A stretch of 64,000 nucleotides of DNA from Escherichia coli. GTDB taxonomy: Bacteria > Pseudomonadota > Gammaproteobacteria > Enterobacterales > Enterobacteriaceae. The stretch is from the NCBI RefSeq assembly GCF_041248615.1, contig NZ_CP158426.1. One strand, 5' to 3'. Position numbers and translations under genes: made by a program. The notes under the pieces were generated by a model. That model was not told the origin of the DNA and searched no databases. It was given only the letters and a program-made list of their open reading frames with translations. This document shows positions 1 through 64,000 of the stretch, one piece after another (position 1 is the first letter of the stretch; every line of letters begins with the position of its first letter).

Positions 1-1
1 T

Positions 2-130
2 ATCTGTAAGACACTCATAAAGAATGATTTCTGGTGTCGGACCCTCTCCTTCAGTCCGAACAAACCCCGGCACTATGAACGTTATCTGCAGCGTATGAAA
101 GAAAGGAGGAAGGAATGGGGGATTCTGTGA
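2..130 (+). CDS. 3' end of upstream ORF (possibly ibrA-like partner), truncated by window start
   Basis: Open frame from window edge to TGA at 128-130; its stop overlaps the ATG (115) of the next gene, indicating translational coupling. Only 43 codons visible; identity not determinable. Confidence 0.3.
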   Translation: MCKTLIKNDFWCRTLSFSPNKPRHYERYLQRMKERRKEWGIL

Positions 131-759
131 CACCTGAGGTGGAAGTATTGAGCAACATGATTCGACAGTACTTCAGTCAGGAACGATCTGAAGAAGAGAC
201 CATACGAGCCCTTAATCATCTGCGCAGGGTGTTGCATGAGGTCAGCCCTTTTGCACAGGAGCCTGTGGATTGTGTGTTGTGGGTGAAAGCGGATGAGGTG
301 GTGGCCAACGATTACAATCCCAATGTCATGTCTTCCAGTGAAAAAAAACTGCTTAAACATTCACTGGAGCAGGATGGATTCACGCAGCCTGTGGTGGTTT
401 CGGAAGAGAAGGAGCATTATCTGGTCGTGGATGGTTTTCATCGTCAGTTGCTGGGCAGGAAAGCGGATACGAGAAAACGTCTGAAGGGCTGGCTGCCAGT
501 GGCCTGTATTAATCCAGAGAGAAAGGGACAGGCATCACGTATTGCCGCAACCATACGGCATAACCGTGCCAGGGGAAAACACCAGGTAACGTCAATGTCT
601 GACATTGTCAGGGACCTCTCACGTCTGGGCTGGACAGATGAGCGTATTGGCACAGAGTTGGGCATGGACCAGGATGAAGTGCTGAGGCTGAAACAGATTA
701 GCGGGCTGACAGAGCTGTTTCAGGAAGAGGATTTCAGCCCTGCATGGACGGTTCGTTAA
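115..759 (+). CDS. ParB/Srx-fold, DndB-like (DGFHR motif) protein; IbrB-like
   Basis: 214-aa ORF with motifs NDYNPN ... LVVDGFHRQLLGRKA typical of ParB-like nuclease/DGQHR domains; resembles my recollection of E. coli IbrB. Confidence 0.5.
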   Translation: MGDSVTPEVEVLSNMIRQYFSQERSEEETIRALNHLRRVLHEVSPFAQEPVDCVLWVKADEVVANDYNPNVMSSSEKKLLKHSLEQDGFTQPVVVSEEKEHYLVVDGFHRQLLGRKADTRKRLKGWLPVACINPERKGQASRIAATIRHNRARGKHQVTSMSDIVRDLSRLGWTDERIGTELGMDQDEVLRLKQISGLTELFQEEDFSPAWTVR

Positions 760-779
760 GGGCTATGTTCTGACGAGAG

Positions 780-1070
780 TGTAATTTAAATTTTGTAATT
801 GCCTGTTTTTGATATGTTCCCTACACCGTGGAGACAGGCAATTGATAAACAAGAATCCAATGCTATTGCTGCCGAACTGGTAAATTGCCTTAAAACCGAA
901 TCTGATCTTAACCTGTTTTTATACATGCTTACGAAGTGTACTGTTAAAGATGAGCTTAGCGCTGAACTCACAGAGCATCTTGGACATGAGAACACCTGAG
1001 AATAAAGGCAGCAATGCAAGTAAAGACTACTCGATTAAAACGCTGCTCATAAATGATGCCCTAACAATTT
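780..1070 (+). mobile_element. IS256-family remnant (diverged, frameshifted transposase N-terminus)
   Basis: Terminal sequence gtaattgcctgtttttgatatgttc matches the left end of the intact IS256-family copies; translated fragment ELVNCLKTESDL...LTEHLGHE parallels the N-terminus of the 402-aa transposase. Confidence 0.5.
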
Positions 1071-1252
1071 GTGAAATAGTATTTCGTCCGGGTGTTCGCT
1101 TTGTTTATGTCGTTACGGGGAAGTCATCTTCACAGGGATTTTTAGTCAGTTAGCATTACCGATATCCATTCACTAACTTACCGGAGATAATTGATGTCAA
1201 AACCCCAATGGACCATTGAACAGTAAGCGGTTCGCCAGAACCGTATTGATAT

Positions 1253-2262
1253 TTACTGAGAGCTCAGATCAACTTTCCAGGGCAACAGATCGCGTACCCG
1301 GTTTGTCGGCCAGTCCTGGATATGCTCAATGACGTAACGCAGCCATTTTTCTGGTTCAACATTGTTCAGACGGCATGTGCCGATCAGCGAGTACAACACC
1401 GCCGCATGTTCGCCACCGCTGTCGGAACCCGCGAACAACCAGTTTTTCCGGCCTACGTCCACTCCCCGTAAGGCGTTCTCTGCGATGTTGTTGTCGATTT
1501 CCACCCAGCCATTACTGCAGTACACGTTCAGGCTATCTCACTGTTTCAGCAGGTAGGCGAACGCTTTTACCGTATCCGAGTGACGCGACAGTGTTTTCAT
1601 CTGGGTCTGTATCCAGTCATACAGTGACTGCATCAGTGGCGCAGCTCTGGCTTTTCTTGCCGCCAGACGCTGTTCTGCTGTACATCCCCGGACTTCTGCC
1701 TCGATGGCATACAGTTCACCGATACGCTGCAGGGCTTCCGTGGTGATGTCAGTTGGCGCTCTTGCATGCAAATCGTGGATTTTCCTCCGGGCATGGGCCA
1801 TACACGCGGCTTCCGTTATTCTGCCGGATTCGTATAACGCCCGGTAACCACCGTAAGTATCGGCCTGAAGCACACCGCTGTAACCGGCCAGATGATTCTG
1901 TGGATGGATACCTTTCCGGTCCTGACTGTACGCGAACCAGACCGCCGGGGGCATCTCCGACCCGGCATTACGGTCATCACGGACGTAGACCCACAGCCTG
2001 TCCGTTCGGTTTTTACCACTGCCTGGCTCCTGGACCGGAACGGGGATATCATCAGCATGGACTTTACCGGGCATCAGCACATACTGGCGCAGGACGTCAT
2101 ACAGCGGCTCCAGCAGTTCAGCAACGGTGTCAGCTCCACGTCCTGACTGCGGTATATTTCTGACTGACGGTATAACGGCAGATGGTCTGCATACTTCCCG
2201 GTGACAACATGGGCCAGAAGCCCCGCTCCGGCATAACTGTGTGCAATGGGTTTTGAATGAGC
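1253..2262 (-). pseudogene. IS66-family transposase TnpC, 3' portion (frameshifted)
   Basis: ORFs 1253-1525, 1538-2296 and 2074-2292 carry IS66 TnpC-like sequence in different frames ([23 protein letters not shown] ...). Confidence 0.6.
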
Positions 2263-4215
<1,953 letters not shown>

Positions 4216-4771
4216 TGAGCCGGCGCCTGCACGATATGGTCACACCGACAACAGGCCAGTTTCGGACTTGTGTTTCGATAACCTTAAAGGCGCAGCTGAT
4301 AAGCTCCAGCTGCTCTGACACATCACATCCCAGAGAACTGAGTTCACCACCACAGGCAGGACAGCATTCCTCTTCTGGCCGGATAACCCGGGTTTCACGG
4401 GGAAGTGAGGCCGGTAACTGTTTACAGGCTGAAGACTGACGCAGGGCGGCGGATGGCAGTACCGGGTCATATTGCTCACCCAGCGTTTCCGCCATTTCTT
4501 CCTGAAGTGTGCTGATTCTCTCCTGTGCTTCCTGTATCTGTCGTTCGGTTTTTGCGCGAAGTTTTTCTGAGCTTTTACCGAAATGCATACGTTGCAGTTT
4601 CGCAACCAGCGCCTTCAGCCGGTTGATTTCAGAAGCATAAGCCGCCACCCTCTGTGAGAGCAGGCGGTTGTATTCAGCCATCTGGCGGATGGTGTCCTGT
4701 TGCGTCTGCAACAGTGCCCGCAGGCGGGGATTCTCATGAGCAAGTGAGGTGTCCATATACTCGCTTTGCAA
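4216..4771 (-). pseudogene. IS66-family transposase TnpC, 5' portion (split from 3' portion by IS100)
   Basis: MQSEYMDTSLAHENPRLRALLQ...EECCPACGGEL...; frameshift near 4260; frame continues across the IS100 insertion site into the 2074-2292 fragment. Confidence 0.6.
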
Positions 4772-4775
4772 CGGG

Positions 4776-5060
4776 TTATATCCGGATGCCAGGCCGTTCT
4801 GTCCGTTTGGGATGTTGCCACGCGATCCCCTCCAGTAGCATGGATAACTGAGCTGGCGTCAGGTGCACTTTCCCTTCCCGGGTCACCGGCCAGATGAAGC
4901 GGCCCCGTTCCAGGCGTTTGGCGAACAGGCATAACCCATCACGATCGGCCCACAGTATTTTCACCATTTTGCCACTGCGGCCCCGGAAGACGAAGATATG
5001 CCCGGAGAACGGGTCATCCTTCAGGACGTTCTGAACTTTTGAGGACAGGCCGTTAAAGCC
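4776..5060 (-). pseudogene. IS66-family TnpB, 5'-truncated by IS21 insertion
   Basis: GFNGLSSKVQNVLKDDPFSGHIFVFRGRSGKMVKILWADRDGLCLFAKRLERGRF typical of IS66 TnpB; residues upstream of GFNGL are encoded by the IS21 end. Confidence 0.6.
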
Positions 5061-5161
5061 TGTCAGCGCCAGTGATATAAGACGGTAATTCACCATTTGG
5101 ATTGTCCGCTCCACCCAACATGTTGTTTCCTTAAGGTTCTCACACCAGAAAGGACATCAAC

Positions 5162-6334
5162 ATGCTGAGCAGAGAGGACTTTTACATGATAAAGCAAATG
5201 CGCCAGCAGGGCGCGTACATTGTCGATATTGTGACTCAGATTGGTTGCTCTGAACGAACGGTCAGACGCTACCTCAAATACCCTGAACCGCCAGCCAGAA
5301 GGACCCGCCACAAAATGGTTAAGCTGAAACCGTTTATGGATTACATCGACATGCGCCTGGCAGAGAATGTCTGGAATAGCGCGGTTATCTTCGCGGAGAT
5401 TAAGGCAATGGGCTATACGGGCGGACGTTCCATGCTGCGTTACTACATCCAGCCCAAACGTAAAATGCGTCCGTCAAAAAGAACAGTTCGCTTCGAAACT
5501 CAGCCTGGATACCAGCTCCAGCACGACTGGGGCGAAGTTGAGGTGGAAGTTGCCGGGCAACGGTGCAAAGTTAACTTTGCGGTTAATGCGCTGGGGTTCT
5601 CCCGCCGCTTTCATGTCTTCGCTGCCCCAAAACAGGATGCTGAGAATACCTACGAATCACTGGTTCGCGCCTTCCGCTACTTCGGTGGTTGTGTGAAAAC
5701 GGTGCTGGTTGATAACCAGAAGGCTGCGGTGCTGAAGAATAACAACGGGAAAGTCGTGTTCAACTCCGGATTTCTGTTGCTGGCTGACCACTATAACTTC
5801 CTGCCACGGGCATGCCGTCCACGCAGGGCCAGAACAAAAGGTAAGGTTGAGCGGATGGTGAAATACCTCAAGGAGAACTTCTTCGTCCGGTACCGCAGGT
5901 TCGACAGCTTCACTCATGTCAATCAACAACTGGAGCAATGGATAGCCGATGTGGCTGACAAACGGGAGCTTCGTCAGTTCAAAGAAACGCCGGAACAGCG
6001 CTTCGCGCTGGAGCAGGAATATCTGCAGCCGTTACCGGATACGGACTTCGATACCAGTTACTTTGACATCCGCCATGTGTCCTGGGACAGCTATATCGAG
6101 GTTGGTGGTAATCGTTACAGCGTTCCCGAAGCGCTGTGTGGTCAGCCGGTATCGATACGAATATCGCTGGATGACGAGTTGCGGATCTACAGTAATGAGA
6201 AACTGGTGGCCTCACATCGCCTCTGTTCGGCATCGTCTGGCTGGCAGACAGTGCCGGAGCATCACACCCCGCTCTGGCAGCAGGTCAGTCAGGTGGAACA
6301 TCGACTACTGAGTGCCTATGAGGAGCTGTTGTGA
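5162..6334 (+). CDS. istA: IS21 transposase IstA
   Basis: 390-aa ORF MLSREDFYMIKQMRQQGAYIVDI... matching recalled IS21 IstA. Confidence 0.8.
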   Translation: MLSREDFYMIKQMRQQGAYIVDIVTQIGCSERTVRRYLKYPEPPARRTRHKMVKLKPFMDYIDMRLAENVWNSAVIFAEIKAMGYTGGRSMLRYYIQPKRKMRPSKRTVRFETQPGYQLQHDWGEVEVEVAGQRCKVNFAVNALGFSRRFHVFAAPKQDAENTYESLVRAFRYFGGCVKTVLVDNQKAAVLKNNNGKVVFNSGFLLLADHYNFLPRACRPRRARTKGKVERMVKYLKENFFVRYRRFDSFTHVNQQLEQWIADVADKRELRQFKETPEQRFALEQEYLQPLPDTDFDTSYFDIRHVSWDSYIEVGGNRYSVPEALCGQPVSIRISLDDELRIYSNEKLVASHRLCSASSGWQTVPEHHTPLWQQVSQVEHRLLSAYEELL

Positions 6335-6858
6335 TGCATGAGCTGGAAGTCCTGCTGAGTCGCCTGAAAATGGAGCATCTGAGTTATCACGTTGAAAGCC
6401 TGCTGGAACAGGCAGCTAAAAAAGAGCTGAACTACCGGGAGTTCCTGTGCATGGCGCTACAGCAGGAATGGAACGGCAGGCATCAGCGCGGTATGGAGTC
6501 CAGGCTGAAGCAGGCTCGTCTGCCGTGGGTCAAAACGCTGGAGCAGTTCGACTTTACCTTCCAGCCGGGCATCTACCGTAAGGTTGTCCGGGAACTGGCT
6601 GGTCTGGCGTTCGTGGAGCGCAGCGAAAACGTGATCCTGCTGGGACCTCCTGGTGTCGGAAAAACTCATCTGGCCATAGCTCTTGGCGTGAAAGCGGTGG
6701 ATGCGGGACATCGGGTACTGTTTATGCCACTGGACAGACTGATCGCGACACTGATGAAAGCGAAACAGGAAAACCGGCTGGAGCGTCAGCTACAGCAACT
6801 GAGTTATGCCCGGGTGTTGATCCTGGATGAAATAGGCTATCTGCCGATGAACAGAGAG
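6331..6858 (+). pseudogene. istB: IS21 IstB, C-terminally truncated
   Basis: Walker [12 protein letters not shown] and LILDEIGYLP present; sequence after ~6858 is unrelated read-through. Confidence 0.7.
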
Positions 6859-8286
<1,428 letters not shown>

Positions 8287-8939
8287 TGAACTGAATTTAC
8301 TTTGAAAAAATGTAAAAACATTTAAATCATAGCCAGAAGCCGCGATTATTCAGTGCTTCTCATTTTATATTTTCTGCAAATTTATATGTGGTATAAAATA
8401 ACACCCTTGTCATTCAGGTATAAAATATCATCATCGTACAGTAAAGGATATATAAATATAAAATTATACTATTCAAAATATGGTGCATTCTTATTCATGA
8501 TAGGAATACTTAGAACATCATTTTTTCATTGTAGACCATGATTTCGGATTTGAAAAGTTCCTTCCCCAGTAATCTCTAGTTTTTATTCTCAATTCAACCC
8601 AACTCTTCCCTATACAAACTAAAAAACATTGTTCTATTGATAGATACTTCTCAGTAATCAGATAAAAAACTATAATATTGCTGTGCATGATGTACATATT
8701 TAAAATGTCATGAGTACATCCCTTTTATTTGAAAAACAAACTAAAAGAAATCACTTAAATAAAATGTTTTTATATCGTGGTATTTAAGAAAACTTATATC
8801 AAAAAATAAGATATTGACCTTTATTTAAAATTAGATTAGATTGCAAAGATAAGAATACGTGTGATTATTTCTTTAAACACCTGTAAAAATTTATTAGAGC
8901 ATAGTTATATTATTGAACATTGTATTGCTTAGGTAAGGT

Positions 8940-10199
8940 ATGCTGGTATCTAACTATAATTATGTAATCAGCCGTCGTCGTTTACTGCAAGGTGCGGGCG
9001 CCATGTGGCTATTGAGCGTAAGTCAGGTCAGCCTGGCTGCGGTCAGCCAGGTCGTGGCGGTACGCGTCTGGCCTGCGTCCAGCTACACCCGCGTGACGGT
9101 AGAATCAAATCGTCAGCTGCAATATAAGCAGTTCGCGTTAAGTAACCCTGAACGTGTGGTGGTGGATATCGAAGATGTAAACCTGAACTCGGTACTCAAG
9201 GGGATGGCGGCACAAATTCGTGCAGACGACCCGTTCATCAAGTCGGCGCGCGTCGGGCAATTTGACCCGCAAACCGTACGCATGGTTTTTGAATTAAAGC
9301 AAAACGTAAAACCGCAGCTGTTTGCCCTTGCGCCGGTCGCCGGGTTTAAAGAGCGTCTGGTGATGGACCTCTATCCGGCCAATGCACAGAATATGCAGGA
9401 CCCGCTGCTGGCGCTGCTGGAGGATTACAACAAAGGCGACCTCGAAAAGCAGGTGCCGCCAGCACAAAGTGGTCCACAACCGGGTAAAGCAGGGCGTGAT
9501 CGTCCGATTGTCATTATGCTTGACCCCGGCCACGGTGGCGAAGACCCCGGTGCGGTGGGGAAATACAAAACACGCGAAAAAGACGTGGTATTGCAAATAG
9601 CTCGCCGTCTGCGCTCTCTGATCGAAAAAGAGGGTAATATGAAGGTGTACATGACGCGCAATGAAGACATCTTCATTCCGTTGCAAGTGCGTGTAGCAAA
9701 AGCACAGAAACAACGTGCTGACCTTTTTGTTTCTATCCATGCTGATGCCTTTACCAGTCGCCAGCCGAGCGGTTCTTCCGTGTTTGCGCTTTCGACCAAA
9801 GGCGCGACAAGTACTGCGGCAAAATATCTGGCACAAACCCAGAACGCCTCGGACTTGATTGGCGGCGTGAGCAAAAGCGGTGACCGCTATGTCGACCACA
9901 CCATGTTCGATATGGTGCAGTCTCTGACCATTGCCGACAGCCTGAAGTTGGGTAAAGCGGTGCTGAATAAGCTCGGTAAAATCAACAAGCTGCATAAAAA
10001 TCAGGTTGAACAGGCCGGGTTTGCCGTGCTGAAAGCACCTGATATTCCCTCCATTCTGGTCGAAACGGCGTTTATCAGTAACGTTGAGGAAGAGCGCAAA
10101 CTGAAAACGGCAAGATTCCAACAACAAGTGGCAGAATCTATCCTAGAGGGAATTAAAGAGTATTTTTCGGATATAGACGCGTTAGCGAGAAAAGCATAA
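8940..10199 (+). CDS. AmiC-like Tat-exported N-acetylmuramoyl-L-alanine amidase (AMIN + amidase_3 domains)
   Basis: 419 aa; twin-arginine signal [19 protein letters not shown]-like N-domain; amidase_3 core MLDPGHGG...; sits in AT-rich island DNA, not between argA and recD. Confidence 0.75.
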
Positions 10200-10380
10200 T
10201 TTAAAAATGTTTAATATTCTATGTTCTCGGTCATATTTTATTAATTTGGATGAATATATGCTGTTAGTGCTGTATTCTCCGTTTGGATACACCTTTACCT
10301 TAGCGATATAGTTGTGTTATTCATATATAAATATGCCCCGTTTTAATTCCATGCATTTTTATATCTTGGTCAAATAATGG

Positions 10381-11150
10381 TGTCGTCGATATTCTTCCAG
10401 CGTCTTATTGTTCAGTGATTCATGTGTGCGTTCATAGCTATATTCTGATAACCATTTCTCCGTAATTTCTAGAACTTCATTCAGCGTTCTGAACAGATAA
10501 AAATCGAGTATTTCTGTACGGTGTGTCCTGTTAAAACGCCCAATAAAAGCGTTCTACGTCAGCTTACCCGGCTGGATAAACTCCCGTTTTACTGCGTGTA
10601 TATCAGCCCATTCAGCCAGCGTTAGAGAGATAAATTCCGAACCATTATCTATGCGCAGCATGACCGGATAACTGCGATTTGCCGCGAACCTGCTGCCTCA
10701 GAACCTGAAAAAGTTTTGAAAAACCGTATCGAGGATATCGCTCGTCCACTGCCTGCACCACCACAATAACGGGGTCGTACCACGTGGTATCCGGACGGTA
10801 ATGGGAAACCGTTCTGCTCTGGTTCAGACTCCGGCAGGCCTGATGGACACTGAGTCCAAATGTCGTTATCTGATGAGTAACAAGCTCACGCTTACAGGCT
10901 GGTTTTAAAGCTTTTTTCGATAATGTCTTTCAATGCCGGTTCTCTAGGCTAAGGTCGGCAAGCATCTGTTTTGGACGTCGGTTCTCGTCCTCAAGATCCT
11001 CGTTCTTTTTAATATCAGGTGACTCTATGCATCGTATCTGGGCTTCCAGTTCATGGAATGGAGTACCCCCTCCTTTTGCGGTTAACTGTACGAAATGCAC
11101 TCACTCAGCAGGGGAATCACAATGAATATCGTATTCCTGGGTATTGATCT
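10381..11150 (-). mobile_element. IS3-family transposase remnant (multiple stops/frameshifts)
   Basis: Reverse translation gives ...RIDNGSEFISLTLAEWADIHAVKREFIQPGK...ERTHESLNNKTLEEYR with in-frame stops. Confidence 0.55.
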
Positions 11151-11650
11151 GGATAAAAATATCTTTCAGCTCTGCGGGTTAAATTAGGTCGGTAATCCGG
11201 TTTATTCAAAACGTATTGGCCGAAAAGAATTACTCCAAATAGTGGCGAATATTCCGGCCTTCCTAATTGATGTAGGGCATCCACATGGGAATTTTACTGG
11301 CAGAGTGAATTTAAAAAACTGGGGCATAACGTAAAGGTCCTCAACCCACAGTATGTAACTCCCTTTGTCTGTGGGCAAAAAATGACGGTAATGATGCACA
11401 GGCCATCGCAGTGCTTCTGATGTAACCGACAATGCTGTTCATGCCTCCAAAAAGCTCGGAACAACAGGATATCTACGCTTTGCACCGGGCAAGGCAGCAT
11501 ATTGTTAATGTGACCGTTTGTCAAATCAGGGGACTGTTGCTTGATTGGGGAATAACTATCGGCGCGGTAGTTTCAAGAGATCGTCGTGCTATGTCAACGC
11601 CAAGATTATTGGCCGTTTTGGGGATGCGGACGATTTCCTGGACTTCTTTA
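11122..11650 (+). pseudogene. IS110-family transposase, N-terminal fragment
   Basis: MNIVFLGIDLDKNIFQLCG...QYVTPFVCGQKNDGNDAQAIA with stops; continues in ORF 11432-11707. Confidence 0.55.
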
Positions 11651-12555
11651 TTATTCCAGCCTACATTGTTGGCGGTACATTTCAGGGCTGTCTTCACCCA
11701 GCGATAATTTTATACGCCGCTCGTTATACCCTCTGATGTAAGCATCCACATGCTGCATGAACTTTTCCGGCATGATGCCCGACCATTTACGCCCATAATA
11801 CATTTCCGTTTTCAGTCTGCCGAAAAAGCCTTCGCATGCGGCATCATCCTTACGGGACATTGAGTGAATAAGACCTGCGGCATTAACTCTTTCCAGCCAG
11901 CCTGGCCAGCGATAATGCCCACCTCTGCCACTGTGTATCATCGGTCGTTCGCCAGCATTTAACGTTTTGACAGCGTTATCCAGCATAGCGTTAACCAGTT
12001 CTGCGTCGGGGCGTGTACTGAGAGACCAGCTCACAACTTTTCCATCGAAGCAGTCCACCACCTGTGACAGCCAGACTTTTCCTGCAGGAAGCTGGAACTC
12101 CGTTATATCTGTCAGCCATTTCTGATTAGGTTGGTCCTCCTTAAAATCTCTGGCGATAAGGTTATCCGGATCCGGTCCGATTTCTCCGCAATATGAGCTG
12201 TAGCGGCGACGACGGTTACGGCTGACGACAAGCTGTTCCTTCACCATAAGTCTGCTTACAACCTTTTCTGATAGCTGACCCCCTCATGCCTGAGCATCGC
12301 ATGCAGGCGACGATAGCCATAACACTGGTAATTACTGTTAACTATATCTGTCAGCATCGTACGTATCGTGGCGTATTTATCACCGGCTTTCAGTGCAGCC
12401 CGGTGATAAAAATAACTGCTACGGGCAAGCCCCAGAACATGCAGTAATTCTGTCAGGGGATATGTTTGTCTCAGGGCATCAGCGATATTTGTTTTTTCTC
12501 TGTTGTTTAGGTGACTGATACTGATGCCCGGGTCTAATGAGATGGTCACCCCCAC
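11651..12555 (-). pseudogene. IS3-family (IS150-group-like) OrfB in two pieces
   Basis: ORFs 12256-12555 and 11651-12247 together form an rve/DDE-type OrfB (HSGRGGHY...SMSRKDDAACEGFFGRLK). Confidence 0.6.
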
Positions 12556-12603
12556 CCTGTGAGCGGTACGCTGACAGGGTGGGTTATTTTAGAGGGCACC
12601 ATC

Positions 12604-13590
12604 ATGTAAAACGTTGCGCTTATTGGTATCGATCTCGGTAAACATTCTTTCCATATTCATTGTCAAGATAAATCTGGCAATGCGCTTTTGCGTAAAAAGT
12701 TTACGCGTACGAAGCTGATGCAGTTTCTGGCAACATGTCCATCCTCAGTAGTTGTTATGGAAGCCTGCGCTGGTACGCATTTTATGGCCCGGCGTATCAG
12801 CGACATCGGTCATGAAGAAAAACTTATCTCTCCGTAATTCGTGCGTCCGTTTGTCAAAGGTAATAAGAATGATTTTATTGATGCAGAAGCCATATGCAAA
12901 GCGGCTTCACGACCATCAATGCGTTTTGTCCAGCCCAGAACAGAAACCCAGCAGGCAATGAGGGCATTACATCGGGTCAGAGAATCGCTCATCAGAGATA
13001 AGGTGAAAAAAAACAACCAGATCCACGGTTTCTTGCTGGAATTTGGAATCAGACTGCCGACAGGGGATGCCGCAATAAAATGGTTATCTCTGGCGTTAGC
13101 TGAACACGAAATACCTGAATATCTGAGTCGCTTGCTGATGAAATTACATGCTCACTATCTTTATCGTATTGAGCAAATAACAGAACTGGAATCAGAGTTA
13201 AACCAGTCAATCAAAGCTGACGCTACTGTGCAACGAATCATGACAATCCCCGGTGTTGGGCCGATGACGGCCAGCCTGCTATCATCCCAGCTTGGTGATG
13301 GTAAACAATTTTCGTGCAGTAGGGATTTTGCAGCATCCACAGGACTTGTTCCCCGACAATACAGTACCGGTGGTAAATCAATGCTGCTGGGGATCAGCAA
13401 ACGAGTCGGTTACTTGTTCTGTACGCCCGCTCGTTCATGATGCGGCTGGAGCATCAATAGGGCAGAGTTGCTGAATGGGTTCAAAAGCAACTCGACAATA
13501 AGCATTCAAATATTGTCGCCTGCGCTCTGGCAAATAAACTGGCCCGAATAGCCTGGGCAATCACTGCTCTGCACAAAGAATATCAGGCCT
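12604..13590 (+). pseudogene. IS110-family transposase (second type), stops and frameshifts
   Basis: LIGIDLGKHSFHIHCQD...FVKGNKNDFIDAEAICKAASRP... then ORF 12841-13440; TAA at codon 2 and further stops. Confidence 0.55.
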
Positions 13591-13842
13591 GATATAGATA
13601 CTGACAAAACTCAATTAGCTTATTTTAAAAAATAAGATACAAGTTACCTGTCTGGTTTTGCGAAGACTGATTATTGATGACATGAACGGCAAATAGACCT
13701 GATTAAAAACCTGACAGAAAAAATGGCTCACTGAAGCCGAGGGTCTTTTTAGGATTATCAGGTGCGGAACTCATCGAGGCGCGGGTCTCCTTGTCCACAG
13801 AGACGCCGGATAGATTTAAGCAAGCCCACCATTAATCAAAAA

Positions 13843-14462
13843 TCAGTGTAGCAAAAACGGGGGTGACCATAGATTTTTTATGATTTTCTCCGCTTTTTTC
13901 AGAATATCCAGTTCCATCTGCCGGCGGCGTATTTCCTGATTCAGTCGGGCGACTTCCTCCCGCAACGCATCGCGTTCTGCCTCTAGGGAAGGTTCGTTAT
14001 GTTTACGCATAGTCTGGTAAGCACTGTTGCCGATAATTTCATCTTTCCATTTATACAATACCGCACGACTGACACCAATACGCCTAGAGATTTCACTGGC
14101 TGATATTTGTCGTGTACAGAATGCCATGACAGCCTGACGTTTGACTTCTGGTTCAAAGGGCGCAACCGGACTGGTCTTACTGGTAAATATACGTCGTCTG
14201 CCGGGGTAACGTTCATTAACCCAGCGAGCGAGCACATCGGTACAGGGATAACCCAGAGTTCTACTGGTAAACGCTAGGCAGCAGCCGTGGTTAAGATAAT
14301 GTTCAACGGCAACTTGTTTTTGCTCATCTGTGTAACGGGGCTTATGGCGAATGGATTCTTTTGCTCCGCCACCTGATTCCTATGAACGGATCCAACGCCG
14401 CAGATTTCTTTTCGAAGGGTAGCCCAGTTCGCGTACGACGGGAGCCAGCTTCTTACCATTGA
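13843..14462 (-). mobile_element. IS3-family OrfA-like remnant (double HTH plus leucine zipper)
   Basis: ORF 13843-14235 ends ...RRRQMELDILKKAEKII, a typical IS3 OrfA C-terminus; upstream part has a stop. Confidence 0.4.
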
Positions 14463-15900
14463 CTAGTCTTGGTATAAGTTGACACTTTTCTGTCTGTAAA
14501 ACGCCTGATGAACGTCATAGGGCGTTTTGTATTTCAGAGCCAGGTGTGGCCGCTCATGGTTATAAATTGCCACGGACTCTTGGACCATTTCCCGGGCCTG
14601 AGCCAGGTCTGCAGGACGCGAGAGTAAAAACTCATTTTTCAGGGTACCATTTATTCACTCAGCCAATGCTGGTAGCAGTCATAACCATCAGTCATTGAAC
14701 AGGTTATTTCATTTCTTTCATGAACTGACTGATAGAGCGCTGAACAGTATTGCAGCCCCTGCCAGAATGATGCACCAGGGGACTCGTCGTTTTTCTCAGC
14801 TTCAGCACCTGTCTGAACGCTTTTACCACTTTTTCTGTCTGCAGGTTTTCCCCAACATGGTAGCCCATAATTTTTCTGGAGCAGGCATCGGTGACCAGAC
14901 TCAGATAGGCCGAACTATTGCGCAGTGGAAGGTAAGTAATATCGGCGACCCGGACCTGTTCTGGTTCAAGAGCAGTAACCTGTTCAGGGCCTGGTTTAAG
15001 CAGGTTTGGATGTCGGTAGAAGCGATGATGGCTGTTGGTAGTTTTGTGATATGACCGTTTTACTGGCACCAGGAGTCGGTATTCATCGGGCAGGTTAAAC
15101 AGGCGGTCTCGCCCGATATTCAGCCTTTTATCGGCCTGAGTGTTCAGCAGATAGTGCAGCTTACGCGCACCGATTCGGGGCTGACGACATCTGACACGGG
15201 CAACAAAATCAAGAACCTGAGCATGATGTTCCTGCCGTTTTCTGCGCCTTGCATTGTCCTGATACCATGCCTGTCTGCTGTGTCCCAGGAACAGACTGCA
15301 CGCGTCACAGTTATTTTGGGGACCGGACTTTGCGCGAGGACTTGCCGGGCCGCTTTTTACGATACTCACCCCGTAATCATTTTTCAGGACATTGATAACT
15401 GACTCAAAAAACGTAGCTTTCTGGTTCGCCAGCTCAAGCTACGTTTCAAGTTCCCTGATTCTTTGCTCGGGTGTGAGCGGGATAGTTGTCTGAGTCACAG
15501 GCAGTTTCCTCTTCACCAGCTCAGGAAGTCCAGGATATTTACGTAACCAGACAAGAACGGTGGAGCGCCCCTGAATGCCATACCGCTGCTGGGCCTGTTT
15601 ATAAGTCATCTCGCCTTTTTCAACCTGCTCAACAACAGCTATTTTAAAGGATAGAGGATAATCACGTTGGGTGCGTTTGAGCTAAGTCATCATTACGTTC
15701 TCCGGATTTAAGTAGGAACGTGTCAACGCTATTCAGGACGGGTCACATATTTGAAATAAAGCTCAATGGCGCGGATTTTTTCTTCTTCAGTAAACATGTT
15801 TCATCTCCTGAGAGTCCAGGAAATCGTCCGCATCCCCATTACTGTCTTATATCATTGGCGCTGACAGCTATTCTGCTGAGCCTTGAGGATGCATAAACGG
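14463..15900 (-). mobile_element. IS3-family element with frameshifted orfA/orfB
   Basis: ORF 14704-15369 has the DDE core (HHSGRGC...); C-terminus continues in another frame to ~14465; OrfA-like HTH (MTYKQAQQRYGIQGRSTVLVWLRKY) at ~15400-15700. Confidence 0.5.
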
Positions 15901-15937
15901 GTTAAGAGCTTGTATGTGCAGAACGATAGCGGAACTA

Positions 15938-17090
15938 AATAGCTGCGCGGAATAGTAGATCACTTTGAGGGAGCTCAGCCTGGATTGTGCGATCTGATCA
16001 ATCGCCAAATCAAAACAAATCACCAACCGGACTGAGCAATGCCGATCATAGCACCAATTTCCCGTGACGAACGACGCCTGATGCAGAAAGCCATCCATAA
16101 AACACACGATAAAAATTATGCCCGCAGACTGACTGCCATGCTGATGCTGCACCGGGGCGACCGTGTCAGCGACGTTGCCAGAACGCTCTGCTGCGCCCGT
16201 TCCTCTGTTGGATGTTGGATTAACTGGTTCACGCAGTCGGGTGTTGAGGGACTGAAATCATTACCTGCCGGGCGAGCCCGTCTCTGGTCGTTTGAGCATA
16301 TCTGCACACTGTTACGTGAGCTGGTAAAACATTCTCCCGGCGACTTTGGCTACCAGCGTTCACGCTGGAGTACAGAACTGCTGGCAATAAAAATCAATGA
16401 GATAACCGATTGCCAGTTAAATGCCGGAACCGTTCGCCGCTGGTTGCCGTCTGCGGGGATTGTGTGGCGAAGGGCTGCGCCAACTCTGCGTATCCGTGAC
16501 CCGCATAAAGATGAAAAGATGGCAGCAATCCATAAAGCACTGGACGAATGCAGCACAGAGCATCCGGTCTTTTATGAAGATGAAGTGGATATCCATCTTA
16601 ATCCCAAAATCGGTGCGGACTGGCAACTGCGCGGACAGCAAAAACGGGTGGTCACGCCGGGACAGAATGAAAAATATGATCTGGCCGGAGCGCTGCACAG
16701 CGGGACAGGTAAAGTCAGCTATGTGGGCGGCAACAGCAAAAGTTCGGCGCTGTTCATCAGCCTGCTGAAGCGGCTTAAAGCGACATACCTTCGGGTGAAA
16801 ACCATCACACTGATCGTGGACAACTACATTATCCACAAAAGCCGGGAAACACAGCGCTGGTTGAAGGAGAACCCGAAGTTCAGGGTCATTTATCAGCCGG
16901 TTTACTTGCCATGGGTGAATCATGTTGAACGGCTATGGCAGGCACTTCACGACACAATAACGCGTAATCATCAGTGCCGCTCAATGTGGCAACTGTTGAA
17001 AAAAATTCGCCATTTTATGGAAACCATCAGCCCGTTCCCCGGAGGCAAACATGGGCTGGCAAAAGTGTAGTGGTATTAGGCGCAGCTATT
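15938..17090 (+). mobile_element. IS630, 1153 bp, flanked by TA
   Basis: Terminal IRs AATAGCTGCGC / GCGCAGCTATT; TA at 15936-15937 and 17091-17092; 343-aa transposase matches recalled IS630. Confidence 0.8.
16039..17070 (+). CDS. IS630 transposase
   Basis: Intact 343-aa ORF MPIIAPISRDERRLMQKAIHK... Confidence 0.85.
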   Translation: MPIIAPISRDERRLMQKAIHKTHDKNYARRLTAMLMLHRGDRVSDVARTLCCARSSVGCWINWFTQSGVEGLKSLPAGRARLWSFEHICTLLRELVKHSPGDFGYQRSRWSTELLAIKINEITDCQLNAGTVRRWLPSAGIVWRRAAPTLRIRDPHKDEKMAAIHKALDECSTEHPVFYEDEVDIHLNPKIGADWQLRGQQKRVVTPGQNEKYDLAGALHSGTGKVSYVGGNSKSSALFISLLKRLKATYLRVKTITLIVDNYIIHKSRETQRWLKENPKFRVIYQPVYLPWVNHVERLWQALHDTITRNHQCRSMWQLLKKIRHFMETISPFPGGKHGLAKV

Positions 17091-17149
17091 TAGATGATCT
17101 CTTTAACGATCTCGGTCGTAGTATAAACTTTTTTGATAAATAAATAGAG

Positions 17150-17565
17150 ACCTGTCCAGGCAATCTGAATGCTGTCAGCGTATTGCAAAAGCTAAAGGCA
17201 TTGGTCCTGAAATTGTCACGAGCGTTGTTGCTGTTATTATTGGCAAAGGCACTGAATTTAAGAATGATCGTCACTGTGCTGCATGGCTTGGTCTGCTTCC
17301 ATGCCTGCACTAGAGTTGCTGCAGGTAAGTTCTCATGAATATAACGAAAAAAGGCGACAAGCATCTGCAAACACTTTTTATTCATGGCGTCCGTGCTGTC
17401 GTTAGAGTTGCTACGAATAATAATGATGTATACCTAAATCAGTGGGTTAAGCAGTTAAAGGAGAGTCGCGAATTTAATAAAACTACTGTGGAGATTGCTA
17501 ACAAATACGCGAGAATAATCTGGTCGATGCTGATAAATGATACAGAATATCAGGCAGTGTGAAGT
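17150..17565 (+). pseudogene. IS110-family transposase, C-terminal remnant
   Basis: Frameshifted translation gives ...HCAAWLGLLPC...LFIHGVRAVVRVA...ANKYARIIWSMLINDTEYQAV, a typical IS110 C-terminus. Confidence 0.5.
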
Positions 17566-17699
17566 TAATCTCTTTCAGCAAAAGTTGCAGCGTACTGAGA
17601 AATGGTGACGGGTTGCACCTGCACAATCGGAACCTGATTTTTGTACTGGCCTCAGAGGTCGTCCAGTTGTAGAGGCGATTGTGTGTGGATTCCCTATTT

Positions 17700-17920
17700 G
17701 GGCACAGGTTTTCCTGATGCCGGATAGATGTAAGCAACAATCCAAAACCAGAATCAGTGCTTGCAAAACTGAGGTAGTCAATAGATGTAGTAAGTGGCTT
17801 CAGAAATACCGGCTTCCCGACAAACATCTTTAATTGTTCGTCCGGTTTCAACCGATTTAATTACAGCGATGATCTAATACTCAGTAATACGGGCTTTACG
17901 CATAGCGATTTTCTTCGTTA
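17700..17920 (-). mobile_element. Possible IS3-family OrfA N-terminal fragment
   Basis: Reverse translation MRKARITEY.IIAVIKSVETGRTIKDVCREAGISEATYY resembles an IS3 OrfA HTH region; contains a stop. Confidence 0.25.
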
Positions 17921-18149
17921 TCAGATTGATTATTCCGGATGATCTCTAAATATGAATGGAGCGATTATGCGGGATACTTACAGATGGCTCTCACTTAATG
18001 AGAGTCTTCTTTCAAACAACAAAAACAGTAAATTGGGTAGAATGGGGAACTTAACTGCATCGTTAATTAATATATGGATGCGCTGTTGTAAAATATAGAT
18101 GTATCGGGGATAATAATACTTTACTCTGTTTCCAGCGAGTATGTTTGGT

Positions 18150-18172
18150 TTGCTGGACAAAGCGCCTCATAA
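18150..18172 (-). terminator. Hairpin downstream of ORF 18227-18511
   Basis: GCGCCTC-ATAAAGTCAG-GAGGCGC, 7-bp stem, followed on the minus strand by a moderately T-rich tract. Confidence 0.35.
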
Positions 18173-18226
18173 AGTCAGAGGCGCTCAAAGTAGAAATATA
18201 TTTCAGAGGGAATGTATCATAATGTA

Positions 18227-18511
18227 CTAGTGGTTCTTTGATGGTATATCAAAAATGTTTGTGTGAACTGTATAACAGCCCTCCAGTAGTGATGCTAGCC
18301 ATTTGAAAGATTTCTGCTGTTCTGAAGACCATCTGGAATTATTTGATTCAAAATGAATGAATGCCAGTATTTGTATCATCTGTTCCTTAGGAAGCGATGA
18401 AGCCAGATATGAAAATGCAACCGTGAGAGCATTCATGTCGTCTCGAAGCATTGACATGTACTCGAGTAATTCCTGCAGAGTAATTGTTCTATTGTCCATA
18501 AAACTCCTCAT
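18227..18511 (-). CDS. Hypothetical small protein (~90 aa), divergent from iha
   Basis: ORF with downstream hairpin; no recognisable family. Confidence 0.35.
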   Translation of the reverse strand: MRSFMDNRTITLQELLEYMSMLRDDMNALTVAFSYLASSLPKEQMIQILAFIHFESNNSRWSSEQQKSFKWLASLLEGCYTVHTNIFDIPSKNH

Positions 18512-18755
18512 TATTAATTATATTCACCTGTCTGATGTACGAAATATCCGATAGTGTATGATTAACATATCCAAGGACAAGAAACTGATAAAGATTGGAT
18601 AAATACCCATAGTGCAAAAATCCGATATGGATCGTCAACGATTGCTATCCGTTACTTTCCCCTAGAGAAAAGAACGTCCTCAACTGAAATTCGGGGTATA
18701 GTAGAACCTTATGTAATATTTTGTAATTTTTTGCTTTTTTATGTAAAAACCAAAA

Positions 18756-18774
18756 GCAAATCATTCTCATTATC
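18756..18774 (+). promoter_or_regulatory. Fur-box-like sequence upstream of iha
   Basis: GCAAATCATTCTCATTATC resembles the Fur consensus GATAATGATAATCATTATC; lies ~50 bp upstream of the iha start. Confidence 0.5.
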
Positions 18775-18823
18775 TCTTGCGTTTGTTTATCTTCTCTCTG
18801 ATTAATATAATCGGAGAGAAGAT

Positions 18824-20911
18824 ATGCGAGTAACCACTCTGGCTTCAGTAGCCATCCCTTGTCTCGGGTTTTCAGTCAGCAGTATGGCTGCGGAAGATGT
18901 GATGGTAGTCACGGCGTCTGGCTATGAAAAAAAATTAACCAGTGCAGCTGCGAGTGTTTCAGTGATCAGCCAGGAGGATTTGCGATCCAGCCAGTATCAT
19001 GATCTGGGGGAGGCACTGAGATCCGTAGAGGGGGTGGATGTTGAAAGCGGTACGGGTAAAACAGGTGGGCTGGAAATCAGCATCCGCGGAATGCCTGCCA
19101 GTTATACGCTGATACTGATCGATGGTGTCCGTCAGGGCGGGAGCAGTGACGTAACCCCAAACGGTTATGCTGCCATGAATACGGGTTTTATGCCACCTCT
19201 GGCCGCCATCGAACGTATTGAGATTATCAGGGGCCCCATGTCCACTCTGTACGGCTCTGATGCCATGGGGGGCGTGGTGAATATCATCACCAAAAAGAAT
19301 GCAGACAAATGGCGCTCTTCGGTTAATGCCGGGCTGAACCTGCAGGAAAGTAACAAATGGGGGAACAGCAGCCAGTTTAATTTCTGGAGCAGCGGTCCCC
19401 TTGTGGATGATTCACTCAGCCTTCAGGTACGTGGCAGCACACAGCAGCGTCAGGGCTCATCGGTCACATCACTGAGCGACACCTCAGCTACGCGTATCCC
19501 TTATCCCACGGAATCACAGAATTATAATGCAGGTGGTCGTCTTGACTGGAAAGCGACGGACAAGGATGTACTCTGGATTGATATGGATATCGCCCGGCAG
19601 CGTTATGATAACCGAGATGGCCAGCTGGGCAGTCTGACGGGCGGTTATGATCGCACCCTGCGCTATGAGCGTAATAAAATTTCAGCAGGCTATGATCATA
19701 CATTCACCTTCGGAGCCTGGAAGTCATCCCTGAACTGGAATGAGACGGAAAATAAAGGCCGTCAGCTTGTACGTAGCGTACTGCAGCGTGATAAATGGGG
19801 GCTTGCCGGCCAGCCGAGGGAGCTTAAGGAGTCGAATCTTATCCTGAGCTCATTACTGTTTGCACCTCTGGGGGAATCACACAAGGTTACCGTCGGTGGT
19901 GAGTATCAGAACTCCTCCATGAAAGACGGGGTTGTTCTCGCCAGTACTGGTGAAACCTTCCGTCAGAAAAGCTGGTCGGCATTTGTTGAGGATGAGTGGT
20001 ATATCACGGATGCATTTGCACTGACTGCGGGTAGCCGCTATGAACGCTATGAGGTGTTCGGAGGACACTTCAGTCCCCGGGCATATATGGTCTGGGATGT
20101 GACTGATGCGTGGACGCTGAAAGGTGGGGTGACCACGGGATATAAGGCGCCCAGCATGGGGCAGTTACATAAGGGGATCAGCGGTGTGTCCGGTCAGGGG
20201 CGTACGAATCTTCTCGGTAACCCGGACCTGAAGCCGGAGGAGAGTGTCAGTTATGAAGCGGGCGTGTATTACGATAATCATGCCGGTCTGAACGCCAATA
20301 TCACGGGCTTTATGACAGAATTCTCCAACAAGATCGTATCTTATTCCATTGATGATAATACCCGCAGCTACACAAACAGCGGAAAGGCTAGGACTCAGGG
20401 CGTGGAATTTGCCGGCACACTGCCTCTGTTGTCAGAGGATGTGACTCTGTCTCTGAATTATACCTGGACGCAGAGTGAACAACGGGATGGGGATAATAAA
20501 GGTGCACCACTGAGTTACACCCCTGAGCATATGGTGAATGCGAAACTGAACTGGCAGATTACTGAAGAGGTGACATCATGGCTGGGTGCCCGTTACCGCG
20601 GGAAAACGCCACGTTTCACCCAGAATTATTCGTCACTCTCAGCTGTACAGAAGAAAGTGTATGATGAGAAAGGTGAATATCTGAAAGCCTGGACGGTACT
20701 GGATGCGGGCATGTCGTGGAAAGTGACGGATGCACTGATGCTGAATGCAGCGGTGAATAATGTGCTTAACAAGGATTACAGTGACGTAAGTCTGTATCGT
20801 GCCGGCAGTGGTACGCTTTATGCGGGTGATTACTTCCAGACGGGGGCATCGACAACGGGTTATGTGATACCTGAGAGAAATTACTGGATGTCGCTGAACT
20901 ATCAGTTCTGA
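18824..20911 (+). CDS. iha: Iha, IrgA-homologue adhesin / TonB-dependent catecholate siderophore receptor
   Basis: 695-aa outer-membrane protein with signal peptide, TonB-dependent receptor plug and barrel, C-terminal ...NYWMSLNYQF; matches recalled Iha. Confidence 0.8.
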   Translation: MRVTTLASVAIPCLGFSVSSMAAEDVMVVTASGYEKKLTSAAASVSVISQEDLRSSQYHDLGEALRSVEGVDVESGTGKTGGLEISIRGMPASYTLILIDGVRQGGSSDVTPNGYAAMNTGFMPPLAAIERIEIIRGPMSTLYGSDAMGGVVNIITKKNADKWRSSVNAGLNLQESNKWGNSSQFNFWSSGPLVDDSLSLQVRGSTQQRQGSSVTSLSDTSATRIPYPTESQNYNAGGRLDWKATDKDVLWIDMDIARQRYDNRDGQLGSLTGGYDRTLRYERNKISAGYDHTFTFGAWKSSLNWNETENKGRQLVRSVLQRDKWGLAGQPRELKESNLILSSLLFAPLGESHKVTVGGEYQNSSMKDGVVLASTGETFRQKSWSAFVEDEWYITDAFALTAGSRYERYEVFGGHFSPRAYMVWDVTDAWTLKGGVTTGYKAPSMGQLHKGISGVSGQGRTNLLGNPDLKPEESVSYEAGVYYDNHAGLNANITGFMTEFSNKIVSYSIDDNTRSYTNSGKARTQGVEFAGTLPLLSEDVTLSLNYTWTQSEQRDGDNKGAPLSYTPEHMVNAKLNWQITEEVTSWLGARYRGKTPRFTQNYSSLSAVQKKVYDEKGEYLKAWTVLDAGMSWKVTDALMLNAAVNNVLNKDYSDVSLYRAGSGTLYAGDYFQTGASTTGYVIPERNYWMSLNYQF

Positions 20912-21397
20912 TAACAACAAACCCGATATAACGCATTATAATACGTAAAGATGCTGCCTCTGTCACCTGAGGGCAGTGGCAGCAACACACGATGCAGGTG
21001 TTTGATCACCAGTGACCCGCCGTTTACTCCTTTAGTATGGCATACTTCTGTTGTCACCTGTGACCAGGCGCGCGACTCTGTAAACATCCGGATGTATGCG
21101 TTCTTCTGACAGTTAATATTACCGGCAGGTAGTTGACGATGTGTGGGCTTGTGACCGCATCCGGGTAATAAAGAAATAATCCGCCAGCGGCTTTTATTCT
21201 TATGGGCAGTAATTAAATACATCGCCATGTGGGTAAATATAAGTGACGGAATGAGAGTAACAAGTGATGCTGGAATTAAGATTTTGCTTTTTGCAGTGAT
21301 AGCCAGAGCCTTTTACAGAAATGTGGTATGAGGTGCATTTTTTACGCTCACATTATTGTTTTATTATCGGCGTCAACCAGTGATCAGGAGGTGCAAC

Positions 21398-21649
21398 ATG
21401 CGTATATGTGTTTTTGGTTACAAAACATGTCCTTCAGTACACCGGATCATGCATCATGCGACAAATCTCCGGGATGAAACAGGGGCAGATGTCCTCTTTA
21501 TTGATGCTGAGAAACATGGTATCAGTCTGAAGGTAATGTCTGAGCGTGCTGGATGTGCAGTTGAAAAATTCCCCTGTGTTTTTGTTGATGACGTCTATCT
21601 CGAACCACTGCCACCGGTGCCGGGACAACCTCATTATACTTATTGTTGA
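21398..21649 (+). CDS. Hypothetical protein at start of ICE-type gene remnant
   Basis: ORF from MRICVFGYKTCP...; ribosome-binding-like AGGAGG upstream; function unknown. Confidence 0.3.
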   Translation: MRICVFGYKTCPSVHRIMHHATNLRDETGADVLFIDAEKHGISLKVMSERAGCAVEKFPCVFVDDVYLEPLPPVPGQPHYTYC

Positions 21650-21844
21650 AAATCACCACTTGGTATGAATCAGTTCCCCGGCTTTGTGAAAGGCCGGGTA
21701 TAATCACAGACTGTCTGTTATGCTTGGCAGATACACTTCCCCGGATCCCACCGTAATTTTTTAATCCCGTTTTTAATTTATTGCTGATAAATGAGCGCTT
21801 TCTTCGCACGCTGTCAGTCAGATAATATCTGACTGAGGTGTACG

Positions 21845-22240
21845 ATGTACCGGATTTTCTGTTCCCTGTTTTTCCTGCCGCTGGCAGCGTCTGCCGGCAC
21901 AACAATTTATACCGATTCTCAGCATCTTCCCGTTAATCCTCCTGATGGTGTCAGGGTGGTTCTGCTGGATGCGCCTGAGCAGCTTCAGAGCCGCTTTTGG
22001 GGCCTGTTGCCTGCTGATGCGGGTGAGGCTGAATCGGTGGTCAGGGTACGTATGAAGTCTCCCGAATGGCAGACGATGCAGGCGGAACTGGCCGGTCATT
22101 ACCGCGATGTGGCACATGCCTAGTCGCTGGGCGTGAAGAAATACCCTGCCGTGGTGTTTGATGACAGTGAGGTGGTTTACGGCACCATGGATGTGGTGAT
22201 GGCCGGGAAAATCCGTGCTGAGGGAGGAGTGCAGCCATGA
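21845..22240 (+). pseudogene. ICE-type conjugation protein with signal peptide, interrupted by in-frame amber
   Basis: TAG at 22121-22123 within ...HYRDVAHA*SLGVKKYPAVVFDD...; stop overlaps next gene start (ATGA at 22237). Confidence 0.45.
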
Positions 22241-23211
22241 TGTCCCTGAAATGTCGTCTGCGTACCGGCGTGCTGTTACTGAGTGTGGCATCACTGCCCC
22301 TGGCGTCTGTATCACTGAACACCGCCAGCATTATCGCCAGTACTGCGGCACCGGACTATATCAGCTGGCGTGTCAGCGGGATTTGTTACTGGCTTTACTG
22401 CAGCGCGTCTGGCTGTACGGTCAGAATTTCCGTGAAGGTGACACATTTCATCCCGGAAGTGGTTATTTCCACCTATACGGCACCGGGTGGTAATCCCTGG
22501 AAAGAGATGTCGCTGGTCAGCCGGACCGCAGGTGGCCCGGAGAATGCCATCACTGACGGCCTGTCCGGGCTGAGTGCCGGCGGGGGAAATCCGGCGGATA
22601 TGAAAATACAGGGGAAGCGCCGTTCAGCAATTCGTTTCAAATATGCAGATGCGCTGGGTCATCCGGCCACACAGCTTATCGGCGGGATGGTACCCGGATT
22701 CAGCTGTGATTCACCGGTGACACCGGCCATGGCCTATTTCCTCAGTACCCTGGACAGCATCGTCTAGCGAACGGGATTACCTGAATCCCTGTATCCAGAG
22801 GCACAGGTTCCCGGCAAACGCGAGATTGGCAGCTAGGCCGATAAAAACATGTGGGGGAGCGTTTATCACCGGAGTGGTTTTGTGATGCAGAGCGATGATG
22901 ACCGGGCCGCGGCGGTGGGGGCTCAGCGGGTGGCCGACATTATCACGCGGATGGGGGAGTCGCATGTCTACAGGGAGGTTAAGGGCGTGAAACGTGACGG
23001 CTACTGGCCCCCGGAGGCGGTGGAGGAAAACACCGGCACCCGCAATCACAAATGGCAGCGACTGACGCCGTCAGTGTCGCGTTCCTGTGCCGTTTTCCCG
23101 GATGGTGAACACCAGGCGGCGGAGAACGGTAATGCAGCCTTTGCACTGTGGCAGCCTTACAGCTGCTTCGAAAAGCGCGGGCAGCGATTCCTTGGCAGTA
23201 CGAATTTTTAA
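22237..23211 (+). pseudogene. ICE-type conjugation protein (TraU-like?), broken by stop/frameshift near 22767
   Basis: Signal peptide, GICYWLYC motif; continues in ORF 22849-23211 in another frame. Confidence 0.4.
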
Positions 23212-23217
23212 GGAACC

Positions 23218-23960
23218 ATGATGATGAAGATGAAAACAGGTATGGTGGCACTGAGTGTGATGCTGTACTGCAGTATTCCGGCGATGGCTGATCTTCTTTC
23301 CCTGCCGAAACTGAATGACAGCACGTTCGGTTACGGGAAATCCGTGGATGGCGCCGTATCCGACAAACTGTTCTATACGCTGGGTGGCGGCTCGGTGATC
23401 TCACAGTTGGCCACGCGCAGCAACATGCAGAAGCTGGGTATGGACCTGGGCTGGAGCAGCGATCTGATGTGCGGCAACTTTGACCTGAAGACCACGGTGG
23501 GTAATCATCTTAACGGATTGACCGACGGCTTTAAAAATCTGATGGGGGATGTGATTTAGGGGGCGACCGGCGCCGCTGCCAGTCTGCCGGCGATGGTGAT
23601 ACAGCGTGCCAACCCCGGCCTGTACGACATGATCACCAACGGTGTGCTGCAGGCGAATGTGGCTTTCGACAAGGCGTAACTGAACTGCCAGAACATGGCA
23701 AAACGGATGATGGACTTTTCTGATCGCAGCAAATGGACGCAGGCCAGCGATGCTGGAAGAGTACAAGAAGGTGGTGAACAGCGGTGACGGTGATGCGGTG
23801 AAAGGGGACGAGGCCGGACGTCAGGCCACCGGGAAGGAAGGTAAGAAATGGATTGGCGGGCAGCAGCGCGGCGGGGCAGGTCAGCCCGCCATCCGGCCGG
23901 TGCATGATCTGACAGCGGCTGGGTTTAACATGATGAACAGTCTGCCCGTGACCAGTACGG
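23218..23960 (+). pseudogene. ICE-type conjugation protein, frameshifted and 3'-truncated
   Basis: Signal peptide MMMKMKTGMVALSVMLYCSIPAMA; frame shifts after 23559; truncated by the IS2-like remnant. Confidence 0.4.
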
Positions 23961-23979
23961 GAGGTTACGATAAAGCCGA

Positions 23980-24390
23980 CAGTGCAGGATGTGATGTTAG
24001 GAGCGATAGAAAAACGCTTTGGCGATAAAGGACCGGAACGAGCAATCCAGTGGCGGACGGATAACGGTTCGGCTTATACGGCTCATGAAACACGGCAATT
24101 CGCCAGAGAGTTGAATCTGGAGCCCTGCACGACGGCAGTCAGTAGCCCTCAGAGCAATAGAATGGCAGAAAGGTTCGTGAAAACGTGAATGAAGACTACA
24201 TCGCGTTCATGCCGAAACTGAATGTAATAACGGCATTGCATAACCTTGCAGAGGCGTTCGAGCATTACAATGAAAACCATCCGCATAGTGCGTTAGGTTA
24301 TCTCTCACCACGGGAATATCGACGTCAGCGGATAACGTTAACTTAAGATACAATAGCAGTCTGATATTGAGGGGGCAAGAACATCCGAAC
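23980..24390 (+). mobile_element. IS2-group (IS3 family) 3' remnant: orfB C-terminus plus right IR
   Basis: ...[46 protein letters not shown] and ...[24 protein letters not shown] (frameshifted), followed by an IS2-IRR-like sequence. Confidence 0.55.
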
Positions 24391-24577
24391 CACACCAGCC
24401 TGTGACTTATACCCTGTCTCTACGACCCAGAGAGTATTATTCTTAATAATCTCATAATATATACACAATAGGAAGTATCTATTAACAAAATAGAGAACAT
24501 CGTTTTTACTATCAAATAGTTGCACTGTATTAATATGATTAAACTTTAAAAAAGTTTCAGGCTGATCAGGAGGAGTT

Positions 24578-25051
24578 ATGAAAAAAATAAATATTTTAAT
24601 TCTGTGTCTGTTTTCTGGAGCGTCGTGGGCAAGTGACGTAGATAATGTTAAGTGTATTCGGGTAGATAGTAAAGACATTGAAAGGTTATTCGATCGCTGG
24701 AATGAATCATTAAAAACAGGTGATGCCAAGAAGGTTGCTGATAACTATTTAAGTGATGCGATCTTACTGCCCACAGTATCAAAAAAAATTAGGATTACAG
24801 ATGCAGAAAGAGTTGACTATTTTGAGCATTTTTTGAAAAAAAAACCTGTTGGAGAAATAAACTTCAGAACTATTCGCATTGGATGCAATATGGCTCTTGA
24901 TACAGGGAATTACACGTTTACTTTTGAAGATAAAAAACAAGTTTCAGCACGCTATAGTTTCGCTTATGAGTGGGATGGAAAGGATTGGAAAATATCATCC
25001 CATCATTCATCTGTAGTGCCAACAACAGAGCCTGTACATAGATTTGTGTAA
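24578..25051 (+). CDS. Secreted NTF2-like (SnoaL/DUF4440-type) protein; last 7 codons supplied by the IS end
   Basis: Signal peptide MKKINILILCLFSGASWA; native stop TAA now lies at 26351 after the IS insertion, so the C-terminus ...VVPTT is replaced by ...VVPTTEPVHRFV. Confidence 0.5.
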   Translation: MKKINILILCLFSGASWASDVDNVKCIRVDSKDIERLFDRWNESLKTGDAKKVADNYLSDAILLPTVSKKIRITDAERVDYFEHFLKKKPVGEINFRTIRIGCNMALDTGNYTFTFEDKKQVSARYSFAYEWDGKDWKISSHHSSVVPTTEPVHRFV

Positions 25052-25099
25052 TTGCCTGATTTTGATATGTTCAATCCAGCATCAAATGAAGGTTAATTT

Positions 25100-64000: not shown

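Follow-up and report, generated by a model that had tools for sequence, protein, structure and literature searches.

The ibrA and ibrB genes at the start of an Escherichia coli genome stretch: a phage-derived pair of a PP-loop enzyme and a predicted ParB-fold protein

What does a pair of overlapping genes do if the annotations name one product a sulfur-metabolism enzyme and the other a ParB-like protein? The question is raised by the first 759 nucleotides of a stretch of 64,000 nucleotides from E. coli (the window, which means the whole stretch that was analyzed). The identity of the pair is clear. Window 1-759 contains the 3' end of ibrA and the complete ibrB, the “immunoglobulin-binding regulator” pair of E. 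coli, which has been named in the literature since 2002 and is already annotated. RefSeq names the 214-amino-acid protein (WP_000502867.1) “IbrB-like domain-containing protein,” and in genomes that are 100% identical, the upstream gene is annotated as a “phosphoadenosine phosphosulfate reductase” of 408 amino acids (WP_000017086.1). The sequence-only reading had proposed an ibrAB-like pair, and the RefSeq name and a close phage homolog (described below) confirm this. For the window itself the consequence is small, because the genes are already annotated and are common in E. coli. The wider family is a strictly paired module of an enzyme and a ParB-like protein that is found across phages of four phyla, and its sole known phenotype is the activation of prophage genes. 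The best explanation overall, which we hold with about as much belief as doubt, is that the known ibrAB pair combines an NTP-switched DNA-binding regulator with an enzyme that transfers adenylyl groups.

Only the last 43 codons of ibrA lie inside the window (1-130 on the plus strand; frame 2, nt 2-130, with the TGA stop at 128-130), and the gene starts 1,097 nt upstream. The frame-2 translation (ICKTLIKNDFWCRTLSFSPNKPRHYERYLQRMKERRKEWG) is the C-terminus of the full ibrA, which is at 13904-15130 of locus L001, from an identical genome. The complete ibrB reading frame is at 115-759 on the plus strand, and its product begins with MGDSVTPEVE. ibrA and ibrB share 16 nt (115-130, plus strand): ibrB begins with the ATG at 115-117, and ibrA ends with KEWGIL and then the TGA at 128-130, which is not an overlap of the ATGA type. 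A strong Shine-Dalgarno sequence for ibrB, AGGAGG, can be read at 104-109 (plus strand), within the coding sequence of ibrA and 5 nt before the ATG. The earlier proposal that the start codon of ibrB overlaps the stop codon of the upstream gene was thus partly right: the genes do overlap and there is an internal ribosome-binding site, but the ATG is not on the stop codon. The same 16-nt overlap is annotated for the alleles of UTI89, O157:H7, plasmid p48B2a, and phage PhiR5_2. With ibrA followed by ibrB, adjacent on one strand and with overlapping ends, the locus has the layout of an IbrAB module. Scans for promoters and terminators across window 1-1300 gave nothing above the expectation from shuffled sequence. 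The right-hand limit of the module here is a pseudogene fragment, the N-terminal part of an IS256-family transposase (799-1057, plus strand), which lies outside the module. In BLASTP, this fragment matches the N-terminal part of the transposase of IS1414 (window 25100-26305) with 44% identity and E = 2e-11, and RefSeq annotates a pseudogene at 814-1057. Matches to the UTI89-type and O157-type alleles end at window 755-757.

The pair had been placed at the edge of an island, but this apparent edge is simply where the window begins; the pair itself lies inside a large iuc/sit/iha island. In E. coli NRZ14408, which is 100% identical over 25 kb, iucABCD-iutA, sitABCD, sodC, and IS debris are found within 30 kb upstream of the pair, and the end of the island that carries the integrase lies at window 43930-45117, beside ynjA. 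The description of ibrB as among the few cargo genes that are intact was roughly right, as window 800-45,000 consists mostly of IS fragments or pseudogenes. Both ibrA and ibrB are intact, and their dN/dS values (0.05-0.23 for both genes) indicate purifying selection. Overall, ibrAB forms here a self-contained cassette of two genes that came from phages, set in a mosaic iuc/sit/iha pathogenicity island.

Among 5,426 complete E. coli genomes, 2,124 (~39%) contain ibrAB, with varied flanks and including copies on plasmids. The alleles form three groups by identity: 48 records at 99% or more, 1,076 at 95-99%, and 956 at 80-90%; the window copy belongs to the rarest of the three. The named system is that of E. 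coli ECOR-9 (Sandt et al. 2002, J Bacteriol 184:3640, as cited in PMC7649339), which has the same overlapping genes, an IS-rich island, and the same two families, a likeness drawn from family and annotation. As cited there, ibrA and ibrB jointly activate prophage-borne eib genes. Also, when Shiga-toxigenic E. coli (STEC) were on epithelial cells, ibrB was up 2.4-7.5-fold along with a downstream perC-like gene (PMC7649339). On the side of differences, the window copy is from the rarest allele group, and no annotated eib gene lies in window 1-50000, so this strain may not show the known eib phenotype. The ibrAB island of ECOR-9 reportedly shares regions with the SHI-2 aerobactin island of Shigella, which would agree with the presence of iucABCD-iutA upstream of the pair here. 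Activation of prophage genes may be a by-effect of some other activity of ibrAB. In the literature searched, we found no report of a biochemical activity for IbrA or IbrB, nor any biochemical study of IbrA/IbrB, of DUF3440, or of pairs of a PAPS reductase and a ParB.

ibrAB is mainly a phage module. There are 225 phage records with IbrB and 224 with IbrA, and the two genes are distributed across genera in the same way; the pair is also present in at least 579 IMG/VR stretches. In 76 of 80 IMG/VR loci (viral contigs), IbrA adjoins IbrB, with both gene orders occurring. The phages that carry the pair infect several phyla of bacteria (Proteobacteria, Firmicutes, Actinobacteria, and Bacteroidetes). 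Escherichia phage PhiR5_2 has genes annotated as IbrA and IbrB that are 88-90% identical to the window pair (88% for IbrB). Other carriers of the pair include the phages Akoma, FCL-2, and AQ113. In phages, the neighbors of the pair include a SNF2-type helicase, a second ParB-like protein, and a methyltransferase, with the terminase nearby, and several cultured phages have no integrase in the gene region around the pair. The phage versions also bring an extra domain of ~130 amino acids that has not been described. We looked in the E. coli loci for this third domain, for a conserved upstream reading frame, and for conserved upstream DNA, and found none of them. The SNF2 helicase, the second ParB-like protein, and the ~130-amino-acid domain are the partners that our analysis adds to the family.

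IbrB was modeled with AlphaFold (AF2; pLDDT 87). The model has a two-helix N-terminal extension (residues 1-47), a ParB/Srx-type NTP-binding domain (residues ~50-157), and a helix-turn-helix (residues ~158-203). The predicted DNA-binding domain (window 586-723, plus strand) comprises helices 158-170, 175-182, and 186-203 of the modeled secondary structure and aligns with the helix-turn-helix of ParB. Three motifs on the plus strand align with the ParB boxes: NDYNPN (residues 65-70, window 307-324) with box I (NPYQPR), DGFHR (residues 106-110, window 430-444) with box II (GERR), and RHNRARGKH (residues 148-156, window 556-582) with box III (ENLQRE). The invariant residues in the family are N65, N68, P69, and N70 in the first motif; D106, G107, H109, and R110 in the second; and N150, R151, A152, and G154 in the third. 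The pairings (NPN with NPxQPR, DGFHR with GERR, and HNRAR with ENLQR) come from hhalign against a manually entered Spo0J sequence and from phmmer against the ParB of PDB 4umk. In the hhalign comparison, the position of the catalytic glutamate of ParB is a histidine in IbrB. The first reading had quoted LVVDGFHRQLL from this 214-amino-acid protein and assigned it to a ParB/sulfiredoxin-type fold. Both the reading frame with its motifs and the fold are upheld: Foldseek matches the model to CTP- or CDP-bound ParB, Noc, and KorB with probability 1.0, and the “ParB-like” family PHROG 2159 matches IbrB with E = 1e-87. The Pfam ParB_N match is weak (E = 0.0043), the family being barely visible to this model, and a search of PDB sequences gave a marginal match to ParB 4umk (E = 0.002). 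The main text of a 2025 survey of the ParB-CTPase fold makes no mention of IbrB-type proteins, and the survey describes NTP specificity as not predictable for this fold (PMC12704722). In the model, IbrB ends after the helix-turn-helix, at 214 amino acids. As modeled, then, it is a ParB/Noc/KorB-like NTP-binding domain plus a helix-turn-helix, with no C-terminal dimerization domain.

We searched for domains of IbrA on the full gene from the identical genome, extending upstream of the 43 codons in the window. The upstream gene is PAPS-reductase-like, as had been suggested: Pfam finds PAPS_reduct (PF01507) in two fragments (E = 1e-7 and 6e-7), along with DUF3440 (PF11922; E = 8e-25), and PHROG 2302 matches with E = 2e-83. 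In the structural model (pLDDT 92), the N-terminal domain is nearest to FMN adenylyltransferase, CysD, and APS/PAPS reductases, at only 16-23% identity. The PDB sequence search gave a marginal match to FAD synthase (E = 1e-4), and no match in the structure search covers the helical DUF3440 domain. Across the family, the SGGKDS PP-loop is at least 91% conserved; D66, E68, D217, and Y233 are invariant, as are five tryptophans (W112, W115, W121, W213, and W219). No cysteine is conserved: the best cysteine column reaches 49% among 80 sequences (IbrA and 79 representatives). IbrA is thus a PP-loop (SGGKDS) adenine-nucleotide alpha-hydrolase followed by helical DUF3440, with no conserved cysteine. 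Compared with FMN adenylyltransferase (the PAPS domain of FAD synthase), CysD, and the APS/PAPS reductases, it has the canonical SGGKDS, lacks the reductase cysteine, has DUF3440 added, and, unlike them, almost always has a ParB-like partner.

In our preferred explanation, IbrB would bind DNA via its helix-turn-helix, with the bound NTP as a switch, as in the ParB-family regulators VirB and KorB, and would act in a complex with IbrA. IbrA would spend ATP to adenylylate a substrate (a position in a nucleic acid, a nucleotide, or a protein) and would neither reduce nor transfer sulfur; ATP-dependent adenylyl transfer is the chemistry that the analysis singles out for ibrAB. The outcome would be altered transcription of prophage genes or other horizontally acquired genes. 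In phages, the pair would probably serve to control phage DNA or to mark it chemically at about the stage of replication or late-gene expression; this would be its native role, and the chromosomal cassette would act in trans on resident prophages. The conserved overlap, the 225 and 224 phage records, and the adjacency in IMG/VR support a paired module, and the phage neighbors described above, with the proximity of the terminase, support a role centered on DNA.

There are precedents for a ParB fold in regulation. VirB of Shigella, KorB of RK2, and BisD are transcription regulators of the ParB family that are switched by CTP; like IbrB, they combine the ParB NTP-binding fold with a helix-turn-helix and are found on mobile elements, and they regulate acquired genes (PMC10770331; PMC12704722). 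IbrB differs from them in its length of 214 amino acids, in having DGFHR in place of GERR and a histidine in place of the catalytic glutamate, and in its need for an enzyme partner, IbrA. Also, ParB, VirB, and KorB require their C-terminal dimerization domain to close the clamp. The lack of this domain in the model and the histidine both count against our preferred explanation. A further reading, which we offer tentatively, is that ibrAB is a phage-derived machine that joins a cysteine-free PP-loop adenylyltransferase to a short NTP switch of the ParB fold, one without the domain that closes the clamp. Its target, DNA or else a nucleotide or a protein, would be marked by an ATP-dependent reaction that does not involve sulfur, or the machine would relieve the silencing of foreign genes, and most environmental phages would add the ~130-amino-acid protein as a third subunit that was lost in E. 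coli.

A rival explanation, which we consider rather unlikely, is the modification of DNA or RNA bases without sulfur. Here IbrA would attach an adenylyl group to the carbonyl of a base, in the manner of TilS, ThiI, and GMP synthase, for displacement by an amine nucleophile; IbrB would bring the enzyme to DNA; the phage genome would be protected from restriction; and the change of expression in E. coli would be a by-product. The canonical PP-loop favors this, the invariant tryptophans could stack on a base, and the helicase, the second ParB-like protein, the methyltransferase, and the adjoining terminase fit with it, as does carriage by phages of several bacterial phyla. However, the top structural neighbors of IbrA form the clade of FMN adenylyltransferase, CysD, and APS reductase, whose acceptors are phosphate or sulfate, and not the base-modifying clade. 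No amidotransferase or other supplier of a nucleophile is a conserved partner in the loci examined, and we found no report in the literature searched of a modified base in any phage that carries the pair.

A module for anti-phage defense or superinfection exclusion, carried by islands and prophages, is improbable. The pair is located on mobile islands, prophage-like elements, and plasmids, proteins of the ParB superfamily occur in several defense systems (PMC12839542; PMC10853773), and in O157:H7 an AAA/helicase-like gene is directly upstream of the pair. But no system in PADLOC v2 is matched by both proteins, and the matches are at the level of superfamilies only (BrxP, E = 2.4e-7, over the PP-loop region; PglX, E = 0.011). 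Furthermore, the flanking genes differ among the E. coli contexts and none of them are defense genes. The lack of any significant PADLOC match beyond the superfamily and the carriage mainly by phages themselves, including cultured ones that lack a nearby integrase, weaken the idea.

Phosphorothioation or another sulfur-based modification of DNA, in which IbrA would be the counterpart of the sulfurtransferase DndC and IbrB that of the regulator DndB, is very improbable. The sequence-only reading had drawn this analogy, and it stands at the level of superfamilies: like dndB and dndC, ibrB and ibrA are neighboring genes for a protein of the ParB/Srx superfamily and one of the PP-loop/PAPS-reductase superfamily. 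Besides the BrxP match, IbrA has a weak PADLOC match to DndC (E = 9e-4, 16 bits). A specific relationship did not survive. Against the NCBIfam model for DndC (TIGR03183), IbrA scores 13.5 bits and the cut-off is 290.4. DndC has a 4Fe-4S site with three cysteines and a cysteine dyad (PMC10853773), whereas IbrA has neither a conserved cysteine nor an Fe-S site. IbrB has no match to DGQHR or DndB models (E of 10 or less in NCBIfam and 0.1 or less in PADLOC; HMMER's filters drop most matches above ~0.1). Dnd systems require a core of DndD and DndE (PMC10853773), and the annotation between -30 kb and +50 kb around the pair has no dndA, dndD, or dndE, and neither do the other contexts examined; nor does that interval contain annotated restriction partners, for which the earlier reading had suggested looking. 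Overall, Dnd-type sulfur modification by ibrAB is unlikely.

A literal reading of the database names (IbrA as an assimilatory PAPS reductase and a sulfur “auxiliary metabolic gene,” and IbrB as a ParB partition protein) is hardly credible, even though RefSeq and phage annotations use these names and the phage gene has been presented as an auxiliary metabolic gene (PMC10434257): IbrA scores far below the cut-offs of the CysH/PAPS-reductase models (27.3 versus 165.1 for TIGR00434 and 31.8 versus 254.2 for TIGR02057), its family lacks the catalytic cysteine of sulfonucleotide reductases (as no cysteine is conserved), and it has a canonical ATP-type PP-loop plus the extra DUF3440, while IbrB scores 13.2 bits against the parB_part model (TIGR00180; cut-off 58.45), has no dimerization domain, and has no ParA annotated in the E. 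coli contexts examined. Both labels, “PAPS reductase” and “ParB partition protein,” are probably misleading. We set aside a toxin-antitoxin reading (TASmania guilt-by-association, for lmo1309/lmo1310 of Listeria; PMC7020466), which derives only from adjacency to a ParB-like “antitoxin” cluster.

We also looked for fusions of IbrA with IbrB among 150 representatives of IbrA. The long members have insertions (one of them intein-like) or unrelated extensions. Separately, two short fragments (P0375 and P0380) match the HMMs of both IbrA and IbrB.

The gene pair at the start of the window is ibrA-ibrB, and the sequence-only reading had already recognized it from raw sequence as ibrAB-like. Many E. 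coli chromosomes match the first 1,250 nt of the window with 100% identity, as does E. coli NRZ14408 over the first 25 kb. In the identical genomes, the upstream gene encodes a 408-aa protein annotated as "phosphoadenosine phosphosulfate reductase" (WP_000017086.1), and the downstream gene encodes a 214-aa "IbrB-like domain-containing protein" (WP_000502867.1). Because the pair is already known and annotated, it is of low interest in itself; what still makes it interesting is the biochemistry of the IbrAB family at large. In three-frame translation, only frame 2 is open at the window start (from base 1 to a TGA at 128-130, the end of ibrA), and the other two frames are closed. ibrB is an uninterrupted ORF of 214 aa (115-759, + strand), with an AGGAGG (104-109, + strand) 5 nt before its ATG. 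Since ibrB begins at 115, the two genes overlap by 16 nt (115-130), which corrects the earlier description of an ATG overlapping the upstream stop; it is not a start/stop overlap of the ATGA type.

IbrA and IbrB form a phage module. Our tblastn searches gave 225 phage records for IbrB and 224 for IbrA, and the counts by genus were identical (Flavobacterium 90, Mycobacterium 60, Streptococcus 21, Arthrobacter 12, Bacillus 8, and others). Among 80 retrieved IMG/VR loci with IbrB, IbrA directly adjoins it, in either order, in 76; in one other (L038), IbrA is about 1.9 kb away, and two of the remaining three have ibrB at the contig end. Escherichia phage PhiR5_2 has genes annotated as IbrA and IbrB that are 88-90% identical to the pair in the window. 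Directly upstream of ibrAB in Lactobacillus phage AQ113, Streptococcus phage Bsingle, and Flavobacterium phage 23T is a SNF2-family helicase of 389-407 aa (L007:2542-3711, L008:2557-3726, and L012:3766-4989; Pfam SNF2-rel_dom and Helicase_C; phrog_62). A second, different ParB-like gene accompanies ibrAB in Mycobacterium phage Akoma (L009:1-4474), Faecalibacterium phage Taranis (L010:3195-8674), and Bacillus phage 031MP004 (L011:2229-5519); in Akoma and Taranis, the module is just 5' of the terminase genes. Furthermore, 60 of the 80 viral loci have an undescribed domain of about 130 aa, always immediately before ibrA, which in some loci extends IbrB at its C-terminus as a fusion (as in L017:5923-7083) and in others has a small ORF of its own (as in L022:6602-7015; another example, upstream of ibrA, is L027:4374-4736). 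This domain contains the motifs RIFH-W-KWE-Y--G-Y and NR-AWLGQAA, has no match in Pfam or PHROG, and is missing from the window and from all of the E. coli and cultured-phage loci examined. The recurrence of these partners (the helicase, the second ParB-like protein, and the WLGQAA-motif domain) points to a DNA-centred function. In Bacillus phage 031MP004, a methyltransferase follows the PAPS-reductase-like gene. A role of the pair in non-sulfur modification of bases, by which phages would protect themselves, is conceivable but rather unlikely.

What is reported from E. coli is an effect on expression: activation of prophage eib genes is said to need both ibrA and ibrB. PMC7649339 cites Sandt, Hopper and Hill 2002 (J Bacteriol 184:3640) for this activity of ibrAB. 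ibrB and an adjacent perC-like gene are induced in STEC on epithelial cells (PMC7649339). In O157:H7, ibrB is directly followed by a PerC-family regulator gene and a gene for a hypothetical protein of 214 aa (L003:8832-9766), and both are reported to be co-induced with it (PMC7649339). In the island of the window, a PerC-family gene is at 35267-35587 (- strand), 34 kb from ibrB, beside ProQ/FinO-family and SSB genes.

A 780-nt query (the end of ibrA plus ibrB) matches 2,124 of 5,426 complete E. coli genomes, with at least 80% of its length covered in 2,046 of these; 67 places on plasmids match as well. Alleles with at least 99% identity (48 records) are of the island type of the window, those with 95-99% identity (1,076 records) include UTI89, where the pair adjoins cobUST, and those with 80-90% identity (956 records) include O157:H7, with its PerC-family gene after ibrB. 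The flanking genes are wholly different among these contexts, and 5' of ibrA the UTI89 locus has no DNA similarity to any of the other four alleles, so the mobile unit is essentially ibrA and ibrB alone. Between alleles, dN/dS is 0.05-0.23 for both genes, which indicates purifying selection. ibrA and ibrB are shown to be coupled in translation, inherited together, and under selection. In O157:H7 (L003:3717-6397), ibrA is directly preceded by genes for a 171-aa hypothetical protein and a 722-aa AAA/helicase-like protein (weak Dda/RecD-like N-terminus, phrog_25411); both are missing from the other E. coli ibrAB contexts and are possibly an unrelated defence-type pair.

The host island (window 800-45117 plus 30 kb upstream) is a heavily decayed mosaic, and ibrAB lies inside it, not at its edge as had been proposed. 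Upstream in the source genome (NZ_LT599825.1, 30 kb) are the aerobactin genes iucABCD-iutA (with iucD frameshifted), sitABCD, sodC, and IS debris. Downstream are IS66/IS21/IS110/IS3 fragments, amiC, iha, ICE remnants, phoX, and the PerC-family gene, and the island ends with a tyrosine integrase (43930-45117) beside the core gene ynjA. Directly 3' of ibrB (799-1057, + strand; ORF 799-996), a sequence that bears the annotation "hypothetical protein" with a frameshift encodes a piece of the N-terminus of an IS256-family transposase (44% identity to IS1414, E = 2e-11). The island also contains the remnant of a group II intron and nested IS66/IS21/IS110/IS3/IS256 fragments. Across the roughly 80 kb examined around ibrAB, the annotation has no dnd, restriction, or eib genes. 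A role of the pair in anti-phage defence seems improbable.

Sequence models barely detect IbrB: Pfam's ParB_N gives E = 0.0043 and NCBIfam's parB_part gives 13 bits (cut-off 58). PHROG 2159 ("ParB-like partition protein") matches at 1e-87. The best Foldseek matches of an AlphaFold2 model (from 42 homologues, mean pLDDT 87) are CTP/CDP-bound ParB, Noc, and KorB (probability 1.0), with the HTH covered as well as the nucleotide-binding domain; sulfiredoxin and serine kinase rank lower. Residues that are invariant in family alignments are grouped in NDYNPN (residues 65-70), DGFHR (residues 106-110, nt 430-444, within LVVDGFHRQLL), and RHNRARG, which align to ParB boxes I, II, and III. The position of ParB's catalytic Glu is His in IbrB (B. 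subtilis Spo0J serving as a reference here and for the boxes). Also, IbrB ends directly after the HTH, so the clamp-closing dimerization domain of ParB is missing. The model shows IbrB as a predicted ParB-fold NTP-binding/HTH protein. A survey of the ParB-CTPase fold mentions neither IbrB nor PAPS reductase in its main text (PMC12704722).

The upstream ORF is PAPS-reductase-like, as anticipated: Pfam identifies PAPS_reduct (as two pieces) and DUF3440 in IbrA, and PHROG 2302 matches at 2e-83. Against NCBIfam models, IbrA stays well under the curated cut-off for each characterized family, with 27 bits for CysH (TIGR00434, cut-off 165), 32 bits for PAPS reductase (TIGR02057, cut-off 254), 32 bits for CysD (TIGR02039, cut-off 397), and 13.5 bits for DndC (TIGR03183, cut-off 290). 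Searching 1.84 billion cluster representatives yielded 1,856 relatives, and we aligned IbrA with 79 full-length representatives. Across these 80 sequences, conservation of the PP-loop (SGGKDS) is at least 91%; the residues D66, E68, D217, and Y233 never vary; several Trp and Arg residues hardly vary; and no Cys is conserved (best column at most 49%). IbrA is thus shown to be a PP-loop enzyme without conserved cysteines. A canonical ATP-type PP-loop without conserved Cys favours adenylyl transfer and argues against both sulfonucleotide reduction and the Fe-S sulfur transfer of DndC (PMC10853773). The proposed analogy to DndB/DndC of DNA phosphorothioation stands at the level of the fold and fails at the level of family, as DGQHR/DndB models (NCBIfam, PADLOC) do not match IbrB; Dnd-like sulfur modification is very unlikely. 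A literal PAPS reductase with a partition protein, as the annotations would have it, is slightly less plausible still.

The ParB-fold proteins VirB, BisD, and KorB regulate transcription via CTP-dependent switching (PMC10770331; PMC12704722). In the general model that we prefer, which has roughly an even chance of being correct, IbrB in complex with IbrA would target DNA and serve as an NTP switch, IbrA would adenylylate some substrate, and prophage genes or other foreign genes would as a result be expressed differently. Finally, in a 631-aa IbrA representative (P0408), about 220 aa resembling an intein are inserted directly after a near-invariant Y-N motif (Y229-N230 in the query), which is consistent with this site being functionally critical.

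Follow-up and report, generated by a model that had tools for sequence, protein, structure and literature searches.

Our analysis shows that the stretch of Escherichia coli DNA studied here (64,000 nucleotides, hereafter the window) carries a second, intact copy of amiC, which is mosaic, retains complete family domains and catalytic residues, and lies on a large, decayed chromosomal island found in a minority of E. coli. The gene, here called amiC2 (8940-10199, plus strand, stop codon included), codes for a 419-aa AmiC-type N-acetylmuramoyl-L-alanine amidase. The reading we favor, to which we give a probability of roughly 75%, is that amiC2 codes for an island-borne accessory septal amidase and is a horizontally acquired xenolog in which recombination with Escherichia amiC has overwritten the interior.

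The whole window is identical to E. coli NRZ14408, and this genome also has a core amiC, arranged in the order argA, amiC, three tRNA-Met genes and mltA. Since the core gene is kept at argA in the same genome, amiC2 is a true second copy. A first-pass annotation of this DNA had placed the gene outside the argA context and had proposed a search for another amiC at the argA locus; that search found the argA-amiC-tRNA-Met-mltA arrangement elsewhere in the genome, and the island copy has neither argA on one side nor tRNA-Met/mltA on the other. In NRZ14408, amiC2 is located inside an IS-riddled island of ~97 kb between ynjB and ynjA, where its surroundings are almost all frameshifted IS and ICE remnants. 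The island copy was detected in 57 of 5,426 complete E. coli genomes (~1%) and is chromosomal in all 57, and two amiC places were observed in each of the 25 island-copy genomes listed. Carriers come from various hosts and countries, including SMS-3-5, an ST117 isolate and many poultry (chicken) and human extraintestinal isolates, and their amiC2 copies are at least 99% conserved; those of NRZ14408 and SMS-3-5 have only two differences, both nonsynonymous. Given the background of SMS-3-5 and of poultry lineages, the carriers would be expected to fall in phylogroups F and G. A literature search on a second amiC, on the ynjA/ynjB island or on amidase gene conversion returned nothing relevant.

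The gene sits within a unique segment of 2.09 kb, with flanks of 26-29% GC, between two truncated IS3-family fragments, as the first-pass annotation had stated when it described IS debris on both sides. On the left is an internal fragment of an IS911-like (IS3 family) transposase gene (8092-8234, plus strand; RefSeq pseudogene at L001 19793-19936, window 8092-8235), and the IS911/IS3 homology found in other E. coli genomes stops at window 8229-8234 (query position 630-635). On the right is a truncated, frameshifted IS3-family transposase pseudogene with an integrase core (10326-11051, minus strand; RefSeq L001 22044-22752, window 10343-11051), and IS3-family homology in other genomes starts at about window 10325-10339 (query position 126-140). 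The upstream part of the unique segment (8235-8939, plus strand) has 27% GC, and its portion from 8290 to 8939, which corresponds to the ~600 bp of AT-rich DNA reported earlier, has 26%, against 53% in the gene interior and 48.7% in the window. Promoter-like hexamers are present at 8648-8676 (10/12 matches) and 8814-8842, and a Shine-Dalgarno-like AAGG directly precedes the ATG. Two small upstream ORFs (8353-8541, plus strand, and 8518-8697, minus strand) are low-complexity and unannotated in RefSeq and were judged to be chance ORFs. Downstream, the unique AT-rich segment (10200-10325, plus strand) has 28.6% GC; of the ~180 bp of AT-rich sequence estimated earlier, ~126 bp is unique, up to the start of IS3-family homology at about 10326, and GC stays low to ~10400. 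No terminator-like hairpin or intrinsic terminator was found downstream of amiC2, and an Rfam scan of 8000-10700 gave no match. At blastn sensitivity the upstream segment is present in the 57 island-bearing genomes only; it was not found in plasmids, and plasmid searches with the amiC2 flanks gave no carrier. The upstream segment has no similarity to the core argA-amiC intergenic region, and neither flank resembles the corresponding core flank (z = -0.1 and -1.0).

As an enzyme, the product is a typical AmiC, and RefSeq already lists it under that name (amiC, WP_192459707.1), and the earlier description of a full-length amidase with a Tat signal, an AMIN domain and an amidase_3 domain holds. 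The protein scores 793 bits against the NCBIfam AmiC model (NF038267; cut-off 700 bits), covering model positions 2-407 of 407, and falls below the cut-offs of the AmiA and AmiB models. An N-terminal AMIN domain (9057-9371, residues 40-144; Pfam PF11741, 76.5 bits, 1.9e-21) is followed by an Amidase_3 catalytic domain (9513-10157, residues 192-406; Pfam PF01520, 176.4 bits, 6.9e-52), both on the plus strand. The predicted Tat signal peptide (8940-9038, plus strand, residues 1-33) has the twin-arginine motif S11-R-R-R-L-L16 (nt 8970-8987), then a hydrophobic stretch and S-L-A ahead of the presumed cleavage site. Over residues 10-33 it matches the signal peptide of core AmiC exactly, and only the N-region, residues 1-9, is replaced. 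The Zn ligands H198, E213, H267 and D269, the blocking-helix residue Q301 and the catalytic E375 are all kept, and the sequence around them is identical to that of core AmiC and of PDB 4BIN (E. coli AmiC), as is the 15-residue interaction-helix segment to core AmiC. The 4BIN sequence aligns with amiC2 from end to end (E = 3.9e-240), with 4 substitutions before the tail. One of these, S201P in core numbering, gives a D-P-G motif in amiC2, which we take to be present at the same place in AmiA. Residue roles were assigned by manual alignment to an AmiA sequence and checked against the H65/E80/H133/D135/E167 numbering of PMC10268282.

Judged by its nucleotide sequence, amiC2 is a three-part mosaic, whose head and tail are common to one other accessory amiC, L087. 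Comparison with core amiC, which the first-pass annotation had recommended for locating the divergence breakpoints, placed them at 8963, where homology begins abruptly in local alignment, and at about 10110, where identity falls to ~70%. The head consists of the first ~8 codons (8940-8962, plus strand), has 26% GC and is not homologous to core amiC; as had been suspected for the first ~9 residues, the N-terminus differs, reading MLVSNYNYV instead of MSGSNTA and being two residues longer. The tail comprises the last 29 codons and the stop codon (10110-10199, plus strand), with 39% GC and a GC3 of 0.31, where the core tail has 0.55. Although diverged, it is homologous to its core counterpart (z = 21) and in frame with it; 10 of the last 28 residues differ from core AmiC, so the C-terminal divergence noted earlier was correct in kind, but extends further than the last ~15 residues. 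This tail has 69% identity to E. coli; for the core tails of Enterobacteriaceae the range is 75-97%. Near-identity to the host copy along the whole length, termini included, was therefore not found.

Between these ends, the Escherichia-like interior (8963-10109, plus strand) is 95.9% identical to E. coli core amiC and is itself mosaic. It has 46 differences in 1142 sites from the host's own core amiC, of which 42 are synonymous and 4 nonsynonymous, with 42 of the 46 at third codon positions. With a dS of 0.175 and a dN of 0.0046, the dN/dS of about 0.03 indicates purifying selection on the interior; this low ratio may largely have built up while the interior was still a donor's core gene and so is no proof of selection at the present location. 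The differences are unevenly spread, and dS is 0.16 in 8967-9161, 0.037 in 9162-9521, 0.37 in 9522-9836 and 0.18 in 9837-10109; in a maximum chi-square test, the observed clustering was reached in none of 300 permutations. Over the 360-bp block 9162-9521, amiC2 matches E. coli core amiC at 99-100%. Divergence of other Escherichia species amounts to 8-13% there, so constraint on the sequence does not by itself account for the near-identity to E. coli.

It could be argued that IS elements duplicated or relocated the host's core amiC and that the differences at the ends are trivial junction artefacts, since amiC2 is bracketed by IS3-family fragments and the 9162-9521 block is so close to the core gene. 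We regard this as extremely improbable. The core gene is retained in the same genome and is invariant between K-12 and NRZ14408 (identical over 1254 nt), so that 46 interior differences speak against a recent IS-mediated relocation of the host gene, and the closest sequenced E. coli core amiC reaches only about 95-96%. The flanks are unique AT-rich DNA and not argA or tRNA-Met sequence, and the in-frame homologous tail is only ~70% identical and recurs, together with the head, in an unrelated contig. The outcome that the first-pass annotation had set against its own reading, a sole amiC relocated by IS with unchanged termini, differs from what was found on both counts, with the core copy present and the termini changed, and its view of an acquired or recombined second copy stands.

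The only other gene in which head and tail recur is L087 (protein P0074), located on a 5-kb contig (DAGCYQ010000186.1) from assembly GCA_022047005.1, which is labelled K. pneumoniae. The two genes share the head ML.SN..VISRRR (head alignment ATGCTG..ATC..AATGTAATCAGC; MLTSNNVISRRR) and have 89% nucleotide identity in the tail. Like amiC2, L087 combines a low-GC3 tail (0.28) with an interior of normal GC3 (0.55) and passes the NCBIfam AmiC model, with 780 bits. Its interior, in contrast, reaches only 87% identity with the island copy and with E. coli; the value is 87% for each Escherichia sampled, and about 80% for Citrobacter and Salmonella. The surroundings also differ, as L087 lies beside a colicin-M-domain ORF, a YebF-like ORF and an IS3-family element, and its downstream sequence departs from that of amiC2 9 nt after the stop codon. 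A proposed homology of the colicin-M/YebF module to the E. coli island was rejected, since IS sequences alone matched. P0074 is a singleton in the protein collection and a search with it gave no further members of the lineage; complete E. coli genomes do not contain the unique part of L087, and plasmid searches found no carrier of L087.

This comparison bears on a second alternative, namely that amiC2 was taken up in its entirety as an ortholog from some close but unsampled relative of Escherichia and stayed unmodified, with no later gene conversion. The interior groups with or beside Escherichia in every segment, the L087 interior has an even ~87% identity to all Escherichia, which is what a sister lineage should show, and the donor allele might have been mosaic itself. 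However, the tails of the two accessory genes are 69-74% identical to E. coli, against 75-97% for core genes, while their interiors are 87-96% identical, and no sampled member of the Enterobacteriaceae has a head and tail as distant from E. coli. With ends far from E. coli and an interior near to it, the whole gene cannot occupy one phylogenetic position. In both genes the tail has a GC3 of 0.28-0.31, well below the ~0.55-0.59 of the interior, and the ends of the island copy and L087 are 89% alike, whereas the interiors are 96% and 87% identical to E. coli, respectively. Shared ends with unequal interiors fit a replacement of the interior after the two genes diverged, and capture of a whole ortholog is considered unlikely. 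Another alternative is that a mosaic Escherichia allele was transferred ready-assembled, and the present data fit this and gene conversion in situ equally.

No donor of head and tail closer than L087 was found in 1.84 billion representative and 5.8 billion clustered proteins, 80 Enterobacteriaceae genomes and one metagenome scan. Against the 1.84 billion representatives, which were clustered at 50% identity and may hide AmiC tails from outside the Enterobacteriaceae, the tail found nothing closer than ordinary Enterobacteriaceae tails (78%; E. coli 76%). A 42-aa tail query matched only short partial proteins, apparently as a result of candidate selection. A GTDB scan yielded 80 core amiC loci of Enterobacteriaceae; their tails reached 75% at best, and neither the head, the tail nor the flanks of amiC2 were present in any of them. 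An exact-pattern tail scan of metagenomes gave one match, which is the same E. coli island (99.9%), and the same scan of viral sequences gave none.

Under the reading that we favor, an amiC xenolog from a lineage with a low-GC backbone would have been acquired on mobile DNA, and this lineage would now be visible in the head, the tail and the flanks only. The interior would later have been replaced, in more than one event, through homologous recombination or gene conversion with Escherichia core amiC, and the tract at ~9162-9521, nearly identical to E. coli, would be the most recent of these replacements. Given its sharp breakpoints, the ends and flanks would be the sole remaining evidence of the foreign origin of amiC2, which would make the gene a clean natural case of an acquired xenolog homogenised by recombination with the resident core gene.

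As for its activity, amiC2 probably codes for a functional, redundant septal amidase. AmiC is exported through the Tat pathway (PMC10268282), and the amiC2 product would reach the periplasm by the same route. Its AMIN domain would recruit it to the septum, where the LytM activator NlpD would release the blocking helix from the autoinhibited zinc catalytic domain, and the activated protein would then cut stem peptides from septal peptidoglycan. Transcription may start from a promoter of its own in the AT-rich upstream DNA and not from the core promoter. Upstream DNA with a GC content of 26% is a classical target of H-NS silencing, and for this reason amiC2 may be silent in most conditions.

Such silencing would also suit the possibility that amiC2 is a silent or decaying passenger without current function, left intact only through its youth. 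The neighbourhood, made up almost wholly of frameshifted IS and ICE remnants, is consistent with this, as are the two polymorphisms between island copies, both of which change the protein, and AmiA, AmiB and AmiC are already redundant (PMC10268282). On the other hand, the ORF is intact, its copies in 57 genomes, SMS-3-5 among them, are conserved at 99% or more amid degraded neighbours, no catalytic or regulatory residue has been lost, and a credible ribosome-binding site and promoter-like sites precede the gene. A passenger without function therefore seems somewhat unlikely to us, and a functional accessory amidase the better reading.

Core AmiC (b2817; PDB 4BIN) is a Tat-exported, NlpD-activated septal N-acetylmuramoyl-L-alanine amidase, with the same architecture as amiC2: Tat signal, AMIN domain, linker and Amidase_3 domain. 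Residues 10-391 of amiC2 are about 99% identical to it, with the same few substitutions mentioned above. The two differ in location (an IS-bounded segment in the ynjB/ynjA island versus argA-amiC-tRNA-Met), in the promoter region, which is unrelated AT-rich DNA in amiC2, in the replaced N-region and altered C-terminus, and in occurrence, amiC2 being limited to about 1% of complete genomes.

A wider view, which we hold to be decidedly doubtful, is that amiC2 belongs to an accessory amiC lineage, rare and mobile, which maintains itself through repeated recombination with the core amiC of each host. If this were true, recombination would keep the enzyme compatible with the host activator and divisome, while the low-GC promoter, the signal-peptide N-region and the C-terminal helix would give it separate regulation, and in poultry-associated and in extraintestinal E. 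coli amiC2 might serve as a septal amidase for particular conditions or as a back-up. The colicin-M-like, lipid II-targeting module beside L087 might then point to involvement in competition or protection directed at the cell wall.

PBP2SAL and PBP3SAL of Salmonella are horizontally acquired peptidoglycan-enzyme paralogs of a pathogen; they are strongly diverged (about 60-65% identity) and their condition-specific roles were shown experimentally. Like them, amiC2 is an extra, island-borne copy beside a core cell-wall gene, plausibly with alternative regulation or activity; unlike them, it is about 95% identical to its core counterpart. Should amiC2 be expressed where core amiC is not, it would be a parallel to these Salmonella enzymes, and acquired peptidoglycan-enzyme paralogs in pathogens are a theme of PMC7933661. 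What is new here is modest, a defined subset of E. coli with two amiC genes, and a second amiC must be reckoned with when amidase redundancy and chaining are studied genetically in carrier backgrounds.

The amiC gene at 8940-10199 (+ strand), here called amiC2, is a true second copy. The whole window matches positions 2435672-2499671 of the E. coli NRZ14408 chromosome (NZ_LT599825.1) with zero mismatches, and this genome retains its core amiC in the order recD-argA-amiC-tRNA-Met x3-mltA (record positions 1130256-1131509), which confirms the first-pass annotation in placing a second amiC outside the argA context. Among the complete E. coli genomes searched (5,426), an amiC match is present in 5,425, and in 57 the island segment extends over all of its 2,081 bp at ≥99% identity; among the matches listed, each of 25 island-copy genomes has amiC in two places. 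The AT-rich segment upstream of amiC2 is limited to those 57 E. coli genomes, where it is always chromosomal, and was absent from all 72,556 plasmid records searched. Carriers include numerous chicken, chicken-meat and human isolates as well as SMS-3-5, in which IS debris surrounds the island amiC in the same arrangement. Literature searches found no account of a second amiC or of the ynjB/ynjA island. amiC2 is an additional member of the known AmiC family, automatically annotated as such beforehand (RefSeq product name amiC, WP_192459707.1), and the practical point is that some E. coli lineages have two amiC genes.

In NRZ14408, amiC2 lies within an IS-riddled island of ~97 kb placed between ynjB and ynjA. 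The right ~45 kb of it occupies 1-45117 of the window, with a tyrosine integrase gene (43930-45117, minus strand) adjoining ynjA, and the core genes ynjA to celF follow at 45305-64000. Other island genes are ibrAB, iha, phoX and, in the left part beyond the window, aerobactin iucABCD-iutA, sitABCD, a YadA-like adhesin and sodC, together with a group II intron. Many of the IS and ICE genes are pseudogenised. The stretches 18824-20911, 21845-23211 and ~35000-35900 contain iha (siderophore receptor/adhesin), pseudogenised ICE genes (TIGR03757/TIGR03756) and a cluster of a PerC-family regulator, a short ProQ/FinO-family protein and an ssb-like gene, which suggests that ICE or plasmid remnants went into building the island. 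At 39526-39915 and 40413-40586 lie an additional cytochrome b562 gene and a YebF-family ORF of 57 aa; with sodC, phoX and amiC2 they make up several extra genes whose products are mostly periplasmic.

Homology to IS elements elsewhere in E. coli stops at 8234, in an IS911-like fragment, and restarts at ~10326 in a minus-strand pseudogene of the IS3 family, so that the amiC unit occupies 2.09 kb of unique DNA bounded on each side by an IS remnant. GC content is 26% at 8290-8939 and 28.6% at 10200-10325, against 53% in the amiC2 interior (8963-10109). The IS debris and the AT-rich upstream DNA described from sequence inspection are thus both present, and the downstream DNA is indeed AT-rich, but its unique part measures ~126 bp rather than ~180 bp. 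Promoter-like hexamers occur at 8648-8676 and 8814-8842 and a Shine-Dalgarno-like AAGG precedes the ATG, while the 26% GC of the upstream DNA makes silencing by H-NS likely.

The 419-aa product is, as first described, a full-length AmiC-type amidase, with Pfam AMIN (residues 40-144) and Amidase_3 (residues 192-406) domains. It scores 793 bits against the curated NCBIfam AmiC model (cut-off 700) and under the cut-offs of the AmiA and AmiB models, and aligns end to end with the sequence of the E. coli AmiC crystal structure 4BIN (E = 3.9e-240). PMC10268282 describes export of AmiC via Tat, autoinhibition through a blocking helix and activation on binding of a LytM domain to the interaction helix; its introduction gives NlpD as the AmiC activator. 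With roles assigned from homologous AmiA residues in that paper, the Zn ligands H198, E213, H267 and D269 and the blocking-helix residue Q301 and E375 are present; the interaction helix does not differ from that of core AmiC and the twin-arginine signal is kept, replacement being confined to the variable N-region. Judged from these features and the AMIN domain, everything predicted to be required for AmiC function is found in amiC2, which is expected to encode a working amidase that is redundant with AmiC and differently controlled at the level of transcription. That it is instead a silent, decaying passenger seems improbable, as the ORF is intact in all copies examined and the functional residues are unaltered, even though its neighbourhood consists mostly of pseudogenes and both polymorphisms between island copies (n=2) are nonsynonymous.

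Alignment with core amiC begins abruptly at 8963 (codon 8-9), just 5' of the twin-arginine motif, and over the final ~90 nt homology to the core tail is clear (z = 21) but identity is only ~70%. Both termini therefore differ, as had been noticed, though the divergent C-terminal stretch covers the last 28 residues and not the last 15. The tail (10110-10199) has dS >2 and dN 0.21 relative to core, and a GC3 of 0.31 versus 0.55. The interior departs from the host's core gene at 46 sites; 42 of these are third codon positions, and four amino acids change (K59Q, D149N, S201P and F335L, core numbering; dS 0.175, dN 0.0046, dN/dS ~0.03). Since core amiC of NRZ14408 (locus L005, 30256-31509) and K-12 MG1655 (locus L004) are 100% identical over 1,254 nt, amiC2 lies well beyond what separates these core alleles; although the two strains belong to different lineages, they show unusually little diversity here for a core gene. 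Simple copying of the host amiC by IS elements is ruled out by this divergence, by foreign ends that recur on another contig (L087, described below) and by unrelated flanks (z = -0.1 upstream, -1.0 downstream); nor is this a simple IS relocation of a sole amiC with unchanged termini, as core amiC is kept and the ends are foreign.

The interior is itself uneven: dS from core is 0.16 at 8967-9161, 0.037 at 9162-9521, 0.37 at 9522-9836 and 0.18 at 9837-10109, a clustering that none of 300 permutations reached (maximum chi-square test). Within 9162-9521, amiC2 differs by 8-13% from E. whittamii and E. albertii, so this block is not merely slow-evolving sequence. When compared with core amiC at 80 Enterobacteriaceae loci taken from GTDB species genomes, the interior was closest to E. 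coli (95.9%), followed by Escherichia sp. MOD1-EC7003 (93.6%), E. whittamii (91.9%) and E. albertii (89.2%), with Citrobacter and Salmonella at ~83-84%; segment 9522-9836 was about equally far from several Escherichia species. The tail matched all core genes sampled at 55-70% identity, against 75-97% between core tails and that of E. coli. That an unmodified ortholog was captured from some unsampled relative of Escherichia is quite unlikely, as this leaves unexplained how ends farther from E. coli than in any sampled Enterobacteriaceae could accompany an interior 87-96% identical.

In a 5.8-billion-protein collection, both ends of amiC2 were common to one protein, P0074 (417 aa; head MLTSNNVISRRR), encoded on the 5-kb contig L087 (DAGCYQ010000186.1). 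The two genes share the head (8940-8962 in amiC2) at the nucleotide level and are 89% identical in the tail, and the GC3 contrast recurs in L087 (tail 0.28, interior 0.55). The L087 interior is 87% identical to every Escherichia sampled and ~80% to Citrobacter and Salmonella; its assembly is labelled K. pneumoniae, and the gene is 76.5% identical to Klebsiella core amiC. The best explanation is that amiC2 is an accessory amiC, gained by horizontal transfer, whose interior was overwritten by Escherichia core amiC, and the mosaic interior, the ends common to L087 and the retained core gene agree with the original description of an acquired or recombined second copy. Head, tail and flanks would derive from a low-GC lineage, with the interior replaced through homologous recombination or gene conversion, probably in more than one event, of which ~9162-9521 may be the latest tract. 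We infer that replacement followed the divergence of amiC2 and L087 because their ends are common but their interiors unequally E. coli-like (96% versus 87%), the breakpoints are sharp and GC3 falls at the tail in both genes. Conversion in the present host and transfer of an already mosaic allele fit equally. The evolutionary interest lies in a xenolog that would have been homogenised by the core gene, its foreign origin legible at the termini alone.

P0074 is a singleton for which additional lineage members were not found. No tail closer to that of amiC2 was found among 1.84 billion representative proteins, a viral scan for the tail returned nothing, and the single find of a metagenome scan was the E. 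coli island itself. In P0034, an E. coli AmiC variant of 479 aa (NCBI) that is unrelated to amiC2, ~62 residues inside the AMIN domain are duplicated in tandem, the repeated segment being VWPASSYT...IKSAR. Homology between L087 and the E. coli island is limited to IS sequence. L087 also carries a small ribbon-helix-helix-like ORF (1482-1664, minus strand) and, 1.3 kb 3' of its amiC, a 151-aa colicin-M-domain ORF (PF14859; 2581-3036, plus strand), directly followed by a YebF-like ORF that may be an immunity gene (3037-3444, minus strand) and then by an IS3-family element.

Follow-up and report, generated by a model that had tools for sequence, protein, structure and literature searches.

The iha gene and its product

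The largest intact open reading frame (ORF) of a genomic island in the 64-kb stretch of E. coli DNA analysed here (hereafter the window) is iha, which lies at 18824-20911 on the plus strand. The ORF starts with ATG and was translated into 695 amino acids (aa) with zero internal stops. RefSeq annotates it as iha (WP_001266790.1), and the identical protein, also named Iha in RefSeq, occurs on at least 1000 contigs. In the family HMM search, the product scored 1538.7 bits against NCBIfam NF010012 (cutoff 924), with residues 1-695 aligned to profile positions 1-696 of 696, while the runner-up family in the NCBIfam search, CfrA, reached 483.8, under its cutoff of 1200. The preliminary description had called the gene full length and had proposed a database comparison of the protein; the end-to-end profile match bore out the former, and the latter upheld the identity as Iha, with 90% aa identity to Iha of O157:H7. 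The window iha is an already catalogued, divergent subtype of this gene.

The protein is predicted to be a TonB-dependent catecholate-siderophore receptor and adhesin, and the anatomy of a TonB-dependent receptor was present, including a putative signal peptide and TonB box, plug, beta-barrel and a C-terminal aromatic residue. The export and energy-coupling signals were read from the translation of 18824-18916 (plus strand). The N-terminus consists of MRVTTLASVAIPCLGFSVSSMA followed by AEDVMVVTA, with the putative cleavage site between the two; the signal peptide would cover aa 1-22 and is likely cleaved between SMA and AE. The TonB box DVMVVTA was read at aa 25-31, and residue 25 is also where the alignment to mature CirA starts in the structure match. 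In the Pfam search, aa 39-151 matched the Plug domain and aa 221-647 the TonB_dep_Rec barrel, and the chain ends in NYQF, with an aromatic last residue. The nearest solved structure was CirA (2hdf, E = 7e-79). Catecholate TonB-dependent receptors of the CirA, FepA and IrgA type have plug and barrel as in Iha, but they are other equivalog families, and Iha scored far under their cutoffs. To our knowledge, CirA, FepA and IrgA-type receptors are not known as adhesins.

Canonical Iha (IrgA homologue adhesin), known from O157:H7 and from uropathogenic strains of E. coli (WP_001223350.1 and WP_001223344.1), belongs to the same equivalog (NF010012/PRK13486) and has 696 aa, compared with 695 in the window. 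The identity is 90.1-90.4% aa over the full length, and the arrangement of Shine-Dalgarno sequence and ATG is equal. The 68 aa differences extend across signal peptide, plug and barrel, and the signal peptide is one alanine shorter in the window protein. The differences are dispersed and for the most part conservative, clustering no more than mildly at aa 231-260 and 381-410; hypervariable loops that might signal a changed function were considered and rejected on this pattern. Canonical Iha is reported to act as a catecholate siderophore receptor (Leveille 2006; cited in PMC6313751), and Iha of O157:H7 is reported to confer adherence to epithelial cells (Tarr 2000; PMC3064760). By analogy, catecholate siderophore uptake and adhesin activity may be extrapolated to the window Iha; since 68 residues differ from the tested protein, it could have another substrate range or another adhesin activity.

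The predicted Fur operator and promoter of iha

A sequence resembling a Fur box had been reported upstream of iha in the preliminary description. The primary predicted Fur box, found by consensus match and matrix score, is the near-palindromic 19-mer GCAAATCATTCTCATTATC at 18756-18774, that is 68 to 50 nt 5' of the iha ATG, with the core ATTCTCATT. Compared with the classical Fur consensus GATAATGATAATCATTATC, it matched at 14 of 19 positions on the forward strand and 15 of 19 on the reverse strand, and when all positions on both strands of the 64-kb window were compared, a 15/19 match was unique to this 19-mer. A scoring matrix was built here from the best-matching sites of 15 Fur-regulated promoters of K-12, used with no footprint coordinates and therefore leaning towards the consensus. 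With this matrix, the iha site scored 19.2 bits, the top of the window, where the second best site reached 15.2. The training sites of the 15 K-12 promoters scored 9.9-20.9 bits in leave-one-out analysis (median 16.7), which places the iha site in the upper range.

A secondary Fur-like site (18750-18768, 9.1 bits with the Fur matrix) overlaps the primary one with a 6-bp shift, and Fur site clusters have been described as phased by 6 (or 3) bp (PMC2189734). The partner at -6 scored 10.5-11.8 bits in other iha alleles and 12-15 bits in the homologues of Citrobacter and Salmonella. Like the classical E. coli Fur boxes (those of fhuF, gpmA, fur, ryhB, entC and others), the iha site is a 19-bp near-palindrome with a 6-bp-phased partner in the promoter region of an iron-uptake gene, and its score falls in the upper range of sites from known Fur-regulated promoters; binding of Fur to it is predicted. 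In the K-12 scan, the best-scoring sites of the Fur-regulated cirA and fepA promoters start with GCAAA, as does the iha site.

The region upstream of iha is AT-rich (33% G+C), and Fur box predictions made from the consensus only have failed, for example for exbD and ygaC (PMC2189734), so the 19-mer might have arisen by chance in such an intergenic stretch and not bind Fur. Among 2000 dinucleotide-preserving shuffles of 18600-18823, however, none reached 19.2 bits, the maximum being 17.5 and only 1% reaching 15; nor did any of 20 shuffles of the whole window (maximum 18.1). The position of the site is also kept, as a Fur-like site occurred at -68/-70 in all six iha allele classes, with 13.8-19.2 bits and a -6 phased partner in each, and 13 of the 15 core positions (18759-18761, 18763-18771 and 18773) were invariant across the six alleles. 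Strong Fur sites recurred 5' of plasmid homologues in three other genera, whose products share 57-74% aa identity with Iha: Citrobacter (18.9 bits), Salmonella (16.1 bits) and Enterobacter soli (19.2 bits), the last with an upstream 19-mer identical to GCAAATCATTCTCATTATC. By eye, the rest of the upstream region of these three homologues differs.

In addition, experiments on canonical iha have shown repression by iron through Fur, and a Fur box has been described for this gene (Rashid 2006, as cited in PMC6313751 and PMC2671405); iron limitation raises iha transcription, and growth of iha mutants is poor when little iron is present (PMC3064760). A chance origin of the 19-mer is hardly credible against these data, and the earlier claim of a resemblance stands, given a 15/19 match, a score above those of all shuffles and a conserved position. 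We consider the predicted Fur box in front of the window iha convincing from its sequence; Fur binding and an iron response of this allele would be extrapolations. Since the operator is a better Fur match than in the alleles studied so far, it may be a good substrate for binding studies.

A candidate sigma-70 promoter was located by hexamer scan at 18764-18793 on the plus strand, comprising a putative -35 element TTCTCA (18764-18769), an 18-nt spacer and a putative -10 element TATCTT (18788-18793). The candidate -35 element falls within the Fur box, and this was the only hexamer pair with 8/12 matches at an equal position in all six alleles; transcription from it would start near 18800. The rival pair TTGTTT (18783)-17-TATAAT (18806) had 9/12 matches, but transcription from it would start near 18818, inside the ribosome-binding site. 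The Shine-Dalgarno sequence GGAGAG was read at 18813-18818 (plus strand), 5 nt 5' of the ATG, and its GGAGA was identical across all alleles aligned. A standard promoter scan found no plus-strand sigma-70 promoter upstream of iha, and a standard scan found no terminator near iha. The hairpin 3' of the iha stop (about 20951-20985) was rejected as a terminator, because its stability did not exceed that of shuffled sequences (z = -1.3) and it had no U-tract. The Rfam scan of 18200-21800 found no riboswitch or small RNA and gave only far-sub-threshold matches to irrelevant families.

With the conserved candidate -35 element inside the Fur box, the conserved upstream block might be mainly a core promoter, or the target of another regulator, with the Fur resemblance secondary; one example would be the response to short-chain fatty acids that has also been reported for iha expression (PMC6313751). 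Either role is compatible with Fur binding, since Fur sites typically overlap promoters (PMC2189734). Homologues with upstream regions that otherwise look different by eye nevertheless keep high-scoring Fur sites, and promoter conservation alone would not explain such sites 5' of homologues with divergent upstream regions. This argues against the promoter or another regulator as the main cause of the conservation, and we judge that account to be improbable.

The decayed conjugative element and selection on iha

The island part of the window (1-45117) contains 51 annotated CDS, of which 29 are pseudogenes, 7 are intact IS transposase genes and 15 are other intact CDS. The statement that nearly all neighbours of iha are pseudogenes or IS elements was therefore broadly right in view of the pseudogenes and IS genes, but overstated in view of the 15 other intact CDS. 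These include ibrA/ibrB-like genes, amiC, a PhoX family gene, SgcJ/EcaC, cytochrome b562, perC and an integrase gene, and several of the 15 are short fragments. The iron ABC transporter genes of the island have decayed according to the RefSeq annotation. Four small ORFs, 18227-18499 (minus strand), 20902-21228 (minus strand), 21356-21649 (plus strand) and 23221-23559 (plus strand), had zero Pfam domains; of these, 23221-23559 is a truncated remnant of a conjugative element gene.

In E. coli VTB96815v, iha is carried by an intact element of the PFGI-1/SPI-7 type, between a conjugative ATPase gene and TIGR03757. TIGR03757 and TIGR03756 flank iha in both genomes, but the conjugation genes are intact in VTB96815v, whereas the window has lost the upstream part of the element and keeps the downstream genes as pseudogenes. 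Homology between the window and the intact element was limited to 18710-20984, the block common to both iha loci (93.5% identity), and to 21765-23960. Within the latter, TIGR03757 with one internal stop and TIGR03756 with two (together 21845-23211, plus strand) are RefSeq pseudogenes, assessed against the intact copies of VTB96815v, and the gene after TIGR03756 also contains a stop. A tyrosine integrase gene remains at 43930-45117, at the end where the island adjoins ynjA. The tRNA scan for an integration site found none in the 64-kb window, and a complete gene set for conjugation, replication and integration is absent from the island. The island is a decayed integrative conjugative element (ICE) of the PFGI-1/SPI-7/ICEclc type, a remnant and not a functional element.

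Selection on iha was estimated by dN/dS, which came to 0.07-0.08 in comparisons with the canonical alleles and to 0.14 in that with the allele of the intact element. For the same genome pair as the latter, TIGR03757/TIGR03756 gave 0.46, three times the value of iha, along with 3 nonsense mutations in 1.37 kb, compared with none in the 2.09 kb of iha. The non-synonymous and synonymous counts differed between iha and the conjugation genes (Fisher's exact test, p = 0.0008), and the flanking nonsense rate predicts about 4.6 stops for iha, with a probability of about 0.01 for zero. Relative to VTB96815v, the dS of iha was 0.165, twice the 0.079 of the flanking genes. Non-synonymous and synonymous changes in iha were apportioned 15.5:25.5 to the window lineage and 10:28 to the sister lineage. 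The claim that iha is maintained by selection agrees with these values, and iha is under purifying selection as a lineage average; the dN/dS signal is such an average and does not prove selection at the present day.

Intactness alone is weak evidence of selection, since other cargo genes of the island (amiC, PhoX, the ibrAB-like genes and cytochrome b562) are intact as well. The gene could owe its integrity to recency or chance if the IS insertions and deletions happened to miss it. There has been little time for decay, as the 59 genomes with the window allele share at least 99.8% identity across 2.8 kb; dN/dS covers the whole history since divergence, including the time spent in a functional conjugative element; and the ratio of non-synonymous to synonymous changes is somewhat higher in the window lineage than in its sister. 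Such an account has to be set against the contrast with the adjacent conjugation genes in both dN/dS and nonsense mutations, against the decay of the iron ABC transporter genes of the same island, and against an operator that is conserved and, if anything, nearer to the consensus than those of the canonical alleles. Recency or chance without current selection is accordingly an unlikely explanation of the intact gene.

Origin and relatives of the iha cassette

The closest relative of the window iha is the allele of the intact ICE of VTB96815v (WP_024210527.1), with 93.5% nt and 95% aa identity; it shares the promoter, and its Fur-like site at -68 scored 16.4 bits. The canonical iha promoter is homologous, too, and carries its Fur-like site at an equal distance from the ATG, but with 14.9 bits compared with 19.2 in the window. 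The window and canonical genes differ by about 14% nt (about 86% identity), with dS about 0.6. The module common to the canonical loci consists of the CDS together with 88 bp of promoter in front of it and 10 bp behind it. Its megablast/blastn boundaries (query 337-2522, equal to window 18736-20921, plus strand) enclose 84.7-86.1% identity, and the homology stops sharply on both sides. In the window, this module resides in a decayed conjugative element next to ynjA, whereas canonical iha is found in the tellurite-resistance (OI-43/48), pheV or LAA islands or on plasmid pO113. The window allele is rare, occurring in 79 of 5426 complete E. coli genomes, compared with about 1500 that carry canonical iha. 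It comes mostly from poultry isolates, and also from some human ones.

We propose, with high confidence, that iha and its promoter with the Fur operator form a self-contained, horizontally acquired iron-uptake cassette, which has outlived a decayed ICE under purifying selection. When iron is plentiful, Fe2+-Fur dimers of the host would bind the operator at 18750-18774, made up of the strong 19-bp site and the weaker 6-bp-phased site, and would occlude the promoter, whose candidate -35 element lies within the box. When iron is scarce, Fur would leave the operator and iha would be transcribed. The resulting Iha would act as an outer-membrane receptor with signal peptide, TonB box, plug and beta-barrel, in line with the canonical alleles, which import catecholate siderophores and confer adherence. 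The cassette came as cargo within the conjugation gene cluster of a PFGI-1/SPI-7-type ICE next to ynjA. In the lineage that comprises E. coli NRZ14408 along with about 58 further sequenced genomes, IS insertions, deletions and nonsense mutations have broken up this element, while iha and its operator stayed under purifying selection. The identity and integrity of the gene, the statistical strength and conservation of the Fur site, the dN/dS contrast and the origin in a conjugative element are shown by the data; Fur binding, the iron response, the promoter hexamers, the substrate and the adhesin activity of this allele are the predicted parts of this cassette model.

A further and rather doubtful reading is that the window allele represents a fourth, little-noticed iha subtype whose natural vehicle is a PFGI-1/SPI-7-type element. 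Conjugative elements, pathogenicity islands and plasmids would have exchanged the sharply bounded cassette as a unit that brings its own Fur operator, and after its vehicle decayed the cargo would have been domesticated in a lineage known mainly from poultry, but from humans as well. The allele is about 86% identical (nt) to every other iha in the 5426 complete E. coli genomes and belongs to none of the subtypes EDL933, LAA and pO113, whose mutual identity is 91-94%. If this reading were true, the 68 aa differences and the stronger operator might alter the ligand range, the adhesin activity and the tightness of iron control.

In conclusion, the finding has little significance beyond annotation: iha is already recognised as virulence-associated in Shiga-toxin-producing and extraintestinal pathogenic E. 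coli, and control by Fur has been published. With its divergence of about 14%, this allele may escape typing schemes and PCR assays for iha that were designed around the subtypes EDL933, LAA and pO113. The locus also provides a clean example of a cargo gene which, with its own Fur operator, outlives its conjugative element.

Full-length iha gene and its allele subtype

The window was identical at every base to positions 2435672-2499671 of the E. coli NRZ14408 chromosome (NZ_LT599825.1). The iha ORF of 695 codons was located at 18824-20911 on the plus strand, stop codon included, and GGAGAG was read from the sequence 5 nt 5' of the ATG. The span 18756-20911 of the preliminary description starts at base 1 of the predicted Fur box GCAAATCATTCTCATTATC and runs through to the end of the stop codon. 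As that description held, the gene encodes a full-length Iha, since the product aligned end to end with the NCBIfam equivalog NF010012, which names Iha (1538.7 bits, curated cutoff 924), contained two Pfam domains (Plug, aa 39-151; TonB-dependent receptor barrel, aa 221-647), and in translation began with a signal peptide-like segment followed by a TonB box (…SSMA/AEDVMVVTA) and ended in …NYQF. In addition, RefSeq labels the gene iha (WP_001266790.1), and the closest solved structure was CirA (2hdf, E = 7e-79); no solved structure of Iha itself was found in this comparison. The exact protein is named Iha on at least 1000 public contigs.

The database comparison proposed earlier also gave 90% amino acid identity to Iha of O157:H7, with 68 differences scattered over signal peptide, plug and barrel and no hypervariable blocks among them. 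An iha match was present in 1583 of 5426 complete E. coli genomes. Only 59 records carried the window allele at ≥99% identity, mostly from chickens, with some humans, pigs and one raptor, and 20 records were 90-95% relatives. The remaining 1536 records (O157:H7, EC958, pO113-like plasmids, NCTC86 etc.) were only 84.7-86.1% identical, with homology confined to 18736-20921, which is the CDS plus 88 bp of promoter on its 5' side and 10 bp on its 3' side. Since the published subtypes EDL933, LAA and pO113 are 91-94% alike (PMC6920203), the window iha is, by sequence identity, a subtype more distant than these are from one another. It is not the studied allele, and this subtype appears to be without experimental study in the literature.

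Two strains differed upstream of iha. In TUM1886 (NZ_CP128970.1), the T6 run at 18728-18733, just 5' of the Fur box, was shortened to T5, the sole indel in a 2.8-kb region among near-identical genomes. In LR-31 (NZ_AP027520.1), with an identical iha, IS5 was inserted at CTAG (18664-18667), ~157 bp 5' of the ATG and ~90 bp 5' of the Fur box. IS5 insertion 5' of promoters is known to alter the expression of other E. coli genes.

Predicted Fur operator and promoter of iha

The predicted 19-mer Fur box (18756-18774) matched the classical consensus GATAATGATAATCATTATC at 14 of 19 positions forward and 15 of 19 reverse, the single best match on both strands of the whole 64-kb window. A symmetrised 19-bp Fur matrix was built with iterative refinement from 12 K-12 MG1655 genome stretches, with Chen et al. 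2007 (PMC2189734) as the guide to gene list and coordinates, covering the promoters fepA-fes, fepD-entS, fepB, entC, fur, cirA, fhuA, gpmA, tonB, exbB, ryhB, sodA, fecA, fecI and fhuF. With this matrix, which is independent of iha and leans toward the consensus because its training sites are best matches within known Fur-regulated promoters and not footprint coordinates, the iha site scored 19.2 bits (window runner-up 15.2), and the 15 training sites scored 9.9-20.9 bits (median 16.7) in leave-one-out analysis. None of 2000 dinucleotide-preserving shuffles of 18600-18823 (33% GC) attained 19.2 bits (maximum 17.5; 1% attained 15), nor did any of 20 whole-window shuffles. The claimed resemblance to a Fur box was thereby borne out. 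A secondary Fur-like site of 9.1 bits lies at 18750-18768, offset by exactly 6 bp, the phasing reported for Fur site clusters by Chen et al. (PMC2189734).

Of the 15 core positions at 18759-18773 (AAT-ATTCTCATT-T), 13 did not vary among six aligned iha allele classes. The top Fur score fell at the same position in every class, -68 or -70 from the ATG; the other classes reached 13.8-16.4 bits, and in each of them a partner site 6 bp further 5' scored 10.5-11.8 bits. Plasmid-borne, more distant homologues found by tblastn also had Fur-like sites: at -71 (18.9 bits) and -77 (15.1 bits) in Citrobacter freundii (73.5% amino acid identity), at -88 (16.1 bits) and -94 (12.2 bits) in Salmonella Muenchen (59.5%), and in Enterobacter soli (plasmid pENTAS01, 56.8%) the 19-mer GCAAATCATTCTCATTATC itself at -90. 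Outside these sites the upstream regions, inspected by eye and unaligned, look different. Fur-like sites across alleles and genera make a good phylogenetic footprint for a putative Fur operator. On pENTAS01, the hexamer TTGACG, which resembles a -35 well, stands immediately 5' of the 19-mer, and the downstream gene encodes a TonB-dependent receptor.

For canonical iha (the O157:H7 and uropathogenic alleles), published papers report Fur-mediated iron repression (Rashid et al. 2006, as cited in PMC6313751), a Fur box with a 5' polymorphism that changes regulation (PMC2671405), and raised transcription at iron limitation with poor growth of iha mutants at low iron (PMC3064760); Iha of uropathogenic E. 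coli is described there as a catecholate siderophore receptor (PMC6313751; Leveille 2006). By analogy and from the sequence, classical Fur repression of the window iha is most likely: Fe2+-Fur dimers would bind 18750-18774 and would block RNA polymerase. The standard promoter scan called no promoter for iha. In a relaxed scan of all alleles, the only conserved hexamer pair was TTCTCA (18764-18769) and TATCTT (18788-18793), 18 nt apart (8/12), a candidate with its -35 within the Fur box and a predicted start near 18800. The pair TTGTTT-17-TATAAT (18783-18811) scored higher (9/12) and is the less likely promoter, because transcription would begin within the ribosome-binding site. An Rfam scan around iha found no RNA element, and a hairpin 3' of iha was no more stable than shuffles.

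Decayed conjugative element and selection on iha

The island portion (1-45117) ends in a tyrosine integrase adjoining ynjA. Its 51 annotated CDS comprise 29 pseudogenes, 7 intact IS transposase genes and 15 remaining intact ORFs, of which some are short fragments. The picture of neighbours that are nearly all pseudogenes or IS elements was therefore broadly right, but iha did not survive alone: cytochrome b562, perC, amiC, the ibrAB-like genes and a PhoX family gene are intact as well. No tRNA gene was found in the 64-kb window, which excludes a tRNA as integration site on this side.

E. coli VTB96815v carries a 93.5% identical iha within a PFGI-1/SPI-7-type integrative conjugative element that appears intact; there iha is flanked by a conjugative ATPase gene, together with a small ORF, on one side and by TIGR03757/TIGR03756 on the other. 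As this relative indicates, iha and the island remnants originate from such an element, of which the window retains only 18710-20984 (iha) and 21765-23960, the latter with nonsense mutations in its genes.

Several further features of the island were observed. Nothing in the intact element corresponds to the 781 bp at 20985-21764, from the iha module to TIGR03757; its own stretch between the two measures 386 bp. The ORFs 20902-21228 (minus strand) and 21356-21649 (plus strand) gave no Pfam match. ORF 23221-23559, which the annotation gives as intact ("hypothetical protein"), represents the first 112 codons, at the N-terminal end, of a conjugative element protein of 472 aa, ended by a Gln-to-stop change, with more stops and a frameshift downstream. 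Intact ibrA/ibrB-like genes (PAPS reductase-like, IbrB-like), an extra amiC paralogue and the tyrosine integrase lie at 1-759, 8940-10199 and 43930-45117. Two inverted IS1414 copies (IS256-like; 25028-26341 and 32320-33634) flank the PhoX family gene and decayed iron ABC transporter genes, whose permease, ATPase and solute-binding genes (30765-34452) are all frameshifted or truncated; this second iron-uptake function of the island has decayed and iha has not. IS activity is recent and strain-specific, since strain SFE8 lacks both IS1414 copies and carries IS3 at the position of window 21498.

The window and VTB96815v were compared over iha and flanking genes of the same two genomes. In iha, 36.5 differences were non-synonymous and 71.5 synonymous (dN/dS 0.14), with no stop codons, versus 36 and 25 (dN/dS 0.46) and three stop codons in TIGR03757 plus TIGR03756 (Fisher's exact test, p = 0.0008). 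At the flanking-gene nonsense rate, iha should have acquired ~4.6 stops, which puts the probability of none at ~0.01. Against canonical alleles, dN/dS was 0.07-0.08 at dS ~0.6. The low dN/dS and lack of stops relative to the flanking genes support purifying selection on iha during decay of its vehicle, and hence the proposed maintenance by selection, as a lineage average; the 59 near-identical copies diverged too recently for a test of present-day constraint. Between the window and VTB96815v, iha had a dS of 0.165, double the 0.079 of the flanking conjugation genes, and the iha cassette may have had a separate history, e.g. allelic replacement by recombination.

In conclusion, the earlier observation is confirmed and its interpretation supported. 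The finding is ordinary and its overall interest low: a known virulence-associated receptor gene with a known type of regulation and a correct RefSeq annotation. Mildly new are a divergent iha subtype carried on a conjugative element and a predicted Fur site nearer the consensus than those of the studied alleles.

Follow-up and report, generated by a model that had tools for sequence, protein, structure and literature searches.

A probable fossil fragment of a genomic-island-type integrative conjugative element, with intact iha and decayed transfer genes, in an Escherichia coli chromosomal island

Genes and features of the fragment

The stretch of E. coli DNA analysed here (the window) is 64,000 nucleotides long, and its RefSeq annotation was read from a 100%-identical stretch of the chromosome of E. 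coli NRZ14408 (NZ_LT599825.1, 2435672-2499671). An ORF listing of the region of interest gives four ORFs on the same (+) strand, at 21398-21649, 21845-22123, 22237-22767 and 23218-23559. The original prediction took all four to be a conjugation module resembling that of ICEclc/PAPI-1-like integrative conjugative elements (ICEs). TIGRFAM and Pfam profiles were scanned against a three-frame translation in which X was put at stop codons, and the DNA was compared with intact ICEs, above all the ICE at pheV in E. coli TUM1887 (NZ_CP128963.1, about 800,068-892,600), which is the closest intact relative. The features are as follows.

18710-20984, + strand: iha cassette, from homology to iha DNA in the TUM1887 ICE
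20985-21764, + strand: spacer of 780 bp outside the ICE backbone, from absence of homology
21398-21649, + strand: orphan glutaredoxin-like ORF of 83 aa within the spacer, sub-threshold GrxA match
21765-21844, + strand: intergenic DNA of the ICE backbone, upstream of the TIGR03757 gene, from blastn
21845-22240, + strand: TIGR03757 (DUF1525) pseudogene, from HMM; a RefSeq pseudogene with an internal stop
22237-23211, + strand: TIGR03756 (TraU-like) pseudogene, from HMM; a RefSeq pseudogene with an internal stop
23221-23960, + strand: N-terminal half of a TIGR03755 gene, the first 246 or so of its 472 codons, from HMM and the TUM1887 alignment
23954-24383, + strand: remnant of about 430 bp from the 3' part of an insertion sequence of the IS3 family, IS2 group, from HMM and DNA homology

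Positions 21845-23960 thus hold three consecutive conjugation genes, TIGR03757, TIGR03756 and the first half of TIGR03755, all of them pseudogenes, and in the HMM scans their similarity to ICE families is far above chance. The TIGR03757 gene scores 115.2 bits (cutoff 73.2; 1.6e-33, profile positions 3-108 of 113) and also matches Pfam DUF1525 at 2.6e-30. The TIGR03756 gene scores 371.6 bits (cutoff 188.35; 2.8e-111, positions 1-297 of 298) and matches Pfam TraU with 160.7 bits (7.3e-47). TIGR03755 is met in two pieces on either side of a frameshift, covering profile positions 1-137 (1e-56) and 132-204 (1.8e-22) of 419; these fragments score 192.6 and 79.8 bits, below the whole-protein cutoff of 270.45, so that the homology is clear and the protein truncated. 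The profile test that had been proposed for ICEclc/PAPI-1-like genes was therefore positive, with two genes above cutoff and an N-terminal half of the third. RefSeq already gives pseudogene status to the TIGR03757 and TIGR03756 genes; at 23221-23559 it has 'hypothetical protein' only, which can be re-annotated as a TIGR03755 fragment.

The arrangement of the three genes is that of a transfer operon. The order TIGR03757, TIGR03756, TIGR03755 on one strand, with a 4-nt overlap, is common to the ICEs of TUM1887, G1/2 and CH4811 and to ICEEc8. The overlap in the window is a single ATGA (22237-22240) joining the TIGR03757 stop to the TIGR03756 start, with GGAGGAG just before it. Coupling of this type had been predicted more widely, but one such overlap is all that is found, since TIGR03756 and TIGR03755 are about 9 nt apart. 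Signal peptides had likewise been predicted for the ORFs; judged by eye only, the three ICE ORFs do have signal-peptide-like starts (MYRIFCSLFFLPLAASA; MMSLKCRLRTGVLLLSVASLPLASV; MKMKTGMVALSVMLYCSIPAMA), but the ORF at 21398-21649 does not.

Does this first ORF belong to the module at all? All four ORFs exist as predicted, but only three are conjugation genes. The first lies in the 780-bp spacer, which has no counterpart in the ICE DNA of TUM1887, G1/2 or CH4811; homology to intact ICE DNA resumes at 21754-21765 (blastn). The Pfam scan gave no match for the ORF, and the GrxA HMM gave 33.4 bits where 84 is the cutoff, with TCPSV in place of CPYC. Its protein family is small and found in E. coli only, and a 69%-identical homolog sits in an unrelated, non-ICE island beside BON, DoxX and ZnuA-type genes. 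We considered a role as a redox or accessory gene of the ICE and rejected it on three counts: the location outside the ICE homology, the E. coli-only family, and the homolog in a non-ICE island. By its sequence context the ORF is unrelated cargo and not a conjugation gene. Because the spacer is missing from every intact ICE examined, the immediate ancestor of the fragment was either unlike the TUM1887 ICE or rearranged.

Lesions, right junction and pattern of decay

Base-by-base comparison with the intact TUM1887 copy gives five premature stops (four ambers and an ochre), a +1 insertion and a truncation. The amber at 22121-22123, which had been predicted to interrupt one of the ORFs, is confirmed and falls in TIGR03757, where Trp93 TGG has become TAG through a change at 22122. 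Frameshifts had been held responsible for the breaks in the other genes. This does not apply to TIGR03756, which is broken by two ambers, one at 22765-22767 (Trp177, TGG to TAG, changed base 22766) and one at 22834-22836 (Gln200, CAG to TAG), and which has also lost conserved cysteines (e.g. C41Y and C311F). It applies in part to TIGR03755, which has a +1 insertion of A at 23746 besides an amber at 23557-23559 (Gln113, CAG to TAG) and an ochre at 23677-23679 (Gln153, CAA to TAA). TIGR03755 aligns with positions 21457-22195 of the compared TUM1887 stretch, and its homology ends at about 23960, in codon 246 or so of 472.

At this break TIGR03755 adjoins the IS remnant. The IS2 TnpB profile NF006918 is matched over positions 172-241 and 241-289 of 301 (E 6e-25 and 1.6e-19), and Pfam rve and rve_3 also match. 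With scores of 88 and 71 bits, where the cutoff is 597, and with a frameshift, the TnpB matches are those of a fragment and not of a full-length IS2. RefSeq has an 'integrase core domain' pseudogene at 23954-24346, with its N-terminus missing and its frame shifted. The closest DNA matches, over about 23952-24383, are copies of an unnamed element of the IS3 family (89-90% identity), whereas true IS2 reaches only about 73%. The prediction that an IS2-like remnant cuts the last ORF thus holds for the presence of an IS remnant from about 23954, with this other IS3-family element as the nearest relative. The remnant is without the 5' 900 bp or so of the element. Since both TIGR03755 and the IS are broken internally where they meet, the junction is one of deletion or recombination rather than a simple insertion.

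When 5,426 complete E. coli genomes were searched at the DNA level with high sensitivity, versions of the region fell into three identity classes: at least 99% in 59 genomes, 90-95% in 25 records, and ICE versions at 66-80% in many others. Two of the genomes in which the fragment is at least 99% identical, LH50-c and F11, were checked base by base, and both have the same lesions save the 23557 amber. The absence of this one amber from strain LH50-c, which has all the others, implies that the lesions accumulated stepwise. The recurrence in 59 genomes, the lesions in LH50-c and F11, and the RefSeq pseudogene calls together exclude sequencing or assembly error.

Differences between the window and TUM1887 were polarised with two outgroup ICEs, G1/2 (80%) and CH4811 (74%). 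The branch to the window carries 51 changes, namely 29 missense, 5 nonsense and 17 synonymous (dN/dS about 0.63), and the branch to the intact genes 13 non-synonymous and 18 synonymous ones (dN/dS about 0.23). Synonymous divergence is almost equal on the two branches, whereas the ratios of non-synonymous to synonymous changes differ (34:17 vs 13:18, Fisher p = 0.039). The substitutions thus show relaxed constraint on the three transfer genes, which are decaying near-neutrally.

Each of the five stops arose by a G:C to A:T transition, in two cases at the methylated cytosine of a Dcm site (CCTGG to CCTAG at 22119, CCAGG to CTAGG at 22833). Deamination of 5-methylcytosine at Dcm sites is the classical mechanism of amber hotspots, so that the two ambers are a neat instance of a known phenomenon. 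The number of stops is in excess of expectation (5 observed, whereas 25 G:C to A:T changes should give 1.24; P = 0.007), and selection for inactivation could be proposed as the cause. We do not invoke it, because two of the five stops lie at Dcm hotspots and the remaining three against about 1.2 are, on a rough estimate, unremarkable; Dcm hotspots explain most of the apparent excess.

Intact relatives, the iha position and the surrounding island

Intact three-gene sets with the same order and ATGA overlap occur in other E. coli ICEs at 95%, 80% and 74% nucleotide identity. The 95% set is that of TUM1887, to which positions 21765-23960 of the window align with the same ATGA overlap. The TUM1887 ICE is 92.5 kb long, is bounded by 51-bp att repeats of tRNA-Phe (pheV), and looks complete. 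Its operon encodes PilL, TIGR03759, TraD, TIGR03747/58/45/50, PFL_4703, TIGR03749/52/51, a conjugative ATPase, TraG-N and others; the element also has ParA/ParB, an SPI-7-type DnaB (DnaB-PI), STY4528, PFL_46xx/47xx proteins, topoisomerase III, a type IVb pilus with a shufflon PilV, a UvrD helicase, a relaxase-type TraI-domain protein and an integrase. This gene set supports assignment to the ICEclc/PAPI-1/SPI-7-type family. The window differs from the intact ICE in retaining only about 5 kb of homologous DNA and in having the 780-bp spacer with its GrxA-like ORF, which the TUM1887 ICE is without.

The iha gene (CDS 18824-20911) is intact and encodes 695 aa; RefSeq, too, treats it as intact, under the name 'bifunctional siderophore receptor/adhesin Iha'. 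In the TUM1887 ICE, iha lies between the gene for the conjugative ATPase with a small hypothetical gene and the TIGR03757 gene. The same local order (conjugative ATPase, hypothetical, Iha, TIGR03757, TIGR03756, TIGR03755-type) is found, by comparison of gene tables, in ICEEc8 of the STEC O117:H7 strain FHI72 (Montero et al. 2019), a pheV-associated element with conjugation and type IV pilus genes, described as complete at 86.5 kb; in its Table S7, ORF49 is the ATPase, ORF50 hypothetical, ORF52 Iha, ORF53 TIGR03757, ORF54 TIGR03756 and ORF55 an ICE protein (PMC6455142). Because iha is inside the transfer operon, directly upstream of TIGR03757, in both elements, the iha and the dead genes of the window are one ICE-derived fragment. 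The segment 18710-20984 has 93.5% nucleotide identity to the TUM1887 iha segment (17345-19615 of the compared stretch), and iha was probably a cargo gene of the ancestral ICE.

Protein comparisons show the window Iha to be a diverged allele: it is 95.0% identical to the TUM1887 Iha and 90.4% to the O157 Iha. The Iha of ICEEc8 is of the O157 type (686/696 to WP_001223350.1), and the backbone protein accessions of ICEEc8 match the G1/2 ICE, itself about 80% identical to the window in nucleotide sequence. The classical iha allele is present in about 1,540 genome records, which share with the window the gene alone. Classical iha loci such as the O157 tellurite island were accordingly discarded as carriers of ICE traces, the homology to the window stopping about 10 bp past the iha stop. 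In the tblastn search described below, the TUM1887 iha ORF also has a weak, paralogous match, with 26% identity and an E of 1e-7, to a different receptor gene that lies upstream.

The position that iha takes in TUM1887 and ICEEc8 is empty in the G1/2 ICE and filled in the CH4811 ICE by a DUF1187 gene, a hypothetical gene and an AraC-family gene, which makes it a cargo hotspot. It may even be, although we put this forward tentatively and with slightly more doubt than conviction, that the gap between the ATPase and TIGR03757 genes is a dedicated site of cargo capture that spreads at least two diverged iha alleles on ICEs, and that the window catches in the act the conversion of an ICE to a fixed pathogenicity island, for a third and poorly studied iha allele of poultry and human ExPEC.

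What else of the ICE is left? A search by tblastn with all 857 TUM1887 ICE ORFs of at least 50 aa covered the window and 50 kb upstream, about 114 kb in all. Besides IS256-family matches and the one weak paralog, only iha and the three pseudogenes were matched. A search for relaxase, TraG and pilus genes had been proposed along with the prediction; in these 114 kb or so there is no relaxase, coupling protein, VirB4-type ATPase, TraG, pilus gene or integrase of the TUM1887 type. The pheV/att sequence of the TUM1887 ICE is absent from the window and 96 kb upstream, the tRNA scan found no tRNA gene in the 64-kb window, and in a DNA search the NRZ14408 chromosome matched the three genes at one place only. 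That the element has lost its mobility, as predicted, follows from the missing ICE genes and att sequence together with the lack of a second copy, and the prediction of an ICE origin agrees with the 95% identity to the intact TUM1887 copy. The fragment is without what marks a functional ICE, namely a complete transfer set, a cognate integrase with att repeats, and intact frames. At the level of sequence, the dead TIGR03757, TIGR03756 and TIGR03755 genes are predicted to be incapable of building a transfer apparatus.

The surrounding island is about 97 kb long, lies between ynjB and ynjA, and carries aerobactin and sit genes, many IS remnants, and a YeeU/CbtA-type module at its far end. Its tyrosine integrase (43930-45117) is not detectably similar to ICE integrases by tblastn. 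This integrase and a ProQ/FinO-PerC-SSB cluster at 35015-35901 were considered as leftovers of the same ICE and rejected, there being no tblastn similarity to TUM1887 ICE ORFs. Within 17000-26500, a repeat search found the fragment bracketed by neither an IS pair nor a target duplication nor an att-like repeat, and an Rfam scan found no family at gathering score. The ICE-derived piece, about 5 kb long, thus stands isolated in a mosaic island.

Origin of the fragment and likeness to known systems

Taken together, these data make it very probable that 18710-23960 is a fossil fragment of an ICE with a genomic-island type IV secretion system (T4SS), of the ICEclc/PAPI-1/SPI-7 family, that has kept its cargo iha intact and its transfer genes as dead copies. 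Its closest relatives are the pheV ICE of TUM1887 and ICEEc8. The ancestral ICE would have carried iha as cargo within its mating-pair-formation operon, between a VirB4-like ATPase gene with a small hypothetical gene and TIGR03757. IS-associated deletions may then have removed the rest of the element, and the dead genes may persist only through physical linkage to a selected iha.

How did the fragment come to lie in this island? One answer, to which we would give nearly even weight, is that only iha and the adjacent ICE DNA were copied into a pre-existing mosaic island, either through homologous recombination or through transposition mediated by IS elements. On the left, homology begins at 18710, exactly where the iha cassette does and not at a point inside the ICE backbone; IS630, IS3 and IS1414 elements flank the fragment; and a backbone with a P4-type integrase and YeeU/CbtA is typical of non-conjugative E. 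coli islands. However, no intact IS pair or target-site duplication surrounds the fragment, and a right junction inside both a gene and an IS points to deletion rather than transposition.

The other answer is that a complete iha-carrying ICE integrated at or into the island and was whittled down in place by IS insertions and IS-mediated deletions, which is what the original prediction says if taken literally. We consider this only slightly less likely than import of a fragment. It would account for the deletion junction with an IS remnant at the right end and for the IS fragments that crowd the island on both sides, and the stepwise point mutations are consistent with long residence. It does not sit well with the absence of ICE backbone to the left of iha, nor with the absence of att/pheV or any other ICE gene remnant from about 114 kb. 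Moreover, this ICE family targets pheV (PMC6455142), whereas the island is at ynjB-ynjA and has a different integrase. Both histories would allow for the deletion junction on the right and for the stepwise decay; the left edge at the cassette boundary and the lack of backbone, att sequence or cognate integrase lead us to lean slightly towards import of a fragment.

A last reading, that the genes still function, because the stops are suppressed or are assembly errors or because secreted N-terminal products have taken on a new role, could appeal to the signal-peptide-like starts kept by the N-terminal ORFs of 92, 176 and 112 aa and to the Shine-Dalgarno sequence before 22237, but is extremely improbable in view of six independent inactivating lesions plus a truncation, a near-neutral dN/dS with loss of the TIGR03756 cysteines, the presence of the fragment in 59 genomes at no less than 99% identity, with all lesions but one confirmed in each of the two checked, and the absence of all other T4SS partners from the 114 kb or so searched by tblastn.

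By whichever route the ICE fragment arrived, a conjugative element was the source from which this iha allele reached a virulence island of the chromosome, which fits the accepted picture of islands as mosaics with degraded mobile elements.

Among known systems, TIGR03756 recalls TraU of the F plasmid, which is located in the periplasm and is required both to assemble the pilus and to transfer DNA. The window gene matches Pfam TraU (PF06834) nearly over its full length at 7e-47; it is nevertheless a distant homolog from a different type of T4SS, and is broken by two ambers. The nearer comparison is with ICEclc, PAPI-1, pKLC102, SPI-7 and ICEHin1056, with which the window has the family-specific TIGR03755, TIGR03756 and TIGR03757 proteins in common, and whose genomic-island-type T4SS we take to be the one called MPF_G in the literature. 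What the window holds is a non-functional remnant of three genes and no element. Such a relic is ordinary and already known in kind: the ICE family is a familiar one, the placing of iha within an ICE has been published, and RefSeq had flagged pseudogenes here.

The host island and its insertion sequences

The window up to about position 45117 belongs, with some 52 kb upstream, to an island of about 97 kb in total (about 2383300-2480800 of NZ_LT599825.1, the identical sequence from strain NRZ14408), which is inserted between ynjB and ynjA and not at a tRNA. Besides iha, its cargo includes aerobactin genes (with a frameshift in iucD), sitABCD, sodC and genes resembling ibrAB; a group II intron in degraded form also lies within it. 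The features considered here are:

ynjB end of the island: YeeU/CbtA/DUF4942 module
21398-21649: orphan glutaredoxin-like ORF, 83 aa, with TCPSV where CPYC is expected
25028-26341 and 32320-33634: two identical, mutually inverted copies of IS1414 (IS256 family), 1,314 bp each
35015-35901, minus strand: ProQ/FinO-like gene, PerC-family regulator and short SSB gene
43930-45117: tyrosine integrase, at the ynjA end of the island

Separate 8-bp target duplications (CAACAACA and CAACTGTC) flank the two IS1414 copies. The island in strain XDL is near-identical except that it lacks both copies. In the SgcJ/EcaC-family ORF at 24578-25051, the 3' end has been altered by insertion of the first copy. The gene combination at 35015-35901 is typical of leading regions in plasmids or islands; similarity between this cluster and the ORFs of the TUM1887 ICE, the closest intact relative of the decayed element, was not detectable. 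Members of the glutaredoxin-like family were seen in E. coli only, and a 69% homolog of the ORF lies in a different island, between BON-domain and DoxX genes and adjoining a ZnuA-type transporter.

Nonsense mutations and Dcm sites

Two of the five nonsense mutations in the three ICE transfer pseudogenes alter the inner cytosine of a Dcm site, CCWGG (window 22119-22123 and 22833-22837), leaving CCTAG and CTAGG. Counting changes on either branch, that of the window or that of TUM1887, 3 of the 10 methylated positions in the region have changed, as against about 2% of all G/C sites.

The iha allele and the cargo site

The iha gene of the window (18824-20911) is a diverged allele, its product being 90.4% identical to the Iha protein of O157 and its DNA about 86% identical to O157 iha. 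Only 59 complete genomes, out of the 5,426 searched, carry this allele at an identity of at least 99%; chickens are the source of many of these, and human blood or urine of some. About 1,540 records have the classical allele. A near-perfect inverted repeat of 17 nt (TATCTTCTCTCTGATTA / TAATCGGAGAGAAGATA, window 18788-18824) terminates at the iha start codon.

In the TUM1887 ICE, iha is followed by a 57-bp stretch (19628-19683 of that locus) with about 81% identity to positions 8748-8804 of the related G1/2 ICE locus, where this sequence forms the 3' end of a small hypothetical gene preceding the cargo site. The stretch downstream of TUM1887 iha may be a footprint of cassette entry.
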